Assembly (NCBI GenBank): GCA_963780035.1
Contig: CAWAAG010000024.1
Location: forward strand, 96,290 to 160,289
DNA length: 64,000 nucleotides
Direction of reading: 5' to 3'
Source: an uncultured Acidobacteriota bacterium
Lineage (GTDB): Bacteria; Acidobacteriota; Terriglobia; Acidiferrales; UBA7541
The notes beneath the pieces were generated by a model. That model was not told the origin of the DNA. It saw only the letters and a list, made by a program, of their open reading frames with translations, and did no database searches. How positions within the stretch are numbered: position 1 is the stretch's first letter; every line of letters begins with the position of its first letter. Below are positions 1 through 64,000 of this stretch, piece by piece. Both the position numbers and the translations under genes were made by a program.

Positions 1-4
1 TCGT

Positions 5-54
5 GGAGTGCGGGAGCTTGCTCCCGCCTGTTGTAAGGCGAGGCTCGCCTCGCC
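5..54. repeat. REP-C bipartite hairpin element (copy 1)
   Basis: ggagtgcgggagcttgctcccgcc + ggcgaggctcgcctcgcc. Near-identical to copies at 19569, 23870 and (interrupted) 12539. Confidence 0.8.
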
Positions 55-126
55 TCGCCGCTGGAAGCGCAAGCACGAACTAAACTGATAACGAAAGTTT
101 TCGTTCGAGCGGTATAGAGGAACTTC

Positions 127-1674
127 TTGCCCGAACAAGCGCAAACAATCGGCGGCATCGCAACAGCCACAAAGCAGCCGGAGCTGGTCAAAGGCCTCGG
201 CCTGTTCGATTCCACCATGATTGTCTGCGGCTCGATGATCGGTTCGGGCATCTTCATCGTTTCCGCGGACATCGCCCACCAGGTCCAAAGCCCCGGCTTG
301 CTGCTTACCGTCTGGGTCGTCGCCGGAGTGATGACCGTAATCGGCGCGCTCAGTTACGGCGAACTCGCCGCGGCCATGCCGCACGCCGGCGGCCAGTACG
401 TCTACCTCCGCGAATCGCTCGGCCCGCTCTGGGGTTTTCTCTACGGCTGGACCATGCTGCTCGTCATCCAGACCGCCACCATCGCCGCCGTCGCCATCGC
501 CTTCGCGAAATTCACAGCCGTGATGGTCCCCTGGTTCTCCGCCACCCAATGGATTTGGAAACTGGGCACCGTGGGTCCCTGGCAATTCTGGTTCGGCTCA
601 CTCGGCCCCTACAACGTCGGCCTGAACCGCCAGAACCTGCTCGCAATCGCCTCGATCGTCCTACTCACCTGGATCAATACCCGCGGCCTGCGCATCGGCA
701 AAATCGTCCAAAACATTTTCACGGTAGCCAAGGTCGGCTCGCTGGTAGGACTGGTGGGAGTCGGATTTTGGTTCTCGACCTCCATCGCGCGCAAGATCAA
801 CTTCACGGCTTTTTGGCGCAATGCCGGTCTGTGGGTGATGCATCCATATCCGACTGACCATCCTGCTTGGACCATTGGCACCATCAGCTTGGTTGCGGTT
901 GCCATGGTGGGCGCTTTGTTTTCCGCCGACGCCTGGAACAACATCACCTTCACCGCCGCCGAAGTAAAAAATCCCAGCCGCAATCTTCCGCTTTCGCTCG
1001 CACTCGGCGCCGGCACGGTGATCATCCTTTATACTCTCGCGAATCTGGCCTATCTGCGCGTGCTTCCCATCTCAGGGGATCCCCACGGCGCCACAGCTCT
1101 GGCGCGCGGAATCGAATTCGCCTCCGACGGCCGCGTCGGCACCGCCGCTGCGGAAGTAATCTTCGGACCCGCCGGCGCGATTGTGATGGCCATAGCCATC
1201 CTGGTCTCCGGCTTTGGCTGCAACAACGGCCTGATTCTCTCCGGCGCGCGCATTTACTACGCCATGTCCAAAGACCGCCTCTTTTTCAAATCCGTCGGCA
1301 AAGTAAACAAATTCCACGCGCCCGGCGCGGCCCTGGTCGTCCAGTGTATTTGGGCCGCGATTCTCTGCCTCTCCGGCACCTACAGCCAGTTGCTCGATTT
1401 CCTGATTTTTGCCGTCCTTATTTTTTATATCCTCACTCTCAGCGGCCTTTTCATCCTGCGCTGGAAACGCCCGGACATGGAGCGCCCCTATAAAGCCTTC
1501 GGCTACCCGTTCCTTCCAGCTCTCTATCTGGTGATGGCCGTATTCATCGAAATTCAGCTTTTGCGCTACAAGCCGCAGTACACTTGGCCCGGCCTGATCA
1601 TCGTGTTGCTCGGCGTTCCGGTATATTTGCTGTGGAAACAAGCAGGGAAGTCGCACCAAGCGCAGGGTTCGTAG
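127..1674 (+). CDS. APC-superfamily amino acid permease
   Basis: 515-aa ORF, hydrophobic throughout with multiple TM spans. Motifs GSMIGSGIF and AAEVKNPSRNLP are typical of amino acid/polyamine/organocation permeases. Start taken from the ORF track (TTG) and not verified. Confidence 0.85.
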   Translation: MPEQAQTIGGIATATKQPELVKGLGLFDSTMIVCGSMIGSGIFIVSADIAHQVQSPGLLLTVWVVAGVMTVIGALSYGELAAAMPHAGGQYVYLRESLGPLWGFLYGWTMLLVIQTATIAAVAIAFAKFTAVMVPWFSATQWIWKLGTVGPWQFWFGSLGPYNVGLNRQNLLAIASIVLLTWINTRGLRIGKIVQNIFTVAKVGSLVGLVGVGFWFSTSIARKINFTAFWRNAGLWVMHPYPTDHPAWTIGTISLVAVAMVGALFSADAWNNITFTAAEVKNPSRNLPLSLALGAGTVIILYTLANLAYLRVLPISGDPHGATALARGIEFASDGRVGTAAAEVIFGPAGAIVMAIAILVSGFGCNNGLILSGARIYYAMSKDRLFFKSVGKVNKFHAPGAALVVQCIWAAILCLSGTYSQLLDFLIFAVLIFYILTLSGLFILRWKRPDMERPYKAFGYPFLPALYLVMAVFIEIQLLRYKPQYTWPGLIIVLLGVPVYLLWKQAGKSHQAQGS

Positions 1675-1694
1675 GGGCACGGCATGCCGTGCCC
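1675..1694. repeat. Perfect 20-nt palindrome gggcacggcatgccgtgccc (REP-A-like leader 'gtagggg')
   Basis: Starts immediately after the permease stop codon. Shares the cgtagggGC... leader with the REP-A copies. Confidence 0.8.
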
Positions 1695-1761
1695 GCCGCG
1701 CGATACGCCGCTGCAACGGTTCTCGCAACGCGCGTGTTTCGCGGGCGCTCCGAATTTGACT

Positions 1762-1800
1762 TTGTAGCGGCGCACTTCAGTGCGCCATCGGTGTCGCGGC
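1762..1800. repeat. REP-B hairpin element (copy 1)
   Basis: ttgtagcggcgcacttcagtgcgccatcggtgtcgcggc, with stem ggcgcac/gtgcgcc. Related copies at 16723, 26869 and 51798. Confidence 0.85.
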
Positions 1801-1874
1801 AAATTCACGAATGTGGTACTTTCCTCGGTCCGTACGGGGGCGCACCGGTGCCGGGTATTTGAAATATTTTGCTC

Positions 1875-1906
1875 TTATCTGTGTTCATCCGTGTTCATCA
1901 GTGGTG
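1875..1906. repeat. Short tandem motif gtgttcatc(c/a)g x2
   Basis: ttatctgtgttcatccgtgttcatcagtggtg, in the intergenic region upstream of the second permease. Confidence 0.6.
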
Positions 1907-1953
1907 ATGTTGATTTAGCATCGCGCCCGTCAACTTGAAGGAGACCATCGCGC

Positions 1954-3552
1954 ATGGGCAATCCGCTGTTCAAGAAAAAGCCAATGGATTGGCTGTTGAA
2001 CGAAGCGAAAGCCACCGGCGAGCACACTCTAAAACGCACCCTCGGCCCGGTCTCGCTCACGGCTCTCGGCGTCGGCGCGGTCATCGGTGCGGGCATCTTC
2101 GTGCTCTCCGGACTCGGCGCTCATTATGCCGGCCCGGGCTTGATGATCTCCTTCGTCATCTCAGGATTGGGCTGCGCCTTCGCGGGACTTTGCTACGCTG
2201 AATTCGCGGCCCTGATTCCACTCGCGGGCAGCGCTTACACCTACGCGTACGCCGCTCTGGGCGAATTGGTCGCCTGGATCATCGGCTGGGATCTCACTCT
2301 TGAATACGCCATGGGCGCCAGCACGGTCTCCTCCGGCTGGTCCAATCACTTCATCGAATTTCTCAAGATTTTCAATTTGAAGATGCCGCTATGGCTGGCC
2401 TACGACCATTGGACCGCTCTGGTCACGGCCGAAAACGTGATCGCCCGCCAAATGGCCCACACCTCCAACCCCGGCTTGGTCGAAGGCACCCAGGCCTTCC
2501 TCTTGAAGGTGGGTGACATCATCGCCGCGCAATCTCCTGAGTTGCTCCATCGCGCCCACGACCTCGTCGCCGCTCCCACGCTCTTCGGAGTGGAGATCGG
2601 ATTCAATCTTCCCGCGTTTCTAATCGCTCTGGTCATCACCGCCGTCCTGGTGATCGGTATCAAGGAGAGCGCCAACTTCAACGCCACCATCGTCATTGTG
2701 AAGGTCGGCGTCGTGCTCTTCGTCATTTTGTTAGGCATGCATTACGTGAATCCTGGCAACTGGGGACACAGTTGGTCCACTTTCGCTCCCACCGGATTCG
2801 GAGGCATCGGCAGGGGAGCGGCCTACATATTTTTTGCCTATATCGGTTTCGACGCCGTCTCCACCACTGCCCAGGAAGCCAAAAATCCTCAGCGCGACCT
2901 GCCCATCGGCATCATTGCCTCCCTGATTTTGTGTACGATCCTTTACATCCTGGTGGCAGCCGTCCTTACTGGCATGGTGCCGTGGAAGGAAATCAATATT
3001 GAGGCCCCGCTCTCCGTCGCCTTTCTGGATCGCGGCTTGACCAAGGCTTCCTACCTGATTACCGCCGGGGCTCTCGCCGGACTCACCAGCGTGATGCTCG
3101 TCATGCTTCTCGGTCAGACCCGCGTGCTGTATTCCATGGCCAACGACGGCCTGCTCCCCCGCAAATTCTTCGCGGCCATCCATCCCAAATTTCGCACCCC
3201 CTACAAGAACACCATTCTCGTCGGCCTCATCGCGGCCATCGTCGGCAGCATCACTCCGATTTCCATCATCGGAGAGATGGTGAATATCGGCACGATCTTC
3301 GCCTTCATCATTGTCTGCCTCTCCATCATCGTCCTGCGCAAAACGAACCCCGGCCAGCCGCGCCCGTTCCGCACGCCGTGGGTTCCGTTCGTTCCCATTC
3401 TCGGAATTCTCTTCAATGGTTATATGATGTATAAGCTCGGCTGGATCAATTGGGCGCGCCTGATCATCTGGCTGATCATCGGATTGGTGGTTTATTTCAC
3501 TTACAGTCGCCATCACAGCCGCGTGCAGCAGAACGATCGCAGCGCGCTGTGA
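1954..3552 (+). CDS. Amino acid permease (cationic amino acid transporter-like, APC superfamily)
   Basis: 532-aa polytopic ORF. GAVIGAGIFVLSG and AQEAKNPQRDLP motifs, long extra-membrane loop and C-terminal extra TMs as in CAT-type permeases. A GGAG-like sequence (gaaggag) lies upstream of the ATG. Confidence 0.85.
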   Translation: MGNPLFKKKPMDWLLNEAKATGEHTLKRTLGPVSLTALGVGAVIGAGIFVLSGLGAHYAGPGLMISFVISGLGCAFAGLCYAEFAALIPLAGSAYTYAYAALGELVAWIIGWDLTLEYAMGASTVSSGWSNHFIEFLKIFNLKMPLWLAYDHWTALVTAENVIARQMAHTSNPGLVEGTQAFLLKVGDIIAAQSPELLHRAHDLVAAPTLFGVEIGFNLPAFLIALVITAVLVIGIKESANFNATIVIVKVGVVLFVILLGMHYVNPGNWGHSWSTFAPTGFGGIGRGAAYIFFAYIGFDAVSTTAQEAKNPQRDLPIGIIASLILCTILYILVAAVLTGMVPWKEINIEAPLSVAFLDRGLTKASYLITAGALAGLTSVMLVMLLGQTRVLYSMANDGLLPRKFFAAIHPKFRTPYKNTILVGLIAAIVGSITPISIIGEMVNIGTIFAFIIVCLSIIVLRKTNPGQPRPFRTPWVPFVPILGILFNGYMMYKLGWINWARLIIWLIIGLVVYFTYSRHHSRVQQNDRSAL

Positions 3553-3627
3553 GCCGGGCGCGCTAGGATTTCTTCGCGGCGCGCGTTTTGCCCGGCGAGC
3601 GCGCCGCAAACTCCGGGAATAATTTTC

Positions 3628-5619
3628 GTGAACCGAATTTCTCCTCGCCGGTTATTCGTCTTCCTGCGGCACACCACGCCGCTGGACCGCGTCGCTCTGG
3701 CGGTCATCGTTTTTTACGCTGCATTCCGAGTCGTCGCCCTGTTTCGCGAGGCTTTGCCCCTTTCGGGATTCCTTAGCTTCCTCAGTTTTCTTGCGGCGGT
3801 CTACTTGCTCGTCCGCTTGATTCCTTGGTTCCGCACGAAATTCATGTGGACGCTGCGCAACCGCCTCATCGTCGCCTACGTTTTCATCGCGGTCGTTCCG
3901 GTTATCTTGCTGCTCTGCATGGCGGGCCTCGCGACCTACGGCCTCTACCTGCAACTGGGCGCCCACGTATTCCAAGACGACCTGCACGCTCGGATCAGCA
4001 CCATTTCCGCCGATGCGGACGCCCTCGCCGGCGCTGTCGCGCAGGAAGCGGCCCAAGGCGCCTCTCCCACTAGCGAAGCGATCCTTTCCCGGCCCGGAGT
4101 CGCGGATTTAATCGCGGCGGCCCGCCGCGAATGGCCCGATCTCCGCGTCTTCCCCAATCACGGCGAGCGCCTGGTGCAGGCCGGTGACGGCCACGAATTC
4201 GCCGGCCTGGTCGAATTCGAGGGCAAAATCTGGGTCGCCGCCGCGGTCAAAAAGACCGGGCCTGCCGGACCGTTCTTCCTCGTCGTCGGCACTCCTCTCA
4301 ACGCCGCGTTCCTCGATGGCCTGCATTCCGACGTCGGCCCCATTCAAATTATTCCCCTGCGGCCTACCAACCAACAAACTCCCGCAGGCGCCTCGCTCAG
4401 TTTCAACGGCAAGGTCTTCGTCCCCGGCGAACAGATCGCCAGCCGTCGTCGCACCCTCGGGCCTCCGTCCAACTGGTTTGACCTGCGCATCGGTGGCGTT
4501 TCCACTATCGACTTGGCGCACATCGGCCCGCAAACCGGCAACGCGCCGGACGCCGTCCTCGCCACCTTCGCCATGCGCGCCTCCGCTCTCAATCGCCGCC
4601 TCTTCACTTCCGTCGGCGAGATTGGACCGCTGCTCGAATTAGCCCTGGTCGCCGCCGGCGTGATTTTCCTGGCGTTGGAATTCGCCGCCCTCATTACCGG
4701 CATCGTGCTTACGCGCACGATCACTCGCGCCGTCGGCGATCTCTATGAAGCCACTCTGCACGTCCGCCGCGGCGATTTCACGCGGCGCATTCATGTGCAC
4801 CAGCGCGATCAGCTCGGCGCTCTCGGCGAATCCTTCAACGAAATGACCAGCTCCATCTCCGAGCTGATCGTGGAGCAAAGCAAGCGGCAGAAACTCGAAA
4901 ACGAAATCGCCATCGCCCGCGAAGTTCAGGCGCAACTCTTCCCGCAGGTTTTGCCGGCGTTGCCGGGGCTGGAACTCGCCGCCATCTGCCGCCCCGCGCG
5001 CGTCGTCAGCGGCGACTATTACGATTTCATCCGCACCAGTCAGGACTGCGTGGGCATCGCGCTCGCGGACATCAGCGGGAAGGGAATTTTCGCCGCGCTG
5101 CTCATGGCCAGCTTGCAAGCCGCTCTGCGCAGCCAGGCTTCGCTCGACGGCAAATGCGGGACTGCCGAACTCGTCGCGCGCCTGAATCGCCACGTCTTCC
5201 GCAATACTTCCGACGACCGCTATGCCACATTCTTTTACGCGGATTTCGACGTCTCCACCCGCGTGCTCACGTACACCAACGCCGGCCACCTCGCTCCGTT
5301 TTTCGTATCCGGCGATAAAGTCCAGGAACTCAGCGAGGGCGGCACGGTAATCGGCATGTTCGAGGATTGTCCGTACACTCAAGGCAACATCAAAGTAGAA
5401 CCGGGAAGCCTGCTGGTAGCCTTCAGTGACGGCCTGACGGAACCGGAAAATGTCTACGGCGAAGAATTCGGCATGCAGCGCCTGAAAGAAGAAATCCTCC
5501 GCCAACGCAGCATGCCGCCGCAGCGCATCGCGGAAAATCTGATAGCTGCAGCGGAACAGTGGGCCGGCACGCCCGAGCAAGCCGACGACATAACCGTGGT
5601 AATCGCCCGCATGGGCTAA
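3628..5619 (+). CDS. Membrane sensor PP2C-type phosphatase (TM sensor region + HAMP + SpoIIE/RsbU domain)
   Basis: 663 aa. Two N-terminal TM regions flank a ~260-aa extracytoplasmic segment. HAMP-like linker (TRAVGDLYEAT...FNEMTSSI). C-terminal PP2C motifs SGDYYD, ADISGKG, TNAGH, FSDGLTE and DDITVV. Confidence 0.8.
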   Translation: MNRISPRRLFVFLRHTTPLDRVALAVIVFYAAFRVVALFREALPLSGFLSFLSFLAAVYLLVRLIPWFRTKFMWTLRNRLIVAYVFIAVVPVILLLCMAGLATYGLYLQLGAHVFQDDLHARISTISADADALAGAVAQEAAQGASPTSEAILSRPGVADLIAAARREWPDLRVFPNHGERLVQAGDGHEFAGLVEFEGKIWVAAAVKKTGPAGPFFLVVGTPLNAAFLDGLHSDVGPIQIIPLRPTNQQTPAGASLSFNGKVFVPGEQIASRRRTLGPPSNWFDLRIGGVSTIDLAHIGPQTGNAPDAVLATFAMRASALNRRLFTSVGEIGPLLELALVAAGVIFLALEFAALITGIVLTRTITRAVGDLYEATLHVRRGDFTRRIHVHQRDQLGALGESFNEMTSSISELIVEQSKRQKLENEIAIAREVQAQLFPQVLPALPGLELAAICRPARVVSGDYYDFIRTSQDCVGIALADISGKGIFAALLMASLQAALRSQASLDGKCGTAELVARLNRHVFRNTSDDRYATFFYADFDVSTRVLTYTNAGHLAPFFVSGDKVQELSEGGTVIGMFEDCPYTQGNIKVEPGSLLVAFSDGLTEPENVYGEEFGMQRLKEEILRQRSMPPQRIAENLIAAAEQWAGTPEQADDITVVIARMG

Positions 5620-5630
5620 CCAGCAGTACC

Positions 5631-5647
5631 GCCGGCGTCCCGCCGGC
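5631..5647. repeat. REP-L hairpin gccggcg-tcc-cgccggc (copy 1)
   Basis: 12 nt after the phosphatase stop. Same element with flanks agta(c/g)c...tc at 16685-16701. No T-tract, so not a clear intrinsic terminator. Confidence 0.65.
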
Positions 5648-5858
5648 TCGCAGCACTTATGTGCAAGGACCAAAATCAACCGCTGCCGGGTCTGCAAAAA
5701 ATCGTCCAGCCGCCTCTGCGAATAGCTTTGCGATCTATCTACCGTGGAGGGAGCGATTGTAGTGGCCCGGCCGGTGTCGCCACGCGCGGCATCGTAGCCG
5801 CGCAGCGGTCCCAATGCCCATTTTCGCCCGATGATTTAGATCCGGCGAACCGCAAAAA

Positions 5859-7247
5859 CTACGTGCGCTTGATAACGACGGCAGTCAGGTCATCCTGCTG
5901 TTTGGTGCCGCCTGAAAATTCAATGACGGCTTTGTAAAGCGTGGAGATAATCTCACGCGAAGATTTGTCCCGCGCCGAGCGGACAGTTTCCTGCAACCGC
6001 TTCGTGCCGAATTGCTCGTCTTGGGCGTTGGCCCATTCAAAGAATCCGTCGGTCGCCAGCACCAGCAAGTCACCCGGATTGAGTTCCAGATTCAACGGCG
6101 GCTCCGAAATCAAAACGGGTGAAATGCCTAAGGGTAATCCCTGCGCGTCCATCGCGTCGAAGCTATCTTCTTTCAATAAATAAAGGAATAACGGCCCGTG
6201 TCCGGCGGAAAGCAGCTCCACGCGTGAACTATTGGGACCACAAACGGCCGCGACGAACGTCACAAAACGCCCTTCCATGAGGTCCGCGGAAAGCGCAGCG
6301 TTGATTCGTTCCATCGCGATCAGCAATTCGTTCTCGCCGGTAAAGTTAGCTCTCTCATAGGCTCGGCAGATGACCGCCAGCAAAGCGCTCGGAATGCCGT
6401 GGCCGGTGACGTCCGCCAGGACCACCAACACCCTGCCATCCGGGAGCAGCTGCCAATCGTAATAATCTCCTCCGGTTTGATCTGCCGGTTGATTCCATCC
6501 GGCAATATCAAAACCAGCGATCTCTGGCATGGAACTGGGGAGCAGAGATTGCTGGATGGAGCGAGCCACTTCCAGATCGTGTTCCAATTTATCCACCTGC
6601 CGCTGCAATTCTGCCTCACGGAGAGCTGCTTCCACTTGTTTCCGGATTTCACGGGCCACCGCCCCGGCTACCACGCCGGCGACAACCATCGTGAGGGCAT
6701 AGCTGAACACCGTCTTCTGGGGTGAAAGCAGGGACGCCCCTCCACCAAGAGTTGGTTTCCAGCCAAGATACATTGCCGCCGCCAGGTAACTTACTGCCGC
6801 CACGATTCCCGAGAGCGCGCTGGCGGCCGGATTCAGGCGCAACGTCGAAAGGATGATAAACACGAAAAATATGAGCACGGCCGGATTGGCCAGCGCCCTA
6901 TAGGCGGGGTCAATGGAAGCACTCGTAACAAACGCAACCGCTAAGGCTGGCAGGGACGTTTCCACCAGGACATTGATGATCCAGGTCAGTTTTGCAATAT
7001 CCCCGCTGGCCGCGATCGCGCGTTGCACCGCGCGCAACATCCAGCACTCATATCCGACGAACAACGCCAGGACCAGGGAACTGAGCATCCACAGCCGAAA
7101 ATCTTCCCGGTTAAAGAGGATGGCAGTCCGAATCGTTCGCAGCGAGAACGCTGCGGCAATGGCGCCGAGCACGATCAGAATGCGCAGACGCTCGCTTTTC
7201 AATAGCGCTTGTTGGAATGCGACGGACTTTTCGCGAAGTTCAGTCAT
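5859..7247 (-). CDS. Polytopic membrane PP2C-type phosphatase (SpoIIE family)
   Basis: 462 aa. About 6 N-terminal TM helices, a coiled linker, then PP2C motifs GGDYYDW, ADVTGHG, SAGHGP, ATDGFFE and DDLTAVV. Convergent with the preceding phosphatase gene. Confidence 0.8.
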   Translation of the reverse strand: MTELREKSVAFQQALLKSERLRILIVLGAIAAAFSLRTIRTAILFNREDFRLWMLSSLVLALFVGYECWMLRAVQRAIAASGDIAKLTWIINVLVETSLPALAVAFVTSASIDPAYRALANPAVLIFFVFIILSTLRLNPAASALSGIVAAVSYLAAAMYLGWKPTLGGGASLLSPQKTVFSYALTMVVAGVVAGAVAREIRKQVEAALREAELQRQVDKLEHDLEVARSIQQSLLPSSMPEIAGFDIAGWNQPADQTGGDYYDWQLLPDGRVLVVLADVTGHGIPSALLAVICRAYERANFTGENELLIAMERINAALSADLMEGRFVTFVAAVCGPNSSRVELLSAGHGPLFLYLLKEDSFDAMDAQGLPLGISPVLISEPPLNLELNPGDLLVLATDGFFEWANAQDEQFGTKRLQETVRSARDKSSREIISTLYKAVIEFSGGTKQQDDLTAVVIKRT

Positions 7248-7425
7248 GATGCTTTGCGCAGGTTGGCAAACTCAATGGTAGTGCAATTGGCCCGTTGAGA
7301 ACGATCGTGGCGATAAACGCGGAAAGACCTGGCGCTTTGGCTGCCGCATGCATGGAGCGTGCCACGTGGCGCACATCTTAGGTCGCGTCGGCAGCATAGT
7401 CAACGGATGCACCGCTCGCTGTCGC

Positions 7426-7468
7426 TGCAAAGTAGAAATGTCCGGATTGTGCAAAGTAGAAATGTCCG
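7426..7468. repeat. Tandem direct repeat, 19-nt unit tgcaaagtagaaatgtccg x2 (24-nt period)
   Basis: Two identical 19-mers at 7426-7444 and 7450-7468, in the 400-bp intergenic region upstream of the membrane PP2C gene. Confidence 0.85.
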
Positions 7469-7656
7469 TTTTCATGCATGACTGAGGTCTCGATCGCGGA
7501 TTCAATATACGCGCGGCAAGACCACATCCGCGAGTGCGGCGGCTCGTTTGTCCCCAGGAACGAAGGGCCGCCGCCTTGCAAAATTAAGATTCAGCGCGAA
7601 CGAAGCTGGCGAGGTGTGCCCGCCATCGCGCACGCACCTCGCCCAAGCGAATAGAA

Positions 7657-8403
7657 TTAGCGGATACCTCCAGTAGCCAGAAGCTGCTCGCCCGTAAGCC
7701 ACCCAGACTCATCCGACGCCAGAAACACCGCAATCGGCGCAATGTCGCTGACCTTGCCAGTGCGTCCCAGCGGCGCCTGCGCAATCAACACCTTCTCGAA
7801 GTCCGATCCGATGAACCCGCCGGTCTGCGTCCCTTCCGTCTCGACCATTCCGGGATTGATCGTATTCACGCGAATTCTCCGCGGCCCCAGTTCCCGCGCC
7901 AGCACCCCGGTGATCGCATCCAGCGCCCCTTTACTCGCCGTGTAAACCGTCGAATTCGCCGGCGTCAAACGGCTGACCCCCGACCCAATGTTGATGATGC
8001 TCCCGCCTTCGCCCATATGCTTCACCGCCGCTTGGGTAGTGAGGATCGCGCCCAGCACGTTCACGTTAAAAATCTTGTGAAAGTTTTCTTCGCTAACCGC
8101 CTCCAGCGGAGCGAACTCGTACAGCCCGGAATTGTTCACCAGTATATCCAGACGTCCGTAGCTCTTGATGGCCGCGTCAATAATGCCCTTCGCCTCGGCC
8201 CCCTTCGACACATCGCCGCCCACCGCCACAGCCTTCCCACCGGCCGCCGTAATCGCGGCAACCACCTTCTCCGCGCCAGTCTTGCTCGAAGCATAATTGA
8301 CCACCACGGACGCGCCTTCCGCCGCAAGCGCCTGCGCGATGCCTGCTCCAATGCCCTTCGATGCTCCGGTAACAACCGCCACTTTTCCAGTAAGCCTGCC
8401 CAT
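7657..8403 (-). CDS. Short-chain dehydrogenase/reductase (SDR, glucose 1-dehydrogenase/FabG-like)
   Basis: Track ORF 7657-8547 trimmed to the ATG at 8403 (MGRLTGKVAVVTGASKGIGAGIA). Rossmann TGxxxGIG, NNSG and YxASK catalytic motifs. Length then is 248 aa, typical for an SDR. Confidence 0.85.
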   Translation of the reverse strand: MGRLTGKVAVVTGASKGIGAGIAQALAAEGASVVVNYASSKTGAEKVVAAITAAGGKAVAVGGDVSKGAEAKGIIDAAIKSYGRLDILVNNSGLYEFAPLEAVSEENFHKIFNVNVLGAILTTQAAVKHMGEGGSIINIGSGVSRLTPANSTVYTASKGALDAITGVLARELGPRRIRVNTINPGMVETEGTQTGGFIGSDFEKVLIAQAPLGRTGKVSDIAPIAVFLASDESGWLTGEQLLATGGIR

Positions 8404-8633
8404 TTTTTCTTTCTCCTCGTTCCGCAGTAGAATCGTATTTAGACAACCATCGAACTCTCGTGTGCCGGGTTGAACCCACAGGTGAACGCGGTCCCAACAT
8501 CGGATGCGCCCGGCCCGCTTTCGATTCCGCGCGCTTGACACCCGCACGCGCGCCGCCGTATCGTGTCAGTCATCCACAGTCGGAAATCCACGTTTTCATC
8601 TCGCCGAAAGATTTCCGATTCGGGAGGTGTGCC

Positions 8634-9068
8634 ATGCCATTCGACCTGCTTACGTTCCGCTTAGTGGAAAAGCCGGTGACCCGCGAGGAAGGCCTGCGCA
8701 TTCTGGAGCGCGATCAATACCGTTGCCAGTATTGCGGCCTGGACGGCCTCGCCAGCTTTGAAAATGCCTTGGCCATGTCGGTTGACTTCGTCATCCCGCG
8801 CGCCCGCAAAGGCAAGAAGGACGACCGCAACCTGGTAGCCTGCTGCCATTCCTGCAACACGCTGAAGGGCCGCCGCGTCTACCGCAATATCGAAGAGGCC
8901 AAGAGCTACGTGCTCGCGCAACGCGAGAAGCTTCGCAAGGCCTGGGAAGCGCGAGCGAACGCGCCCGCGAAGCCCGCGAAAACACAGAAGCCATCGCCAC
9001 CGGCAACGTCCAAGGTGGCCGCGGCCTCCGTAATCGGCCGCTCGCCGCTCTCGATTCGCAATGGCTGA
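8634..9068 (+). CDS. HNH endonuclease-domain protein
   Basis: Track ORF trimmed to the ATG at 8634, preceded by gggagg. CQYCG...(DF)...N(L)VACCHSCNTLKG is an HNH/zinc-finger nuclease motif. Basic Ala/Lys-rich tail. Confidence 0.7.
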   Translation: MPFDLLTFRLVEKPVTREEGLRILERDQYRCQYCGLDGLASFENALAMSVDFVIPRARKGKKDDRNLVACCHSCNTLKGRRVYRNIEEAKSYVLAQREKLRKAWEARANAPAKPAKTQKPSPPATSKVAAASVIGRSPLSIRNG

Positions 9069-9136
9069 TCGGGTGATTATAGGCAGCTACGCGCCGAATT
9101 CCTGGTCATCGCGCTAGGCCGGAGCGCGCCGCTCCA

Positions 9137-9919
9137 CTACGGTTTCGTGGACTTGCCCAGCGGCACTTCGTAGAACATCAAGGTCTTCTTGGTGGGAATC
9201 ACCACTACGTCCGGAACATACAGCACCGACGTATCTGCCAGCGACGGATCGTGGCTCACATCGAAGTAAAGAAATCCGTGCAGCGAGCCCATCGGCGCCA
9301 CGGTATCGGAATCCAAAGTCAGCGGCCGCAATATCTCCGCGTACTTCTCCGCTTTCTTGTCGGCGCTCGGCAGCGGGATCCCCGCAATCCGTCGCGGTTG
9401 CGAAGGCGCCGCGCCTCCCGGATGGGCGATCATCCCCGCTACATCCTCGGCGGATAGCCAGTCAATCTCCTGATGGTTGCCGTTGCGCAAATGCACTTCC
9501 AGCTGCACTGTATTCAGGTTCACTTGGATGGGATGATCAGTTGAATTGCGCAGGAACACTTCCACAGGCAGAACGCCCACTTCCAAGGGGTTGGCCTTCC
9601 CGAATTTTTCCTTGCCCCGCGCCTTATCTACGTACGGGTCGGCAAGAATTGTCAATCCGTCGTGCGTATCGTGCGGCAGCGACGCAGTCGGGTCCGGCGC
9701 AGTCTGCTGCACCTTGCTCGCCCCCGGCTCATTCCGCGCGTGTAGGACAGCAACGCTTGCAACAGCACAAACGAGAGACACCAAAGCTGCAGCGAAGAAA
9801 AGCGCAGAGGAAGGGCGGGGCTTCAGCCCCGCCGAAACGGCGAGAGTAATCGGGGCTTTAGCCCCTGAAGCCATCTTTCGCAATAACACTTGCACATTCG
9901 TGAGGTGAACTCTTCTCAT
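9137..9919 (-). CDS. Hypothetical membrane-anchored/secreted protein
   Basis: Only the C-terminal ~250 aa of track ORF 9137-10402 look protein-like: hydrophobic anchor ALFFAAALVSLVCAVASVAVL, then a mixed soluble domain. The upstream part overlaps waaA and is R/G/A shadow sequence. Start is 9919 or 9874 (both ATG). Confidence 0.5.
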   Translation of the reverse strand: MRRVHLTNVQVLLRKMASGAKAPITLAVSAGLKPRPSSALFFAAALVSLVCAVASVAVLHARNEPGASKVQQTAPDPTASLPHDTHDGLTILADPYVDKARGKEKFGKANPLEVGVLPVEVFLRNSTDHPIQVNLNTVQLEVHLRNGNHQEIDWLSAEDVAGMIAHPGGAAPSQPRRIAGIPLPSADKKAEKYAEILRPLTLDSDTVAPMGSLHGFLYFDVSHDPSLADTSVLYVPDVVVIPTKKTLMFYEVPLGKSTKP

Positions 9920-10036
9920 CTCCCTGTGCGATGCCTCGGCGCTGCCGGAAGTTGTGCGCGTTTCATGCAGGCTGCCACTATAATACTGGGCTTGCGCGAG
10001 GCAAAGCTCCTTTCGGAGCGCGCGCGAACCTACCGC

Positions 10037-11422
10037 ATGTATTTCTTTTATCGCATCCTGACGGCAGTCGGAATGTTCATCCTCGCGCCCTATTTCGCGC
10101 TGCGCGGCTGGCGCGCCGGAGAGCCTTCGCGCGCGCTCCGCGAGCGTCTGGGCAGCCTGCCGCCCGAAATTGCCGCTCGCGCCGCGGCTAGCTCCAGGGC
10201 CACAATTGCCAGCACTAGAGACGCCGCCGCTACAGACGCCGGCACAACCTCTGGCCCGATCTGGATTCACGCTGTTTCCGTCGGCGAAGTCCTCGCCGCC
10301 AAGCCCCTCGTCGATGGGCTGCAACGCCGCTTTCCCGGACGCGCCATCTTCGTCTCCACTACCACGGAAACCGGCCAGCGTCTCGCCCGCGAGCGCCTGC
10401 AATCCACCGACGGCATCTTCTATTTTCCGTTGGACTGGGTCGTGCCAGTCCGCCGCGCGCTGCGCGCGATCCGCCCCGCGCTCGTGATCATCATGGAGAC
10501 CGAGATCTGGCCGAATTTTCTACGCGAAGCTCGCCGCGCCGGCGTCCCGGTAATTTTCGCAAACGCGCGCATCTCCGAAAAATCCTTCGCGCGCTTCGAG
10601 CGCTGGGAATTTCTCGTCGGCGCATTCTTTAACCGCACCATGCGCGACGCGGAACTGTTTCTGACGCAATCTCCTGAAGACTCCGCGCGCCTTCTCGCCA
10701 TGGGCGCCGATGAAGACCGCATCGAAGTCACCGGAAACCTGAAATACGACGCCGAGCCGCCCGCCGTCGGCCGCTTCGGCACCTGGCTCGACCAGGAAAT
10801 CCGCCGCCAGGAACGTTGGCCGGTTCTGGTCGCCGGCAGCGTCGTCGCCGGAGAAGAAGACGCCGTGCTGGCGGCCTACGATCTCGTCCAGCGCCAGTGG
10901 CGACACACGCTGCTGATCCTTGCCCCGCGCAAGCCCGCGCAATTCGATACCGCCGCGGAAATTGTCGCCGCGGGCGGATGGAAAGTCGTGCGCCGCAGCC
11001 AACTCGACTCTGCCGCATCCCTCGACGATGACACCGACGTCCTGCTGCTCGATTCCATCGGCGAACTAGCCGGCCTCTATTCGCTTGCCGACGCTACTTT
11101 CGTCGGCGGCTCGCTCGCCCCCGCTGGCGGACACAACATCCTCGAACCGGCCTGGTTTGCTCGCCCGCCTGTCTTCGGCGCCTCCATGGAAAATTTCCGC
11201 GAAATGGCCGACCAATTTCTCGACGCGCATGCCGGCGTCCAGGTCACCTCGGGGCCCGGCCTCGGAAAGGTCTGGATCCAGCTCATCCAGGACGAAAAAA
11301 TGCGGGAACGCATGGGCAAGGCAGCGCGCGCCATCTCTGAACGCAATCGCGGCGCCACCGAACGCTCGCTCAATCGCATTGCCGCGATACTGAACGAATC
11401 CGCCAAGGGAAACGCCGCGTGA
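10037..11422 (+). CDS. waaA: 3-deoxy-D-manno-octulosonic acid (Kdo) transferase
   Basis: Start moved to the ATG at 10037 (MYFFYRILTAVGMFILAPYF, typical KdtA N-terminal anchor). Motifs IWIHAVSVGE, ETEIWPN and GGSL...GGHN(I)LEPA are characteristic of KdtA/WaaA (GT30). Overlaps lpxK by 4 nt. Confidence 0.85.
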   Translation: MYFFYRILTAVGMFILAPYFALRGWRAGEPSRALRERLGSLPPEIAARAAASSRATIASTRDAAATDAGTTSGPIWIHAVSVGEVLAAKPLVDGLQRRFPGRAIFVSTTTETGQRLARERLQSTDGIFYFPLDWVVPVRRALRAIRPALVIIMETEIWPNFLREARRAGVPVIFANARISEKSFARFERWEFLVGAFFNRTMRDAELFLTQSPEDSARLLAMGADEDRIEVTGNLKYDAEPPAVGRFGTWLDQEIRRQERWPVLVAGSVVAGEEDAVLAAYDLVQRQWRHTLLILAPRKPAQFDTAAEIVAAGGWKVVRRSQLDSAASLDDDTDVLLLDSIGELAGLYSLADATFVGGSLAPAGGHNILEPAWFARPPVFGASMENFREMADQFLDAHAGVQVTSGPGLGKVWIQLIQDEKMRERMGKAARAISERNRGATERSLNRIAAILNESAKGNAA

Positions 11423-12474
11423 CGTTCGCCGAATTCCTGCTCGCGCCGCTCTCGATTATTTATGGCGCAGTCGCGCACCTTCGCGCGCGCGCCTATCGCC
11501 AAGGAATTCTTAAGTCGCGGCGTCTCAGTGGTACGGTCATCAGTGTCGGCAATCTTACCGTCGGCGGCACCGGCAAGACTCCCATGGTCCTCTGGATCGC
11601 CGAGCGTCTCGCCTCCGAAGGCAAGAGCGTCGCCATTCTTACTCGCGGATATCGCGGCCGTCCCAGCGAATCAAGACCACCCAACGCTTCAGCTTCGAAC
11701 GCCTCCACCAGCGACGAAGTGCGCATGCTGCAATCGCGCCTCGGCGACCGCGTTGCGTTCGGTGTCGGCCCCGATCGCTACTCCAACGGCGCCGCACTCG
11801 CAAAGCGCGGCATAAACTGGTTCGTCCTCGACGACGGCTTCCAACACCTGCAACTCGCGCGCGATGTGGATATCGTCCTGATTGACGCGACGAACCCTTT
11901 CGGTGGCGGCCGCCTGCTCCCCGCCGGACGCCTCCGCGAATCGCGCTCCGCACTCGCCCGCGCGGACATCCTCGTGATCACCCGCAGCGACCATGCCCCG
12001 GCGGTCGAAGCCGCCGTCCGTCGCGAAACCGATGCGTCGATTTTTTACGCGCGCCCGAAGCTCGACGCCATCCACAGCTTCACGGACGGCCAGCTCGCTG
12101 GCAGTGTCGTCCCGAATGCTCTGGGCCCGCTCTTCGCCTTCTGCGCCATCGGCAACCCGCAATCCTTCCTGGCCGACCTGCGCGCGTGGGGTCTCGAAAT
12201 CGCCGGCCACAAATTCTTTCCCGATCATCACCGCTTTACGGACGCCGACGACGAAGAAATCCTGCGCGCGGCCACCGAAGCCGACGCCACCGGCCTGATC
12301 TGCACCGAAAAAGATCTCTACAATTTGCACGCCATCCATCACGGCAAAATGCCAATATTCTATTGTGCGATTTCGATGCAAGTGGACCGCGAAGACGAAT
12401 TCTGGAATGAACTCCTGGCGACAGCTAAATCGCGCGCCGAGGCATCTCAGTTAAAATTGCAAGTGACGAAATGA
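11419..12474 (+). CDS. lpxK: Tetraacyldisaccharide 4'-kinase
   Basis: 351 aa. P-loop VGNLTVGGTGKTP, then ILTRGY, DDGFQH and CTEKD motifs typical of LpxK. GTG start overlaps the waaA stop (GTGA). Confidence 0.85.
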   Translation: MTFAEFLLAPLSIIYGAVAHLRARAYRQGILKSRRLSGTVISVGNLTVGGTGKTPMVLWIAERLASEGKSVAILTRGYRGRPSESRPPNASASNASTSDEVRMLQSRLGDRVAFGVGPDRYSNGAALAKRGINWFVLDDGFQHLQLARDVDIVLIDATNPFGGGRLLPAGRLRESRSALARADILVITRSDHAPAVEAAVRRETDASIFYARPKLDAIHSFTDGQLAGSVVPNALGPLFAFCAIGNPQSFLADLRAWGLEIAGHKFFPDHHRFTDADDEEILRAATEADATGLICTEKDLYNLHAIHHGKMPIFYCAISMQVDREDEFWNELLATAKSRAEASQLKLQVTK

Positions 12475-12538
12475 ACGAAGCCGCAAGCGGCGCGATTGCT
12501 GATGCGATAACCGTATGATACTTTTCGCCACGGTCATC

Positions 12539-12635
12539 TGGGAGTGCGGGAGCTTGCTTGCCCTGAGGAACGAAGGGCTCCCGCCGTGAAGAGTGCCGTC
12601 CTGGCTTGATCTCCCTACGCGAGGCTTGCCTCGCG
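12539..12635. repeat. REP-C element with expanded first hairpin (copy 2)
   Basis: tgggagtgcgggagcttgcttgccctgaggaacgaagggctcccgcc ... cgcgaggcttgcctcgcg, in the lpxK-hldA spacer. Confidence 0.7.
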
Positions 12636-12686
12636 CGCAAGTTTGCAGCCACAGCAGACGTCATCCAAGCAAGAAACGGAGATTGA

Positions 12687-13766
12687 TTGGTCTCGATCAA
12701 ACCAAAGCGCGGCAAATCACGGCCCAAGCGCCAAACCACCGCACACGCCGCCGCCGACTCCACCGTTGACCTCACCCGCCTCTTGGATCTCGTCGCCTCC
12801 TTCCCCCGCCAAACCATCGGTGTAGTAGGCGACTTCGTCCTGGATGAATTCGTCTCCGGCGAAATTTCCCGCGTCTCGCGCGAAGCTCCCGTCCTCATCC
12901 TCCGCCATCGCAAAAGTGAGAGCTATCCCGGCGGCGCAGCCAACGCCGTAAACAATCTCGCCGAGCTCGGCGCGCGTGTACTGCCGGTAGGCGTCGTCGG
13001 CGATGACGAAGGCGGCCGCAAACTCCTCGAGCTCTTCCGCCGCAAACGCATCAACGTCTCCGGCATCCTCCGCGCGCCCGATTGGTCCACCACCACTAAG
13101 ACGCGTTACCTCGCCGGCTGGACTCACACCACCGAACAACAAGTTCTCCGCGTGGACCGCGAGCCGCAAACCAGCCTTTCTCCAAGAATCGCAGCAGCTA
13201 TCGCCCAAAAAGCCCGCCAGATCGCCATGCGCGCCGACGCCATCCTCGTCTCAGACTACGGTTTCGGCGCAGCCTCGCCCGCGCTGGTAAGAACTCTCAA
13301 AGCCAAGCGCCTCATGCTGGATTCGCGCTACCGTCTGCTCGAGTATCGCGACGCGGGCGTCACCGCCGCCACCCCCAACGAACCAGAAGTGGAAGCCGCC
13401 TACCAGAGCCGCGTCGGCACCGACACCGCGAAGCTCGACGAACTAGGCCAACGCGCGCTGCGCGATCTGAGCCTGGAAGCGCTGCTCGTCACGCGCGGCA
13501 AAGACGGCATGGCCGTCTTCGAACGCAGCCGTCCGCCGCGCCACATCCCGATCTATGGCTCGGACGCGCCCGTGGACGTCACCGGCGCCGGCGACACCGT
13601 AATCGCCGTTTTCACACTCGCTCTCGCCGCCGGCGCCACCTATCTCGAAGCCGCGCATCTCGCAAACTACGCTGGCGGCATCGTGGTCATGAAGCGCCGT
13701 ACCGCCACCGTCACCCGCTCCGAGCTGGAATCCGCACTGCGCCAGGATGCTACGGCCCCGCGCTGA
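12687..13766 (+). CDS. hldA: D-glycero-beta-D-manno-heptose-7-phosphate kinase (RfaE domain I, PfkB family), stand-alone
   Basis: VVGDFVLDEF..G...RVSREAPV...GGAANAVNN N-terminus and DVTGAGDT near the C-terminus match HldE domain I. Start uncertain (TTG in the track; the basic N-terminal extension is possibly not translated). Confidence 0.75.
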   Translation: MVSIKPKRGKSRPKRQTTAHAAADSTVDLTRLLDLVASFPRQTIGVVGDFVLDEFVSGEISRVSREAPVLILRHRKSESYPGGAANAVNNLAELGARVLPVGVVGDDEGGRKLLELFRRKRINVSGILRAPDWSTTTKTRYLAGWTHTTEQQVLRVDREPQTSLSPRIAAAIAQKARQIAMRADAILVSDYGFGAASPALVRTLKAKRLMLDSRYRLLEYRDAGVTAATPNEPEVEAAYQSRVGTDTAKLDELGQRALRDLSLEALLVTRGKDGMAVFERSRPPRHIPIYGSDAPVDVTGAGDTVIAVFTLALAAGATYLEAAHLANYAGGIVVMKRRTATVTRSELESALRQDATAPR

Positions 13767-13773
13767 CACACGC

Positions 13774-14262
13774 ATGGACACCCGCCAAAAAATTGTCTCC
13801 CGCGAAGGGCTGCACGCCATCCTCGATGAGCACCGCCGCTCCGGCCGCAAAATCGTCTTAGCCAATGGTGTGTTTGATCTGCTGCACGTAGGCCACGTGC
13901 GCTATCTGCAAGCCGCGCGCGCCGAAGGCGACCTGCTCGTCGTGGGAATCAATTCCGATTCCAGCACGCGCAAACTGAAGGGCGACGGCCGCCCCATACT
14001 CACCGAACGCGCCCGCGCGTCGCTGGTGGCCGCTCTGCGCTCCGTGGATTATGTCGTCATCTTCGACGATCTCGACGTAAATTCATTACTCCGCGAACTG
14101 CAACCACACGTTCACGCCAAAGGCACCGATTACACCGCGGACACCGTGCCCGAACGCAATCTAGCAGCCCTCCTGGGCATCCGCGTCGCCATCGTCGGCG
14201 ATCCCAAAGAACATTCCACCCGCGATCTACTCGCACGCATCCGCCACCACAACAATGCCTGA
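13774..14262 (+). CDS. hldC: D-glycero-beta-D-manno-heptose-1-phosphate adenylyltransferase (RfaE domain II, cytidylyltransferase fold), stand-alone
   Basis: Start moved to the ATG at 13774, just after the upstream stop. NGVFDLLHVGHVRYLQ (HxGH nucleotidyltransferase motif) and VVGINSD match HldE domain II. Confidence 0.8.
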   Translation: MDTRQKIVSREGLHAILDEHRRSGRKIVLANGVFDLLHVGHVRYLQAARAEGDLLVVGINSDSSTRKLKGDGRPILTERARASLVAALRSVDYVVIFDDLDVNSLLRELQPHVHAKGTDYTADTVPERNLAALLGIRVAIVGDPKEHSTRDLLARIRHHNNA

Positions 14263-15295
14263 TCCCACGCCTCAACAGACTCCCAGCCAAATCACCGAAC
14301 CGCGCTTCCTCCTGGTCCGTCTAGGCTCGCTCGGCGACGTAATCCACGCCCTCCCCGCCGCCTCTGCGCTGCGCGACACGTTCCCCGCAAGCCGCATTGA
14401 CTGGGCCATTGATCCCAAATGGCAGCGCCTCCTCGAAGGCAATCCCGATCTCAACGGAATAATCCCGGTAGACCGCAAAAGCCCCGCGGGCATCGCCGCC
14501 ACCGTCGGCACACTTCGCGGCGCTCAATACAGCTGCGCCATAGATTTTCAAGCGCTCTATAAATCCGCGGTTCTCGCGTTCTCTTCCGGAGCCCCGCGCC
14601 GCATCGGCTTCCAAAGCAGCTACGCGCGCGAGGCCCTCGCCTCGCTCCTCTATACCGATCACTTGAATCCGCGCGGCGGCCATAAAGTGGATCACAATCT
14701 CACGCTCGCCGAAGCAGCCGGCGCGCGCCTCTCGAAGCCGCGCTTTCCCCTCCAAGTCCACGCCGAGGACGAAGCGCGCGTCACCCAGGAACTCGCCCGC
14801 CACAACATTACCGACTTTTACGTGTTGAATCCCGGCGGAGGCTGGCGCTCGAAATGCTGGCCTCCCGAGCGCTACGGCGAATTGCATCGCAAGCTCGCCG
14901 AAGAGCGCGGCTGGCGCGGCATCGTCAGCTTCGGTCCAGGAGAGGAAAATTTGGCGCAAGAACTGGTCTCCGCTGCGGGCACTTTACCGCCCATTGCAAT
15001 TCCCCTTGCACTCGGCCCGCTCATGGCTCTCTTGCGCCGTGCGAAATTTGTAGTCTCGGCCGATACCGGACCGTTACACCTCGCCGCCGCGCTGGGCACG
15101 CCGTCCGTCGGCCTCTTCGGCCCCACCGATCCCGCCCGCAACGGCCCCTACGGCGACGCCGGCATCAGTGTCCGCAACCCGCGCAATAACGAAACGACCT
15201 ATCGCCGTGGAACGTCCTACTCTTCCGCCATGCTTTCCATTACAGTCGAGCAAGTAATGGACGCCATTGCGCTCCTGAAAGGATTTCGCGTTTGA
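14255..15295 (+). CDS. Glycosyltransferase family 9 (LPS heptosyltransferase, WaaC/WaaF-like)
   Basis: 346 aa. LLVRLGSLGDVIHALPA N-terminus, GGGW..KCWP and DTGPLHLAAALGTP motifs are typical of GT9 heptosyltransferases. Overlaps hldC by 8 nt. Which heptosyltransferase it is cannot be decided. Confidence 0.8.
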   Translation: MPDPTPQQTPSQITEPRFLLVRLGSLGDVIHALPAASALRDTFPASRIDWAIDPKWQRLLEGNPDLNGIIPVDRKSPAGIAATVGTLRGAQYSCAIDFQALYKSAVLAFSSGAPRRIGFQSSYAREALASLLYTDHLNPRGGHKVDHNLTLAEAAGARLSKPRFPLQVHAEDEARVTQELARHNITDFYVLNPGGGWRSKCWPPERYGELHRKLAEERGWRGIVSFGPGEENLAQELVSAAGTLPPIAIPLALGPLMALLRRAKFVVSADTGPLHLAAALGTPSVGLFGPTDPARNGPYGDAGISVRNPRNNETTYRRGTSYSSAMLSITVEQVMDAIALLKGFRV

Positions 15296-15885
15296 ACGAA
15301 GCCGTCGCAGTTCAGCCACGAAAATTCTGGATGCGCTGGCGCGTCCGCACCGGCTATCCGGTCGCCGTTCTTTACTTATTGCTGGCCTCTCCCACGCAGC
15401 ACTGGATCGCCATGGGCGCCGCCGTCGCCGCGTTCGGCCTGCTCGTTCGCGCCATCGCCGCCGGGCACCTCCGCAAAGATAGGGAACTGGCCACCACCGG
15501 TCCTTATGCGCGCACGCGCAACCCGCTTTATCTCGGCAGCGCATTTCTCGCCATTGGGTTTGCTATTGCTGGACATTCCTGGTGGGCGGGCAGCCTGGTG
15601 CTCGTCTATTTTGCGGTTTTCTATTACGCGGTCATGCGCAACGAGGAGCGCGACCTCCGCGCGCGTTTCGGCGTCCTCTACGACGAATATGCCGCCCGCG
15701 TTCCGCTCTTTCTCCCCAATTTCTTCGATGCGGGCTATGCCCACGTCTCCGAAACCGCCCCAGAACAGGCTTTCTCCTGGGCGCAGTACCGCCGCAATCG
15801 CGAATACAAGGCCTTAATCGGCACCATAGCTGGCATCGGCGTAGTCTGGCTGCGTATGTGGCTGCACGCCCGCTACGGCTACTAA
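15292..15885 (+). CDS. Isoprenylcysteine carboxyl methyltransferase/phospholipid methyltransferase-family membrane protein
   Basis: 197 aa, 4-5 TM helices. TTGPYARTRNPLYLG and NEERDLRARFG..Y are the ICMT/PEMT signature. Start overlaps the GT9 stop (TTGA); an alternative ATG lies at 15331. Confidence 0.65.
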   Translation: MNEAVAVQPRKFWMRWRVRTGYPVAVLYLLLASPTQHWIAMGAAVAAFGLLVRAIAAGHLRKDRELATTGPYARTRNPLYLGSAFLAIGFAIAGHSWWAGSLVLVYFAVFYYAVMRNEERDLRARFGVLYDEYAARVPLFLPNFFDAGYAHVSETAPEQAFSWAQYRRNREYKALIGTIAGIGVVWLRMWLHARYGY

Positions 15886-15975
15886 CGATTAGAATTTATA
15901 CCGGCAGACTTCAGGTTGGCGGCTTGGACTTCGCTGTTTCGCGAACGAATGAACGGGAACTGACCCAGGCAGGCG

Positions 15976-16236
15976 CTACTGCAATCTATATACCGCGTGC
16001 ATCACTCGCTGGAATTGCGGGCGGTAAATCAAATCAAAGGCGCGTTCCTTGCCCGGAAACATTTGCAGCGCAACTTTCCGTGTTTCCGCTATCATTTGCG
16101 CAGCGTCTTCCGCGGGCAAATCCCCGCTGGAAATCGTCTCCAGCGTGATATGGACCAAAATGCGCAGCCGCCGAATCCGGCGGCTTTCTTCATCGATTTC
16201 GTCCTGAGTGGGCCGAGCCAATGAGAAGTCGCTCAT
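15976..16236 (-). CDS. Small hypothetical protein
   Basis: Track ORF trimmed to the ATG at 16236 (MSDFSLARPTQDEIDEESRRIRRL...). Helical, charged, normal composition. No recognisable domain. Confidence 0.4.
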   Translation of the reverse strand: MSDFSLARPTQDEIDEESRRIRRLRILVHITLETISSGDLPAEDAAQMIAETRKVALQMFPGKERAFDLIYRPQFQRVMHAVYRLQ

Positions 16237-16324
16237 AAATGGCTGTGCGTTACCGGAAAACAAGTATGGACTCCAGCGCGGATGCGCGCAATAGTACCTG
16301 CGGCTACCCCGGAGGCACCCACTA

Positions 16325-16612
16325 ATGAGTGAGGAATATTCCAACGAGCGCGTCGTAGTGGCCCACACCGCCGAGAGTTCGACCGAAGCCATGGTAATTC
16401 GCAGCCTCTTAGAAAGCGCCGGGATCGCTTCGCCCGGCTCGGTTTCCTCCGACCCGTTCCCCATCCCTGAAAACCCCGAAGGCCCTCACAACCTCGAGAT
16501 CCAGGTGCTGGAATCGCAGGCCGATGAAGCCCGCAAAGTCATCGGCGAATATCTAGCTGGCAATACCACCATCACCGAAGACACCGATGGCGCCGACGAT
16601 TCATCCAGTTAG
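16325..16612 (+). CDS. DUF2007-like small protein (putative signal-transducing, PII-like fold)
   Basis: 95 aa. The pattern VVVAHT..STEAMVIRSLLESAGI...IQVLESQADEARKVI resembles DUF2007. Acidic tail. Assignment from memory of the family pattern only. Confidence 0.5.
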   Translation: MSEEYSNERVVVAHTAESSTEAMVIRSLLESAGIASPGSVSSDPFPIPENPEGPHNLEIQVLESQADEARKVIGEYLAGNTTITEDTDGADDSSS

Positions 16613-16684
16613 AATCCTGCCTTCGCCCCGACGCGGGAAACGTCACCCAATTGCAGTTCGTGGACGACCGTCGCGATTAGTAGC

Positions 16685-16701
16685 GCCGGCGTCTCGCCGG
16701 C
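16685..16701. repeat. REP-L hairpin gccggcg-tct-cgccggc (copy 2)
   Basis: Lies between the convergent genes 16325-16612 and comEC, followed by tcttcgcattt. Could double as a weak terminator. Confidence 0.6.
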
Positions 16702-16722
16702 TCTTCGCATTTGCCGTTGACC

Positions 16723-16754
16723 TTGTAGCGGCGCACTTCATTGCACCATCGAAG
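16723..16754. repeat. REP-B element, degenerate copy
   Basis: ttgtagcggcgcacttcattgcaccatcgaag. The 3' stem arm is mutated (gtgcgcc to ttgcacc), so the hairpin is weakened. Confidence 0.7.
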
Positions 16755-16812
16755 TTGCGCCGCGCACGGCATCGAGATGCTCGCGACACGATGCCGCCGT
16801 ACCAACGCCGCT

Positions 16813-19479
16813 TCACCGTGGCGGTTTTTCCGCGTACGTCCGAATCACCAGATCGTGCCCATCCGTGAGCGCCGTAACCGCCCCATCGCGATCGGTCCGC
16901 AAAAATCGCACGCCCGCCTGCGCGTAACGCTGCACCACGCTCTCCGCGGGGAAGCCGAACTGATTGCCTTCGCCGAGCGAAGCCACCGCCACTCGCGGCG
17001 CGACCGCTTCCACGAACGCATCCGTCGAAGACGTCTTGCTCCCGTGGTGCGGCACCTTCAGAAAATCCGCCGCCAGCGGCGCCTTCTCATCTACCAATTC
17101 ATTCTCCACGTGCTTCTCGATATCCCCGGGTAGCAGGAAACTCTGCGCGCCGTCCTGAATCCGCATCACCAGGGAATCGTCGTTGGATGCCTTCGACACC
17201 GCAGAAATATCCGCGGGCCACAGCACCTGGCCTTTCACGCCGTCCCAATCGAATTCCCGGTCCTGCGTTTCTATAACGATCGGGATCCTCCGCGCTCGTG
17301 CTTCCGCCAACAAATTCAAAAACGCGCTGGTTTCCTCGTCGCGCCCCACCCATAGCTGGCCCACCTTGAAACTCGCGATCACACTGTGCAATCCGTCCAG
17401 ATGGTCGTGATGGGCGTGCGTCAGCGCCACCACGTCCAGCCGCTTGATTCCCCGCGACCACAAATAAGGCGACACCACTTCTTCGCCGATGTCCGGCCCG
17501 GATCGCACACCGTTAAACCATTCCGACCCTGCCAGCCCACCGCCATCCACCAGCATGGTTCGCCCGTCAGGAAAGGCCACAAATATCGAATCGCCCTGGC
17601 CAACATCCAGCACCGTGACTTCGAAATCTCCGCGCACCAATCGCGGCGCAAAAGGATAAGTAGCCACCAGCACCGCCAGCGCCAGCAACATCGCTGCCGC
17701 GATCCATTCCGAAAAATGTCTGGGAGCAACGGGCTGCAAACGCACCGCCCGGACCCGCTTCCGCTCAGCGCCTGCACGCGCCACGCCCGCCAAACAAATA
17801 AATGCCGCGAAGAACGCCACTACCAGCCACACCGGCGGCCCGGGAATTCGGTAGCTAAGCCGAGGCCATCCTGCGAACCAGTCCACCGTCGCAAGCAGCA
17901 GGCCGGTGCAAAAACTGAGAGCCTTGGCCAGCACCAGCGCCAGTCGCGCCCACAAAAACGTCGCAGCCAGCGCGGCAAATCCCAGCGGCACAATAATCCC
18001 TGTCAGCAAGACGGCTGGAATATTGCTCACTGGCCCAGCCAGGCTCACGCGATGAAAATCCTCCGCCAGCAGCGGAAGCATGCCCCACTGAATCACCGCG
18101 GAAAGCAGCACGATTTCCCACAATCGCAATCCGGCTCGAATCGGCAGCACCAGCACCGCGCCGCAGCGCGAAGCCAGCCTCTGCGGCATCCTTGCCGCCA
18201 GCCACTGGATCGCCCAGCGCAGTTCGATGCGAAATTGCGCAATTTTCGGGGCGTGGGCCACGTCCCGCGTCACATCGCCCAGATGATTTAATCCCGCGCG
18301 GTATGGCGCGCTGCTGCGCTCCATCCAAGGCAGCGCCAGCCCGGCAATCACCCCCGCCGCCAAAAACGAAAGCTGAAAGCTCGAATCCGTCAGCGAAGAT
18401 GGTCTCCAAATCAAAATCGCCAGCGCCGCCACCGCGATCGTCTGCAGCAAATCCACGCGCCGGAAAAGCGGTCGCGCGCACAAATAAAGCCCCGCCATCA
18501 AAGCCGCGCGCAAGATCGGCGGGCGGTCCTGCACGATCCCCACGTAAGCGACGAGCGCCAGCACCGTCACCAGCCCGATCATGCTCACCGGCAATCGCAA
18601 TCGCCGCCCAATCCAGAACAAGAAAATCACCAGCGCGCCGACGTGCAATCCCGCCACAACCAGCACGTGATATGCCGCCGTTTTCTGAAACGCCAGCACC
18701 ACGCTGGAATCCACAAAGCTGCGATCCCCCAGCAGCATCGCGCGCAAAATCGCGCCGCGCTCCGGATGCTCCGCGAATAGGGAATCAATCCGTGCCAGAA
18801 GCGTCCCGCGCGCCCGCGCCAGCCGCTGCAAAATCGTCGGCGGCGGGCGATCAACCACCTCCAGCAATGCGCCACTGCGCAGCGAGCCGATCACATCGAT
18901 CTTTTGCCGCGCCAAAAAACCACGCACATCAAACGCGCCCGGATCCAGAAAATCTCGCGGCTCCCGCGCTTTCAAAAGCGCTTCCACGCGATCTCCAGCC
19001 CGCAATCCCGCAGGTGGCCGCGCGGCATGCTCGTTCGAATAGAAATTTACCCGCAAGCCTCCGCTGACCGGCAATTCCGCGCCGCCCGCTTCCACCTGCT
19101 CCAGATCAATTTCAAACCGCTCGCCCCACGGCAGCGCCAAGGGGTCTTCCCGCAGGCGTCCGCGCCAGCGCAGCGGCACGGAGGTATCAATCCTGCCCGC
19201 GGCAATCAATCGTGTGATGTGATTGGAAGGAATCCCTGCCACTTCGACCGCGCTAGCAAGTCCGCCCAGCGCCAGCCAGGCAGCCAGCGCGCAAACCCAC
19301 GCAAAACTCACAAAGTAACGCCGGGCGGATTCCGCGCCCGCCAAAATCACGAGCGCCGCTCCGACCGCCATTGCCACGAGCGCCGCCACCGCCCACAACT
19401 TCAGCGCCACGGGCCATCGCTCCCCCATCCCGATGCCCGCCGCAAACGCCGCTAGCATCCACAACGCAGGTAGTTTCAT
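16813..19479 (-). CDS. comEC: DNA internalization competence protein ComEC/Rec2 (with C-terminal metallo-beta-lactamase domain)
   Basis: Start moved to the ATG at 19479 (MKLPALWMLAAF). DUF4131-like N-terminus, polytopic competence domain. C-terminal MBL motifs VLDVGQGDS, THAHHDHLDG and PHHGS. Confidence 0.85.
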   Translation of the reverse strand: MKLPALWMLAAFAAGIGMGERWPVALKLWAVAALVAMAVGAALVILAGAESARRYFVSFAWVCALAAWLALGGLASAVEVAGIPSNHITRLIAAGRIDTSVPLRWRGRLREDPLALPWGERFEIDLEQVEAGGAELPVSGGLRVNFYSNEHAARPPAGLRAGDRVEALLKAREPRDFLDPGAFDVRGFLARQKIDVIGSLRSGALLEVVDRPPPTILQRLARARGTLLARIDSLFAEHPERGAILRAMLLGDRSFVDSSVVLAFQKTAAYHVLVVAGLHVGALVIFLFWIGRRLRLPVSMIGLVTVLALVAYVGIVQDRPPILRAALMAGLYLCARPLFRRVDLLQTIAVAALAILIWRPSSLTDSSFQLSFLAAGVIAGLALPWMERSSAPYRAGLNHLGDVTRDVAHAPKIAQFRIELRWAIQWLAARMPQRLASRCGAVLVLPIRAGLRLWEIVLLSAVIQWGMLPLLAEDFHRVSLAGPVSNIPAVLLTGIIVPLGFAALAATFLWARLALVLAKALSFCTGLLLATVDWFAGWPRLSYRIPGPPVWLVVAFFAAFICLAGVARAGAERKRVRAVRLQPVAPRHFSEWIAAAMLLALAVLVATYPFAPRLVRGDFEVTVLDVGQGDSIFVAFPDGRTMLVDGGGLAGSEWFNGVRSGPDIGEEVVSPYLWSRGIKRLDVVALTHAHHDHLDGLHSVIASFKVGQLWVGRDEETSAFLNLLAEARARRIPIVIETQDREFDWDGVKGQVLWPADISAVSKASNDDSLVMRIQDGAQSFLLPGDIEKHVENELVDEKAPLAADFLKVPHHGSKTSSTDAFVEAVAPRVAVASLGEGNQFGFPAESVVQRYAQAGVRFLRTDRDGAVTALTDGHDLVIRTYAEKPPR

Positions 19480-19568
19480 GCTCCCTGCTATCGAGCCATT
19501 GCCTAGATCCCCTATGGAGCCTCGGGCTCGCGCGATAAGCAAGCAGCCAGACGCGCCGCCAACTCATC

Positions 19569-19619
19569 TGGGAATGCGGGAGCTTGCTCCCGCCGCGATC
19601 CAGCGAGGCTTGCCTCGCG
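19569..19619. repeat. REP-C bipartite hairpin element (copy 3)
   Basis: tgggaatgcgggagcttgctcccgcc...gcgaggcttgcctcgc, between comEC and rlmD. Confidence 0.8.
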
Positions 19620-19673
19620 CAAAGCAACGAGGTCGCGCTAGGAACCTGGGCCCCTCACTGCAATCAAGAAGCT

Positions 19674-20981
19674 CTAACGCCGCCGCAATCGCACGACCGA
19701 TTCCATATGAAAAGTCTGAGTAAATAAATCGAATAAGTGTACTTCTGTGCAATCGTACCCGCCTTTGACAAACAAGGCAAGATCGCGCGCCAAGGTAGAG
19801 GGGTCGCACGACACATAAGTAACCCGCGCCGGAGCAATCTTCGCAATCCGTTGTATCGCCTCGGGACTCACGCCAGCCCGCGGCGGATCCAGCACCACCA
19901 GCTCAGGGCGCTCCTTGCAGCGCTCCACGAACCTCTCAACCTCCGCGGTACGCACCTCGATCGTGCCCCGCCCACGCATATTCGTCTCCAGGTCGCGCGC
20001 CGCCGCGGGATTCGACTCCACCGCAACTACCCGCTCAAATCGTTCCGCCAGTGGCACGGAAAATAATCCCACTCCCGCGAAAAGATCCAGCGCCAGGCGC
20101 CCACCCTCTTCGCGCTCTACAACTTCACGCGCTAATTCCTCCACCAGGAACCGGTTCACCTGAAAAAATGAAAAGTGTCCGACGCGGTAGGCGATTCCTC
20201 CAGCCGCATAATCCAGAAATCCCGGACCATACAATTCCATCCGGTCATTACGGGGATCGTGAAAGAGCAAACTCGCAATCTCCGGCACCACGCGCCGAAA
20301 CGTCTCCGCGTGTTCCGCCGCTCGGGAAGGGAACCCCGCGAAAGTCGCCGTCAGCAGCAAATTGCTGTCTGCAGCGTCCGCGAACGCCTCAATCTCGCGC
20401 AATCCGCGCGGCAACGCTCCGCCCGCCAACGCCCCTCGCAGTGCCAGCAGCGTCTTCAGCAGCAGTGGCGAAACGATCGAACAATCTTCCACCGCGCAAA
20501 GCGCCGTCGAGTTCGCCCGAAAATACCCGATTCCAAGCGCATCTTTGCGTTCTGACCCGGTCTCCGCCGCCTCACCCGCGCCAGCTTCCAGCGGCCGCAC
20601 TTTCCACTGCGCCCGATTGCGATATGCCCATGGAGAAGAAGATCCGTGCGTCACGATCTCGCCGGTCCATTCGATCCGTCCCAGCCGGCGCATAGTCTCG
20701 CGCAAAATTTCTCTCTTGTAGCCCAGCTGCCCCTCATAAGGAATGTGCTGATAATCGCATCCTCCGCAAACTCCAAAATGCGGGCACCGCGGCACAATGC
20801 GCTCCGCGGAAGCCTGCAAAATCTGCTCCACTCGTCCGCGCACAAATTTCTTCTTCTGCTCCACCGGCGCAACCGCGACGCGCTCCCCAGGCAGCACGAA
20901 CGGCACAAAAACGGTAACTCCCTCGTGACGCGCGAGTCCCTCGCCGCCATAAATCAATTTTTCGATTGTGACATCCACCAT
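19674..20981 (-). CDS. rlmD: 23S rRNA (uracil-C5)-methyltransferase, RumA/RlmD family (TRAM + Fe-S Cys cluster + SAM MTase)
   Basis: Start moved to the ATG at 20981 (MVDVTIEKLIYGGEGLAR, TRAM domain). CPHFGVCGGCDYQH cluster, DLFAGVGLFS SAM motif, DPPRAG and SCDP catalytic motifs. The track's N-terminal extension merely translates a REP palindrome. Confidence 0.8.
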   Translation of the reverse strand: MVDVTIEKLIYGGEGLARHEGVTVFVPFVLPGERVAVAPVEQKKKFVRGRVEQILQASAERIVPRCPHFGVCGGCDYQHIPYEGQLGYKREILRETMRRLGRIEWTGEIVTHGSSSPWAYRNRAQWKVRPLEAGAGEAAETGSERKDALGIGYFRANSTALCAVEDCSIVSPLLLKTLLALRGALAGGALPRGLREIEAFADAADSNLLLTATFAGFPSRAAEHAETFRRVVPEIASLLFHDPRNDRMELYGPGFLDYAAGGIAYRVGHFSFFQVNRFLVEELAREVVEREEGGRLALDLFAGVGLFSVPLAERFERVVAVESNPAAARDLETNMRGRGTIEVRTAEVERFVERCKERPELVVLDPPRAGVSPEAIQRIAKIAPARVTYVSCDPSTLARDLALFVKGGYDCTEVHLFDLFTQTFHMESVVRLRRR

Positions 20982-21045
20982 GATTGCGTTGGCCGTTTCC
21001 GGGAAGTGAGCGTCGCACCCGGTATGTGAGATTTCTTTGGCGACC

Positions 21046-21074
21046 GTAGGGGCGGGTCTTAGACCCGCCCCTAC
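21046..21074. repeat. REP-A palindrome (copy 1)
   Basis: gtaggggcgggtcttagacccgcccctac. Intergenic, upstream of the corrected rlmD start. Confidence 0.85.
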
Positions 21075-21145
21075 AACGTCGGACACACTTGCATGCGCCG
21101 TACGTGCGTGGCGTGCTCCGCGCGTCCGGCCAAAACGCCGCCCCG

Positions 21146-21928
21146 CTACGTCAAATAAAACAAACTCAACCTCGGCACCTCAAAATGCTCAAACAATCGC
21201 TTCTGCGTGTACTGCCGCTCCAATTGCGCCAATTGCTCCGCCGACATCTTACGCCGGTACGGCGCCAGCGACCGGTCCATCTCGCGGCGAATGCTCAGCA
21301 ATGCCTCTTCGTCCGCATCCGCCGCCAAAGCCGCCGAAAGCTTTTCCTCCAGCACGGTCATGCGCCGCTCCAAATCTTCCAAATCCAAAGCCCCCGGCGC
21401 ATCGAGAAGTGGCAGCGCCTCCTCCAACTTCCGCGCCGTTTCCTCAAACCGCGCAGCCAATCCCTCCGCAGTCGCCCCAGCGGCCTTGCCACCCGCGGCC
21501 CCGGGAGCGCCGCGTAACTTCACGGCAGCCTTTCGCAAACGCGTCGCATTCCGCTCCAAATATTTCCGCAACTCTTCGCGCGAAAACGGCTCCGCGCCTG
21601 CCCGCGACGACCGCACTTCCGGCCCGGACCCAGCAGCCGCCTCCGCCGCTTCCGCCGCCGCGTCCAACACAGCATCCACGCAATAAGCCAAACTCTTCAA
21701 CTGTCGCCCGCCGGCCGCCCGCCGCGACCGACCCCAACTCTCAAACGCGCGATCAATCCCCCTAAGCACCGCCTCGATCGGCACCCCAGCCTTCTGCCAG
21801 GTCTCCACAATCGCCCAATCCAAGGGTGACACCAGCAGGTGCGCCCCGCGCTTCCGCCAGAAATACTCCTCAATTTCCGTAAAATAATTAAAGTAGTTAA
21901 ACGCTTCCATGGGCGAGGCAGAACTCAC
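21146..21928 (-). CDS. Conserved-looking hypothetical protein (helical, Ala/Glu-rich centre)
   Basis: 260-aa ORF with normal N- and C-terminal composition (FTEIEEYFWRKRGAHLLVSPLDWAIVETW; RLFEHFEVPRLSLFYLT). No domain recognised. An alternative start lies at 21910. Confidence 0.55.
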   Translation of the reverse strand: MSSASPMEAFNYFNYFTEIEEYFWRKRGAHLLVSPLDWAIVETWQKAGVPIEAVLRGIDRAFESWGRSRRAAGGRQLKSLAYCVDAVLDAAAEAAEAAAGSGPEVRSSRAGAEPFSREELRKYLERNATRLRKAAVKLRGAPGAAGGKAAGATAEGLAARFEETARKLEEALPLLDAPGALDLEDLERRMTVLEEKLSAALAADADEEALLSIRREMDRSLAPYRRKMSAEQLAQLERQYTQKRLFEHFEVPRLSLFYLT

Positions 21929-21932
21929 AATC

Positions 21933-21966
21933 TGTCATTCCGAGCGGAGCGAGGAATCTCTCTTCG
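21933..21966. repeat. REP-D element (gtcattccgagcggagcgaggaatc type)
   Basis: tgtcattccgagcggagcgaggaatctctcttcg. Related to gtcatcctgagcgcagcgaagc at 56913. Confidence 0.7.
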
Positions 21967-21991
21967 GTTTTCCGTGGAAGCGCACGGACGC

Positions 21992-22801
21992 TCAACTGCG
22001 ACGCGCCGCCGCTGGCGCTTTCTTCTGCGCGCTGTCCTGATTCCGCTCCCAAATAATCCGCAATCCTTCCAAAGTCAAAAATTCATCCACGATCTCAATA
22101 TGTCGCGAAGCTCCGCCAATCAACGACGCCTGCCCGCCCGTCGCCACCACTTTCGTCTTCGCCCCCATCACTTTCTTCATGCGGTCCAGAATCCCGTCCA
22201 CCATATCCGTATACCCGTAAAACATGCCGGCCTGCATGGACGCGGCGGTGTTCGTCCCGATGATTTTTCCCGGGTCCTTAATCTCCACGCGAAAAAGCCG
22301 CGCCGCCCGCGCAAACAGCGCATCCGCCGAAATCCCGATTCCCGGCGCCAGCACTCCTCCCATGTATTCGCCGCGCGCGGACACCGCATCAAAATTGATC
22401 GCCGTCCCAAAATCCACGATGATGCACGGCCCGCCGTACTTCTCAAACGCCGCCACGCTGTTAACGATCCGGTCCGCGCCCACTTCCTGCGGATTGTCGT
22501 ACTGCACCGGCATCCCGGTCTTAATCCCCGGCTCCACAAAAAGCGCCGTCTTGCTGAAATACCGCGCGGCCATCCCCGCCAGGCGCGAATTCAATTGTGG
22601 CACCACCGAGCTGATGATCACGCCGCCGATTTCCCGCGGCTCCAGGTTCGCCAGGGTAAATAAATCCCGGCTCAGAATCCCGTACTCATCAATCGTCTGG
22701 TCGCGCGCCGTGGACAACCGCCAGTTCGCCACCAATTCCTTGCCGCGAAATACTCCCAGCACTGTGTTGGTGTTGCCCACATCCAGCGTCAACAGCATCA
22801 A
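21992..22801 (-). CDS. coaX: Type III pantothenate kinase
   Basis: 269 aa. [17 protein letters not shown]-terminus and [11 protein letters not shown] and TGG motifs of CoaX (ASKHA fold). 4-nt overlap with birA. Confidence 0.9.
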
Positions 22802-23814
22802 CTCGCCTCCGCCACGTCGCCCGAAAGCACCGGCTCGATTCCGCCGCCGTCATCCCGCATCACCCGCAACACGCCGCTCGGCTCCAGGCCCGCCGTCGTC
22901 CCGGTAAAAACTTCCGTCGCCGTCGTGATCCGCACGCGCTTCCCCTGAAAATAGCTGGACACCTCGGCGAACCGCCGCAAAATTGGCGCGCCGCCTTCCG
23001 CGAGAAACTGATTGTAGTAGCGGTCCAGGTTGCGCAGCAATCGTATCAGCACTTCCAGCCGCGAATGCACCTTGCCGGTCTCCATCCGCAGCGAAGTGGC
23101 AATCTCCGCCAATTCCGCCGGCATCTTCGACTGGTTCACGTTGATCCCGATGCCCACAACCGCGTAATGCATGCGATCCGGCTCCGCGTGCATCTCTGTC
23201 AAAATCCCCGAAAATTTTCGCCCGCCCACCAGCAAATCATTGGGCCAGCGAATGTCCGGCACGGAATCCAGCTCCTCCGCCACCGCATCGCGCGCCGCCA
23301 AGCCCGCCACCAGCGTCAGCAGGGGAGCGTGCGCCGGCGAAATTCGCGGGCGCAGCAGCACGGTGCAATGTATCCCCGCCGATTTCTCGGAGAGCCACTT
23401 ACGCCCCGCGCGCCCGCGCCCTGCGGTCTGCTCTTCGGCGAGCACCACGGCCCCGTGCGGCTCGCCCAGCTCGCCCAGGTTCATCGCCACGGTGTTTGTC
23501 GAATCCGTCTTGAAAAAATGATAGATCCTCCGCGCGAAAGCCGTCCCCGCCAGGCGATGACTCAAAAGCTGCGGCGCCAGAATGTCCGGAGGCCGTTCGA
23601 TGTGATAACCCGTCGCGGTGTGGCCCTTGACGCGCACTCCCAACTCACGCAATTTCTGCACCCAGCGCCATACCTGCTGCCGCGAAACACCGATTTCCCG
23701 CGCAATCTGCGCCCCGCTGATCACAATCGTCGAATTCTCAGCCAGCAAGGTCAGCAGCGCGTCAATCCGCCGGTCGGTGCTTCCAGGCAATACAGCCATG
23801 CGTCGAGTAGCCAT
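22798..23814 (-). CDS. birA: Bifunctional biotin-[acetyl-CoA-carboxylase] ligase/biotin operon repressor
   Basis: Start moved to the ATG at 23814 (or 23799). N-terminal wHTH ([28 protein letters not shown]). GRGRAGRKW biotin-binding loop, KWPNDLL-like RWPNDLL and GIGINV motifs. Confidence 0.85.
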
Positions 23815-23869
23815 GCGAATTGCAAAGCATACGCGAGCGCAGCACCGCGGACAAGGCGCCTGCTTTTTC

Positions 23870-23978
23870 TGGGAGTGCGGAGGCTCGCCTCCGCCTGTTG
23901 CAAGGCGAGGCTTGCCTCGCCGCGCTGATCCTCGCCTAGCTGTACGTGGGACGGCGGCGGCAAGCCGCCGCACTCCCA
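23870..23978. repeat. Composite REP-C element bounded by 11-bp inverted termini (MITE-like)
   Basis: tgggagtgcgg at 23870-23880 and its exact reverse complement ccgcactccca at 23968-23978 enclose three GC hairpins. Lies in the valS-birA spacer. Confidence 0.75.
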
Positions 23979-24051
23979 GCAGCTGCGAACGCCCGCTCTA
24001 AGTCGAGGAGAATGAAAGTTGCTCGAAGGACTTGGGACCTCTTGCCGAGTC

Positions 24052-26847
24052 CTACTCTAGCTGTTTCAACCGCTCAATCAATTTCTGATGCTCAATTTCG
24101 CGCGAGGCTAATGTGGCCTTCAAATCCTCCACGATTTTCGCCGGAGCCTTGCTCAAAAACGCCTCGTCGGCCAACCGCGCTTGCTTCGACGCGAGATCCT
24201 TCGCCAGCCGCTCAATTTCCTTCCGCAGACGCGCAATCTCGGACCCCTTGTCTACAGCGTCGCCGTAAGCGATCCGCAAGTCGTAATTCGCCGTCGAACG
24301 AACCGCCGCCCCTTCGGAGTCGAGCCGCGTAGCGGATATCCCCAGACCCGCAAGATTCCCCAGTCGCAGCAGCGGATCGAGGTTGTGTTCTACGAGCCTC
24401 CGCACCCCGGCGTCTCCACTGGAAAAATCCGCCGCAACCTTCTTCTTCGGATCCACCTTCATTTCCGCGCGAATGTTCCGCGCCGCCACCACGATCTCCT
24501 GAATCAAAGCCATCGCGCCATCCGCGCCAGCATCCACCCACTCCTCGCGGCGCGTAGGGAACTTCTCCAGCGCAATAGACCTTGCCCCCGTCCGCTGCGG
24601 CAAGCGATGCCAAAGCTCCTCGGTCAAAAATGGCATCACCGGATGCAGCAAGCGCAGCGCCGCCTCCAAAACCGCAAAAATATTGCGCCAGGCCGCCAGC
24701 GCAATCTCGCGATCAGACGAAGCAAGCTGCGGCTTCACCCACTCGATGTACCAGTCGCAGAAATCGCCCCAAAAAAACTGGTAAATCGTCTGGCAAGCCT
24801 CATGAAAACGAAACTCATCCAAAGCCTTGTCCACGTCTCCCGCCACAGCCGCCAGCCGCGAAAATATCCAACGATGCGCCAAAGCGCCTTCGCCCTTCAC
24901 CGCATAAGGCGCCGCCTCCCGCACCTCCGGCGCGGCCAATTCCTCCAAACTAAATCCCGCCGCAGCCTCCGCCTTTTCCAGATTCACAAACAAAAATCGC
25001 GCCGCATTCCAGATCTTATTCGCGAACGCCCGCGCCCCCAGAATGCGGTCCTCGGCCAGCGCAATGTCCGTCCCCGGCGCAGATATGCTCGCCAGCATGT
25101 AACGCAGCGCGTCGGTCCCATACTGCTGCGTCAATTGCAAAGGGTCCACGCCCGTGCCCTTGGTCTTGGACATCTTCGCGCCTTCCGCCGTGCGCACCAG
25201 GGAATGTAAATAAAGCCGCCGGAAGGGAATGCGCTGCGCTTCCGAAGCGCCGGGAGCGAGATGCAGCCCCATCATGATCATCCGCGAGTCCCAGAAAAAT
25301 AAGATGTCGTAGCCGCTGATCAGCAAACTCGTAGGATAAAAAGTCCGCAAGTCTTCCGTAACGTCCGGCCAGCCCAGAGTAGAAAACGGCCACAGCGCCG
25401 AGCTGAACCAGGTGTCCAGCACGTCCTTATCCTGCGTCAATTTGCCGCCGCCGCATTTCGGGCATTTAACCGGCACGCCCGCCGCCCGCGCATGGCCATC
25501 CACAATCGAAACGCTTGAATCCGTCGCCGGCACCATCTCCTGGCACTCCGCGCAATGCCATATCGGTATGCGATGCCCCCACCAAAGCTGCCGCGAAATG
25601 CACCAATCGCGAATATTTTCGAACCACTGCAGCAGAATCGTCCGCTGGTTGTCCGGCACCACTTCGATTTCGGCCGCGGGCCCGAATTCGCCCGTCACGG
25701 CCTTGCGCGCCTCTTCCGCCAGCGGCTTCATCTTCATGAACCACTGCGTCGAAATCCGCGGTTCCACAATCGCCTTGCAACGGTCGCACGTCCCCACCGA
25801 ATGGGTGTGCTCCGAAATGTGATCCATCAACCCCAGTTCTTCCAAATCCGCAATCACCCGCGCCCGCGCCACAAACCGCTCGAGTCCCGCATATTTCCCG
25901 GCCGCCTCATTCATGTGCGCGTCGTCAGTCATCACATCAATCTCGGCGAGCCCGTGCCGCTTGCCGACTTCAAAATCGTTCGGATCGTGCGCCGGCGTAA
26001 TCTTCACCACGCCCGTGCCGAATTCGCGGTCCACGTAGGTATCCGCAATAATTGGAATCTCGCGGTTCATCAGCGGCAGCAGCACTTTCTTGCCCACCAG
26101 ATGCCGGTAGCGTTCGTCCTCCGGATGCACCGCCACCGCCGTATCGCCCAGCATCGTCTCCGGACGCGTCGTCGCCACCACCAGATATTCCTGCGGAGTT
26201 CCCGCCACCGGGTAGCGTATGAACCACAAATTTCCCGTGCGTTCGTTGTGCACCACTTCCAGATCGCTGATGGCCGTCTGGCAGCGCGGGCACCAGTTGA
26301 CGATGTAACGCCCGCGATAGATCAATCCCTCGCGATACAGCCGCAAAAATGCTTCCAGCACCGCGCGGTAAAGTCCCGGCTCCAGCGTGAAGCGTTCGCG
26401 CGTCCAATCGCACGAAGCGCCCAGGCGGATCATCTGCTGCTTGATCACGCCGCCGCTTTCGGCCTTCCATTTCCACACGCGCCGCTCGAATTCCTCGCGG
26501 CCCAAATCCTTGCGCTGGATACCTTCCTTCGCCAGCATCCGCTCCACCACGAATTGCGTCGCGATCCCGGCGTGATCCATTCCCGGCAGCCACAAAGTCC
26601 GCTCGCCGCGCATGCGATGCCAGCGCACCAGCATGTCAATCTGCGTGTGCTCCAGCATGTGCCCGATGTGAATCGACCCGGTCACGTTCGGCGGCGGCAA
26701 AGCAATCGAAAACCTCGGCTGCTGGTCCCCCGGCACGCGCGGATCGCCGGAATTCTCCGCGCGAAATAATTTCTCCTCGTACCAGGCCTTCGCCCAGCGC
26801 TCCTCGATCTCCTGCGGCTCGTACGCCTTCGGTATTTCTCGCGGCAT
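24052..26847 (-). CDS. valS: Valine--tRNA ligase
   Basis: Start moved to the ATG at 26847 (MPREIPKAYEPQEIEERW), preceded by ggggag. HIGH motif (PPNVTGSIHIGH), KMSKT motif, editing domain and C-terminal coiled coil. Confidence 0.95.
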   Translation of the reverse strand: MPREIPKAYEPQEIEERWAKAWYEEKLFRAENSGDPRVPGDQQPRFSIALPPPNVTGSIHIGHMLEHTQIDMLVRWHRMRGERTLWLPGMDHAGIATQFVVERMLAKEGIQRKDLGREEFERRVWKWKAESGGVIKQQMIRLGASCDWTRERFTLEPGLYRAVLEAFLRLYREGLIYRGRYIVNWCPRCQTAISDLEVVHNERTGNLWFIRYPVAGTPQEYLVVATTRPETMLGDTAVAVHPEDERYRHLVGKKVLLPLMNREIPIIADTYVDREFGTGVVKITPAHDPNDFEVGKRHGLAEIDVMTDDAHMNEAAGKYAGLERFVARARVIADLEELGLMDHISEHTHSVGTCDRCKAIVEPRISTQWFMKMKPLAEEARKAVTGEFGPAAEIEVVPDNQRTILLQWFENIRDWCISRQLWWGHRIPIWHCAECQEMVPATDSSVSIVDGHARAAGVPVKCPKCGGGKLTQDKDVLDTWFSSALWPFSTLGWPDVTEDLRTFYPTSLLISGYDILFFWDSRMIMMGLHLAPGASEAQRIPFRRLYLHSLVRTAEGAKMSKTKGTGVDPLQLTQQYGTDALRYMLASISAPGTDIALAEDRILGARAFANKIWNAARFLFVNLEKAEAAAGFSLEELAAPEVREAAPYAVKGEGALAHRWIFSRLAAVAGDVDKALDEFRFHEACQTIYQFFWGDFCDWYIEWVKPQLASSDREIALAAWRNIFAVLEAALRLLHPVMPFLTEELWHRLPQRTGARSIALEKFPTRREEWVDAGADGAMALIQEIVVAARNIRAEMKVDPKKKVAADFSSGDAGVRRLVEHNLDPLLRLGNLAGLGISATRLDSEGAAVRSTANYDLRIAYGDAVDKGSEIARLRKEIERLAKDLASKQARLADEAFLSKAPAKIVEDLKATLASREIEHQKLIERLKQLE

Positions 26848-26868
26848 CAGCTCCCCGGTGAAAAAGGT

Positions 26869-26904
26869 TTTGTAGCGGCGGCCTTCAGGCCGCCATTCGC
26901 GTCG
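26869..26904. repeat. REP-B variant with compensatory stem changes
   Basis: ttgtagcggcggccttcaggccgccattcgcg. The stem is ggcggcc/ggccgcc instead of ggcgcac/gtgcgcc. Located 22 nt upstream of the valS start codon. Confidence 0.8.
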
Positions 26905-27118
26905 CCCATGAGTTCGGGAGATCGCCATCCTTTTACCAGACAATACGGCACAAGGACGAAAAGGGAATCAATCAATATAAAGGGCAACGAAGCGGAACGT
27001 CAACGGACGCTAGAACGTCGCGAGCGGGCAGGACCGTCCGATCATGGTGATATCGCAAATTGACACACGGGAGCGGAATATCGACGGAAATATAAAACGC
27101 GTACGCGGCAGGAGCGCT

Positions 27119-29482
27119 CTACTTTTCTTTCTTGTGCAGTTCGCTCTGCAGCAAATTCTCAACCAGCGGTTTGACGCCCTGCGATAGCAGTTCCTGAATC
27201 TGCGGCTGCAACCTCTCCAGGACTCTCCGCACGACTTCATCCACAGTGTCGGAATTCGCAGAGCTCCCCGAATCAGAAGAATCCGCCGGAGCAGACGGCG
27301 ATGGCGGCATCAAAAACGGAATATCCGATAGCGCCTCGCGGTTCGGAGGCGGCAACGTCGGGATCCTCTCGAAGTATTGCTTCAAAGCGGGAGGCGGCGC
27401 GGAATCCGCAAAAAGGGAATTCGACTCCCCGGCGATCACCGGCTCTTCATTCACGGCTGCGTCATGATTCCAGTAATCTTCCCCAGGCGTCGGCAAGAAC
27501 CGCTGCGCAGGCGGCATGCTCTCCGCGTGTATTTCTTCTTCGCGCATCGAAGGCGGCGGTTCCGCGGCCACCGGCGCTGCAAAGTAATCCGCGGGTTCGT
27601 GATGCTCCTCGTGCGACAGCCAAGGTTCGGAAGGTTTGTGCTCCGCCGCTAGGTCGCCATTGCGCCCGGCGTTAGACGGCGCAGCCGTAATCTCGGGCGA
27701 AAAATCAGCAGCAGCGCTCGTCACCGGCTCAGGCTCGGCCGCAAACGGCTCCTCATGCGCCGCGGCCTCCACCACCGGCTCCTCGCTCGGCGCCTCCTCG
27801 TGCGAAGGTGCAACTGCGGATGCTGGTGCGAACGCGGCCTCAGACGGGGCCGCAATCTCCGGCGCCGCGTCCTCTTCACGCGCGGTATTGCCGCCATTGT
27901 CCATCACCGCTTCATGAATCTCGCTGTGCGCATCCTCGGAAAAATGATAAGACGACCCACCCAATCCCGATTCGCCGAACTTGCTCTCCCCGAATTGCCG
28001 CGGCTCTTCGGCATCCGCTTCCGTATAGGACGTCGCCACTACTTCCTCAGCCTGCGCCACCACTGATTCCGCGGCGACCGCCGATATCTCTGGCTCTGCC
28101 TCACGAGGCGCCTCCGCCGCGTACTCAGGCCGCTGCACAACTTCGGCCACGATTTCGGGCTCCGGCGCTGCAGCTTCCGCATGTGGCGCCGCCGCGTGTT
28201 CCTCCGCAGGCGGCTCCGCGATCTTGTTCATCCAATGGTCGCCTGCTTCTTCCGATTGCGTCGGCGACATCATGTCCATCCAGCCGCGTACCCGCGATAC
28301 AAAACTCGGGCGCGGCTCCGGCTCGTGCGCTCCCTCGTGCTGCGCTACAGGCGCTGCCTGCTCTTTTTTCTCCGGTTCCGCAAAAAATGTTTCCGCCGCA
28401 GGCTCCGGCGCAGCATCGCGCTCGGCAGCATCTACCTTGGAGGCGTTCAGCACCACCGCGGACTCTTCAGCGAACTTGGAATTCTCGGTCTTGGCCTCTT
28501 CCACAACCGGCACGTGGGCAGCAGGCGCCCCAATCGCAGGAGTGCTTTCCTTCGCCGCTACTTTCGCGGCAGGCGGAACCGCTGCCTCATCCTCTTCCGT
28601 ATCTTCCACGCGCACGCGCTTCGGCGGCACATCTTTCTCGGAAGGAAAGGTAATCGGTTCGAAATTCCGTCCATACGAATAAACCGGATCCGCCGCCACA
28701 TTTTCCGGGACCTCAAAATCCGCCGCGTTACGCCGCCAATCGTTCGCCGTCTCCGTGTCGTCGCTCTCGGTTTCGTCCTCATCATCATCCGGGACGGCCA
28801 CTTGCGTCTTGGGGCCCGTGGCAATCTTGGGCGCCTTCTCGTTCTTCGCGGGCGCTTTCGGCGCCGCAGCTTCCTTGCTCTTCTTCTTCGCGCGCGGCTC
28901 GTCTTCTTCTTCCGCTTCCTCATCCAAATCCATCGCCCGCACGCCCTTGCCAAACCCGTAGATCACGGCGGCTTCCTCGGGCGTCGGTTCAGGGAAATCA
29001 GGCAGCGGCTTGGGTTCTGCCATAGCGGGGTTTTCTAGCGCAGCAGCAGGCAGCGCGGTCTCCACCACCGCCACCACTTCTTTCGCTTTCGCCAGTTCCG
29101 CCGCCACGCGCGGGTTCTTCTCCAGCGCGGACATCACCATCGCAATCAGCGGGTCCGGCGGCACAAAAGGCTTCTTCAGCACGCCATCGGCGCCCACCCG
29201 CCGCGCTTCCTTCTCGTCCAGCGGATCGAACGCCCCCACCAGCAAAATCACCGGGACATGCGCAAATCGCGTGTCCTTCTTAACAAATTCGCAAACCTCA
29301 TACCCGTTCCGCACCGGCATGAAGACGTCCGCCAGCACCAGGTCCGGGTTCGCGTCCGGCATCCGGCGCACTGCGGCCTCGCCATTGCCGACGGCAATGA
29401 CCTCCACGCCGCGTTCCTGGAACGCCAGCGTCACCATCTTCTGAATGTTGGTATTGTCGTCCGCGACCAGAATTCTGGGCAC
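27119..29482 (-). CDS. Response regulator (CheY-like receiver) fused to a ~650-aa acidic Ala/Glu/Pro-rich low-complexity tail
   Basis: 787 aa. Residues 1-125 are a canonical receiver (ILVADDN, phospho-acceptor context DLVLADVFMP, KKPF). The remainder is low complexity, except a conserved-looking helical C-terminus (VVRRVLERLQPQIQELLSQGVKPLVENLL). Confidence 0.8.
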   Translation of the reverse strand: MPRILVADDNTNIQKMVTLAFQERGVEVIAVGNGEAAVRRMPDANPDLVLADVFMPVRNGYEVCEFVKKDTRFAHVPVILLVGAFDPLDEKEARRVGADGVLKKPFVPPDPLIAMVMSALEKNPRVAAELAKAKEVVAVVETALPAAALENPAMAEPKPLPDFPEPTPEEAAVIYGFGKGVRAMDLDEEAEEEDEPRAKKKSKEAAAPKAPAKNEKAPKIATGPKTQVAVPDDDEDETESDDTETANDWRRNAADFEVPENVAADPVYSYGRNFEPITFPSEKDVPPKRVRVEDTEEDEAAVPPAAKVAAKESTPAIGAPAAHVPVVEEAKTENSKFAEESAVVLNASKVDAAERDAAPEPAAETFFAEPEKKEQAAPVAQHEGAHEPEPRPSFVSRVRGWMDMMSPTQSEEAGDHWMNKIAEPPAEEHAAAPHAEAAAPEPEIVAEVVQRPEYAAEAPREAEPEISAVAAESVVAQAEEVVATSYTEADAEEPRQFGESKFGESGLGGSSYHFSEDAHSEIHEAVMDNGGNTAREEDAAPEIAAPSEAAFAPASAVAPSHEEAPSEEPVVEAAAHEEPFAAEPEPVTSAAADFSPEITAAPSNAGRNGDLAAEHKPSEPWLSHEEHHEPADYFAAPVAAEPPPSMREEEIHAESMPPAQRFLPTPGEDYWNHDAAVNEEPVIAGESNSLFADSAPPPALKQYFERIPTLPPPNREALSDIPFLMPPSPSAPADSSDSGSSANSDTVDEVVRRVLERLQPQIQELLSQGVKPLVENLLQSELHKKEK

Positions 29483-29631
29483 TGTATTCCCCTGGCGGCG
29501 CGCCCGAGCTTGGACACGCCCACCCCTTGGATACAGCTATTCCAGCACCCCGGGCCAGCGAGGTCAACAAACTCGAAGTACAGGAGTGCTAGAGTTGTTA
29601 GCAGGCAGTTAACAGGCCGGAAATCGCGTCC

Positions 29632-31353
29632 TTACCAGGGAATCAGCTTCTTCAGACCCTTCTTCTTTTTGCTGGTGGATTCCTGGCTGGAGTCGTTGGG
29701 CGCCGCCTGAGCGGCCTGTTCGGACTTCTGCGTCGAGCCGTTGGAGGTAGTACTACTGCCCGGCGCTGCATTCGCCCCATCGGCGGCTGCCGAGCTGGAT
29801 GAAGAACCCGCCGGGTTCGCTCCGGGCGCGGCGGCAGGGGCTCCGTCCGTCGCAGGAGGTGCCGCCGGCGCAGCGGCCGGCGTATCGCCGCCCGTCGCTG
29901 GCTGCGGCGTAGCCACTGGCGTGTTCGGGTCGGCTGGCGGAGCGGCAGCAGCCGGAGCCGTGTCAGTCTTTGGCGCGGGGCTTTCTTCGCCCGGCGTAAT
30001 AATCTGCACTCCCACGCCCGTCTGCGCGTCGCCCGAGCCCACTGGCACGGTCGTCGCGTCCACCGGCGTCACAGCATCGCTCGAGCTTCCCGAGGGGCTC
30101 GGTCCCGGTCCATTGCCGGTCGAACCGCCGGTCACAGTGAATGAAGGTCCTTGCGCTCCCGGCCGCAAAATATCCGTCGCCGAAACCACGTCGTTCGGCG
30201 GATTCATTTGCGGCGTTCCGCTATGCGCCGCATCCGACACGTCGGGGCTGCCCTTGATCATTCCCAGCGGCAGCTTCATGACGACGCTCTCGTGATGCTT
30301 CCTTTCATACATCTGCTGTTTCTGCATCCGCACCACGGCATCCGGATCCGCGGAGGGAACCGGCTTGCCCATGGCTTTCAGTCGTTCCTTCGCGGCCGGC
30401 GCCATTTTTGAAAGCGGATAATCCCGCACGATCTTTGCGTAACACTTCGCGGAAAGATCCCCCCAGTGATTCTTGTCGTCCTCGTTTTTCGATACCTGCT
30501 TGGCCCGCTGGTAAATATCCCCTAGCATCCACAAAGCATCGTCATTCTGGCTATAGAGCGGATAGCGGTCGGTCAATTCCACCAGGCGCGCGGCCGACGC
30601 CCGATAGTCGAATTTCCGGTAATAAAAGTACGCAACCCTGTAATCTCCGTCCGCCAGCACTTCCTGCACGTCGCGCAAATCCTGTTCAGCCTTCGGCGCC
30701 AGCGGGCTTTGTGGGTATTTCAGCAGGAATGCCTGGAACGCATCTTCCGCCGCTTCCGCTTGCGTCTTGTCCCGGTCGGCCTTCTCCATCATGTGATAGT
30801 GCGCCATCCCGATCTGCATCTGCGCGTACGCCGCTTCGTCCAGGAACGGAAAGAAAGTCTGAAAGTCGTTGTACTCCTGGATAGACTGCGTCAGGTTCGA
30901 CGTGCCGCCTTCCTTGTAATACGAGTCGGCCACTGCCAGCTTTGCCTTCGCCAGGTACTCGCTGTCCGGATAGGTATTGATCAGCGTCTGCAGCGCCAGG
31001 CGTCCTTCGGTGTAGCGCCCGCCCTTCAAGTCTCGCTCGGCGCGATCGTAGAGAATTTTGTCGGGTTCGGCGGAGGCATCCGGATCCACCGTCGCGGTCG
31101 CCGCCGCATGGTGCTTCTTGCTCTTTTTGGTCGGAAGCGGCGGAGTATTGTCTTCCTTCTTTGTTTCCTTGTCCGCCGCGGTCTTCGCCAGCGGCGGCGC
31201 GTTCTCACCGCTTCCGCCGGTCTGCGGAGTCGGCACCTGCGCGCTCGCGCGCGGGCTCGCCATCAGAAGAAGGGATAGAACCGCCAGGGTAGGGAACAGA
31301 ACGCTCAGCATTCTCAAACGCTTTACCGGTTTTCCTGCCGTCTCGTTATTCAA
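29632..31353 (-). CDS. bamD: Outer membrane protein assembly factor BamD (TPR lipoprotein-like) with long Pro/Ala/Gly/Ser-rich C-terminal extension
   Basis: Signal sequence. TPR-like BamD/YfiO core (YDRAERDLKGGRY...YPDSEYLAKAKLAVADSYY...YAQMQIGMAHY...LLKYPQSPLAPKAEQDL...VAYFYYRKFDYRASAARL). About 200 aa of low-complexity tail. Confidence 0.75.
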   Translation of the reverse strand: MNNETAGKPVKRLRMLSVLFPTLAVLSLLLMASPRASAQVPTPQTGGSGENAPPLAKTAADKETKKEDNTPPLPTKKSKKHHAAATATVDPDASAEPDKILYDRAERDLKGGRYTEGRLALQTLINTYPDSEYLAKAKLAVADSYYKEGGTSNLTQSIQEYNDFQTFFPFLDEAAYAQMQIGMAHYHMMEKADRDKTQAEAAEDAFQAFLLKYPQSPLAPKAEQDLRDVQEVLADGDYRVAYFYYRKFDYRASAARLVELTDRYPLYSQNDDALWMLGDIYQRAKQVSKNEDDKNHWGDLSAKCYAKIVRDYPLSKMAPAAKERLKAMGKPVPSADPDAVVRMQKQQMYERKHHESVVMKLPLGMIKGSPDVSDAAHSGTPQMNPPNDVVSATDILRPGAQGPSFTVTGGSTGNGPGPSPSGSSSDAVTPVDATTVPVGSGDAQTGVGVQIITPGEESPAPKTDTAPAAAAPPADPNTPVATPQPATGGDTPAAAPAAPPATDGAPAAAPGANPAGSSSSSAAADGANAAPGSSTTSNGSTQKSEQAAQAAPNDSSQESTSKKKKGLKKLIPW

Positions 31354-31374
31354 ATCGGACCTCTCCCAAGTGGT

Positions 31375-32061
31375 TTACGCTTTCTGGCTCAGGGCTTGGG
31401 TTGCGAGCTTTTTCAACTGCCGCGTGGCGGCCGCTGGATCGGCCGTATGGAATATGGATGTCCCTGCTACGAACGTGTTCGCTCCGGCCTGCGCCAGCGC
31501 GGCCATGTTTTCCAGGTCGACGCCCCCGTCCACCTCGATCCGGAAACTCGCATTATACCGCGCTCGCATCTGATTCAACTGCCGAATCTTCTCGTACGTA
31601 TTGGCTATGAATTTCTGCCCGCCGAAGCCCGGGTTCACGGTCATCACCAGAATCGTATCCACCTTATCGAGCACTTCGCTCAACATCATTACAGGCGTCG
31701 CCGGGTTGATCGCCGCTCCCGCTTCCGCCCCGTGCTCCCGGATCATCGCCAAAGCCCGGTCCAGGTGCTCAGTCGCTTCTTCGTGGACCAGCACCCGGTT
31801 GGCCCCGGCTCGCACGAAATCCTCGATATATCTTTCCGGCTGGTCAATCATCAGATGCGTTTCCAGGGGCAGTTTGGTTGCCTTGCGCAAAGACTCCACC
31901 ACCGGTATTCCGAGCGAAATGTTCGGCACAAAGTGCCCGTCCATCACATCCACATGTATCAAATCCGCCCCGGCCTCTTCCACCAGCCGCACCTGTTCCC
32001 CCAACCGCGCAAAGTCCGCGGCCAAAATCGAAGGCGCAATCTCAATCCGGGCGTAACTCAT
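31375..32061 (-). CDS. rpe: Ribulose-phosphate 3-epimerase
   Basis: 228 aa. IAPSILAADF, HVDVMDGHFVPN, MTVNPGFGGQKF and VDGG motifs. Confidence 0.9.
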   Translation of the reverse strand: MSYARIEIAPSILAADFARLGEQVRLVEEAGADLIHVDVMDGHFVPNISLGIPVVESLRKATKLPLETHLMIDQPERYIEDFVRAGANRVLVHEEATEHLDRALAMIREHGAEAGAAINPATPVMMLSEVLDKVDTILVMTVNPGFGGQKFIANTYEKIRQLNQMRARYNASFRIEVDGGVDLENMAALAQAGANTFVAGTSIFHTADPAAATRQLKKLATQALSQKA

Positions 32062-32342
32062 GTCAATGCACCAAATTCTAGCATAGCCCCGCGCGCTCCA
32101 GCGGATTCACGCGAAGTCAGTACCTCCTCCGCAATTCACCTGGCGTCAGTTTTCGCCGTCACTCCGCCCAGGCAGGTTGCAGGCTGGCGCAACGTGCTGC
32201 AAGCGCGCCCCACCGGCTGTACACGGGAAGCGCCGCGGTCAGATTGCGGTTTGCCGATAGCCCGTGGATTCCAGGGGAAGAGCGCCCGGCGCGCGAAGGT
32301 TTCGGACGTCCCGCATCGGAGGTTGCCCGAAGAATCGGCTGA

Positions 32343-33419
<1,077 letters not shown>

Positions 33420-33535
33420 GCGATTCGTCTGACAACGAAGTCACGCTCATGAACGGGATCAGGTTTCTGCCAGGAGCAAGCCCAGAAAGACACAAACTAA
33501 TTCTCAAGTCGCGAGGCTTTGCATATGATGCCCCG

Positions 33536-34624
33536 ATGCTTGGAACCGCACGAGTCGTCACGGCTTCGGTTTTTGCGATACTCCTGACGAATATGGCGTT
33601 CGCTCAGAGTAGCGCGCCGACTCCGCCTACAGACAGTACGAAGCAGATTGCCGCGTCAACCGAGCCAACAATCCCCGCCATGCCCTCGGACCCGGCCGCG
33701 ATCTTGGAGGTCGGTGCGCGGCTCAATGGTCTCAACGCGCATGAAATCTCTCCGTGGCACATAAAGGCGACGTATCAAATACTTAAACCCAACGGCAAAC
33801 CTTCGAGCTCGGGTACCTATGAGGAGTTCTGGTATTCGGACAGAAGCTACAAACGGACCTACACCAGCGCTACATTCACGCAAACCGATTACGCCACGGA
33901 ACGAGGGCTTTATCGCAGTGGGAGCCAAGATTGGCCGGGACGTCAGGAAACAGAAGTGCGCATGTACCTGATGGCTCCCATACCCGCCAAGTTGGATCTC
34001 CATGACCTTCAGCTGAAAAAAGAAAGCCTCTCGGTCGGCGCCGCCCATCTTCAATGCGTCGCGCTAAAATTGGCTGATGCATTCCTCAGCTCATCCGTGT
34101 ATTGCTTCGAACCGGACCGTCCCATGCTGCGGTTAGACCTCTCGCCTGATGGATTGAGCCAGAACTTGTACAACAACGTGGTCGAATTTCAGGGGCATTT
34201 CATCGCCAGAGACATCAGCGTGACCTATCGAAAAAAAGCTATTCTCACAATTCACGTTGACGCGATCGGCGCGTTGCCCGCAAGTGGCCCGAATGAAGTT
34301 ACTCCGCCGCCCGACGCCAAAGGGCCGCTGCCGGGAAAACTCATCGTTCCCGCGGAAACCATGACTTCATTCGTGCTTGTGCAGGTCGTTCCAATTTATC
34401 CAGCCAGCGCGAAAGAAATGCGCGTCCAGGGAGTAGTCCTTGTGCATGTAACGGTGGGAAAAGATGGCGTGGTCACAGGCGCCGACGCGATCAGCGGACC
34501 AGACTTACTGCGCAGCCCCGCAGTTGATGCCGTGCGCAAGTGGATCTATCGGCCCTTTATATTTTTGGGCGACCCTACGGAAGTTGAAACGAACGTAAAG
34601 GTCATATTTACGCTCGGCGATTGA
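33536..34624 (+). CDS. Secreted protein with C-terminal TonB-C (energy transducer TonB-like) domain
   Basis: Track ORF overlaps the AKR gene. Start moved to the ATG at 33536 (MLGTARVVTASVFAILLTNMAFAQ, signal-like; alternative 33449). C-terminal ~80 aa (PIYPASAKEMRVQGVVLVHVTVGKDGVV...AVDAVRKWIYRPF) match TonB_C. The N-terminal ~250 aa are unassigned. Confidence 0.65.
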   Translation: MLGTARVVTASVFAILLTNMAFAQSSAPTPPTDSTKQIAASTEPTIPAMPSDPAAILEVGARLNGLNAHEISPWHIKATYQILKPNGKPSSSGTYEEFWYSDRSYKRTYTSATFTQTDYATERGLYRSGSQDWPGRQETEVRMYLMAPIPAKLDLHDLQLKKESLSVGAAHLQCVALKLADAFLSSSVYCFEPDRPMLRLDLSPDGLSQNLYNNVVEFQGHFIARDISVTYRKKAILTIHVDAIGALPASGPNEVTPPPDAKGPLPGKLIVPAETMTSFVLVQVVPIYPASAKEMRVQGVVLVHVTVGKDGVVTGADAISGPDLLRSPAVDAVRKWIYRPFIFLGDPTEVETNVKVIFTLGD

Positions 34625-34689
34625 CCATTCGCCCCCACTGCGCTGCGACCACCTGTCCCGCAACCCGGCTTATCAACACTCGGCCGAAG

Positions 34690-34827
34690 CCCATGATATA
34701 AACTCTCATCTCGATTCAGCGAGCCCACCCCTTCGCAAAAATATCATGCGTTCAGTTATCCAAGTCGCCCGCGTCCGCAAAACCTACGGCTCCACAGTCG
34801 CGGTGGACGGAGTATCCTTCGACGCCC
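34690..34827 (+). repeat. Direct repeat copy A (~136 bp) flanking the dehydrogenase gene
   Basis: Aligns with 35932-36066. 18/18 identical at the 5' end (cccatgatataaactctc), a divergent middle with a 3-nt indel, and a 52/53-identical core (gtccgcaaaacctacggctccacagtcgcggtggacg.agtatccttcgacg). Confidence 0.85.
34746..34827 (+). pseudogene. 5' remnant of an ABC transporter ATP-binding gene (duplicate of the 35985 gene start)
   Basis: ATG at 34746 encodes MRSVIQVARVRKTYGSTVAVDGVSFDA, versus MRPVIQVSGVRKTYGSTVAVDEVSFDV at 35985. Similarity ends at 34827, before the Walker A motif, where the 3' end of the opposite-strand dehydrogenase gene begins. Confidence 0.6.
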
Positions 34828-34831
34828 GGTG

Positions 34832-35794
34832 TCAAACGGTTATTATGATTTTCCCCCGCGCGTGTCCCTCCCCGAGATAGCGCAGAGCTTCGGCCGTCTC
34901 ACTCAATCGGTAACGTCTATCAATGACAGGCAAGACTTTCCCGGTCTTCAGTAGCTCCCCCAGAAACTCTAAATCCTTGTGGTTGATAGTCGCCCTGAAG
35001 GCACCCATTTTCTTGCGTCCGATCATCGACAGCAACGGCCCCAGTGACAACCCCTGAATCATCCGCAGCGCGCTGCCCCCGGCCGCCACATAAATTCCGT
35101 CCGGAGTCAACGCGCGCCGGCAGTCGAAAATCGAACGATGAGCGTTCGCCGCCAGGATCACATCGTAACGCCGCCCGCCCCGCGCGAAATCTTCCTGCGC
35201 GTAGTCAACGACGTGGTCGGCGCCGATCGCTCTCGCCGTCTCTAGATTTCGCTTGCTGCACACGGCCGTCACTTCCGCCCCGAATACCTTCGCAATCTGC
35301 ACCGCAAATGTGCCCACCCCGCCGGACGCGCCTTCCACAAGCACCTTGTGACCTGGCTGAACCCGTCCCTTTTCACGAAGACCTTGCAGCGCCGTGCTTG
35401 CGGCGATGGGCACGGCCGCCGCCTCCTCAAAAGATACGTTCGCCGGCTTGGCCGCTAACTTCTCTTCGATCGCGCAGACATACTCGGCGAACCCCTTCCC
35501 TTCGAAACCAGTCGCCCCAAAAACCTCGTCGCCTGCCTGAAATCGGGTTACGTTTCGGCCGACAGCTTCCACTCGCCCGGCAATATCACAACCAAGGACT
35601 TCTTGCTTTGGCGTGCGCAGGCCTGGGATCGCCTTGCTCCACGGCCAACCCTTCAGTAAGAATAAGTCCAGCGCATTCACCGACGCCGCGCAAAGCTTGA
35701 TCAAGACCTCATTCGCCTCGGGCGCGGGCTTCGCCACCTCCGCAAACTCAATCACTTCCGGTGAACCGTATCGTCTGCGCACAATCGCTTTCAT
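34832..35794 (-). CDS. NAD(P)-dependent medium-chain dehydrogenase/reductase (quinone oxidoreductase/zinc-type ADH family)
   Basis: 320 aa. GroES-like N-terminus (EVLIKLCAASVN..D), Rossmann GASGGVGTFAVQIAK, C-terminal GKVLPVID...GHARGKIII typical of the MDR/QOR family. Confidence 0.85.
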   Translation of the reverse strand: MKAIVRRRYGSPEVIEFAEVAKPAPEANEVLIKLCAASVNALDLFLLKGWPWSKAIPGLRTPKQEVLGCDIAGRVEAVGRNVTRFQAGDEVFGATGFEGKGFAEYVCAIEEKLAAKPANVSFEEAAAVPIAASTALQGLREKGRVQPGHKVLVEGASGGVGTFAVQIAKVFGAEVTAVCSKRNLETARAIGADHVVDYAQEDFARGGRRYDVILAANAHRSIFDCRRALTPDGIYVAAGGSALRMIQGLSLGPLLSMIGRKKMGAFRATINHKDLEFLGELLKTGKVLPVIDRRYRLSETAEALRYLGEGHARGKIIITV

Positions 35795-35931
35795 GGATTG
35801 CTCGTCAAAAGTGTTGCCAGTGAATTGTACTGCGTTGTGGTGGCCGGCCAGCCGCGAATGGTCCGCGAAGTATAAAATGGACGCGACGCGCGAGCCTTCA
35901 CTAAAGCCAGCTCACGATGACGTAGACTCAA

Positions 35932-36066
35932 CCCATGATATAAACTCTCGTCTCATTTCCATGAACCACAATCTCACAAATATCATGCGCCCAGTCATTC
36001 AAGTTTCCGGAGTCCGCAAAACCTACGGCTCCACAGTCGCGGTGGACGAAGTATCCTTCGACGTCC
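35932..36066 (+). repeat. Direct repeat copy B (functional promoter/5' end of the ABC ATPase gene)
   Basis: See copy A. This copy continues into an intact ATPase ORF. Confidence 0.85.
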
Positions 36067-36902
36067 ACGACGGCGAAATTTTCGGCTTGATCGGCCCCAA
36101 CGGCGCCGGAAAAACCACCACGATGGAATGTATCGAAGGCCTGCGCACCCCGGATCGTGGCGAAATCTCCGTCCTGGGCCTGCACCCCGTGCATGACGTG
36201 TACAAACTGCAAGAGCGCATCGGCGTGCAGCTCCAGCAAGCGCAGCTGCAAAAACGCATCAAAGTCTGGGAGGCAGTGGACCTCTGGGCATCGCTTTACC
36301 GCAAGCAGGCGATAGATGGCAGCCACCTGCTCGACCAGCTCGGCCTCGCAGAAAAACGCAACGCCTTGTTCATGACTCTCTCCGGCGGTCAGAAGCAGCG
36401 CCTCTTCATCGCACTCGCACTCATCAACGATCCCGAGGTGGTTTTTCTTGATGAACTCACCACCGGCCTCGACCCGCAGTCGCGCCGCGCTATCTGGGAA
36501 CTGGTCCGCGGCATCCGCGCGCGCGGCAAGACCGTCTTCTTGACCACCCACCTAATGGAGGAAGCGGAACGCCTGTGCGACCGTGTAGCCATCATCGAGC
36601 ACGGACGCGTCATAGACATCGACACTCCGCAGAACCTGGTCAACCGGCACTGTCCCGAGCGCTCCGTGGTTCTCTCGACCGACGACCCTACTGCGGCCGA
36701 ACATTTTCGTGCCATCCCGCGCGTCGCGGCGGTCACCAGCAACGGTTCCCATTTCACCATCCGTGGCCAGGGCGACGACCTCGTAACCGAAGTGATTCAC
36801 TGTCTATCGGAGAATCGTATCCGCGTCACCGATTTCCGTACGATTCTTCCCAATCTCGAAGACGTCTTCCTGAAATTGACCGGCCACTCGATTCGCGACT
36901 AG
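35985..36902 (+). CDS. ABC transporter ATP-binding protein (ABC-2/DrrA-like exporter subunit)
   Basis: Start moved to the ATG at 35985 (alternative 35961). The track ORF start at 35613 overlaps the opposite-strand gene. Walker A GPNGAGKTT, signature LSGGQKQR, Walker B FLDELTTGLD. Confidence 0.9.
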   Translation: MRPVIQVSGVRKTYGSTVAVDEVSFDVHDGEIFGLIGPNGAGKTTTMECIEGLRTPDRGEISVLGLHPVHDVYKLQERIGVQLQQAQLQKRIKVWEAVDLWASLYRKQAIDGSHLLDQLGLAEKRNALFMTLSGGQKQRLFIALALINDPEVVFLDELTTGLDPQSRRAIWELVRGIRARGKTVFLTTHLMEEAERLCDRVAIIEHGRVIDIDTPQNLVNRHCPERSVVLSTDDPTAAEHFRAIPRVAAVTSNGSHFTIRGQGDDLVTEVIHCLSENRIRVTDFRTILPNLEDVFLKLTGHSIRD

Positions 36903-36913
36903 GCGGAATAACG

Positions 36914-37663
36914 ATGCTGCGTGGACTCTGGAAACTGACTTGGCTCGAACTGAAGATATTCCTCCGTGAACCCCTCGGCGCGATCGGCACCATTGTTATC
37001 CCCGTTCTCATCTTCGTTATCGTGGGCCGCCTGATCGGCGCCAGACTCACGCCCACCGCGCTAGCTGCCAACGCTTTTGTTGGCGTCGGTCTGCCAGTGC
37101 TCGCCTCAATTCTGATCGCCATCAGCGCCGTGCTCTCGCTGGTCACCATCATTGCGATCTATCGCGAAGGAGGCATCCTCAAGCGTCTCCGCGCCACTCC
37201 GCTACGCCCTCAGACAATCCTTACCGCGCACGTCCTCGTCAAGCTGCTGCTTACCGCGGCCACGTTAGTCCTGATGGTGCTGGCAGGCAAACGCTACTAC
37301 CCGGTGGGCATTCATGCTCCGTTATTCTCGTTTACCGTCGCATTGCTCATAAGTACGTGCAGCATTTTGTCGATCGGTTTTCTGATCGCCAGCATGGTAC
37401 CCACGGCGCGCTTCGCCCAGCCCATCGGCGCCGTGATCCTTTATCCCATGCTCGGTTTCTGCGGACTCTTCACCCCCATTTCCGCGTTTCCGCCGGGCCT
37501 CCGCGCACTGGCGCACTTAGTGCCGCTGACTTACGCCGTCTCACTCCTCGGAGGCATATGGAAGGGCGATCCCTGGACCGCGCATCTAGGTGACGTAGCA
37601 GCACTCGCTCTGGTGTTCGCCATTTGCACCGCGCTCTCGGCGAAAGTCTTCCGCTGGGAGTAG
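36914..37663 (+). CDS. ABC-2 type transporter permease
   Basis: Start moved to the ATG at 36914 (MLRGLWKLTWLELKIFLREPLG). Six hydrophobic spans. The EGGILKRLRATP loop is typical of ABC-2 permeases. It begins 12 nt after the ATPase stop. Confidence 0.8.
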   Translation: MLRGLWKLTWLELKIFLREPLGAIGTIVIPVLIFVIVGRLIGARLTPTALAANAFVGVGLPVLASILIAISAVLSLVTIIAIYREGGILKRLRATPLRPQTILTAHVLVKLLLTAATLVLMVLAGKRYYPVGIHAPLFSFTVALLISTCSILSIGFLIASMVPTARFAQPIGAVILYPMLGFCGLFTPISAFPPGLRALAHLVPLTYAVSLLGGIWKGDPWTAHLGDVAALALVFAICTALSAKVFRWE

Positions 37664-37873
37664 TGCAGATTTCCACGCGCCTGGTTCAAGCCGGATTGTC
37701 AAATCCCGGGAAACGTGCGGCGCAGGTGCCACAGCTTGCACGGAAATATCAGAGGTCAGATTCGGTTCAAAACGCCGAACTTGAAGTGAAACGAATTGGT
37801 AGCGACAGAAGTTGCGACCAGCCCGCCAACTTTATTATTCCGCGGTCCGCGGACTTGCGAATTTTAGGACGAT

Positions 37874-37907
37874 GCCGGCGCCCGAGCCCGCTGCCTCAGG
37901 CGCCGGC
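37874..37907 (-). terminator. Possible hairpin terminator downstream of the AP-superfamily gene
   Basis: 9-bp GC stem gccggcgcc/ggcgccggc with a 16-nt loop, 16 nt after the stop codon on the minus strand. Followed only by a weak A/T stretch (cctaaaatt), so weak support. Confidence 0.3.
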
Positions 37908-37922
37908 ACCGTCCCGGAGTTT

Positions 37923-40121
37923 CTACTGACCGCACCGTGCCGGGCGAATTTCACAAGCCTTCGCCTGGCCCAGCAACGCGTAGCCCTCCAGAATTATCTT
38001 CGTCGCTACCCTCTCATCGATCGGTGTTCCGTTGAACTCCGCTCCCTCGAGCATCGCCTTGATCTGCGTGGCTAGCCCGTCGCGCTCCAGGGTCCATTGC
38101 GAGATCTGATTCTCGAGGTTGTTGTAGACCGCGTCGCCGCTTGAAGTGCTCGTGATCGCATAGGTCGAAACAGCCAAAGTGCTTTCCGCGAGCTTCCCGA
38201 ACGGCGCGTTAATCTCCTTGTAGATCTGCCCAAGCTCCAGCAGCGTGTCCGAATGTGCGTGCAGGCTCTGCGGCAGGATGTTGGGATTGAGCAGTTCAAC
38301 GATGGTGCGGCCATCATGTTGGTAGTCATCCTTGAGGCCCAGCAACGTCATCATCGTTGGCCGCAAGTCCACATGGTCCGTGAAGAAATCTCGCGGCTCG
38401 GTTACGCCAAGGTTCTTTACTCCGGGCCCCACGATCCCAATGAACGTGCGCGCGATCTCCGGCTGAATGTCTCCGTGATTCCACGCGAATCCTGTGCCGA
38501 CGACCGGATCCGTGCTCCCCACCGTCTCGAAGAAGAAGTTGGGGTTGCCGAAAAACGTAAACGTCGGCTCGCGGTTGGGATCCGCGACGGTATTCATGTG
38601 CAGCAGAGGCATTGCCGCCGGGTCCACGATCGCTCCTTGGAGGTCCGGCCCCAGATCGGTTCCCAGCAAGCTCTCGCTCAATCCGGTGTGCGGATTCACC
38701 GCGCTCAGGCCCGCCATGGTTTGCTCCAGCATGCGGACGCTACTGCTGCTTGGAAGCGGCTGTCCATTTACATACGTTGTGGCAGCGTCATCAAAATGGA
38801 TCGAGTACTGCGTCGGGTCGCCGGCGGCCGCCGTAAGCCCAGCCAAATTGATGTCCAGCTCGCCCACGCCGTTCGTTCCGTACGTGCACGGCACATCCGG
38901 CACTACGTTTCCGTTACGCTCGATTTTCGCGCCGTCGCAATTCGCCGGGCTTGCTGCGCCGCCCACGAAATGGTCGCCTTCGTCCGGAGTGAAAATAAAG
39001 AGCGTGTTGCTCTGGTCGATACCCGCTTGCTTCAGGTGCAGGAAAAACGTGCCAAACGCGGCATTGTAATCCGCCAACTGCGTCACGTAAGGAGCCTCGC
39101 CGGGCCCGAACGTCCCTTCGGAAGTGATGCTTTTTTCCTCCTGGTTGTCGTGCGCGTCGGCGATGTAGGCGTACACCACCGGAATACCCTTCTTCAGCAT
39201 CGCCTCCACCACCGCCAGCGTTTGCGCCGGCGTCGGATCGAAATTCAATTGGTTGAACCCCGTCAGCGGAACTCCGTGATAATCCACGATTGTTCCCGTC
39301 GCACTTCCCGTCAGCGCGGGGTTGATGTACTTCAATCCGAAAAGCGCCTGATACCCCGAGTAACCGCCCGGTTCGTCCTCGAGCGTGTCATTCACTCCCA
39401 CCACTCCCAATGTCGGGTTTGACTGGCAGAGCGCGTCGTTCAGCGCGCAGTGGATAGACGCGCCGATGAAATCATTATTCTGGTTCGTGCTGCTCTCCAT
39501 TCCTTGCGGTGACGTTGGCCCACCGAACACCTTGTACACATCGAACGGCGCGCGCTCCAGTACGATGTTGGCCGTCGAAAAAGCGCCCACCGTGCATCCT
39601 GCGCGCGTGAACGGCACCCACGGCGCCGGCACGTTTTGCCCCGCTGGCGTCGTCAGCGCAAACGTGTTGTCGTCGGTACTGGCGTTGATATCCGACACTT
39701 TATCGGTCCAGTAGAAAAACGCAGAGGGGAACAGGCCCACTTCGCCAGTGGAGCTCGGCGAAAATACCCCAAAGCTGTTCGCGACGAAGATGCCCGTGTC
39801 GTCGGAGTACAGCCCGGTTTGCGTGGTAAGGATATCGTTCGCTGTGTGCGAGATCAGCACCGTATGGTCGCCCGCATCCAGCGTCCCATGCTGCTCGATG
39901 AAATTCAGCAGATTGGGCATTTGCTCCAGATCGGACGGCACATTCGGATTGTCGCGCGTAAAGTGGACGTTATCGAATTCGATGTACACCACATGCTTGA
40001 TTTTTCCCGAGGGAGAGTTCAGTTGGCACTGCGCGAAAGCCGAACCGGCCATCCCGGTCGCCAGCAAGACCCATCCCAGCAAATACGTAATCATGCGACC
40101 CAGTAGTTTTGCTTCATGCAT
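37923..40121 (-). CDS. Secreted alkaline-phosphatase-superfamily protein (phosphodiesterase/nucleotide pyrophosphatase-like)
   Basis: 732 aa, signal peptide (LLGWVLLATGMAGSAFAQ). IKHVVYIEFDN...MPNLLNF...SHTANDILTTQTGLY and TPDEGDH...NHGD...DLRPTMMTLLGL resemble metal/nucleophile motifs of the AP superfamily. Family-level call only. Confidence 0.6.
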   Translation of the reverse strand: MHEAKLLGRMITYLLGWVLLATGMAGSAFAQCQLNSPSGKIKHVVYIEFDNVHFTRDNPNVPSDLEQMPNLLNFIEQHGTLDAGDHTVLISHTANDILTTQTGLYSDDTGIFVANSFGVFSPSSTGEVGLFPSAFFYWTDKVSDINASTDDNTFALTTPAGQNVPAPWVPFTRAGCTVGAFSTANIVLERAPFDVYKVFGGPTSPQGMESSTNQNNDFIGASIHCALNDALCQSNPTLGVVGVNDTLEDEPGGYSGYQALFGLKYINPALTGSATGTIVDYHGVPLTGFNQLNFDPTPAQTLAVVEAMLKKGIPVVYAYIADAHDNQEEKSITSEGTFGPGEAPYVTQLADYNAAFGTFFLHLKQAGIDQSNTLFIFTPDEGDHFVGGAASPANCDGAKIERNGNVVPDVPCTYGTNGVGELDINLAGLTAAAGDPTQYSIHFDDAATTYVNGQPLPSSSSVRMLEQTMAGLSAVNPHTGLSESLLGTDLGPDLQGAIVDPAAMPLLHMNTVADPNREPTFTFFGNPNFFFETVGSTDPVVGTGFAWNHGDIQPEIARTFIGIVGPGVKNLGVTEPRDFFTDHVDLRPTMMTLLGLKDDYQHDGRTIVELLNPNILPQSLHAHSDTLLELGQIYKEINAPFGKLAESTLAVSTYAITSTSSGDAVYNNLENQISQWTLERDGLATQIKAMLEGAEFNGTPIDERVATKIILEGYALLGQAKACEIRPARCGQ

Positions 40122-40309
40122 AATTTATCCCTCCAGAATTGTGTGTTGAACTGCGGGCCCCGAGACGCGGACTCGTGGGTGTTAATGAGATACGCGGCTC
40201 GGATGACGCTACGGCCAAGGCTGGGTTAAAATTTAGTATCACCCGAACAGATGTGCGTCAAGCACGAAGGCCTTTAGATGGGATCGCCAAGGGAATCGCC
40301 TGATTCCCG

Positions 40310-40735
40310 TTATGCGCGCTGATAATACTTGGCCGTCGGCGGCCCCAGCAGCGCATAGGCGATCGCCACAAGAAGCAAAAGGTGAGGTAATCCATCCTTC
40401 CACGAATTCAGCGCCCCCGCCACCACGTGCGCAGCCACCCACGCAAGCATCAGCCAGCGAGCCCATCGCGCGCCCTTCAGCAAGAAAACTCCGGACGCGA
40501 TTCCCACGAATTCGAACAGCACGATCACCGGCATCCAACGGTCCATCGTGCCCGTCCACAAATGATACGTTGTGGCGAATACTCCCACCGCGATCATCAA
40601 CCACCCGAGAAACGAAACCTCGAACGGACGTTTGACAGCTTCCTGATCGCTCACAACGTCCTCCTCCGCTTTGCTCCCAAAGAGTTCCCGCAATCTCTGA
40701 CAAGCCGTCCCGATCCGCCAAGGGCTGCAATCCAC
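40310..40735 (-). CDS. Small hypothetical integral membrane protein
   Basis: The C-terminal ~100 aa form 3-4 clear hydrophobic helices (FLGWLMIAVGVFATTY; MPVIVLFEFVGIASGVFLL; WLMLAWVAAHVVAGAL; LLLLVAIAYALLG). Start uncertain; the overlapping alternative frame 40239-40730 is rejected. Confidence 0.4.
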   Translation of the reverse strand: MDCSPWRIGTACQRLRELFGSKAEEDVVSDQEAVKRPFEVSFLGWLMIAVGVFATTYHLWTGTMDRWMPVIVLFEFVGIASGVFLLKGARWARWLMLAWVAAHVVAGALNSWKDGLPHLLLLVAIAYALLGPPTAKYYQRA

Positions 40736-40909
40736 CGCGAATTACTTCGAATATTGATCCCGTTTCACCGGCAAGAAGTCCATACTCAGTGCGCCTCTCC
40801 GTTTCGGCGACTTAGTCATTCGCAACATCGCTACAGTATCAAAAAGCCGCGACCCGGCAACCGCGGCTCCGCTGCCTCTTTCTACGTGGCAGTGTCCGAG
40901 GAGCAGCTG

Positions 40910-41626
40910 ATGAACGACCTGCTTGATCTGGCGGTGCAAGCCCACGGCGGCCTGGCTCGTTGGAATAAGGTGGCAGCCATCCAGGTTGCCGCGTCCATCA
41001 CCGGCGCGATCTGGTTCGTAAAAGGGAAGGGCGATTTTCTCAAGAACGTCGTACTGACCGCCCAAACCCGCGCGGAACGCCTCACCGTGGATTTCCCAGG
41101 CCAGAACAAGCGCGCCACATTTCAGCCGGACCGCGTCGCAATCGAAACGGCCGAAGGAACCTTGGTCGCATCCCGCGACGATCCCGAAAAATCATTCGCA
41201 GGACAACAAAGGGAAACTCCCTGGGACGACATGCAAGTGGCCTACTTCGTCGGCGAAGCGCTTTGGACCTATCTCAATACTCCGTTCCTCTACACTCACA
41301 AAGGATTTGCCTCCGAGGAGATACCCTCCATACAGGTAGATGGCGAAACCTGGCGGCGCCTGCAGGTCACCTTCCCCGATCACGTGAAGAGCCACACCCG
41401 CCGGCAAATTTCCTGCTTCGGACCCGACGGCTTGTTGCGCCGCCACGACTACACCGTGGACATTCTCGGCGGCGCTACGGGACTCAACTACGCCTCCGAC
41501 TACCGCGATGTAGACGGCATCATTGTCCCCACCAAACGCCGCGTCTACGCCTACGAAGGCGACTATCAGCTTGTGCAAGAGCCTCTGCTCGTCGCCATAG
41601 ATATGGGCCAGATCACTTTGAATTAG
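40910..41626 (+). CDS. Hypothetical protein (no recognisable domain)
   Basis: Track ORF trimmed to the ATG at 40910, preceded by gaggag. 238 aa with balanced composition. The upstream 160 aa of the track ORF are R/P/H-rich shadow sequence opposite the membrane-protein gene. Confidence 0.55.
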   Translation: MNDLLDLAVQAHGGLARWNKVAAIQVAASITGAIWFVKGKGDFLKNVVLTAQTRAERLTVDFPGQNKRATFQPDRVAIETAEGTLVASRDDPEKSFAGQQRETPWDDMQVAYFVGEALWTYLNTPFLYTHKGFASEEIPSIQVDGETWRRLQVTFPDHVKSHTRRQISCFGPDGLLRRHDYTVDILGGATGLNYASDYRDVDGIIVPTKRRVYAYEGDYQLVQEPLLVAIDMGQITLN

Positions 41627-41728
41627 CTTCGCTGCGGTCCAGCGGCAAGCCGGAACGAAAACCGCCCCACAATCCCCAACTCCATCGCATTGGCTTCATC
41701 GCCCGTACGTGAGATTATATCGGCGCCC

Positions 41729-44518
41729 ATGGCCCTCAGCCCCGGCACGAAACTCGGCCCTTACGAAATTATTTCGCCGCTCGGCGTCGGCGGCATGGGC
41801 GAAGTGTATCGCGCCCGCGATTCCAAGCTCGCCCGCGAAGTCGCCCTCAAAGTCATCGCGCCCGAATTCGCGCATGACGAACAGCGCATGGCCCGCTTCC
41901 ACCGTGAAGCGCAAGTCCTCGCATCTCTGAATCACCCGCACATCGCCTCGATCTATGGCCTCGAAGATAGCGGCGGCATCCGCGCCCTGGTCATGGAACT
42001 CGTCGAAGGTCCCACCCTTGCTGAACGCATCAAGCAAGGCCCGCTCCCCCTCGACGAAGCCCTTCCTATCGCGCGCCAAATCGCCGAGGCTCTCGAATGC
42101 GCTCACGACCGCGGCATCGTTCACCGCGACCTCAAGCCCGCGAACATCAAGCTTACCAACGACGCCAACGTCAAAGTTCTCGACTTCGGCCTCGCCAAAG
42201 CTCTCCAAGATGACGCATCCGGAAGCGACGTCTCCAACTCTCCCACTCTCACCATGGGCTCTACCAAAGCCGGAATTATTCTCGGCACTGCCGCCTACAT
42301 GTCGCCCGAGCAAGCCAAGGGCAAGACGGCCGACCGCCGCGCCGATATCTGGTCCTTTGGCGTTGTACTGTTCGAAATGCTCACCGGCGAGCAAGCCTTC
42401 GGCGGCGAAACCGTTTCCGACTCGCTCGCGGCCATCATTAAAGACACGCCCGATTGGACGCTCCTTCCCAAAACCACGCCCGCGCGCATCCGCGAACTGC
42501 TCGCCCGCTGCCTGCAAAAAGATCCCAAGCAGCGCGTGCAAGCCATCGGCGATGCGCGCATCGCGATTGATGAAGCGATCTCGGGCGTCACCCTGGGCGG
42601 CTCCGGAATATCCGTGCTCGAAGATCGTCCGCGCGAACCCGCCGCGCCCGCGCAGAACGTCACTCCACCATGGCGTCGCCTGCTTCCCTGGGCGCTCGCC
42701 GCCGCGTTCGCTATCGCATTCCTCGTCGCTCTCGCTTCGCAATGGCAATCCTCCCGTTCACACCCGCAACGCGCAGTCGTGCTCTCCTTTCCTCTTCCCG
42801 CGGGTCAGCTCCTCGATCAAACCAACGGTCCGGCCGTCGTTATCTCTCCCGATGGCTCGCGCATCGCCTACGTCACCCTCCAGCCGGGTGCCGGCGAAGG
42901 TCAGCTTCACGTACGCGATCTGGACAAAGATTCTGCGCTGTTGCTCGATGGCGCGGGTCTGGCCGCTTCGCCCTTCTTTTCCCCGGACAGCCAGTGGATC
43001 GCCTACTTCGGCGATGGCAAATTGAAAAAAGTCTCCGTGCGTGGCGGCACTCCGATCATTCTCTGCGGCGTCAATGGCTACCGCGGCGGAGACTGGGGCG
43101 ACGACGGCACCATCGTATTCCCCACGGAGTTCACCAGCGCGATATTCCGCATTCCTGCCACGGGAGGCCAGCCGGTAGCCCTCACCCATCTGGATGCCGC
43201 GCAACACGAGATCACCCAACGCTGGCCGCAAATCCTGCCCGGCGACGAATCGGTGCTCTTCACCGCCTCCACCGACAATAATTTCTTCGGCCACGCCAAT
43301 GTGGAAGCGGCAACGTTCGCGAACGGCACGCCCAAACTGCTGGTGCAAAACGCTTACTTCGGCCGTTACCTTCCCGGCGGCTATTTAGCGTACGTCTCGC
43401 AGGGCACCGTCTTCGTCGCGCCCTTCGACGTGAAAGCACTAAAGCTAACTGGCACCGCTATTCCCGTGCTGCAAAATGTCTCGTCCGATCTTTCCAATGG
43501 CGGCGCGCAATTCGCCATCTCTCGCACCGGCACCACCGTTTTTTCCGCCGGCACTTCGCAAGACCAGGACCTCAACATCTCCTTGCTCAATCGCAAAGGC
43601 GAAGCCACGATTCTGATGAAAGACCAACCGGACGCTTCTTCGCCGCGATTTTCACCCGACGGAAAGCGCATCGCATTTCAAAAGAACAATGGCATTTGGA
43701 TTTACGACATCGCCCGTGGCATCGCCTCACCCGTCACTCTCGAGAACTCGGTGGCCAGTTACCCGGTCTGGACTCCCGACGGGAAGCGCCTCACTTATTC
43801 CCGGCCGCGCAGTTCCAGCGAGGGCACCGGCCAAGGAATTTACTGGGCACGCGCCGATGGCAGTGGCGATGAACAGCCTCTCACTCCCGACAACGTTCTC
43901 AATGCTTACCCGTCCGCTTGGTCGCCCGACGGCAAGACGCTCGCGTTCCAGCGCCTCTCACCGAAAGATGGCTCCTGCTGCGAAATCTGGACTCTCACGC
44001 TCGATAAAGACGGCAAGCCCGAAGCCCCTCGCCAGTTCGTAAATAATCAGTCTGCCGCCGGCCAGAACTACCTCACCGTGGATTTTCCGACTTTTTCTCC
44101 CGACGGGCACTGGCTGGCCTACACCGGTCAACAGTATGGCGCTCCTCAGATTTACGTCGTGCCCTATCCCGGTCCGGGAGGGAAGTGGCAAATCTCTTCG
44201 CAACTTGGCTGGGAGGCACATTGGGCCAGGAATGGCCGCGAACTTTTTTTCGCCACAGGTACCCAGATGGTCTCGGTCCCGTACACGGCCGACAAGGGCG
44301 TGTTTCAGCCTGGAAAACCGCAAATGCTCTTCGAAGACCGCTTCGAGCTGCGCCAGCCGTACCCTTCCTACGACGTTTCCCCGGATGACCAGCACTTCGT
44401 CATGTTCCAATCCGGCAGCGGAAGGCAATCAGTCACAACTCCTACCACCGTTATCCTCAACTGGCTAACCCAAGTCCGCGACCAACTCGCCTCAGCCCAA
44501 GCCGACGCCGTGAAATAA
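41729..44518 (+). CDS. Serine/threonine protein kinase with TM anchor and C-terminal TolB-like (WD40-like beta-propeller) repeats
   Basis: Start at the ATG at 41729 (MALSPGTKLGPYEIISPLGVGGMGEVY). Hanks motifs VALK, HRDLKPANI, DFGLAK and SPEQ. TM at ~residue 330. Repeated (F)SPDG(K/S)(R/W)(I/L)A(F/Y) propeller blades. Confidence 0.85.
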   Translation: MALSPGTKLGPYEIISPLGVGGMGEVYRARDSKLAREVALKVIAPEFAHDEQRMARFHREAQVLASLNHPHIASIYGLEDSGGIRALVMELVEGPTLAERIKQGPLPLDEALPIARQIAEALECAHDRGIVHRDLKPANIKLTNDANVKVLDFGLAKALQDDASGSDVSNSPTLTMGSTKAGIILGTAAYMSPEQAKGKTADRRADIWSFGVVLFEMLTGEQAFGGETVSDSLAAIIKDTPDWTLLPKTTPARIRELLARCLQKDPKQRVQAIGDARIAIDEAISGVTLGGSGISVLEDRPREPAAPAQNVTPPWRRLLPWALAAAFAIAFLVALASQWQSSRSHPQRAVVLSFPLPAGQLLDQTNGPAVVISPDGSRIAYVTLQPGAGEGQLHVRDLDKDSALLLDGAGLAASPFFSPDSQWIAYFGDGKLKKVSVRGGTPIILCGVNGYRGGDWGDDGTIVFPTEFTSAIFRIPATGGQPVALTHLDAAQHEITQRWPQILPGDESVLFTASTDNNFFGHANVEAATFANGTPKLLVQNAYFGRYLPGGYLAYVSQGTVFVAPFDVKALKLTGTAIPVLQNVSSDLSNGGAQFAISRTGTTVFSAGTSQDQDLNISLLNRKGEATILMKDQPDASSPRFSPDGKRIAFQKNNGIWIYDIARGIASPVTLENSVASYPVWTPDGKRLTYSRPRSSSEGTGQGIYWARADGSGDEQPLTPDNVLNAYPSAWSPDGKTLAFQRLSPKDGSCCEIWTLTLDKDGKPEAPRQFVNNQSAAGQNYLTVDFPTFSPDGHWLAYTGQQYGAPQIYVVPYPGPGGKWQISSQLGWEAHWARNGRELFFATGTQMVSVPYTADKGVFQPGKPQMLFEDRFELRQPYPSYDVSPDDQHFVMFQSGSGRQSVTTPTTVILNWLTQVRDQLASAQADAVK

Positions 44519-44648
44519 TCCGCCCCTTCCGCGCCCCCTATAAACGAACAGCCCCGTCGCCGGATTTCACCGTGACGGGGCCTTCATCCAGCATAGTCGC
44601 TGCTACTAAGCTGCTTTCGAAATAACGCTTGCCCTCGAGCCGGAGCGG

Positions 44649-46016
44649 TTACCGGCCTCCATCAAAATCAAACTGCACCGCCGGCAGTACCTGCATGTGC
44701 TCCTTCTGCACGGCCTGCAATGCGTTCGGATCCAGTCCCAAAGCCTCCAGAATCGTCGGAGCGATCTGCAGCGTCTCCACCGGGCTGGTGACGGTCTTGG
44801 GAGCGAAGTTTGGATTCGAGAGCAGCATTATCACGTTCACGTCGTCGTGCGCGAAACCGCCGTGCTCGGCTAATTTCTTGCTGCTGCCGGAATACGTAAC
44901 GCCCACGTTCGGCGTAACCAGAATATCCGGCGTGCGTGGGTCGCCTTCGGGCGGCAATCCCGGCGCGTTGAATATCTGGCTGATCCCCGGCCCCCAGAAA
45001 ATCTGGCCGATGCCCGCGATATTTCCCGTCGCCGGCGACTGCGTTTCCAGCATCGTCACCGCGCTTTCCGTCGTGCACTTGCTGTTGAGCCAAATCAACG
45101 AAACGTCATCCTCGGTCGGCCCAATTCCCGTCGGATTCGACGGCGATTCCGATAGCGGCAAGCAACCGTCATTGTCCAGAATCGTCGCCGGCGAAGTCGT
45201 CACCGGTCCGCTCGCCGCGATCCCCGTGTAGCGCGCAGAATCCACCGGACTCTGCCCGTGCTTCGCCGATATTACGATCAACGTCGAATCCAGCAGCCCC
45301 CGTGCTTTCAACGCTGCGACCATCTTGCCGATCGCAGCATCCGCGAATTGGATTTCGCTCAGCAGGGAAGCCGTGGGCGTCCCCTCAGCGTCCTCGTACC
45401 CGCCCTTCAGGCTCAGCGACTTCTCAATCAGCTTCTGTCCCACGCTGACCGCCTGAAAATTCATGCCAAATAGCGCCGGCGTCGGAGCGGACGACGAACC
45501 ATTGTGCTTCTTGCCATTGATCTCGTGCAGAATTGCGTTCACTTTCAGAGTGTCGTAGCACTGGATGTTCTGGAAGCTGTCCGTCCACGCATTCGACGAG
45601 GTCGCCGCGCCCGGATCCGGCAGCGGGTTGCATCCCGACACTCCCGGCAGATTCACCGGGATCGAATTGATGTCCGGCGAATAGTAATCGTCCACGTTGT
45701 TGCCCTTGCCTGGGCCGGAGACCGCGGAATACGAAGGATGCTTGTCGGACCACGCCGTATAGCCGCCCGCTGCGTGTACCACTCCAAAAATCGTGTTCGT
45801 CCGCACAAAATTCCACGGATACACCGGCGCGCATCCGTTCGCCGGGTCGCGTACCAGCCTGTCCGGATCAATCGAAGCGATCCCGCCGTCTCCGGTGGCC
45901 GCTCCGCCATTCAGTTTTGTCTGATCTATATCAGTCCCTTCGTCATATTCCGTCGTCGTGCCGGGGAATACGCCGGGCGTGCAAGTGCCGCCGGCCACTC
46001 CGTTGCCTGTCGTCAC
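44649..46016 (-). pseudogene. Alkaline-phosphatase-superfamily gene, apparently 5'-truncated/decaying
   Basis: 455-aa frame with AP-superfamily C-terminal motifs (VISAKHGQSP; EHGGFAHDD; QIAPTILEALGL), but no signal peptide or N-terminal metal/nucleophile segment. The only start is a GTG. An in-frame TAG at 46044-46046 is followed upstream by further stops. 379 bp upstream carry no ORF, yet a signal-peptide-like mini-ORF starts at 46285 in another frame. Confidence 0.5.
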
Positions 46017-46395
46017 CTTCGGCGGTGCCAGCGACCGGTCATCCTATTGTGGAACTGAGCTAGTTCCGGACCAATCAGGTGGACCAACACGAGTGACAAG
46101 TATGCTGAGGTGCAAACCTTAGCGGATCGGACAAAGCGGATGGTAAACGCGGTGTGACTTCCCGGCTAAAAAATGGCGACTAATGTTCGGCGGGTCTTAA
46201 TTCAATTCTTCGCGGGATGATCGCAGCGAAAGCTGGTGGCGGGTAAAAACAAACAGAACAGAAGTTCCACGGAGCCCGTTCTCATCGCAAAGCCACAGGC
46301 GATCTCCATGTCTCCCTGATCTCAATGCATTTCCTCCGCGAACTCTCCAGTAATCGGTTGCCTTTCCCAAACCCCAAACCCGGCGCGATCAATCT

Positions 46396-47124
46396 CTACT
46401 CCGCCAGCTGCAATTGAATGCTGGTGCTGGCGTCCACTTGCGCACCGCGCGGCGGCGTCTGTCCCACCACGGTCCCATGCAATCCCCCAGGCAAAGGCGC
46501 AAACGTCAGTTTCGCCACCTTCAACCCCGTCCCGCTGAATCTGGCTTCCGCTTCGCTCAAAGAAAGCCCGATCAGTTCCGGCATCACGTACGACGCCGGC
46601 CGCGCTCCCAGCGACACCAGCAAATCCACGTGCGGACTGGTCACGTGCGAAGTCCCCGGCGCCGGATCCTGCTGCAATACGTCGCCGCTCTCATATCCGG
46701 GCAAGTACGCGCTGGAAATTTCGCCCACCTGCATTCCCCCGCGCAGCAATTCAATGCGCGCCGCGCGCACGCTGCGCTCCGTCAGCGCCGGAATCGTCGC
46801 CTGCTGCGGCCCCAAACTGATCAGCACGTGCGCCGATTGCCCCACCTTCACTTTCATCCCCGGAGGTGGCGTCTGCCGCATCACCGTATCCACCGCCGCA
46901 GAATTGTACAGCCGGTCCTCCACCTTGATCCCCAACCCGCGCCCCTGCAACATCTGCTGCGCCTCGATGGCTTTCTTGCCCACCACATCCGGCATCGTCA
47001 CTTCGCGCCCCTGAATAGCAAAACGCATCGCTGTAAGCGCGCTCAAAAACGCCACCGACGCCAAAACAAACGCCAGCAAAGCCAAGCGAAAAATCCATTC
47101 CAATCGTTCCCGAAAAGTCATCAT
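46396..47124 (-). CDS. PASTA-domain protein (N-terminal TM anchor + three PASTA repeats, no kinase or transpeptidase domain)
   Basis: 242 aa. TM LALLAFVLASVAFLSALTA. Three ~65-aa repeats: MPDVVGK..EAQQML...V; IPALTERSVRAARIEL...; MPELIGLSLSEAEARF.... Confidence 0.8.
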   Translation of the reverse strand: MMTFRERLEWIFRLALLAFVLASVAFLSALTAMRFAIQGREVTMPDVVGKKAIEAQQMLQGRGLGIKVEDRLYNSAAVDTVMRQTPPPGMKVKVGQSAHVLISLGPQQATIPALTERSVRAARIELLRGGMQVGEISSAYLPGYESGDVLQQDPAPGTSHVTSPHVDLLVSLGARPASYVMPELIGLSLSEAEARFSGTGLKVAKLTFAPLPGGLHGTVVGQTPPRGAQVDASTSIQLQLAE

Positions 47125-47192
47125 TTTTCCCGCGCGGAAGCGCCACCCGAATTATATGTCTTCTCCCCCAATCTCCGCCTTTCTCCGTTTTT

Positions 47193-47278
47193 CTCTGTGT
47201 CCTCTGTGTTAAATCTTTTGCCGTTAGGTTTTCTCTGCGTACTCTGCGAACTCTGCGTCTCTGCGGTAATCCTCTGCG
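47193..47278. repeat. Run of seven ctctg(t/c)g heptamers
   Basis: Copies at 47193, 47202, 47233, 47242, 47251, 47259 and 47272, in the rsmB-PASTA spacer. The same motif family occurs at 48682-48847. Confidence 0.8.
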
Positions 47279-47282
47279 ATGT

Positions 47283-48650
47283 TCAATCCCGCGTCAGTCC
47301 CACGGCAAAAAATCCATCCGCATCGCGTTCCCCGGGCAAAGTGCGAAAGCGCCCCTCCGCATCAAACAATCCGCGCGCCTCGACACCAGCCACTAACTTC
47401 CCATCCAAAGCGCTCGTAAGTTCGCGCACCGGCACGCGCCTCAAGCCCGCCACCAACCGCGAAACTTCCTCCACCACCAGCTCGTTCTCCTCCGCTTCCA
47501 AAGAACAAGTCGAATAAACCAACCTGCCGCCGCTAGCCAATCGCTCCAAACCCGACCTCAAAAGCGCCACGTGCAAAGCGTGAAATTCCGCCAGCACCTC
47601 GCTCTTCAACCTCCACCGAATTTCCGGATGCCTACTCAAAGTCCCCGTCCCCGAACAAGGCGCATCCACCAAAATCCGGTCAAACGCCACTCCAAAAGGC
47701 AAAGCGCCCACAGCATCCAACTCCACCAATCTCACCGCGCCCAATCCCAATCTCTTGAACTGTTCGCGCATTCCCCGCACCCGGTGCGCATGACGATCCG
47801 CCGCCACCACCAATCCATCTCCGGCCGCCCGCGCCAAAGCAGCCGTCTTCCCCCCAGGCGCCGCGCACATATCCAACACTCGCTCGCCCACGCGCACCCC
47901 GAGCAAAAGCGGCACCACTTGCGAAGCTTCATCCTGAATCGAAATCGCGCCCTCACGAAACGCCGCCGTCCGCGTAACACTCCCTCCACTCACCGCGAAC
48001 GCGCTCCGCAATATTTCTCCCGCCTCGATTCGCAGCCCCGCGGCCCGCAAGCTCTCAAAAATTTCTTCCCGCCGCCCCAAATCCTGCACGGCGCAACTAA
48101 GCCGCGGCGCCCGGTTATCCGCTTCCAGCAACCCAATCGCCCGCGCCTCGCCAAACCGCGCCAGCCACCGCTCCACCATCCAGGTAGGATGCGAATGCAA
48201 TATCCCCAATCGGTCCGCCCCGGAAATCCCGGCCGGCAAAATGTCCGCCGCAGCCGTCCCGGCCTCGCCTGCCGCCTTCCGCAAAACCGCATTCACCAGT
48301 GTTGCTGCCGACGTCTTGCGCGCCCGTTTCACCAATTCCACCGACTCATTCACCGCCGCCCGAGCCGGCACGCGCTGCAAAAATCGCAGCTGATACAAAC
48401 CGATCCGCAAAGCCAAAGCCACCGCCATATCCAGGCGCCCCACCGGCTTCCTCAGTTGCCGTTCCAGCAAAAAATCCAAAAGCCGCCGCCACCGCAAAAC
48501 TCCCAAAACCAATTCGGTAGCCAGCCCCGCATCCTCCGCCTTCACCGCTCCGCCCAATTCCGCATGCAACAAATCGCTGGCGTACGCGCCCTCCTCCTCC
48601 ACGCGCCGCAAAACCTCAAACGCAATCTTCCGCGCCACACCAATCGCCAT
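47283..48650 (-). CDS. rsmB: 16S rRNA (cytosine967-C5)-methyltransferase (NusB-like N-domain + RsmB/Sun MTase)
   Basis: 455 aa. DMCAAPGGKT SAM motif, ILVDAPCSGTG and YSTCS catalytic cysteine motifs. Position downstream of fmt matches the conserved def-fmt-rsmB order. Confidence 0.85.
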   Translation of the reverse strand: MAIGVARKIAFEVLRRVEEEGAYASDLLHAELGGAVKAEDAGLATELVLGVLRWRRLLDFLLERQLRKPVGRLDMAVALALRIGLYQLRFLQRVPARAAVNESVELVKRARKTSAATLVNAVLRKAAGEAGTAAADILPAGISGADRLGILHSHPTWMVERWLARFGEARAIGLLEADNRAPRLSCAVQDLGRREEIFESLRAAGLRIEAGEILRSAFAVSGGSVTRTAAFREGAISIQDEASQVVPLLLGVRVGERVLDMCAAPGGKTAALARAAGDGLVVAADRHAHRVRGMREQFKRLGLGAVRLVELDAVGALPFGVAFDRILVDAPCSGTGTLSRHPEIRWRLKSEVLAEFHALHVALLRSGLERLASGGRLVYSTCSLEAEENELVVEEVSRLVAGLRRVPVRELTSALDGKLVAGVEARGLFDAEGRFRTLPGERDADGFFAVGLTRD

Positions 48651-48681
48651 AATTTTCGCTCACACCAGCAGCAGGAAGTCC

Positions 48682-48847
48682 GCCACGGAGGCACAGAGAC
48701 ACAGAGAAAACCCAAAATTTAAAAAGACCAACAACACTACGATGACCAGCCGGCCGCTCCGCAGCGAGCGTCAGTATCTTTCAGCGCGGGTATTTCCTGG
48801 CTGTCGGTTTTTCTCTCTCTATCTCTGTGTCTCGGTGCCTCTGTGGC
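48682..48847. repeat. Inverted pair of cacagag-type elements flanking a 92-bp spacer
   Basis: gccacggaggcacagagacacagagaaaaccc (48682-48713) pairs with the reverse complement of ggtttttctctctctatctctgtgtctcggtgcctctgtggc (48806-48847). Lies in the fmt-rsmB spacer. Confidence 0.8.
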
Positions 48848-48858
48848 AGATGTAGCCG

Positions 48859-49866
48859 TTACGATCCAAATCTCTCCCCATCCACAATCCGCGCACCACG
48901 AAGAAACTCCGCCGCCGCCACGCGCTTCCTCCCCTCGACCTGCACAAATTCCAACCGCAGCGCGCTCCCATCGCCGCACGCCACAAACACCTCGCCGCCA
49001 GAGGAGCTTATGGTGCCCGGCAGTATCGCCGAGGGGTGATGTTCGGCCGTAGGGGCGGGTCTCAGACCCGCCCCCGCTGTCGCTCCGCCAAAAAATGATC
49101 GGTCGGCCAAGGGCCGTCCCCAAATCCCGCACAATTTCCCGCGAAACAAAGTAAACGCCCCCGGCCACGGCTGAAACCCGCGCATCCGGTTGTAAATCAC
49201 CGCCGCCGGCAAAGCCCAATCAATCCTTCCATCCTCTTTTTTCAAAGGTGGCGCAAACGTAGCCTGCGCCGAGTCCTGCGCCACCGGCGTAATCGCGCCA
49301 CCGGCCAATCCGCGCAGCGTATCCACTATTAGCGGCCCCCCAGCCTCCGCCATCCGCGCAGACAATTCCGGCGCCGTCTCCTCCGCCCCGATCGCAGTCT
49401 CCCACCGCAGCAGCATCGGCCCGGTATCGAGCCCCGCGTCAATGCTCATCGTCGTCAAACCCGTCCGCGTCTCGCCCAGCGCAATCGCCCAGGCAATCGG
49501 CGCCGCCCCGCGATATTTCGGCAAGAGCGACCCGTGCAGATTCACCCAACCGAGCCGCGGCAGCGCGATCAATCGCGCCGGAATAATCTGCCCGTAAGCG
49601 ATGATCACCACCACGTCCGGCGCGACGCGCGCGAAATACTCGAACGCCTCTTCACCCCGGATTTTCTGCGGCTGATAGACAGCAATCCCCGCAGCCAGCG
49701 CCTCCGCTTTCACCGGCGCGGCGGAAATCTCGCCGCCCCGCCCCCGCGGACGGTCTGGCTGCGTCACCACTCCTTCAATTTTGAATTCAGGATTCGCGAT
49801 TAATTCGCGCAAGGCAGGAACTGCAAACGCCGGCGTGCCGCAAAAAACAATTCTCAGCGGCGGCAC
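48859..49866 (-). CDS. fmt: Methionyl-tRNA formyltransferase (contains an in-frame REP-palindrome insert)
   Basis: 335 aa. IVFCGTPAFAVP, VVTQPDRPRGRG, NLHGSLLPKYRGAAPI and the C-terminal EF-Tu-like domain. Residues GATAGAGLRPAPTAEHH are encoded by the palindrome at 49049-49075. Confidence 0.9.
   Translation of the reverse strand: MPPLRIVFCGTPAFAVPALRELIANPEFKIEGVVTQPDRPRGRGGEISAAPVKAEALAAGIAVYQPQKIRGEEAFEYFARVAPDVVVIIAYGQIIPARLIALPRLGWVNLHGSLLPKYRGAAPIAWAIALGETRTGLTTMSIDAGLDTGPMLLRWETAIGAEETAPELSARMAEAGGPLIVDTLRGLAGGAITPVAQDSAQATFAPPLKKEDGRIDWALPAAVIYNRMRGFQPWPGAFTLFRGKLCGIWGRPLADRSFFGGATAGAGLRPAPTAEHHPSAILPGTISSSGGEVFVACGDGSALRLEFVQVEGRKRVAAAEFLRGARIVDGERFGS
49049..49075. repeat. REP-A palindrome (copy 2) located inside the fmt coding sequence
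   Basis: gtaggggcgggtctcagacccgccccc. On the coding strand it reads GAGLRPAPT in frame. Confidence 0.85.
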
Positions 49867-49873
49867 GAATCGC

Positions 49874-50383
49874 CTACCACTCGCCGGCTTTTTTCATCTT
49901 GCGGATCTTCCGCCGGATCATGTCGCGTTTCAACATGCTCAGGTGCGTGATGAAGAGCACTCCATTCAAATGATCAATCTCGTGGCAAAACGCGCGCGCC
50001 AGCAACCCCTCGCCCTTGCGCTCGAATTCATTTCCTTGCGCGTCCTGCCCGCGCACCGTCACGTACATCGGCCGCTCCACGTACCCGCGAAACCCCGGTA
50101 TCGAAAGACAGCCTTCTTCTTCGCGCTGCGTCCCTTCCGCGTAAGTAATCTCCGGATTGGCCAGCACGATCTTCGCCTCCGGAATTTTTCCATTCGACAC
50201 ATCAATCACCGTAACCCGCATCCCCACGCCAATCTGCGGTGCCGCCAAACCCACTCCCGCCGCCGCGTACATGGATTCGAACATGTCCGCCACAAGCTTC
50301 TGCATATCCTCGTCGAATTTCTCGACGCGTTTCGTCGGCGTCTCCAGCACCGGATCGCCGTATTTCACTATCGGATGAATCAT
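49874..50383 (-). CDS. def: Peptide deformylase
   Basis: Start moved to the ATG at 50383 (MIHPIVKYGDPVL; the track start at 50416 is possible). GVGLAAPQIG, EGCLS and HEIDHL motifs. Confidence 0.9.
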   Translation of the reverse strand: MIHPIVKYGDPVLETPTKRVEKFDEDMQKLVADMFESMYAAAGVGLAAPQIGVGMRVTVIDVSNGKIPEAKIVLANPEITYAEGTQREEEGCLSIPGFRGYVERPMYVTVRGQDAQGNEFERKGEGLLARAFCHEIDHLNGVLFITHLSMLKRDMIRRKIRKMKKAGEW

Positions 50384-50433
50384 CGTCAGCAGGTTCCTGT
50401 CTTCACCAATCACCACTCACTAATCACGCTTCG

Positions 50434-51636
50434 CTAAAACCGATCCAGCTGTCCCTGATACCCGTCGAAGTTCCGCTTCATCTCCCCCATCGAATCCCCG
50501 CCAAACTTCTCCAAAAACGCCCCCGCCAATTCATACGCCACCATTGCCTCGCCCGCCACTCCTCCCGCCGGCACCACGCACACGTCCGAGCGTTCGTAAG
50601 CCGCCTTCACCGCTTCCTTCGTCTTCAAATCCGCCGTCAATAAGGGCCGCCGCAAAGTTGAAATCGGTTTCAGATGCCCGCGCACCACCACGTCGCTGCC
50701 GTTCGTGATCCCGCCCTCCAGGCCCCCAGCCCGATTCGAAGATCGCTCAAATCTTTTCCGCGCGCCGTCGTAACGGATTTCATCCTGCACTTCCGAGCCG
50801 TAACTCCCCGCATTCGCGATCGCCGTCCCAAACTCCACGGCCTTCACCGCCTGAATGGACATCACCGCCTGCGCGATGCGCGCATCCAGTTTCTCATCCC
50901 ATTGCGCGTGGCTGCCCAACCCTGGGGGAATTTCGTGAGCCACCACCTCAAATACTCCGCCCACCGAATCGCCAGCCCGCAGCACGTGATCCACTTCCGC
51001 CTTCATCCGCGCTTCGGTCGCCGCATCCACACAACGCAGCGGCGATTCCAGATTCTCGCACACGTTCGCAATTTCTTCCCAGCTCGCCTCGCGCTCGAGC
51101 TTCACGTGGCCCACCGCAATCGTATGGCTCAACACCGCCGCGCCAAATTCGCGCAAAAGCAATTTCGCAAACGCGCCCGCCGCCACGCGCGCCGCTGTCT
51201 CCCGCGCTGAAGCGCGTTCCAGCACATAACGCGCGTCGTGAAAATTGAATTTCAACGCGCCAGCCAGATCCGCGTGTCCCGGACGCGGCGCCGTCAACGG
51301 CCGCTGGCTCCCCGCCGCATCGCCAACTCCCTCCGCGCCCTCTGTATCCTCCACCGCCGCTTCCACCGGCAGCGCCTTCTCCCAGTTTTTCCAGTCGCGG
51401 TTCTCGATCCGCACCGCGATCGGCGCCCCAATCGTCTTCCCGTGGCGCACGCCCGCCAGAATATCCGCCGCATCCTTCTCGATGCGCTGCCGCCCGCCGC
51501 GCCCGTAACCCAGTTGCCGCCGGTGCAGTTCGCGCTGAATAAATTCCAGATCCACCGGCATCCCCGCCGGCAACCCTGAAATCCAGGCGATCAACGCCTG
51601 CCCGTGTGATTCCCCCGCCGTAACGAATCGCAGCAT
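50434..51636 (-). CDS. aroC: Chorismate synthase
   Basis: Start moved to the ATG at 51636 (MLRFVTAGESHG, canonical AroC N-terminus). GRSSARETA-like RASARETAARVA and GGISNG-like GGITNG motifs. Confidence 0.9.
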   Translation of the reverse strand: MLRFVTAGESHGQALIAWISGLPAGMPVDLEFIQRELHRRQLGYGRGGRQRIEKDAADILAGVRHGKTIGAPIAVRIENRDWKNWEKALPVEAAVEDTEGAEGVGDAAGSQRPLTAPRPGHADLAGALKFNFHDARYVLERASARETAARVAAGAFAKLLLREFGAAVLSHTIAVGHVKLEREASWEEIANVCENLESPLRCVDAATEARMKAEVDHVLRAGDSVGGVFEVVAHEIPPGLGSHAQWDEKLDARIAQAVMSIQAVKAVEFGTAIANAGSYGSEVQDEIRYDGARKRFERSSNRAGGLEGGITNGSDVVVRGHLKPISTLRRPLLTADLKTKEAVKAAYERSDVCVVPAGGVAGEAMVAYELAGAFLEKFGGDSMGEMKRNFDGYQGQLDRF

Positions 51637-51797
51637 GTAGTAGCCGAGCCCCACGCAAGCAGGCGCGAATGCAAGATTCTACCGGACACCCGCACCCGCG
51701 TAAACCCTTTGCAAAGATAATGACACCGATAACGCGGCAGCATCGCCGCCTCCACTGAGCCAAACGAACGTGTCCCGCTTCCCCGTCGAAGTTGACG

Positions 51798-51862
51798 TTG
51801 TAGCGGCGCACTTTTACCCCGAGTGACCCTACGAGGGGTCAGTGCGCCATCGGTCTCGCGGC
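51798..51862. repeat. REP-B element with a second hairpin nested in its loop
   Basis: ttgtagcggcgcactt[ttaccccgagtgaccctacgaggggt]cagtgcgccatcggtctcgcggc. The flanks match copy 1 at 1762 and the bracketed 26 nt are extra. Confidence 0.8.
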
Positions 51863-52000
51863 AGCCAACGACGGCGGCTGTTGCCGACTGTGGCCACAGC
51901 CATCGAATCAACGTAACTCCCAGCCGTTTCTCCACGTCCCAAAAAATGGACCCAAATCTGGCGCAACACGCACCACAACCCAGCACCAACGGAGGGAACC

Positions 52001-52345
52001 GTGAAAAACGTCGCGCTGTTCGCTCTACTTCTTCTCGCCACGCTCTCCTGCGCAGCACAAAGCCCGGACGAATATCCCATCACCGTCCATGTCAGCTCCG
52101 CCCGCACCATCATCGTGCCCAACTTTTCCGGCCAGCTCCAGCTGCAGCAACTAAAGGTCACCATCAACAGTAAAAAGTACGAGCTAACTGCCCAGTCCGA
52201 TGGCTCGCTGCTAACGCTAGGCGACTACCAAGCCAAGTTAGTCCAAAACGACCACAAAACGGCCTACGAATCCCTGCAAGCCTACGAATTCCGCTTCCCA
52301 GACAAGAAAACCGTAAAGTTCACAGTAACCGCCCAAAGCGAGTAA
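52001..52345 (+). CDS. Small secreted hypothetical protein
   Basis: 114 aa, GTG start. Signal peptide MKNVALFALLLLATLSCAAQ, beta-rich mature part. Visibly more A/T-rich than its neighbours. Confidence 0.55.
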   Translation: MKNVALFALLLLATLSCAAQSPDEYPITVHVSSARTIIVPNFSGQLQLQQLKVTINSKKYELTAQSDGSLLTLGDYQAKLVQNDHKTAYESLQAYEFRFPDKKTVKFTVTAQSE

Positions 52346-52367
52346 CATCATCCGCGCCTCGCCGAGG

Positions 52368-52976
52368 ATGCATTTGCTCGAAATCGATCTGAGGTTCCCA
52401 CATTCGTACGAAGTCCAGGAGCTGGCTGAATTGCCGGGCACAGGAAAATTATCATTCCCACTAATTTTCTTTCCGCCGCCCCTGACCAGGCCGGAACACG
52501 ACGGCCTTTGGATAACAGTGAAGCCCGCCAACGGAAAGCAATGGATCGGCGACTTCAAATTCGGATATACCTCACCACCCGCTTTTTCTCGTGTTATCAG
52601 CTCGCCGGACCCAAGCCGTGTGTGCGTCATCGCGAATGGCGCGGCCTATTTGGTGAACGCCGACATAGCCGAGGAGTGGGAAAGAATTCCCATAATTCCA
52701 GTGCTAGACCTCCGCCAGCTTCCAGAACACGGGCTACTCATTTTTTCGGATTTCACAGCGCTGGCCGCCTACAGTAGCGCCGGGTTCCTCTGGCGAAGCC
52801 CTCGCGTTTGTTGGGACGGATTGAAAATCGTCCGCGTCACAGACAACACGATTGAGGGCATAGGAGACGATCCGACCAACTCCACCACCCACGAGTCCCG
52901 TTTCGTGGTCGACTTGAAATCCGGCCGCTCCTTGCTGCCGTCGCCAAGATCAACAGACGGAAAATCCGTCTGGTAG
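52368..52976 (+). CDS. Hypothetical protein (no recognisable domain)
   Basis: 202-aa ORF 22 nt downstream of the previous gene. Balanced composition, no signal peptide, no motif I can name. Confidence 0.5.
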   Translation: MHLLEIDLRFPHSYEVQELAELPGTGKLSFPLIFFPPPLTRPEHDGLWITVKPANGKQWIGDFKFGYTSPPAFSRVISSPDPSRVCVIANGAAYLVNADIAEEWERIPIIPVLDLRQLPEHGLLIFSDFTALAAYSSAGFLWRSPRVCWDGLKIVRVTDNTIEGIGDDPTNSTTHESRFVVDLKSGRSLLPSPRSTDGKSVW

Positions 52977-53087
52977 TTCTGCGTCCAGCGAACCTGCCGA
53001 TGTCCGCTTGACGCCACGCGCCTCAGCCGTTACGCTCCCAAAGACTCGGCGCAAGCGACGCTCCATCATCCGCCGGCGTCGCACAAA

Positions 53088-53891
53088 ATGGCCGAATCCA
53101 GTCCCACGTCATCGCTCCCTTCGATTCTCGCCGATGTACTGAAAGGCCAGGTCGCCGCCGTTCAGGACTACTTCTTCCTCGTGCTCCAATCGCTGAAGAA
53201 TATCTTCACTCCGCCGCACTATTGGGCGGATACGCTCGAGCAAATGGACATCATCGGCGTCGGCTCGCTCCCCATCATCATTCTCGCCAGCCTCTCGATC
53301 GGCGGCGTCATGGTCCTGCAAACAGCCGCGCAGTTCCAGCGTTTCGGTGAAACAGCCCTCACCGGCGACGCCGTCGCGCTCGCGCTCGTTCGCGAACTCG
53401 GCCCCGCCGTCACCGCCCTGCTCGTCGCCGGCCGCAACGCTTCCGGCATCGCCTCCGAACTCGGTTCCATGATCGTCACCGAGCAGGTAGACGCGATGCG
53501 CGCTCTCGGCACCGATCCCATCCGCAAACTGATGATGCCCCGCGTCATCGCCACCGTATTAATGGTCCCGTTGCTTACCGCCGTCTTCGATTTCGTCGGC
53601 CTCTGCGGCGGTTTCGTCGTCGCCTACACCACGTTGCGCCTGGGCGCCGTCCAGTTCTGGACGCGCGCCATCCACTCCTTGGCCATGGGCGATGTTGTTC
53701 AAGGCATGGCCAAGCCCCTGGTTTTCGGCTTAATCATCGCCACCGTAGGTTGTTACCGCGGCTTGCGCGTCCGCGGCGGCACCCAAGGCGTAGGCCGCGC
53801 TACAACCAGCGCCGTAGTCATCGCCTCCGTCTGGGTCCTGGTAGTTGACTTCTTCCTCTCTCGTCTCCTCCTCTATATGTTCAACCTGTAG
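53088..53891 (+). CDS. mlaE: MlaE-family ABC transporter permease (lipid asymmetry maintenance)
   Basis: 267 aa. MlaE/YrbE signature stretches (GVGSLPII; RELGPAVTALLVAGRNASGIASELGSM.VTEQVDA; RGGTQGVGRATTSAVV). Confidence 0.85.
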   Translation: MAESSPTSSLPSILADVLKGQVAAVQDYFFLVLQSLKNIFTPPHYWADTLEQMDIIGVGSLPIIILASLSIGGVMVLQTAAQFQRFGETALTGDAVALALVRELGPAVTALLVAGRNASGIASELGSMIVTEQVDAMRALGTDPIRKLMMPRVIATVLMVPLLTAVFDFVGLCGGFVVAYTTLRLGAVQFWTRAIHSLAMGDVVQGMAKPLVFGLIIATVGCYRGLRVRGGTQGVGRATTSAVVIASVWVLVVDFFLSRLLLYMFNL

Positions 53892-53967
53892 CCTCTGACT
53901 TCCTTCCCGACGCCCCCAAAAGCGATCTCCCGCCCCAATCCCCCGGTTTCCATTTATAATCCCACCC

Positions 53968-54942
53968 ATGACGCGCGACGTTCCGCCGCTCGACTCCTCC
54001 TCGAATCTCGCGAGCGCCCTGCGGCCGCCGCCTCTCCGCGCCAAGGCCCCGCAGCAAACCGCACTCGTCCCCGGGCAGCCGCTCATTTCATTTCGCGACG
54101 TGCAACTCGGCTTCGACGAGGGCGACATCCTTCGCGGCATCTCCTTCGACGTCGCTCACGGCGAAACCAAAGTCCTCCTAGGCGAAACCGGCACCGGCAA
54201 GACCCTGATCATGCGCCTCGCCGCTGGCCTCATTCATCCCGATGCCGGCCAGGTCCTCGTCATGGGCCACGACGTAAGCGAAATGCCCGAAACCGAGCTG
54301 CTGAATTTCCGCCGCCAAATCGGCTTCGTCTTCCAGGAAGGCGCGCTCTTCGATTCCCTCACCGTCTCTGACAACGTTTCCTTCCGCCTCCGCGAGGAAT
54401 CCGTGGACGAAGCCGAAATCGACCAGCGCGTCCGCGAAGCACTCCGCTTCGTCGAGCTCGAGCAAGCCCTCGAAAAATATCCCGCCGAGCTTTCCGGCGG
54501 AATGCGCCGCCGCGTTTCCATCGCCCGCGCCCTGGTAGATCGTCCGCCCGTGGTCCTCTACGATTCGCCCACCGCTGGCCTCGATCCCGTCACTTCGCAA
54601 ACCATCATCACGCTCATCCTCCGCGGCCGCGATCTGCAGGACGTAAGTTCGCTCCTCGCCACCCATCGCGTGCAAGACGCCTTTGGCCTCGCCAATTTTC
54701 GCTTCGACAAATCCACCGGCAACGTCGTGTCTCTCACCGCCGGCGGCGATGGCCATGCTGGCCTCAACAGCACCCTTGCCCAACGCGAAAAATCCGCGGA
54801 AGGCGGCCGGGAACGCAACGCCGCCCGGCCCACCAACGTATTAGTCCTGCGCGACGGCAAAATTTACTGGGAAGGCGCAGCGGACGATTTGCTGCGCACC
54901 ACCGACGAGTACCTGAAAAAGTTTCTGGCTTCGGCGGAATGA
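53968..54942 (+). CDS. mlaF: ABC transporter ATP-binding protein (MlaF-like) with N- and C-terminal extensions
   Basis: Walker A GETGTGKT, signature LSGGMRRR, Walker B LYDSPTAGLDP. Sits between mlaE and mlaD. The first ~35 aa may not be translated. Confidence 0.85.
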   Translation: MTRDVPPLDSSSNLASALRPPPLRAKAPQQTALVPGQPLISFRDVQLGFDEGDILRGISFDVAHGETKVLLGETGTGKTLIMRLAAGLIHPDAGQVLVMGHDVSEMPETELLNFRRQIGFVFQEGALFDSLTVSDNVSFRLREESVDEAEIDQRVREALRFVELEQALEKYPAELSGGMRRRVSIARALVDRPPVVLYDSPTAGLDPVTSQTIITLILRGRDLQDVSSLLATHRVQDAFGLANFRFDKSTGNVVSLTAGGDGHAGLNSTLAQREKSAEGGRERNAARPTNVLVLRDGKIYWEGAADDLLRTTDEYLKKFLASAE

Positions 54943-54982
54943 GCTGCACAACCGCATTCGGCAATCTCTGAGGAGGAAGGTC

Positions 54983-56056
54983 ATGGCGCAACGCAAGCAG
55001 CTGTCCTGGACGGAACTGCGGGTAGGACTTTTCGTGCTCGCCGGCTTGTTCATTCTCGCGGTGGCGATCTTTTACATCACCGGCGCCGGTATTCTCGGCC
55101 CGAAGTATCGCCTGTACACCTACCTCCCCGAGGTCGAGGGCGTCACTTCCGGAGCACCGGTGCGCCTGGACGGCGTCGCCATCGGCAACGTCGAGCAGAT
55201 CGGCCTGAATCCGCATCCCAGCGAGCGCAGCCAGAGCATCCAGCTGGTCTTGCGCATTGACAAGAGATTTCAGCAGGACGTCCGCACCGACTCCACCGCC
55301 AGTCTGGTCACCGAAGGACTGCTCGGTGACCGCTACGTCACCATCAAACGCGGCCTCATTGGCCAGCCGTTGCAACCCAATAGCACGGTCCCCGGCGCTC
55401 CGGCCGTGGCCATGACGGAAATGGTCGAGCGCGGCACCGATCTTCTCGATACTTTGAACACCGTCTCCGGCGACCTGAAAGGCATCATTGATCAGATCCA
55501 GGCCGGACAGGGCACCGTCGGCAAACTCATCAAAGATCCCGCGCTCTACAACAATCTGAACGCCACCATCGTGCGCCTCAACGACGTCGCCTCCAACATC
55601 CAGCAAGGGAAGGGCACTGCCGGAAAATTCCTCACCTCCGACGAGCTGTACAATAAAGTCAACACCACCGTGGACAACGTCAACGACGTCCTCGGCGCCG
55701 TGAAGGAGCAAAAGGGCACCGCCGGAAAATTGATCTACGATCCCGCCGTCTACAACAGCGCCAAATCTTTCCTCGACAACGGCAACGCCGTCCTCACCGA
55801 CGTCCGCGCCGGCAAAGGCTCGCTCGGCAAGCTCGCCACCGACGACGCGCTCTACAACAATCTCCGCGACGCTTCCTCGCAAGTGAAAGAAGCCACCGCC
55901 AAGCTCAATTCCAATCAGGGCACCGCCGGCAAATTCTTCAGCGACCCGGCCCTCTACGACAACCTCACCGGCATGAGCGGCGACCTGCGCTTACTGATCG
56001 CCGACTTCCGCAAAGACCCCAAAAAATTCCTGCACGTGAAACTCGCCGTCTTCTAG
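54983..56056 (+). CDS. mlaD: MlaD/MCE-domain protein with C-terminal tandem GTAGKL repeats
   Basis: N-terminal TM (LRVGLFVLAGLFILAVAIF), MCE domain (GVTSGAPVRLDGVAIGNV). Then five ~36-aa repeats: G(K/Q)GT(A/V)GK(L/F)..D..LYN.L. Confidence 0.8.
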   Translation: MAQRKQLSWTELRVGLFVLAGLFILAVAIFYITGAGILGPKYRLYTYLPEVEGVTSGAPVRLDGVAIGNVEQIGLNPHPSERSQSIQLVLRIDKRFQQDVRTDSTASLVTEGLLGDRYVTIKRGLIGQPLQPNSTVPGAPAVAMTEMVERGTDLLDTLNTVSGDLKGIIDQIQAGQGTVGKLIKDPALYNNLNATIVRLNDVASNIQQGKGTAGKFLTSDELYNKVNTTVDNVNDVLGAVKEQKGTAGKLIYDPAVYNSAKSFLDNGNAVLTDVRAGKGSLGKLATDDALYNNLRDASSQVKEATAKLNSNQGTAGKFFSDPALYDNLTGMSGDLRLLIADFRKDPKKFLHVKLAVF

Positions 56057-56096
56057 CCGCGGGAGACGCGATTAAAAGAGGCGTCACTCGCGAATC

Positions 56097-56158
56097 GTGA
56101 CCAGCCTGCCGGCGAGGCAGGTTGGCGAGTAGTGACCCGCCTGCCGGCGAGGCAGGTT
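56097..56158. repeat. Tandem duplicate of gtgacc-N-gcctgccggcgaggcaggtt hairpin unit (35-nt period)
   Basis: Hairpins cctgcc-ggcga-ggcagg at 56104-56123 and 56139-56158. A related cctgcccgccgcaggcagg lies at 56937-56955. Confidence 0.8.
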
Positions 56159-56239
56159 CGTGACTCGTGACGCGTGTCCCGCGCCTCCATTCGGCGCGCC
56201 CCGGCGGCAGTCTTTCGGGTTCGTGCTCTTCGCCTGGGA

Positions 56240-56261
56240 ACGCCAATCTCCTGATTGGCGT
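56240..56261. repeat. Hairpin acgccaat-ctcctg-attggcgt
   Basis: 8-bp perfect stem in the REP-rich spacer downstream of mlaD. Confidence 0.6.
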
Positions 56262-56486
56262 CTTTCTCGGCCACGCCCGTGCGCCCTGACAATCAGTGGC
56301 GGCGCCGTAGTGGTCCTCACTCACCACAAGCGTGGCGTGCGGCAGCGGCGGCGCGGAAATCGGCTGCCTGTAGCTCGAAGGGCGGGAAAGTCACCGCTCC
56401 TCCGTTCGCAATTTCCGCGTCGCTGCGTTCACGCTTCCACTTGTGGTCCTTGGGCCGGCCATTGTGCGCAACGAGATTTGTATTTT

Positions 56487-56515
56487 GTAGGGGCGGGTCT
56501 GAGACCCGCCCCTAC
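56487..56515. repeat. REP-A palindrome (copy 3)
   Basis: gtaggggcgggtctgagacccgcccctac. Intergenic. Confidence 0.85.
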
Positions 56516-56550
56516 GGTCCCCTGCGCGATTCTGCGGCATTTGAGCTGTC

Positions 56551-56883
56551 CTAGCCCTCCTCATCCAGCACGAGCTCGATCTCGCTGGTCTCTTTGTTCC
56601 CGCCGCCCGCGTCGTCGCTCGGCGCGACGAAACCGGTCTGTCGCGGCGTGCGCGGCGTCAAGGGCCAGGCGATCTTCTGCATCTCCACCAGCGTGTGGCT
56701 GGTCATGCTGACGTACCGCGAGCATTCCCGGACGGCAAACGTGACCCGCCGCTCCGGGTAGGTCGCCTGGCACACCACCAGCAATTCGCTCTCGCGGAAG
56801 CCGCGAGCGATGTGCGCCTGCGTGCAACTCTCGCACAACGACGGCCCCTGCACCGGCGTCCCGCCTTTTACCTTCACTCCCAC
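56551..56883 (-). CDS. Small hypothetical protein with four cysteines (CxxC...C...C)
   Basis: 110 aa, MGVKVKGGTPVQGPSLCESCTQAHIARGF...VVCQ...RECSRYV. Acidic tail. Normal composition, no domain recognised. Confidence 0.5.
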   Translation of the reverse strand: MGVKVKGGTPVQGPSLCESCTQAHIARGFRESELLVVCQATYPERRVTFAVRECSRYVSMTSHTLVEMQKIAWPLTPRTPRQTGFVAPSDDAGGGNKETSEIELVLDEEG

Positions 56884-56912
56884 CCCCGTTCTCCTCTCAA
56901 ATCCACGCCTTT

Positions 56913-56966
56913 GTCGTCATCCTGAGCGCAGCGAAGCCTGCCCGCCGCAGGCAGGGACCTCTCTTG
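56913..56966. repeat. REP-D-like element plus GC hairpin
   Basis: gtcgtcatcctgagcgcagcgaagcctgcccgccgcaggcagggacctctcttg, immediately upstream of the 56551-56883 gene. Confidence 0.65.
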
Positions 56967-57317
56967 CGTTTTCTTCCAAGCCCGCCCAGGCGTAGGCCCG
57001 CCGGGCAGGGCAGCGCAGCGCCCGCAAACAATTACACCCACCCATCCTTGAGTTTTTAGGGCCAACGACTGCGATCGCGGGAAACGTTACGAGGAGGGAC
57101 TAAAGCCCATTCGGCCACAATCCCAGCCCGGCGCCACCGCCGTCAGCCCCAACGTCGAATTGTGTATGTGCATCACCATGCCGAATGTTCTCCAGCATCG
57201 CCAATGTAAGCCACCACAATCAATCCAATCAACTCAAATCCCCCGGACGGCGAAAATCCACACCCAAACGGTGCGCACGCCAGGCCGAAACGCGAATTAC
57301 CGCTCCTGAAAACGCCA

Positions 57318-57348
57318 TTGCGCGCAAGCGAATACTACTGCTTATAAT
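57318..57348 (+). promoter_or_regulatory. Possible sigma70-like promoter upstream of the AAA_13 ATPase gene
   Basis: ttgcgc-N19-tataat (perfect -10 at 57343-57348), with a second tataaa at 57359-57364, in an A/T-rich stretch ~95 nt upstream of the ATG. The spacer is longer than optimal. Confidence 0.25.
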
Positions 57349-57442
57349 AACGCACTGGTATAAATTAGCGGTGCTCGATCCGTGGGGGTGCGGCGGCACT
57401 TGCCAACGGCCCCTTCTCACCGAGTGTTAGGCGGAGCACCAG

Positions 57443-59752
57443 ATGATTGCAGGCATACAGCTTCTTCAAAGTATCGGGCAATTCGACCACGTCCCCGCGG
57501 GAGCGATCGATTTCGCCCGTTATGTACTTGTTTATGCCGAAAATGGGAGAGGCAAAACTACCCTTTCGGCCGTATTGAGATCGTTAGCGACCGCAGATCC
57601 CGTTCCGATAGTCGAGCGGTCACGACTCGGAGCGAATCGCCCGCCCAACGTCGTAGTGAATTGTCGAAGCGGCATAACGCCAGCGGTCTTCGCAAACGGC
57701 AATTGGAATCGCCAGTTCGCGGAGATAGCTGTCTTCGATGATGATTTTGTTGACCAGAACCTGTACTCCGGCGTGAACGTCGAGCTTGGCCACCGCCAAA
57801 AGCTTCATGATCTAATCTTGGGATCACGCGGTGTTGATCTTAATCGGAGACTTAGGGAACTTGTCGATCGGGTGGAGCAGCACAATGCTGAGCTGCGCGC
57901 CAGGGCGGCCGTCATCACCGACGCGATTCGTGGACCATTTTCGGTGGACGAGTTTTGCGCGTTGCCAAGGGCCGATGGCCTAGAGCAACAAATAGGTCAG
58001 CTGGAGCGGGAACTGGCCGCTGCGGAGCACGCCGCCACCATCCGAGGGGCACAAAGATTCTCGCCGTTGCGCCTACCTGCTTTCGATCTAGGGAATATTC
58101 GGCACATTTTAGCCACTACCTTGGCCGACTTGGACGTGGTGGCCGTCGAGCGCGTCCGACAACACTTCACGAACATTGGCCCTGAGGCAGAGACTTGGGT
58201 ACGTAGTGGCATGGGGCGCGTGAGCCACACGGCGGACGGTCACGAAGCGTGTCCATTTTGCGCGCAGGTTCTCGATGGATCGGAGCTATTGCGTCTCTAC
58301 CGGTCGTATTTTGGAGCCGAGTATGCTGGACTCAATAATTCCATTGCCGAGGCTTTGACCAACTTCGACCGCTCGTATCCCGAGACCGCTGGCGCGCAGC
58401 TGGAGCGGACGCTGCGAGTTGCCGGCGAACTACAGCACTTTTGGTCGCGCTTCATGGAGGTGCGACAGATAGAGTTCCAGACGGAGGACGCTATCAATGC
58501 GTGGGAGACGGTCAGGTCGGGCCTGCGGCGGCAACTTGTTGCGAAGATCGCCTCGCCGCTGTCTGCGATGGAGATCCCGAGAGAAGTGAATGAATCCTAC
58601 AACTCGCTGCAACCGTACTTCGCGCTAATAGCTGGCATCAATGAGTATCTTGAAGCAACGAACCTCCAAATTGTAGAAATGCAGCAGCGAGTTGGCGCGG
58701 AAGCCCTGGGAATTCTCCGTGACCGTCTCAGCCGTATTCAAGCAGCCCACAAGCGCAGGCAGCCATCGAACGTCGCCCTGTGCGATGCGTACATCGCCGA
58801 GAGAGACGCGAAGGAGACCACAGAACAGCTTCGAACTGGTGTGCGTGAGGAGCTTGAACAACATCGAATCGCTGAGTTCCCGTTGTACGAAAATTCGATC
58901 AACGGCTACCTCCAAAGGTTTAACGCTGGCTTTCGGTTGGGCAATGTGGAACCGATAGACAATCGCGGTGGTGCAGCGTGTAACTACCAGATAATGATTC
59001 GCGAATGGCCGGTTCGTGTGGCAGGTGGGAATCCCGTACCTGGGGAGCCAAGTTTTAAAAGCACTCTCAGCGCTGGGGATCGGACGACCCTCGCTTTCGC
59101 GTTCTACTTATCTTCTCTCGACCGAGATCCGGCACCTGCGTCTAGAATCGCGGTGATTGACGACCCGATAGCCAGTTTGGACGAACACCGCGCGATGTCG
59201 ACTGTACAGGAAATTCAAAGGCTGGGCCGACGATTGGCCCAGGTGATCGTCCTTTCTCACGACAAGCCATTCCTTCTTCGAATCTGGACCCATCTAGCAG
59301 GCGAAAATCCCACTACGGTGAGAATCGACCGAGACGGTGATGGCTCCTCAATAGCACCTTGGGACGCTCAGAGCGACTTGCTCAGCGATCATGCGCGTAA
59401 CCACGCCCTAGTTCGATCGTACGTAGCGAACGGTCCACGCAATAACGGACGCGACGTTGCCATTGCGCTACGATTGATACTCGAAGGCTTCCTGCGGTCA
59501 GCATATCCGGGCGAATACCCACCAGGGCCGGGCGCCATGGGCGGCTTTCGCGAGATTTGCAGACAACGAGTCGATGGCGATCGAGGGGTCCTTTCCCGAG
59601 ACGATCTCGACGAACTCGATTTGTTACTTCAGTACGCGAATCAATTTCATCACGACACCAATCCTGGGTGGCAACACGCCGCTGTAAACGATGCAGAGCT
59701 GAACGGATACGCCCAACGGGTTCTTAGATTCGCGGCTCGCCCGCGTGCGTGA
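57443..59752 (+). CDS. AAA_13-type ATPase with coiled-coil/CxxC insert and C-terminal PrrC-like anticodon-nuclease motifs (RloC-like candidate)
   Basis: 769 aa. GGAG lies 7 nt upstream of the ATG. Walker A ENGRGKTT (57542-57562), long helical insert with CPFC (58250-58261), LSAGDRTTL signature, Walker B IAVIDDP, C-terminal R677-x3-E681 ... H736/H737 (59471-59653). Assigned from motif memory, not from a search. Confidence 0.7.
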   Translation: MIAGIQLLQSIGQFDHVPAGAIDFARYVLVYAENGRGKTTLSAVLRSLATADPVPIVERSRLGANRPPNVVVNCRSGITPAVFANGNWNRQFAEIAVFDDDFVDQNLYSGVNVELGHRQKLHDLILGSRGVDLNRRLRELVDRVEQHNAELRARAAVITDAIRGPFSVDEFCALPRADGLEQQIGQLERELAAAEHAATIRGAQRFSPLRLPAFDLGNIRHILATTLADLDVVAVERVRQHFTNIGPEAETWVRSGMGRVSHTADGHEACPFCAQVLDGSELLRLYRSYFGAEYAGLNNSIAEALTNFDRSYPETAGAQLERTLRVAGELQHFWSRFMEVRQIEFQTEDAINAWETVRSGLRRQLVAKIASPLSAMEIPREVNESYNSLQPYFALIAGINEYLEATNLQIVEMQQRVGAEALGILRDRLSRIQAAHKRRQPSNVALCDAYIAERDAKETTEQLRTGVREELEQHRIAEFPLYENSINGYLQRFNAGFRLGNVEPIDNRGGAACNYQIMIREWPVRVAGGNPVPGEPSFKSTLSAGDRTTLAFAFYLSSLDRDPAPASRIAVIDDPIASLDEHRAMSTVQEIQRLGRRLAQVIVLSHDKPFLLRIWTHLAGENPTTVRIDRDGDGSSIAPWDAQSDLLSDHARNHALVRSYVANGPRNNGRDVAIALRLILEGFLRSAYPGEYPPGPGAMGGFREICRQRVDGDRGVLSRDDLDELDLLLQYANQFHHDTNPGWQHAAVNDAELNGYAQRVLRFAARPRA

Positions 59753-59766
59753 AGTCGCCGCCCTTT

Positions 59767-60153
59767 CTAGGCGCCGCTGTCTTCATATGCCTTCGTTCCA
59801 CGACCGCGGGCGTGTCTGCGAGACGTCTTGCGGGGGTGACGTTCCTCGGATAGCTCGGATAACACCACCGGTGCACGGTCGGGGAATTCGGCTACGATGC
59901 GCACTTCGCCGCCCATGGCCTTAACTGTCTTGCGGAGAGTGGAGAGCAATAGATCGCTGCGTTTTTCCAGGCGCGAGACGCTGTCCTGGGTGATTCCGAG
60001 AGTTTTGGCGACGCGGGTTTGCGTTAACTTGCGAGCCTTGCGGAGGTCGCGCAAGCTCATTTCCTCGGCAATGATCTCAGCCGCGCGGCCTTGCACTTTC
60101 TTGCGCTGGGCTGGACTTAGCTTGCGAATTATCTCGTTGACGTTTACGGGCAT
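59767..60153 (-). CDS. XRE-family HTH protein (HigA/Gp49-partner antitoxin-like), no adjacent toxin ORF
   Basis: 128 aa. aagggga lies upstream of the ATG. HTH (LRKARKLTQTRVAKTLGITQDSVSRLE), then LSTLRKTVKAMGGEVRIVAEFPD, the usual tail of XRE antitoxins paired with RelE/Gp49-type toxins. Basic disordered C-terminus. Confidence 0.8.
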   Translation of the reverse strand: MPVNVNEIIRKLSPAQRKKVQGRAAEIIAEEMSLRDLRKARKLTQTRVAKTLGITQDSVSRLEKRSDLLLSTLRKTVKAMGGEVRIVAEFPDRAPVVLSELSEERHPRKTSRRHARGRGTKAYEDSGA

Positions 60154-60317
60154 GGTTACGTCCCCTTAGCGATGCGGGCAAGAGTTTCCGCTTGAATTTG
60201 TCGGCCATCGCTACGGTCCGTGGCACGCTACTGATATGGCACAGAGTACATTACGGCGTCAGATCCATAAGAACGTGCGGGCTTTCGAACCGTCACCGAT
60301 TCTTCCCGAGCGAATGA

Positions 60318-60725
60318 TTACTGCCGTTTGACGTTTGCGCGCATCCACGCGGCGAAGGCGTCATCGTCCATCTTTCCCGCGGCGAGGCTGAGGACGATTT
60401 GTGCGGCGGCTTCTTCCGTGGCGTTGAAATGATAGCCATTGATTTCGAGAAACAGCACAGCGATGACGAAGCCTGTGCGCTTATTTCCGTCGAGAAAGGG
60501 GTGGTTACGGATAATGCCGATAGCATAGGCGGCAGCCATGTCCACGATGTCCGGGTTGTCTCCGTAAGCGTGGAGTTGCCGCGGCTTTGCCAACGCGGAT
60601 TGCAGCAGCGCATGATCACGAACGCCTTGGGGACCGCCCTCGAGAGCAAGAACGCGCTGATGAATCGCGAGGGCGTCCCGCTCGTCAATCCACACGGGAC
60701 TGCGGGGACGTCTACGTTTTGTCAC
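60318..60725 (-). CDS. doc: Type II toxin Doc (death-on-curing, Fic fold)
   Basis: 135 aa. Fic/Doc motif HPFLDGNKRTG. GTG start overlaps the antitoxin stop by 4 nt (GTGA). Confidence 0.9.
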   Translation of the reverse strand: MTKRRRPRSPVWIDERDALAIHQRVLALEGGPQGVRDHALLQSALAKPRQLHAYGDNPDIVDMAAAYAIGIIRNHPFLDGNKRTGFVIAVLFLEINGYHFNATEEAAAQIVLSLAAGKMDDDAFAAWMRANVKRQ

Positions 60726-60949
60726 TTGGAGAGCGCGTGCAGTGTGTTGCGATAGCGGCCGATGATTTCCTCGGCCTTTTCCATTTTCTTCTGGAATGCC
60801 GGATCGTAGGGGGTGAGCTGATAGGCGCCGTTCGGACCTTCGATAAGGAACAGGCGGTCGCCGTCATCCGCTTGCAGGCGATGCACGGCTTCCTTGGGGA
60901 GCACCACGCCGAGGGAATTGCCTATTTTGCGCACTTTGAGTTCGAGCAT
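60722..60949 (-). CDS. AbrB/MazE/SpoVT-family antitoxin (Phd-equivalent partner of Doc)
   Basis: 75 aa. MLELKVRKIGNSLGVVLPKEA swapped-hairpin motif. aagga RBS. Translationally coupled to doc. Confidence 0.85.
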   Translation of the reverse strand: MLELKVRKIGNSLGVVLPKEAVHRLQADDGDRLFLIEGPNGAYQLTPYDPAFQKKMEKAEEIIGRYRNTLHALSK

Positions 60950-60961
60950 GAGCTTCGTCCT

Positions 60962-60991
60962 TTGTTATAACAATTGTAGCAACTTTGTCTT
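60962..60991 (-). promoter_or_regulatory. Putative promoter/operator of the AbrB-doc operon
   Basis: On the minus strand: aagaca-N16-tataac, then aagga RBS and ATG. The perfect 12-nt palindrome ttgttataacaa (60962-60973) overlaps the -10, followed by caattg. This fits an autorepression operator. Confidence 0.4.
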
Positions 60992-61006
60992 GGAGGCGCA
61001 AGCGGC

Positions 61007-61090
61007 GGGTGGCCCACCCTTCTAGCGCAGGCAACCAACCGCCTCTTAGGTTTTGTGGGTGCCGCATCCCTTTGCGCAGTTTGCAAAGGG
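61007..61090. repeat. Two further palindromic elements (gggtggcccaccc; ccctttgc-N7-gcaaaggg)
   Basis: Perfect 13-nt palindrome at 61007-61019 and an 8-bp-stem hairpin at 61068-61090, in the spacer right of the AbrB-Doc operon. Confidence 0.65.
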
Positions 61091-61460
61091 CGCGTGGCAA
61101 GACGTCAAGACCAACCCCGTTTCCCAAAAGCCGTCGACCGTACCGTGCCCGCCCCCCCACCTATTCCCATTTTGGGACTGGTAATCATGCAGTAAACATG
61201 ATAAAATAGACCCGGGCCGCTTTTCCAGCCCACTGAGGACGCTACATGCACTCCGCCACAACGGCGACGGGCAGACCACACCCACCCTCACGGAAAACTC
61301 TACCCAAAAGCCGCCCCGCGCCCCTCACCGCACGCGCCCCGCATCACCCCGCCGCCCCAAATCCGCATGTAACACCCCAACTACAATGTTACATCCCCGC
61401 TCCCGCAGTCACTCGTTTACCCAGAGCGCGTTCTGCGAAGGGTCACTCATCACTTGTCAC

Positions 61461-61830
61461 TGTAAATCCAATCGCCAACCCGCGCGATTAGAATTCGCTA
61501 TATCTCCTACAAAACAAACACCCGCACCCCAATTCAATCGCCAACAAATTGCCACTTCCAGATTCACGACACACTCGTCACGCAACACCTGCGGGCCGCG
61601 AATCGCGGCGGCACTTCTCGATACAAATGGACGCTTGCGCTCGAACAATAATTCGCGCAACTCGTTCAAAACAAACCGTCGCGTCAATTCTTATTCGATA
61701 CAAACCGCAACGCTCGCTGCAAAGTACACCACTGCGGGGAGCGTTTCTAATCGACAATGGCAGATATTAGAAATCACCGTAAACCTCTCAAAACAAACGA
61801 TCGCACCCCGTTCTAATCGACACAAAAACG
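61461..61830. repeat. Tandem array of three degenerate ~60-65-nt hairpin-type repeats with interspersed half-sites
   Basis: Units at 61486-61548, 61647-61706 and 61766-61830 share (g)attagaa.tc...tc.caaaacaaac...cgc.c...ttc.aatcg.ca.caaa. In unit 3 the arms attagaa/ttctaat are exact reverse complements. Half-sites (ttct[ca][ag][at]tcga[tc]acaa.tgg) lie at 61614-61630 and 61744-61760, and a related one at 61465-61480. Confidence 0.75.
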
Positions 61831-61947
61831 CGTTGTTTGCATCCCGCTTGCCCAGAGGATCGCGCCGCGGTCCGAAGGGGATGAGGCAGCGGGACGCGAT
61901 ATTCAAATGCCAAAAATCAGGAGTGGCTCTTCAACCCGCCGCGAACG

Positions 61948-62481
61948 TTACTTACTCTCCGGCGGCGGGGTGGTGCGCACCCACCAGACTTGGCCGCTGT
62001 AGTCTGAGAAGCAGACGTGGGGGCCTGAGGCTTCCAGGACGCCTTTGGTGTGATCGAAGAACTCGGTTGTGGCTACCAGGTTTGCGGAGACGGCTTCGTC
62101 CCAGGGCTCGTATCTGGATTCTTCGGTGGTTTCGGCTTGCAGGATCTTTTCGATTTGCTTGCGGAGTTCTTCTTTGTCGAGTTTTTCTTTGCCGGCGTTG
62201 TAGCGGCGGATGCGGATGGTTTCGATGGGTGCGCCGATCAGGTCTGCGAGGGGGACGGGGTCGTCGAAGTTGCGATAGCCGTCTCGCGGCGGAGCGAAAG
62301 CGCTGCAGGTCTTGCCGAAGGGTTCGGCGGCGGTGAGGGAATTTTTTTCTGGCGGCGGTGATTTTTCGAGGTCGAGGACTATTTTCGGGTCTTTGGGTTT
62401 GGCCTGGGAGTGGCCGGGGCGGGCGACGAGGGCGGCGAGCGCGACGAGCGCGGCGAGTTTTTTGGGGCGGTTACGCGTCAT
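61948..62481 (-). CDS. Secreted hypothetical protein
   Basis: 177 aa. Signal peptide KKLAALVALAALVARPGHSQA, charged middle section. 11-nt overlap with the upstream AMP-binding gene suggests co-transcription. Confidence 0.5.
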   Translation of the reverse strand: MTRNRPKKLAALVALAALVARPGHSQAKPKDPKIVLDLEKSPPPEKNSLTAAEPFGKTCSAFAPPRDGYRNFDDPVPLADLIGAPIETIRIRRYNAGKEKLDKEELRKQIEKILQAETTEESRYEPWDEAVSANLVATTEFFDHTKGVLEASGPHVCFSDYSGQVWWVRTTPPPESK

Positions 62482-64000
62482 GCTGTTCTCCCGGCGCCGA
62501 GGACTTTTCTTGAGCGATTTCGTGGACGCGGCGGAGGTCGAGTTTGCCGCTGCCCAGGTGCGGGAGTTCGTCCACTTGGAAGAATTGGTTGGCGCGGGGG
62601 AGCCAGAGATTGGGCAGGTCGGATTTGGCTAGCTTTTCCAGGACCGGCTTCAGGGCTTCGGGGGCTAGCGTGTGGAGGACTACCAGGCGCTCGCCTTTTT
62701 TGCCGTCGGGGACGCCGGTTACTACGAATTGCTTTTCGGCGGAGTCCGCCAGCTCCTGCAACTTTTCTTCGATTTTTATGTGCGGGACCATTTCGCCGCC
62801 GATTTTGCTGAAGCGGCTGAGGCGATCGGTGATGGTTAGGAAGCCGTCTTCGTCTTGCGCGGCGATATCGCCGGTGACGTACCAGCCGTCTTGCAGGACT
62901 TCGGCGGTTTTTTCGGGCTTGCCGAGATAGCCCTTCATTACATTGGGGCCGCGGACGAGCATCAGGCCGGGAGTATCCATCGGAAGGCGCTGGCGCGTGT
63001 CGGGATCTACGATGCGGACGCTTACGCCGGGGAGCGGGTGGCCGATGCGGCCGCGTTTTGCGCCGATCTGGCGGAAACCTGGGGCGCGGAAATCGCGCGT
63101 ATTTACCGCGACCACCGGGGAACACTCCGTGGCGCCGTAGCCTTCTAGCGGTCGGATGCCGAAGCGGTCTTCAAAGGCTAGCGCTAGCGGTTCGGGCAGT
63201 TTTTCCGCGCCTACCACTACGAATTGCAGGCTGCCGAAATCTTCGGGGAGGCAGCGGCGCGTGTAGGCTTGGAGGAAAGTGGGAGTGGCGAGGAGGAAGG
63301 TGACGCGATAGTCGCGGACTAGTTCGCTGACGGCTACGAGATCGAGCGGGCTCGGATGAAAGGCTACTCCTACGCCCATTACGGCGGGGAGCCAGAGCGT
63401 GACGGTGAAGCCGAAGGAGTGGAAGAACGGGAGGACGCCGAGGAGCACGTCACCTTTGGCTAGCATGAAGGTTTGGCCCATCTGGTCAATATTGGACATG
63501 ATGTTGTAGTGGGTGAGCATCACGCCTTTGGGTTCGCCGGTGCTGCCGCTGGAGAAGATTATGGTGGCTAGATCGTCGAGGGATTTGGTTTTGCCGGCGC
63601 TGCTGAGCGTGCGTTCCAGTAATTTGCTTGGCAGGAACCAGAGGAGTAATGCGGTCATGCGTTCTAGGAAACGCGGGGCGGCGGCTGCTTCTTCGAGCAG
63701 GATGGTTTTTCCCGGGACTTGCAGCGGTATTTTTTCCAGCAGGAGTTTGGTGGTGATTACCGTTGCGATCTGGCACTGCTCGGCGCAGGAGGCGAGGGTT
63801 TCGTTGGAGGCGGTGTAATTCAGATTTACCGGGATTTTTCCGCTGAGCGAGGCGGCGAAATTCACCAGGGCGCCGGGGACTGATGGCGGCAGGAGAATGC
63901 CGACCATTTCCTGGCCTTGCCAGGTTTGGCGGAGGCGGCGGGCTAGAAATATGGCGCTGAGGAGCGCGCTGCCCCAGGTCATGCGCGGGCGGCGTTTATC
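62471..64000 (-). CDS. AMP-dependent synthetase/ligase (acyl-ACP synthetase/Aas-like adenylation domain), 5' end probably outside the window
   Basis: AMP-binding motifs IIFSSGSTGEPKGV, GYGATE, YVTGD and GGEMV. The reading frame stays open from 63982 to the window edge, so the gene may continue (Aas-type proteins have an N-terminal acyltransferase). Confidence 0.8.
   Translation of the reverse strand, partial: DKRRPRMTWGSALLSAIFLARRLRQTWQGQEMVGILLPPSVPGALVNFAASLSGKIPVNLNYTASNETLASCAEQCQIATVITTKLLLEKIPLQVPGKTILLEEAAAAPRFLERMTALLLWFLPSKLLERTLSSAGKTKSLDDLATIIFSSGSTGEPKGVMLTHYNIMSNIDQMGQTFMLAKGDVLLGVLPFFHSFGFTVTLWLPAVMGVGVAFHPSPLDLVAVSELVRDYRVTFLLATPTFLQAYTRRCLPEDFGSLQFVVVGAEKLPEPLALAFEDRFGIRPLEGYGATECSPVVAVNTRDFRAPGFRQIGAKRGRIGHPLPGVSVRIVDPDTRQRLPMDTPGLMLVRGPNVMKGYLGKPEKTAEVLQDGWYVTGDIAAQDEDGFLTITDRLSRFSKIGGEMVPHIKIEEKLQELADSAEKQFVVTGVPDGKKGERLVVLHTLAPEALKPVLEKLAKSDLPNLWLPRANQFFQVDELPHLGSGKLDLRRVHEIAQEKSSAPGEQHDA

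Follow-up and report, generated by a model that had tools for sequence, protein, structure and literature searches.

Units of REP elements and a REP-associated tyrosine transposase (RAYT), called 'REPtrons', were reportedly described by Nunvar in 2010 and by Bertels and Rainey in 2011. The REPs of the GTAG type are short GC-rich stem-loops that carry a GTAG tag and are dispersed mostly near the 3' ends of genes or between convergent genes; the same repeats flank Y1/HUH genes, and their stems covary between variants. In the described GTAG families, stems measure 5 to 13 bp and loops 2 to 20 nt (PMC3733652), and a minority of copies is intragenic, lying in frame in known proteins, including tRNA synthetases and the products of DNA-repair genes (Di Nocera et al. 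2013, PMC3733652). Part of the published account, at least, presents REP-RAYT systems as specific to lineages and passed on vertically for the most part. Palindromic repeats located in frame in housekeeping genes, at surface-exposed permissive positions and absent from orthologues, are also known as Rickettsia palindromic elements (RPEs; Ogata et al. 2000, through the part of PMC3733652 that cites it). Two other systems are close, i.e., the REPINs of Bertels and Rainey, which consist of two inverted REPs and a spacer, are non-autonomous and RAYT-associated, and persist for long in bacterial lineages; and the subterminal hairpins of IS200/IS605 elements (TnpA), which are imperfect and lie at the ends of autonomous IS.

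We analysed a 64-kb window, i.e., the whole stretch of 64,000 nucleotides of DNA under study, from a soil acidobacterium (a Candidatus Acidiferrales MAG) whose fmt gene carries an in-frame REP. The features are the following:

21046..21074, no strand assigned: REP copy 1, full 29 nt, centre T, dG -29.7 kcal/mol
48859..49866, minus strand: fmt (methionyl-tRNA formyltransferase), intact 335-aa ORF in the order def-fmt-rsmB
49030..49095, minus strand: extra Fmt loop segment, 66 nt/22 aa, about residues 258-279 by alignment with L198/P0010, boundaries approximate to within a few codons
49049..49077, minus strand: intragenic REP copy, 23-nt core at 49052-49074, RNA hairpin dG -25.4 kcal/mol
56487..56515, no strand assigned: REP copy 3, full 29 nt, centre G, dG -29.1 kcal/mol

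The core GGGGCGGGTCTNAGACCCGCCCC is present exactly at 21049-21071, 49052-49074, and 56490-56512, i.e., three copies against 0 expected (no match in 100 dinucleotide-preserving shuffles), which confirms the threefold occurrence, fmt included, reported by the first-pass annotation. The 64 kb contain no other perfect hairpin whose stem reaches 10 bp, and the hairpin z-scores of the three copies against shuffles range from -3.3 to -6.8. Copies 1 and 3 have the palindrome in full (29 nt), GTAGGGGCGGGTCT-N-AGACCCGCCCCTAC, perfectly paired over a 14-bp stem with a 1-nt centre and tagged by GTAG on both sides. The fmt copy is tagged on one side: the GTA at 49049-51 is kept and the opposite tag, at 49075-77, has degenerated to CGC (plus strand). 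In the fmt frame, the full 29-mer reads VGAGLRPAPT; since the first codon of the fmt copy is GCG and not GTA, the peptide encoded is AGAGLRPAPT (residues A264-T273).

Both copies outside fmt had been taken as intergenic. This holds for copy 3: the genes on either side of it converge, and it lies downstream of a conserved small minus-strand ORF (56551-56883), at 35 nt from the stop codon. It does not strictly hold for copy 1: when the ORF of a TRAM/tRNA (uracil-5)-methyltransferase gene is taken at its maximum length, this copy is included in the first 14 codons; as copy 1 is upstream of the first Pfam domain of this gene, it probably belongs to the 5' leader. Copy 3 has an orthologous copy in L197, and L196 lacks the segment through a 74-nt indel. 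The latter was considered as a clean empty site for the 56487 copy and rejected: the whole 74-nt block is missing, not the bare element, so that no target-site footprint can be read there. A role as intrinsic terminator was also discarded, no T-run following any of the three copies on either strand. The Rfam scan of the 64-kb window matched no family.

The fmt gene itself is well formed. Formyl_trans_N (residues 5-183) and Formyl_trans_C (residues 208-325, spanning the insert) are found by Pfam in one uninterrupted frame, the ORF scores 255 bits against TIGR00460, the NCBIfam fmt equivalog (cut-off 201.5), and its best PDB matches are Fmt structures. The frame is thus not split, as had been stated from the letters. 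This gene had also been called essential, which is too strong: fmt is a near-essential housekeeping gene, and its strict essentiality is not universal across bacteria.

Fmt had been estimated at about 20 residues over the typical length, and it is indeed 22 aa longer than its nearest orthologues. In the alignment proposed as a check by the first-pass annotation, these 313-aa forms (74-81% identical, with a shared aroC-def-fmt-rsmB synteny) lack the 22-aa segment, which makes the loop 36 residues long in the query against 14 in these forms. The palindrome occupies the centre of the segment: 10 of the 22 residues derive from it, and about 37 extra nt lie outside the repeat (66 vs 29 nt). This loop of the C-terminal domain is hypervariable across Acidobacteriota, from 14 to 56 residues. 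The predicted position, in a variable loop between the ...VW... strand and PGTI, is also borne out, since the insert aligns to the E. coli Fmt loop (residues ~251-262) and, in a structure model of moderate quality (mean pLDDT 69.5), is a coil of low confidence, flanked in the C-terminal domain by strands 244-252 and 285-289. The pLDDT is below 50 for residues 260-279, with values of 35-38 in the insert. According to this model, the loop would be disordered and the insert would sit in a surface loop, away from the core and the active site. A longer MITE-like unit was also looked for and rejected on inspection, the 66-nt insert having no inverted-repeat ends.

An uninterrupted ORF, orthologues without the insert, and a loop position are thus found together, as for an in-frame intragenic insertion. 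This is what the locus shares with RPEs. However, RPE-1 measures ~100-150 bp and encodes 30-50 aa, whereas the fmt repeat is only 29 nt long (10 aa); and RPEs are restricted to Rickettsia, whereas the 29-mer family is pan-phylum and transposase-linked. The first-pass annotation described such in-frame palindromes as rarely documented outside Rickettsia, which does not hold, many being listed in PMC3733652. The fmt insert joins these already documented in-frame REPs (PMC3733652), and the fmt copy stands out by the unusual preservation of its DNA.

The palindrome is a GTAG-tagged REP. It has the hallmarks of this type, with copies in unrelated flanks, in agreement with its first description as a REP-like dispersed repeat. 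Exact copies are found in at least 114 MAG stretches belonging to at least 11 phyla, so this REP is not lineage-specific. In 205 of 248 half-sites, a G is present at -3; GTA precedes the GGGG core, and the conserved unit ends exactly at GTA...TAC, with no conservation beyond it in the flanks of 124 distinct copies, save a weak Y preference at -4. Related Acidiferrales DNA contains about 1 copy per 60-100 kb, and several other MAGs 5 to 11 or more loci each. The plasmid collection gave no match to the REP and the viral contigs only 2 among 2.9 million, so plasmids and phages are no obvious vehicle of its cross-phylum spread. As in the described GTAG REPs, the dispersed copies are mostly found close to gene 3' ends and between genes that converge, and a minority is in frame in known proteins, translation enzymes among them. 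The family differs from the described GTAG REPs in that GTAG is mirrored by CTAC, the whole 29-mer being one palindrome with a 1-nt centre, and in that copies are singletons and not head-to-head dimers; the text and supplements of PMC3733652 do not contain strings of the 29-mer family. In contrast to REPINs, each window copy is a lone palindrome, more than 7 kb from the closest other copy.

The link with a transposase comes from other genomes. In L104, a Y1_Tnp gene (PF01797, 40.8 bits, cut-off 23) lies between REPs at 3109-3137 and 3681-3709 and holds a third REP inside its coding sequence. The sequence varies among the three stems and self-complementarity is 100% in each, which implies compensatory changes. 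L012, in which three REPs lie upstream of the transposase gene, and L108 are similar to L104. Y1/HUH genes flanked by the same REPs, as in REP-RAYT systems, are thus found in L104 and L012; contrary to what is described for these systems, the RAYT-like genes carry a REP within their coding sequence. The best NCBIfam model for the L104, L012, and L108 proteins is NF047646, 'REP-associated tyrosine transposase', with 68 bits for two of them and 41 for the third, under its equivalog cut-off of 80. These proteins share with TnpA the PF01797 superfamily, in which hairpin recognition is the expected mode, but they score 68 bits on the RAYT model against 24-26 on the IS200 model, and the repeat is free-standing. 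Neither the 64-kb window nor ~250 kb of related Acidiferrales loci yielded an ORF with a HUH motif or a RAYT gene.

The fmt gene is not the only one concerned, since the 29-mer is also in frame in PheT, GltB, ThiD, and other genes. Read from its sequence, one frame of the 29-mer is always open, a second one is open unless the centre is T, and the third contains a stop codon, the TAG of the GTAG tag; the verified genic copies are read in the open frames. Most of the 121 copies are intergenic, and at least 8 loci have verified genic copies. Open frames with at least 60 codons on each side surround 34 of the 121 copies, and most of these were rejected as Arg-rich antisense or intergenic artefacts of GC-rich DNA, having no Pfam hit. 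We also rejected a tandem array (L039) as a CRISPR: its spacers are only 17-19 nt long and nearly identical, and it lies in frame in a cyclase/AAA gene.

We consider it likely that the GTAG REP was spread by a RAYT, that one copy landed in the Fmt loop, and that it is a neutral or nearly neutral passenger there. A short non-autonomous hairpin would have been spread in trans by the REP-associated tyrosine (Y1/HUH) transposase, and one copy, together with ~37 nt extra, would have entered the Fmt loop between two beta-strands. The insert would have survived through two properties, i.e., a stop-free frame giving a Gly/Ala/Pro-rich, probably disordered peptide, and a loop tolerant of length changes. 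Fmt is still under selection, and the insert would be a passenger and not a new functional module. Both RAYT mobilisation in this lineage and the neutrality of the insert are what we infer. Several observations weigh against this explanation, i.e., the absence of a RAYT gene from the window and the ~250 kb of related DNA, RAYT-like scores under the equivalog cut-off, an insert longer than the repeat, and the nucleotide conservation and gene tree presented below.

The orthologues speak for tolerance. About 80 other orthologue clusters, from many metagenomes, carry the insert or remnants of it: some copies are intact, and others have decayed, lost one half, been duplicated, or received nested REP material. 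All four length variants for which the DNA was sequenced (+9, +33, +57, and -33 nt) are multiples of three, showing that fmt is still selected. In L199, L200, and L205, the segment has decayed through non-compensatory changes, and in L204 half of it is deleted, so the peptide appears dispensable. The insert had been proposed as either exapted or tolerated: tolerance is supported and exaptation is not, the segment being decayed or partly deleted in several lineages.

Nevertheless, the conservation of the palindrome at the nucleotide level is not predicted by simple neutrality. The palindrome codons of fmt are 0.77 identical pairwise vs 0.51 for the flanking loop codons, palindrome third positions are 0.74 identical vs 0.53 gene-wide, and rare codons such as GTA, AGA, and CCT are retained. 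In six near-intact orthologues, four of the five four-fold sites are invariant vs 18% gene-wide (P ~0.005), a test biased by the choice of these sequences for their intactness. When all 10 insert-bearing orthologues that can be aligned are taken, no other part of the loop is as well conserved as the palindrome either, and in 27 protein cluster representatives the consensus identity is 87% for palindrome residues vs 54-61% for flanking loop residues. While synonymous sites are saturated elsewhere in fmt, the palindrome stays nearly intact and clearly outlasts the neutral expectation in most lineages. This preservation is probably due to constraint on, or homogenisation of, the hairpin DNA and not to the peptide, which is the least certain step of our explanation.

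The fmt gene tree does not fit cleanly with one ancient insertion that was then simply inherited vertically. The query clade (A) groups with the insert-less 313-aa forms (93% bootstrap) and never with the large clade (B) that also carries the insert. It is possible, although we lean against it, that the copies of A and B do not derive from one ancient insertion, the loop being a REP hotspot or being periodically overwritten from other genomic copies by gene conversion or RAYT-mediated replacement, which would account for both the intactness and the conflict in the gene tree. Indeed, the loop has received REP material more than once: in another acidobacterial lineage (L130 and L134, with Fmt 63% identical), it was entered independently by a sibling REP variant, GGGGCGGGTTTCAAAC..., giving only +10 aa. 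In the 338/339-aa subclade, the fmt copy belongs to a second REP subfamily, GTAGGGGCGGGTCC(C/T)GCAG(T/A)CGCGGGACCCGCCC, which is also intergenic at L201:19662, and a composite of the two subfamilies is present in L197. Moreover, acidobacterial intergenic copies and the fmt copy have the short flanks GACC...AA(C) in common, and some of the 'shared flank' could therefore be part of the element itself. On the other hand, A and B share the same total length (+22 aa), a left flank of 9 nt (GGAGCGACC), and, upstream, a D-x-S motif; this favours common descent or allele transfer. Each clade also has its own centre base (G in clade A, C or A in clade B). The tree, built by NJ, is also poorly resolved within the A+313 group. 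Finally, we looked for a recombination tract behind the conflict by sliding-window DNA identity and per-segment protein identity, and none was detectable beyond the loop: no region brings A closer to B than to the 313-aa forms, and the identity dip that follows the loop is a stretch that evolves fast in all groups. A metagenome scan for Fmt relatives returned mostly insert-less orthologues, 57-75% identical; the distant ones served as outgroups and were left out of the DNA-level test.

A broader proposal, which we regard as unlikely, is that the 29-mer serves an ancient, domesticated, pan-bacterial RAYT system as its recognition hairpin, and that its copies are actively maintained by this system, even in coding DNA, by being corrected or replaced, or because the hairpin is under selection. 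This would explain a near-perfect intragenic copy amid saturated synonymous sites, an fmt site repeatedly remodelled with REP material and always by multiples of three, and the REPs within the coding sequence of the RAYT genes, which suggest autoregulation.

It is somewhat less probable still that the hairpin is a selected cis-element of the fmt locus, acting on the def-fmt-rsmB mRNA or on DNA, with the peptide as a by-product. Such an element may act by ribosome pausing, exonuclease protection, or relative expression, or may be a site for gyrase or another protein. The conserved synonymous positions of the palindrome in an otherwise saturated gene, the strength of the stem (-25 to -30 kcal/mol), and the perfect pairing kept by family variants via compensatory changes all point in this direction. 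However, the hairpin is destroyed or deleted in L199, L200, L204, and L205 with no sign of compensation, the Fmt of close relatives (313 aa) does without it, and a stable 3' end within the ORF would be expected to give non-stop mRNAs. In addition, as the identical sequence occurs in more than 100 unrelated contexts, its conservation need not be bound to the fmt locus.

That we are dealing with an ordinary, lineage-specific protein loop whose peptide is maintained by selection, the palindrome and its other copies being coincidental, is very improbable. GAGLRPAP is indeed the best-conserved part of the loop, and L130 and L134 both keep LGAGFKLAP while their synonymous sites drift. But the identical 29-mer is found at two non-coding sites of the window and at more than 100 unrelated loci across phyla, rare synonymous codons are retained, many orthologues that look functional have the peptide scrambled or shortened or do not have it any more, and the loop is modelled as disordered; the dispersed identical DNA copies effectively refute this reading. 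An assembly or sequencing artefact, or an fmt pseudogene broken by the repeat, is hardly credible: although such repeats often break assemblies, and some copies do lie at contig ends (e.g., L009 and L097), the fmt frame is continuous through both domains, the identical protein is recorded from four contigs (NCBI, ENA, and Logan), and the ~80 orthologue clusters have the insert or its remnants, with sequenced length variants in multiples of three.

The explanation that we prefer, i.e., a RAYT-spread REP carried as a passenger by Fmt, has practical consequences for annotation. REP-encoded peptides (e.g., VGAGLRPAPT and RGGSxTRPY) will recur in MAG proteomes, where they can make ORFs too long, produce spurious N-termini, and lead homology searches astray. 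Taken alone, the fmt case is one more REP tolerated in a protein loop. A REP located in a conserved gene nevertheless comes with a neutral clock, that of the synonymous sites, so its maintenance or decay is directly measurable. Furthermore, the presence of the same 29-mer in at least 11 phyla contrasts with the vertical, lineage-specific picture of REP-RAYT systems given in at least part of their description. If copies were actively maintained, REP-RAYT systems would act across phyla as a general source of insertions in the loops of housekeeping proteins.

The palindrome core (GGGGCGGGTCTNAGACCCGCCCC) has three exact matches in the window and none in dinucleotide-preserving shuffles, and these 64 kb contain no perfect hairpin with a stem of at least 10 bp other than the three REP copies. 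One core lies within the intact fmt ORF, as the first-pass annotation had observed.

Features of the window
21049-71: core of REP copy 1, a full 29-nt palindrome, GTAGGGGCGGGTCT-N-AGACCCGCCCCTAC
48859-49866, minus strand: fmt, intact ORF, 335 aa
49052-74: core of the fmt copy, with a one-sided GTA tag
56490-512: core of REP copy 3, a full 29-nt palindrome of the same form as copy 1

A domain search finds both Formyl_trans_N and Formyl_trans_C in the fmt product, which scores above the NCBI fmt equivalog cut-off and whose best matches, by structure and by sequence, are solved Fmt structures. The gene order is def-fmt-rsmB, and the identical protein is recorded on four contigs as the Fmt of a Candidatus Acidiferrales MAG (Acidobacteriota, Terriglobia). 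Elsewhere in the window, at 21037-21086, the longest ORF of a TRAM/tRNA (uracil-5)-methyltransferase (19674-21086, minus strand) has its start upstream of REP copy 1, which would form codons 5-14 if this ORF were annotated. Because the first domain starts at residue 37 and candidate ATGs are found downstream of the REP, near 20975-20985, this N-terminus is probably over-extended.

The fmt frame reads the full palindrome as VGAGLRPAPT; the fmt copy of the window has GCG as its first codon, and its peptide starts with A.

Fmt length classes among the nearest relatives (alignment of 120 homologue clusters)
313 aa: 14-residue loop without the insert; 74-81% identity to the query
324 aa: right arm deleted, left arm retained
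335 aa: 36-residue loop, ...GAT-VGAGLRPAPT-... central
338/339 aa: stem retained, hairpin loop extended by 9 nt
346 aa: 33 nt nested within the hairpin loop
354/355 aa: tandem duplication of the segment

By these classes, the insert measures 22 aa, and its central 10 come from the palindrome. The first-pass annotation had placed it between the ...VW... strand and PGTI, where it is indeed located (E. coli residues ~251-262), and had proposed to look for orthologues devoid of the segment, which the 313-aa forms are, and to map it on a structure model. An AlphaFold model with a mean pLDDT of 69.5 shows coil at residues 260-279 (pLDDT of 35-38), flanked by strands 244-252 and 285-289. In more distant Acidobacteriota, the same loop has between 14 and 56 residues, which makes it a hypervariable, permissive site.

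The palindrome is widely dispersed. Screening one genome per species recovered exact copies in at least 114 stretches, from Chloroflexota (Anaerolineae, Dehalococcoidia, Chloroflexia, Caldilineae, SAR202), Acidobacteriota, Alpha-, Beta-/Gamma- and 'Delta'-proteobacteria, Planctomycetota, Rhodothermales, Chlorobiota, Gemmatimonadota, Riflebacteria, Hydrogenedentota and Elusimicrobia, several genomes contributing 5-11 loci each among the matches listed. The flanks of the copies are unrelated, and the conserved unit is bounded by GTA...TAC, with only a weak pyrimidine preference at -4. The palindrome is essentially absent from plasmid and viral contig collections, and no Rfam family matches it. 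Y1/HUH transposase-like genes adjoin the repeat at three loci (L104, L012 and L108). The L104 gene matches PF01797 above threshold and carries REPs on both flanks and a third within it, the three stems being different in sequence and each perfectly self-complementary. The three proteins all score best against the NCBIfam model 'REP-associated tyrosine transposase' (RAYT), although below its strict cut-off. These traits match those by which Di Nocera et al. (2013, PMC3733652) define GTAG-tagged REPs with RAYT units; a RAYT would have mobilised the REP in the source lineage.

These RAYT-like genes (L104:3109-3709, L012:1681-2147, L108:4061-4119) belong to hosts of three phyla (Anaerolineales, Planctomycetota and a 'delta proteobacterium'). 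Each coding sequence contains a REP-derived stretch at the same position, after the HUH strand and before the following helix; variant and frame differ from gene to gene (RGGFQTHPY; VGAGLRPARIKRAGLRPAPT; GRVSDPPL). This could reflect self-targeting or autoregulation. Acidiferrales also carry a second, longer REP subfamily, GTAGGGGCGGGTCC(C/T)GCAG(T/A)CGCGGGACCCGCCC, with 13-bp inner arms. Since other GTAGGGGC-headed palindromes, e.g., GTAGGGGCGCAGCGCGCTGCGCCCC (peptide VGAQRAAPL), occur alongside the 29-mer in one Chloroflexia MAG (L008:6482 flank, L091:628 flank), the sequences suggest a superfamily with a common GTAGGGGC head.

The history of the fmt site was approached by DNA comparison of 13 Fmt orthologues, of identical synteny throughout, and by neighbour joining after masking of the loop. 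In 93% of bootstraps, the query clade A (P0001-9) and the 313-aa forms make up one group; the large insert-bearing clade B, monophyletic in 67%, stands apart and is never sister to A, and outgroup loops are short. Both clades nevertheless have in common the length of the insert, GGAGCGACC as left flank and a D-x-S motif upstream, and no recombination tract is detectable past the loop. In Acidobacteria the element is flanked as GACC-[palindrome]-AA(C), and the common flank may partly belong to the element itself. Three histories are candidates: a short-tract allele transfer, the same extended element entering twice, or a single gain followed by several losses. In clade A genomes, window included, the fmt-rsmB spacer is ~200 nt (48651-48858), and 5/8 clade B genomes examined (e.g., L203:11005, L204:10972) have a 4-nt overlap of these genes. 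Downstream of fmt in L199 (11079-12447), rsmB is predicted as two ORFs (194 and 237 aa) versus a single one of 455 aa, either a frameshift/pseudogene or a long-read assembly error.

Independent REP entry into this loop is certain in another acidobacterial lineage, where two loci with 63% identical Fmt, L130 (L130:3258) and L134, carry a sibling variant, GGGGCGGGTTTCAAAC..., adding only 10 aa. Their peptide is LGAGFKLAP, and the canonical form of this variant adjoins the RAYT-like gene of L012 (2023-2049). In the 338/339-aa Fmt, the second REP subfamily, also intergenic at L201:19662-19700, replaces the canonical copy, and the 346-aa Fmt is a composite of both (other second-subfamily or composite coordinates, L202:10790-10827 and L197:10790-10851). 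The loop keeps changing through REP-like material. Each of the four sequenced length variants departs by a multiple of three bases, indicating that fmt is still under selection.

In the rest of fmt, four-fold sites are saturated, with only 30-40% identity between distant orthologues (~73-77% aa identity), and those of the palindrome codons are identical from 5/5 to 8/8. The rare codons GTA, AGA, CCT and GGT are kept, and only the unpaired centre base varies. Among six near-intact sequences, 4/5 four-fold sites are invariant versus 18% gene-wide (P ~0.005), a test biased by their choice for intactness. Less biased comparisons give the same picture, both for all 10 insert-bearing orthologues that can be aligned (nucleotide identity between pairs of 0.77 in palindrome versus 0.51 in flanking loop codons; third positions 0.74 identical versus 0.53 gene-wide) and for 27 protein cluster representatives (consensus identity of 87% for palindrome versus 54-61% for flanking loop residues). 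The copy has decayed through non-compensatory changes in L199, L200 and L205, and half of it is deleted in L204, which argues that the encoded peptide is dispensable and that the constraint, where present, probably bears on the DNA or RNA hairpin. In contrast to the 29-mer, L130 and L134 kept the peptide while synonymous sites drifted. This persistence may be due to selection of the hairpin, to homogenisation by other copies or to re-insertion.

Other genes also carry the element in frame, as verified among the 121 exact copies listed.

Genic in-frame copies
L030:4799-7480, palindrome at 6638: PheT (phenylalanyl-tRNA synthetase beta subunit), in the catalytic-like tRNA_synthFbeta domain, Anaerolineales MAG
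L106: GltB, C-terminal tail
L060: ThiD
L008: GT9 glycosyltransferase
L042: VWA protein, in a linker
L062: YfhO-like membrane protein
L073: nSTAND-WD40 protein
L039:2229-2441: adenylate-cyclase/AAA_16 ORF, four to five tandem copies, Ca. Promineofilum glycogenicum

PheT is a second translation enzyme with the 29-mer, here followed by a partial second arm (VGAGLRPAPTGPAPT). The L039 copies are spaced by 46-48 nt; four read (PTDAPLVGAGLRPAPT)n, the last being in the other open frame. Two stop-free frames are in use, VGAGLRPAPT and RGGSxTRPY, the third being shut by the TAG within the GTAG tag. In-frame palindromes had been described as rarely documented outside Rickettsia. This is too strong, since Di Nocera et al. 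(PMC3733652) already report GTAG and CGTC REPs inside genes of many species, tRNA synthetases and repair genes among them, and argue that they occupy loops or linkers.

In conclusion, the main inference of the first-pass annotation holds, given the orthologues lacking the insert, the hypervariable loop and the REP traits: Fmt tolerates an in-frame GTAG-type REP in a permissive loop, where it would be neutral for the function of the enzyme. In-frame REPs as such are already known, and the fmt copy belongs to this phenomenon. What goes beyond the usual is that an intragenic copy persists at the nucleotide level, that the RAYT-like genes themselves contain REP copies, and that the 29-mer is identical across phyla although the linked transposases are only ~50% identical.

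Follow-up and report, generated by a model that had tools for sequence, protein, structure and literature searches.

An intact orphan member of the RloC family from an uncultured Acidobacteriota, in a branch with both hsd-embedded and orphan copies

Introduction

Does a lone gene for a large ATPase, carried by an uncultured Acidobacteriota (Candidatus Acidiferrales), code for an anticodon nuclease (ACNase) of the RloC type and, if so, what would keep the nuclease silent? The window (the whole 64-kb stretch of DNA that was analysed) contains a 769-aa ORF that a sequence-only reading had proposed to be a divergent RloC-like tRNase. It was considered odd for the lack of restriction-modification (R-M) genes, for a long Glu-to-His spacing and for its toxin-antitoxin (TA) neighbours, and was suggested to form an uncharacterised branch with a different silencing partner.

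RloC was originally delineated by a screen for ABC ATPase motifs, a CXXC and an Arg-x3-Glu...His triad, leading to 72 sequences of 658–897 aa, with a Glu-His spacer of x36–52 and often a Ser before the His, of which 8 were R-M-linked (Davidov & Kaufmann 2008). RloC genes are indeed usually found without R-M linkage, often as lone cargo genes. The characterised members are GkaRloC of Geobacillus kaustophilus (YP_146738) and AbaRloC of Acinetobacter baylyi (YP_044948) (Davidov & Kaufmann 2008; Klaiman et al. 2012, 2014).

Gene structure

The 769-aa ORF and the motifs previously listed for it were all present where the sequence-only reading had placed them. The gene, its ribosome binding site and its closest neighbours downstream are as follows.

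57443..59752, + strand: RloC-family gene, an ATG ORF of 769 aa plus stop codon
57433..57436, + strand: Shine-Dalgarno-like GGAG, 6 nt 5' of the ATG, read directly
59767..60153, - strand: XRE-type HTH gene, neighbour, convergent with the RloC-family gene
60318..60949, - strand: Phd-like/Doc toxin-antitoxin pair, neighbour

The start codon of the ORF is well defined, since the GGAG lies at a distance of 6 nt and an in-frame TAG is found five codons upstream of the ATG. Promoter and terminator scans at the locus performed no better than on shuffled sequence. No tRNA or ncRNA is linked to the gene, as none turned up anywhere in the window in tRNA and Rfam scans.

Assignment to the RloC family

As expected from the sequence-only reading, the protein matched Pfam AAA_13 (PF13166), scoring 125 bits over residues 225–685 (cutoff 36 bits; E 5.4e-36). 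The search of defence-system models for RloC and PrrC, also recommended there, had a mixed outcome. The best HMM match was the PADLOC candidate PDC-S06 (E 1.7e-58, residues 1–686), a bioinformatic label without a described mechanism, whose models matched all the 40 family members scanned and which stops before the last ≈85 residues, those with the His motif. On the contrary, the PADLOC PrrC model gave 28.5 bits and covered the ATPase motifs alone (residues 569–621), with no full-length PrrC profile match. NCBIfam returned just generic ABC-ATPase matches, far under their cut-offs. Lamassu LmuB, PbeC/Dnd, PARIS AriA, AbiL and MADS were discarded as candidates, their weak matches being confined to the ATPase motifs and their partner genes being absent.

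At E ≤ 1e-5, 1849 homologues were retrieved, many of them carrying the JGI COG-based name 'wobble nucleotide-excising tRNase'. Conservation was evaluated on a sample of 120 homologues with 44–50% identity, except one at 89% (L089). Phage genomes gave no match by tblastn, leaving a phage-borne origin unsupported.

A connection with the founding RloC list was provided by a protein of Rhodoferax ferrireducens T118 (WP_011458761.1), aligned by BLASTP over residues 1–761 with 31% identity (E 5e-93). Organism, length and a 'helicase like' flank all agree between this protein and entry #39 of that list (Table S1), and these three points, with no accession cross-reference, are the basis for equating it with YP_515976. 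It has 770 aa, compared with 769 in the window protein, and shares the CPFC, the corresponding C-terminal motifs (VRLFLEGF and RFHHDTNPG) and a Glu-His spacer of x53; it is likewise an orphan, located near a helicase-related gene and trfA. It differs in being plasmid-borne and in belonging to another sub-branch (31% identity versus 44–50% within the group of the window protein). The link to the characterised GkaRloC and AbaRloC is indirect, running via the founding list, the COG name and Pfam.

The RloC-like core of the sequence-only reading was thus supported by the AAA_13 match and the full-length T118 alignment, as well as by the invariant Arg, Glu, His and CPFC residues and the SMC/Rad50-head model described below. 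The gene is intact and is nothing out of the ordinary for the known RloC family, the protein also falling within the published size range of 658–897 aa.

ATPase head and coiled coil

The features of the ATPase head and of the insert that splits it are listed with their position in the window.

57539..57562, + strand: Walker A / P-loop ENGRGKTT, residues 33–40; E33, N34, G35, R36, G37 and K38 100% conserved
57785..58918, + strand: helical coiled-coil insert, about residues 115–492, splitting the ABC ATPase head (AF2 model)
58250..58261, + strand: CPFC, putative zinc hook, C270–C273, in a conserved E-x-W-x3-G...C-P-F-C-x-Q block
59066..59083, + strand: ABC signature LSAGDR, residues 542–547; G545, D546 and R547 invariant
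59147..59182, + strand: Walker B and D-loop IAVIDDPIASLD, residues 569–580; D573, D574, P575, S578 and D580 invariant
59258..59260, + strand: H-loop (switch) histidine H606, invariant; its VLSHDKP surroundings align with the Rad50 H-loop

All four groups of ABC ATPase motifs expected of an RloC are therefore present, and they are invariant over 116–121 homologues. The signature extends as LSAGDRTTL over residues 542–550 and aligns with the Rad50 signature region of PDB sequences, while Walker B reads IAVIDDP at residues 569–575, within the IDDPxxSLD stretch at 572–580. Its Asp-Asp pair corresponds to the essential Asp215-Asp216 of PrrC. On the contrary, the terminal Arg specific to the PrrC Walker A is missing from the window protein, as the residue following ENGRGKTT is a Leu. 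Sequence searches of the PDB gave a match limited to the Rad50 signature/Walker B stretch, indicating that no close relative has been solved.

The full-length AF2 model (pLDDT 84.1) shows the insert as long helices from 115–157 through 441–492, for a total of ≈378 aa, slightly less than the ≈400 aa previously estimated; its single CPFC was as described, and is the sole CxxC of the 769-aa protein. The C270, F272 and C273 residues are conserved in 100% of the 120 homologues, and four distant AAA_13 proteins carry CPFC-x-Q in the same register. In the model the CPFC sits in a loop, with helices 249–257 and 281–311 on either side. The insert thus shows the ATPase-splitting coiled coil with a CXXC (C-x-F-C) that characterises RloC, the zinc hook being putative; in GkaRloC, the C291G substitution leads to hyperactivity.

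When the full-length model was searched with Foldseek, the lowest E (4e-9) was obtained with 5xei, an SMC head with its coiled coil; the matches also included Rad50 (7zr1), cohesin, condensin and Lamassu LmuB. The window protein has in common with Rad50/SbcC/SMC the head fold, the coiled coil leaving the head and the CxxC hook; it differs from them in the much shorter coiled coil, in having no Mre11/SbcD partner gene and in its C-terminal nuclease-like module, which Rad50/SbcC do not have.

C-terminal module

The region following the ATPase head contains the residues that would form the nuclease active site.

59306..59749, + strand: C-terminal module, about residues 622–769, putative anticodon-nuclease domain; beta-hairpin plus five-helix HEPN-like bundle (AF2)
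59471..59497, + strand: R677-x3-E681-x3-R685, in helix 669–687; Arg-Glu of the ACNase triad and also a HEPN-type E-x3-[KR] motif
59639..59662, + strand: His motif N733-Q-F-H736-H737-D-T-N740, at the end of helix 719–735

The C-proximal Arg-x3-Glu...His triad of RloC is present, with R677 and E681 contained in ALRLILEGF. The conservation analysis advised by the sequence-only reading was fully in its favour, since C270, C273, R677, E681, H736 and H737 were each found in 100% of the 120 homologues. In the family alignment (121 sequences), R677, E681 and R685 are 100% conserved, as are H736, H737 and N740, and N733 is conserved in 93%. Moreover, R-x3-E-x3-R is in register in the T118 protein and in Arcobacter, Vibrio and Psychrobacter relatives, and the His motif aligns with the S-H-H or S-H of other AAA_13 branches, the window protein having F-H-H-D-T-N and not the S-H typical of RloC. 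Both R692 and E696 of GkaRloC are essential, as are R320 and E324 of PrrC.

H736 lies 55 residues past E681, i.e., with 54 residues in between (x54), exceeding the published x36–52. The long spacing previously remarked is therefore real; however, it does not appear odd when compared with RloC, the proper reference, rather than PrrC. Indeed, the whole branch has either x53 (89 proteins) or x54 (22 proteins), and the published range is no strict bound of RloC, as the T118 protein matching the founding list has x53 by the same count.

The domain model of the module (pLDDT 89.7, AF2) comprises helices 649–663, 669–687, 698–709 (the insert), 719–735 and 750–764. Judged against the published description, this resembles the topology of HEPN RNases (HepT toxins, Csm6, AF0298-type), with a four-helix core, an insert between helices 2 and 3, an E-x3-[KR] on helix 2 and a third core helix ending at a His. 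The structural comparison that had been suggested was only in part supportive: the full-length model fits SMC/Rad50 heads, whereas the fold match of the module was below significance (best Foldseek E 0.41). HEPN entries nevertheless made up most of the top TM-scores in the latter search, recurring at 0.4–0.6, namely 2hsb (probability 0.85, TM 0.60), 1wol, 4nqf, 5yep, 6m6w, 3o10 and 6tug, and HepT toxins, sacsin and Csm6 were among the best, not significant, matches. A Foldseek search against viral structures (BFVD) returned nothing meaningful, and Pfam on the module alone gave no match up to E 10.

A difference from canonical HEPN RNases is the absence of the Rx4-6H Arg: no Arg occurs 4–6 residues before H736/H737, residues 729–732 being V/L, E/Q, Y and A. 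N733-x3-H737 is in the register of the essential N352-x3-H356 of PrrC, and position 730 would accordingly be the equivalent of PrrC R349, the strictly essential Arg of its HEPN Rx4-6H motif, an equivalence set by motif register alone and not by PrrC alignment. Glu occupies this position in 93% of the family and the window protein has Gln there, while the equivalents of PrrC R349 and N352 are said to be conserved in RloC.

The missing Arg could suggest, together with the fact that no characterised nuclease was matched significantly in sequence or fold and that the module is a sequence family of its own, confined to this architecture, that the module is not an ACNase, being instead active on another substrate (mRNA, rRNA or DNA) or a non-catalytic binding domain, so that an SMC-like sensor would be coupled to a different output. 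We regard this as rather improbable, given the invariance of R677, E681, R685, H736, H737 and N740, the R-x3-E and His in register across RloC-like branches and the N-x3-H register shared with PrrC. Furthermore, HEPN families without the motif Arg and with other conserved basic residues are documented. An ACNase thus remains the preferred assignment for the module, and a tRNase activity of the window protein would follow by analogy with the characterised RloC proteins.

The module was found in 465 representative clusters, with full-length matches listed at about 757–792 aa. A short, PrrC-like form was looked for among the matches of 360–470 aa: the seven inspected lack a Walker A and start within the coiled coil, and are consequently read as truncated gene calls. 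A further match, P0157, was a spurious one to a repeat protein.

Genomic neighbourhood and hsd linkage

No hsdM, hsdS or hsdR gene or relic was detected by tblastn in the whole 64-kb window, 4.2 kb of which are downstream of the gene (all E > 0.2). The lack of R-M genes reported by the sequence-only reading holds true; however, it is not unusual in a family with R-M linkage in just 8 of 72 founding members. The same applies to the TA neighbours: the Phd/Doc pair was confirmed, but Doc toxins beside RloC-like genes were already described in 2013, and the pair is not a conserved partner. The absence of R-M genes, the long Glu-His spacer and the TA neighbours should not, therefore, be scored as anomalies in RloC-like genes. 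No flanking direct repeats were found that would mark the boundaries of an island.

The hypothesis that the convergent HTH gene, or the Phd/Doc pair, acts as a silencing or regulatory partner in a multi-gene module might be prompted by the HTH gene ending only 14 nt from the RloC-family stop codon, with the same layout in the 89% relative L089, and by the Doc association in the literature. However, L089 is 89% identical at nucleotide level over the whole 3 kb, the shared layout being mere synteny between close relatives, and the genes are convergent and not co-transcribed. When the neighbours were clustered at 85 loci, no HTH, Doc or Phd gene recurred beside the family, and the orphan copies had no conserved neighbour in common. 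Such a partnership is hardly credible, and the different silencing partner envisaged by the sequence-only reading finds no support.

Linkage with type I R-M genes does occur in other parts of the branch. At least 20 of the 80 species-level homologues are located inside type I hsd operons and hsd remnants occur at three more, a finding that is new here; about 57 are orphans, including all the closest relatives. The ≈767-aa branch of the window protein thus mixes hsd-embedded and orphan copies. Homologues of 47–48% identity are found in operons of the order hsdM-hsdS-[gene]-hsdR, in which stop and start codons overlap or abut, and this hsdS-[gene]-hsdR slot is the published position of prrC in hsdMSR. 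In L029, L015 and L041, intact genes persist after deletion of hsd genes.

Besides the slot filled by part of the branch, PrrC (E. coli prr locus) and the window protein share the ABC ATPase motifs, including the Asp-Asp Walker B, as well as R-x3-E, N-x3-H and a nuclease fused in cis. They differ in that PrrC has 341–416 aa, no coiled-coil/zinc-hook insert and is always hsd-embedded. With its 769 aa, an insert of ≈378 aa with CPFC and a window free of hsd genes and relics, the protein cannot be assigned to PrrC.

A PrrC-like regulation is a different matter. According to this hypothesis, a type I restriction enzyme with its genes in another part of the genome would silence the protein in trans, and the nuclease would fire when a phage anti-restriction factor disables the enzyme. 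The founders of RloC had indeed proposed an interaction with R-M in trans, and, as hsd operons hold at least a quarter of the branch in the prrC position, dependence on Hsd in trans keeps some weight. We nonetheless consider it unlikely for the window copy, as neither an hsd gene nor a relic is present in the 64 kb, the closest relatives are all orphans, intact copies outlive the deletion of their own hsd genes, and DSB inducers activated AbaRloC also when the host was R-M-deficient.

Integrity of the window copy

Orphan status could also point to a gene that, once its R-M partner was lost, became an inactive remnant or is decaying; the founders had remarked that RloC orthologues of R-M-less bacteria might in some cases be inactive. 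The window protein does depart from well-conserved positions (D651 to Ala, E730 to Gln) and has a Gln at residue 734, where the family majority has Arg. However, the ORF is full length with a ribosome binding site, all the residues invariant in the family are kept, no hsd relics are found on the flanks, and residue 734 is variable over the family, with Arg or Lys in 84%. The dN/dS between the window gene and its 89% relative is 0.185. Decay is thus very improbable, and the window copy is an orphan under purifying selection.

Proposed mechanism and meaning

Taken as a whole, the gene is an intact orphan member of the RloC family, in which a Rad50/SMC-like ABC ATPase, a CPFC-tipped coiled coil and a putative C-terminal HEPN-like anticodon nuclease would probably operate with no need of a linked silencer. 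The mechanism is modelled on that of GkaRloC and AbaRloC, the characterised members. The nuclease would be kept off internally, with the ATPase and zinc hook of the same protein serving as the switch. DNA binding and ATP hydrolysis would turn the nuclease on, presumably in response to breaks or ends, or to foreign DNA, upon infection or genotoxic stress. The anticodon loops of tRNAs would then be cut at the R677/E681/H736-H737 site, with translation arrest as a consequence, and the protein might work as an abortive-infection or stress device.

A further, doubtful possibility is that the ≈767-aa branch represents a functionally distinct RloC lineage, with R-x3-E-x3-R and N-x2-H-H-x2-N in place of the motif Arg, which switches between Hsd-coupled and autonomous orphan copies and leaves visible deletion intermediates. 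Since the PrrC/HEPN motif Arg is replaced, the target or the cleavage chemistry of the branch may differ from those of GkaRloC and AbaRloC; the missing R349 equivalent is a concrete active-site difference that can be tested. The 'uncharacterised branch' of the sequence-only reading is acceptable only as regards the biochemistry of the ≈767-aa members. According to a published idea, RloC derives from a PrrC-like ancestor by gain of an internal silencer, and the coexistence of hsd-embedded and orphan states with relic intermediates bears on it. If the lineage were truly distinct, it would offer a natural series on how an abortive-infection nuclease becomes independent of an external silencer.

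The locus itself matters very little, since what this Acidobacteriota carries is a further copy of a defence-type gene that is widespread. Genes of this kind are named just 'AAA family ATPase' by annotation pipelines.

An RloC-family gene

The 769-aa ORF at 57443–59752 (+) is a genuine gene, starting with an ATG that is preceded 6 nt upstream by GGAG and five codons upstream by an in-frame stop, and purifying selection acts on it (dN/dS 0.185 in comparison with its 89% relative). All the motifs reported for its product by the sequence-only reading were found in place:

Sequence motifs of the window protein
Residues 33–40: ENGRGKTT
Residues 270–273 (nt 58250–58261): CPFC, the sole CxxC
Residues 542–550: LSAGDRTTL
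Residues 569–575: IAVIDDP
R677-x3-E681: within ALRLILEGF
NQFHH: H736 lies 55 residues after E681

The protein belongs to Pfam AAA_13 (125 bits, cutoff 36). In PADLOC it scored best against PDC-S06, a candidate family (E 1.7e-58, residues 1–686), and the PADLOC PrrC model covered its signature/Walker B stretch only (28.5 bits). Since no model named RloC matched either the window protein or the 40 family members scanned, RloC-like proteins seem to be represented as PDC-S06 in the PADLOC copy used. No specific match was retrieved from NCBIfam. A large protein database contained 1849 homologues at E ≤ 1e-5, many of them carrying the JGI label "wobble nucleotide-excising tRNase" (the RloC COG name), and the best 120 of the 1849 were full length, nearly all of 757–792 aa, with 44–50% identity. 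A sequence identical to the window protein was that of a Candidatus Acidiferrales MAG (Acidobacteriota). No homologue was found in sequenced phages. Over 116–121 of the best homologues, 100% conservation was observed for G35-K38 (Walker A), G545, D546 and R547 (ATPase signature), D573, D574, P575, S578 and D580 (Walker B/D-loop), H606, the hook residues C270, F272 and C273 and, in the C-terminal module, R677, E681, R685, P689, F702, H736, H737 and N740.

The founding RloC paper of 2008 screened candidates on exactly three features (ABC ATPase motifs, CXXC and the Arg-Glu-His triad), and several proteins of 767–770 aa are listed in its Table S1, including a 770-aa one from Rhodoferax ferrireducens T118 with a "helicase like" flank. 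A protein-level plasmid search located this T118 plasmid gene (WP_011458761.1); it codes for 770 aa, and a helicase-related gene lies upstream of it. BLASTP aligned the two proteins over residues 1–761 (E 5e-93, 31% identity), with CPFC, VRLFLEGF and RFHHDTNPG of the T118 protein all matching the window protein. In a five-way alignment including more distant plasmid AAA_13 proteins of Arcobacter, Vibrio and Psychrobacter, the hook (W-x3-G...CPFC-x-Q), the R-x3-E-x3-R helix and a distal S-H-H, F-H-H or S-H were in register. The initial RloC-like call was thus a correct recognition, supported by the AAA_13 assignment, the T118 alignment and the invariant motif residues. Judged on its sequence, the gene is an orphan member of the RloC family (a copy without linked R-M genes), of a kind already known; its tie to the biochemically characterised RloCs of Geobacillus kaustophilus (GkaRloC) and Acinetobacter baylyi (AbaRloC) is indirect.

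Predicted structure and active site

The full-length AF2 model (pLDDT 84.1) runs from an N-terminal head lobe through a long, segmented insert of helices (residues 115–492), with CPFC in a loop between them, to a C-terminal head lobe, and ends in a helical module. Foldseek against the PDB matched it to SMC heads with coiled coils, Rad50, cohesin, condensin and Lamassu LmuB (E down to 4e-9). Modelled alone, the C-terminal module (pLDDT 89.7) forms a beta-hairpin and five helices and had no significant fold match (best E 0.41); HEPN structures recurred among its best TM-scores (2hsb, 1wol, 4nqf, HepT toxins, sacsin HEPN and Csm6), and its predicted helices follow the order described for HEPN in the literature. 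E681-x3-R685, on the second core helix, corresponds to the HEPN E-x3-[KR] motif, core helices two and three are separated by an additional helix, and H736/H737 immediately follow the third; unlike canonical HEPN proteins, the window protein lacks the Rx4-6H arginine. HEPN families with the histidine but without the arginine are documented.

Mutagenesis of PrrC found R320, E324, R349, N352 and H356 to be essential, and these were stated to be conserved in RloC. R677, E681 and N733-x3-H737 match this register, but position 730, equivalent to R349, carries Glu in 93% of family members and, in the window protein, Gln. Judged by motif register, this missing arginine is the one real difference from the active site known for RloC and PrrC. 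The long Glu-His spacing singled out beforehand does occur (x54) but is no anomaly, being a trait of the whole branch of ~767-aa proteins (x53 in 89 proteins, x54 in 22; x53 in T118).

A second strongly conserved block of the module, residues 648–658 (nt 59384–59416; T-E-H-D-R-R-H-x2-L-R, family conservation 84–98%), reads S-D-H-A-R-N-H-A-L-V-R in the window protein. It lies 19–29 residues ahead of R677, roughly at the place of the essential PrrC His295, and its R652 and H654 are also present in T118. As a sequence family, the C-terminal module comprises 465 representative clusters, with full-length members among the matches listed of ~757–792 aa. The short, PrrC-sized matches inspected were read as truncated gene calls, because they start within the coiled coil and have no Walker A.

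Embedded and orphan copies

In three of the first four long-contig homologues the gene lies in an hsdM-hsdS-[gene]-hsdR operon, where stop and start codons overlap or abut; within hsdMSR, prrC has been published in this hsdS-[gene]-hsdR slot. A set of 80 species-representative genomes, covering more than ten phyla, had at least 20 hsd-linked loci, three further loci with hsd remnants only, and ~57 orphans with no partner in common, the last count being an upper bound because several loci have short flanks. Recombinases were found nearby in eight loci. In the three remnant loci, an intact RloC-like gene (~767 aa) is flanked by type I operon remnants. In L029 (7888–7989 and 10309–10660) the final ~34 aa of HsdS adjoin the gene start, and HsdR residues 1–35, fused to ~1004–1045, lie just past the stop codon; in L015 (7822–7989 and 10309–10653) stop codons interrupt the remnant; in L041 the remnants span 7713–7970 and 10330–11490. 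These loci look like snapshots of an embedded copy becoming an orphan. Embedded and orphan copies were intermixed in a rough NJ tree, in which the window copy clustered with other orphans, L040, L046 and L071 (Acidobacteriota) and L001 (metagenome contig). P0004, P0005, P0006 and P0012, the copies most closely related to it, are orphans as well, amid housekeeping or IS genes. What novelty remains sits at the level of the branch, with its variant putative active site and clear evolutionary series from embedded to orphan.

The absence of R-M genes was borne out, as tblastn with three Hsd protein sets found no hsdM, hsdS or hsdR gene or relic in the 64-kb window (all E > 0.2). It is not an oddity: the founding paper found R-M linkage in only 8/72 RloC genes, and according to later work rloC "rarely features such linkage", and mobile elements often carry it as their only cargo. 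By analogy with GkaRloC and AbaRloC, the zinc hook, together with the DNA-dependent ATPase, would act as an internal switch, whereby DNA (breaks) and ATP hydrolysis would turn the nuclease on, leading to anticodon-loop cuts and a halt of translation. With such a switch the gene would be able to travel and persist without a linked silencer, and the intact genes outlasting hsd deletion fit this model. A PrrC-like reliance on a trans-acting type I enzyme is conceivable for the window protein, since the window covers 64 kb of its genome and hsd-embedded copies make up a quarter of the branch.

At L004 / L005 (2640–7959), one hsd operon has hsdS and the RloC-like gene separated by a TIR_2-domain gene (357 aa), and a divergent gene for an RtcB RNA ligase stands immediately upstream of hsdM; the presence of an RNA repair ligase beside a putative tRNA nuclease is suggestive. 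Translation of the homologues at L008 (1856–4159) and L012 (8001–10301) stops at codons 135 and 26, respectively, as a result of either pseudogenisation or misassembly. One Acidobacteriota MAG has two copies, L008 and L046.

Surroundings of the gene in the window

Three genes lie downstream:

59767–60153 (−): XRE-type HTH gene
60318–60725 (−): Doc toxin gene
60722–60949 (−): Phd/MazE-like antidote gene, overlapping the Doc gene

The HTH gene lies on the same strand 164 nt beyond the Doc/Phd pair (60318–60949), with 14 nt between its end and the RloC-like gene's stop codon. The toxin-antitoxin neighbours had been regarded as unusual; the pair is present, but the occurrence of RloC-like genes in Doc-toxin neighbourhoods has been known since a 2013 report, and on all three counts the gene had been over-rated as odd. 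Neighbour clustering of 85 loci found no recurrent HTH, Doc or Phd neighbour; the HTH gene recurs solely beside the 89% relative (L089), a case of plain synteny. The window copy is free of any conserved neighbour partner. At 57000–62000, G+C is reduced (0.54–0.60, vs 0.60–0.66 over ~9 kb upstream), as would fit a small islet, acquired horizontally, that comprises Phd/Doc and the RloC-like and HTH genes; neither flanking repeats nor an integrase were found there. Scans of the whole window detected no tRNA genes or Rfam matches.

Upstream, a divergent 110-aa ORF (56551–56883, −), a candidate gene, had no Pfam, PADLOC or NCBIfam match. Just past an MlaD-like gene, two tandem 35-nt units (56090–56159), each with a GC-rich hairpin (CCTGCCGGCGAGGCAGG), are followed 330 nt further on by a perfect 14-nt palindrome (56487–56515), in a ~1.4-kb stretch without a convincing gene; these are REP-like or terminator-like elements. 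The MlaD-like gene itself (54983–56056) contains at 55508–55973 five in-frame 102-nt repeats, 66–78% identical to the reference copy, coding for a repeated GTAGK(F/L)...DPALYNNL unit.
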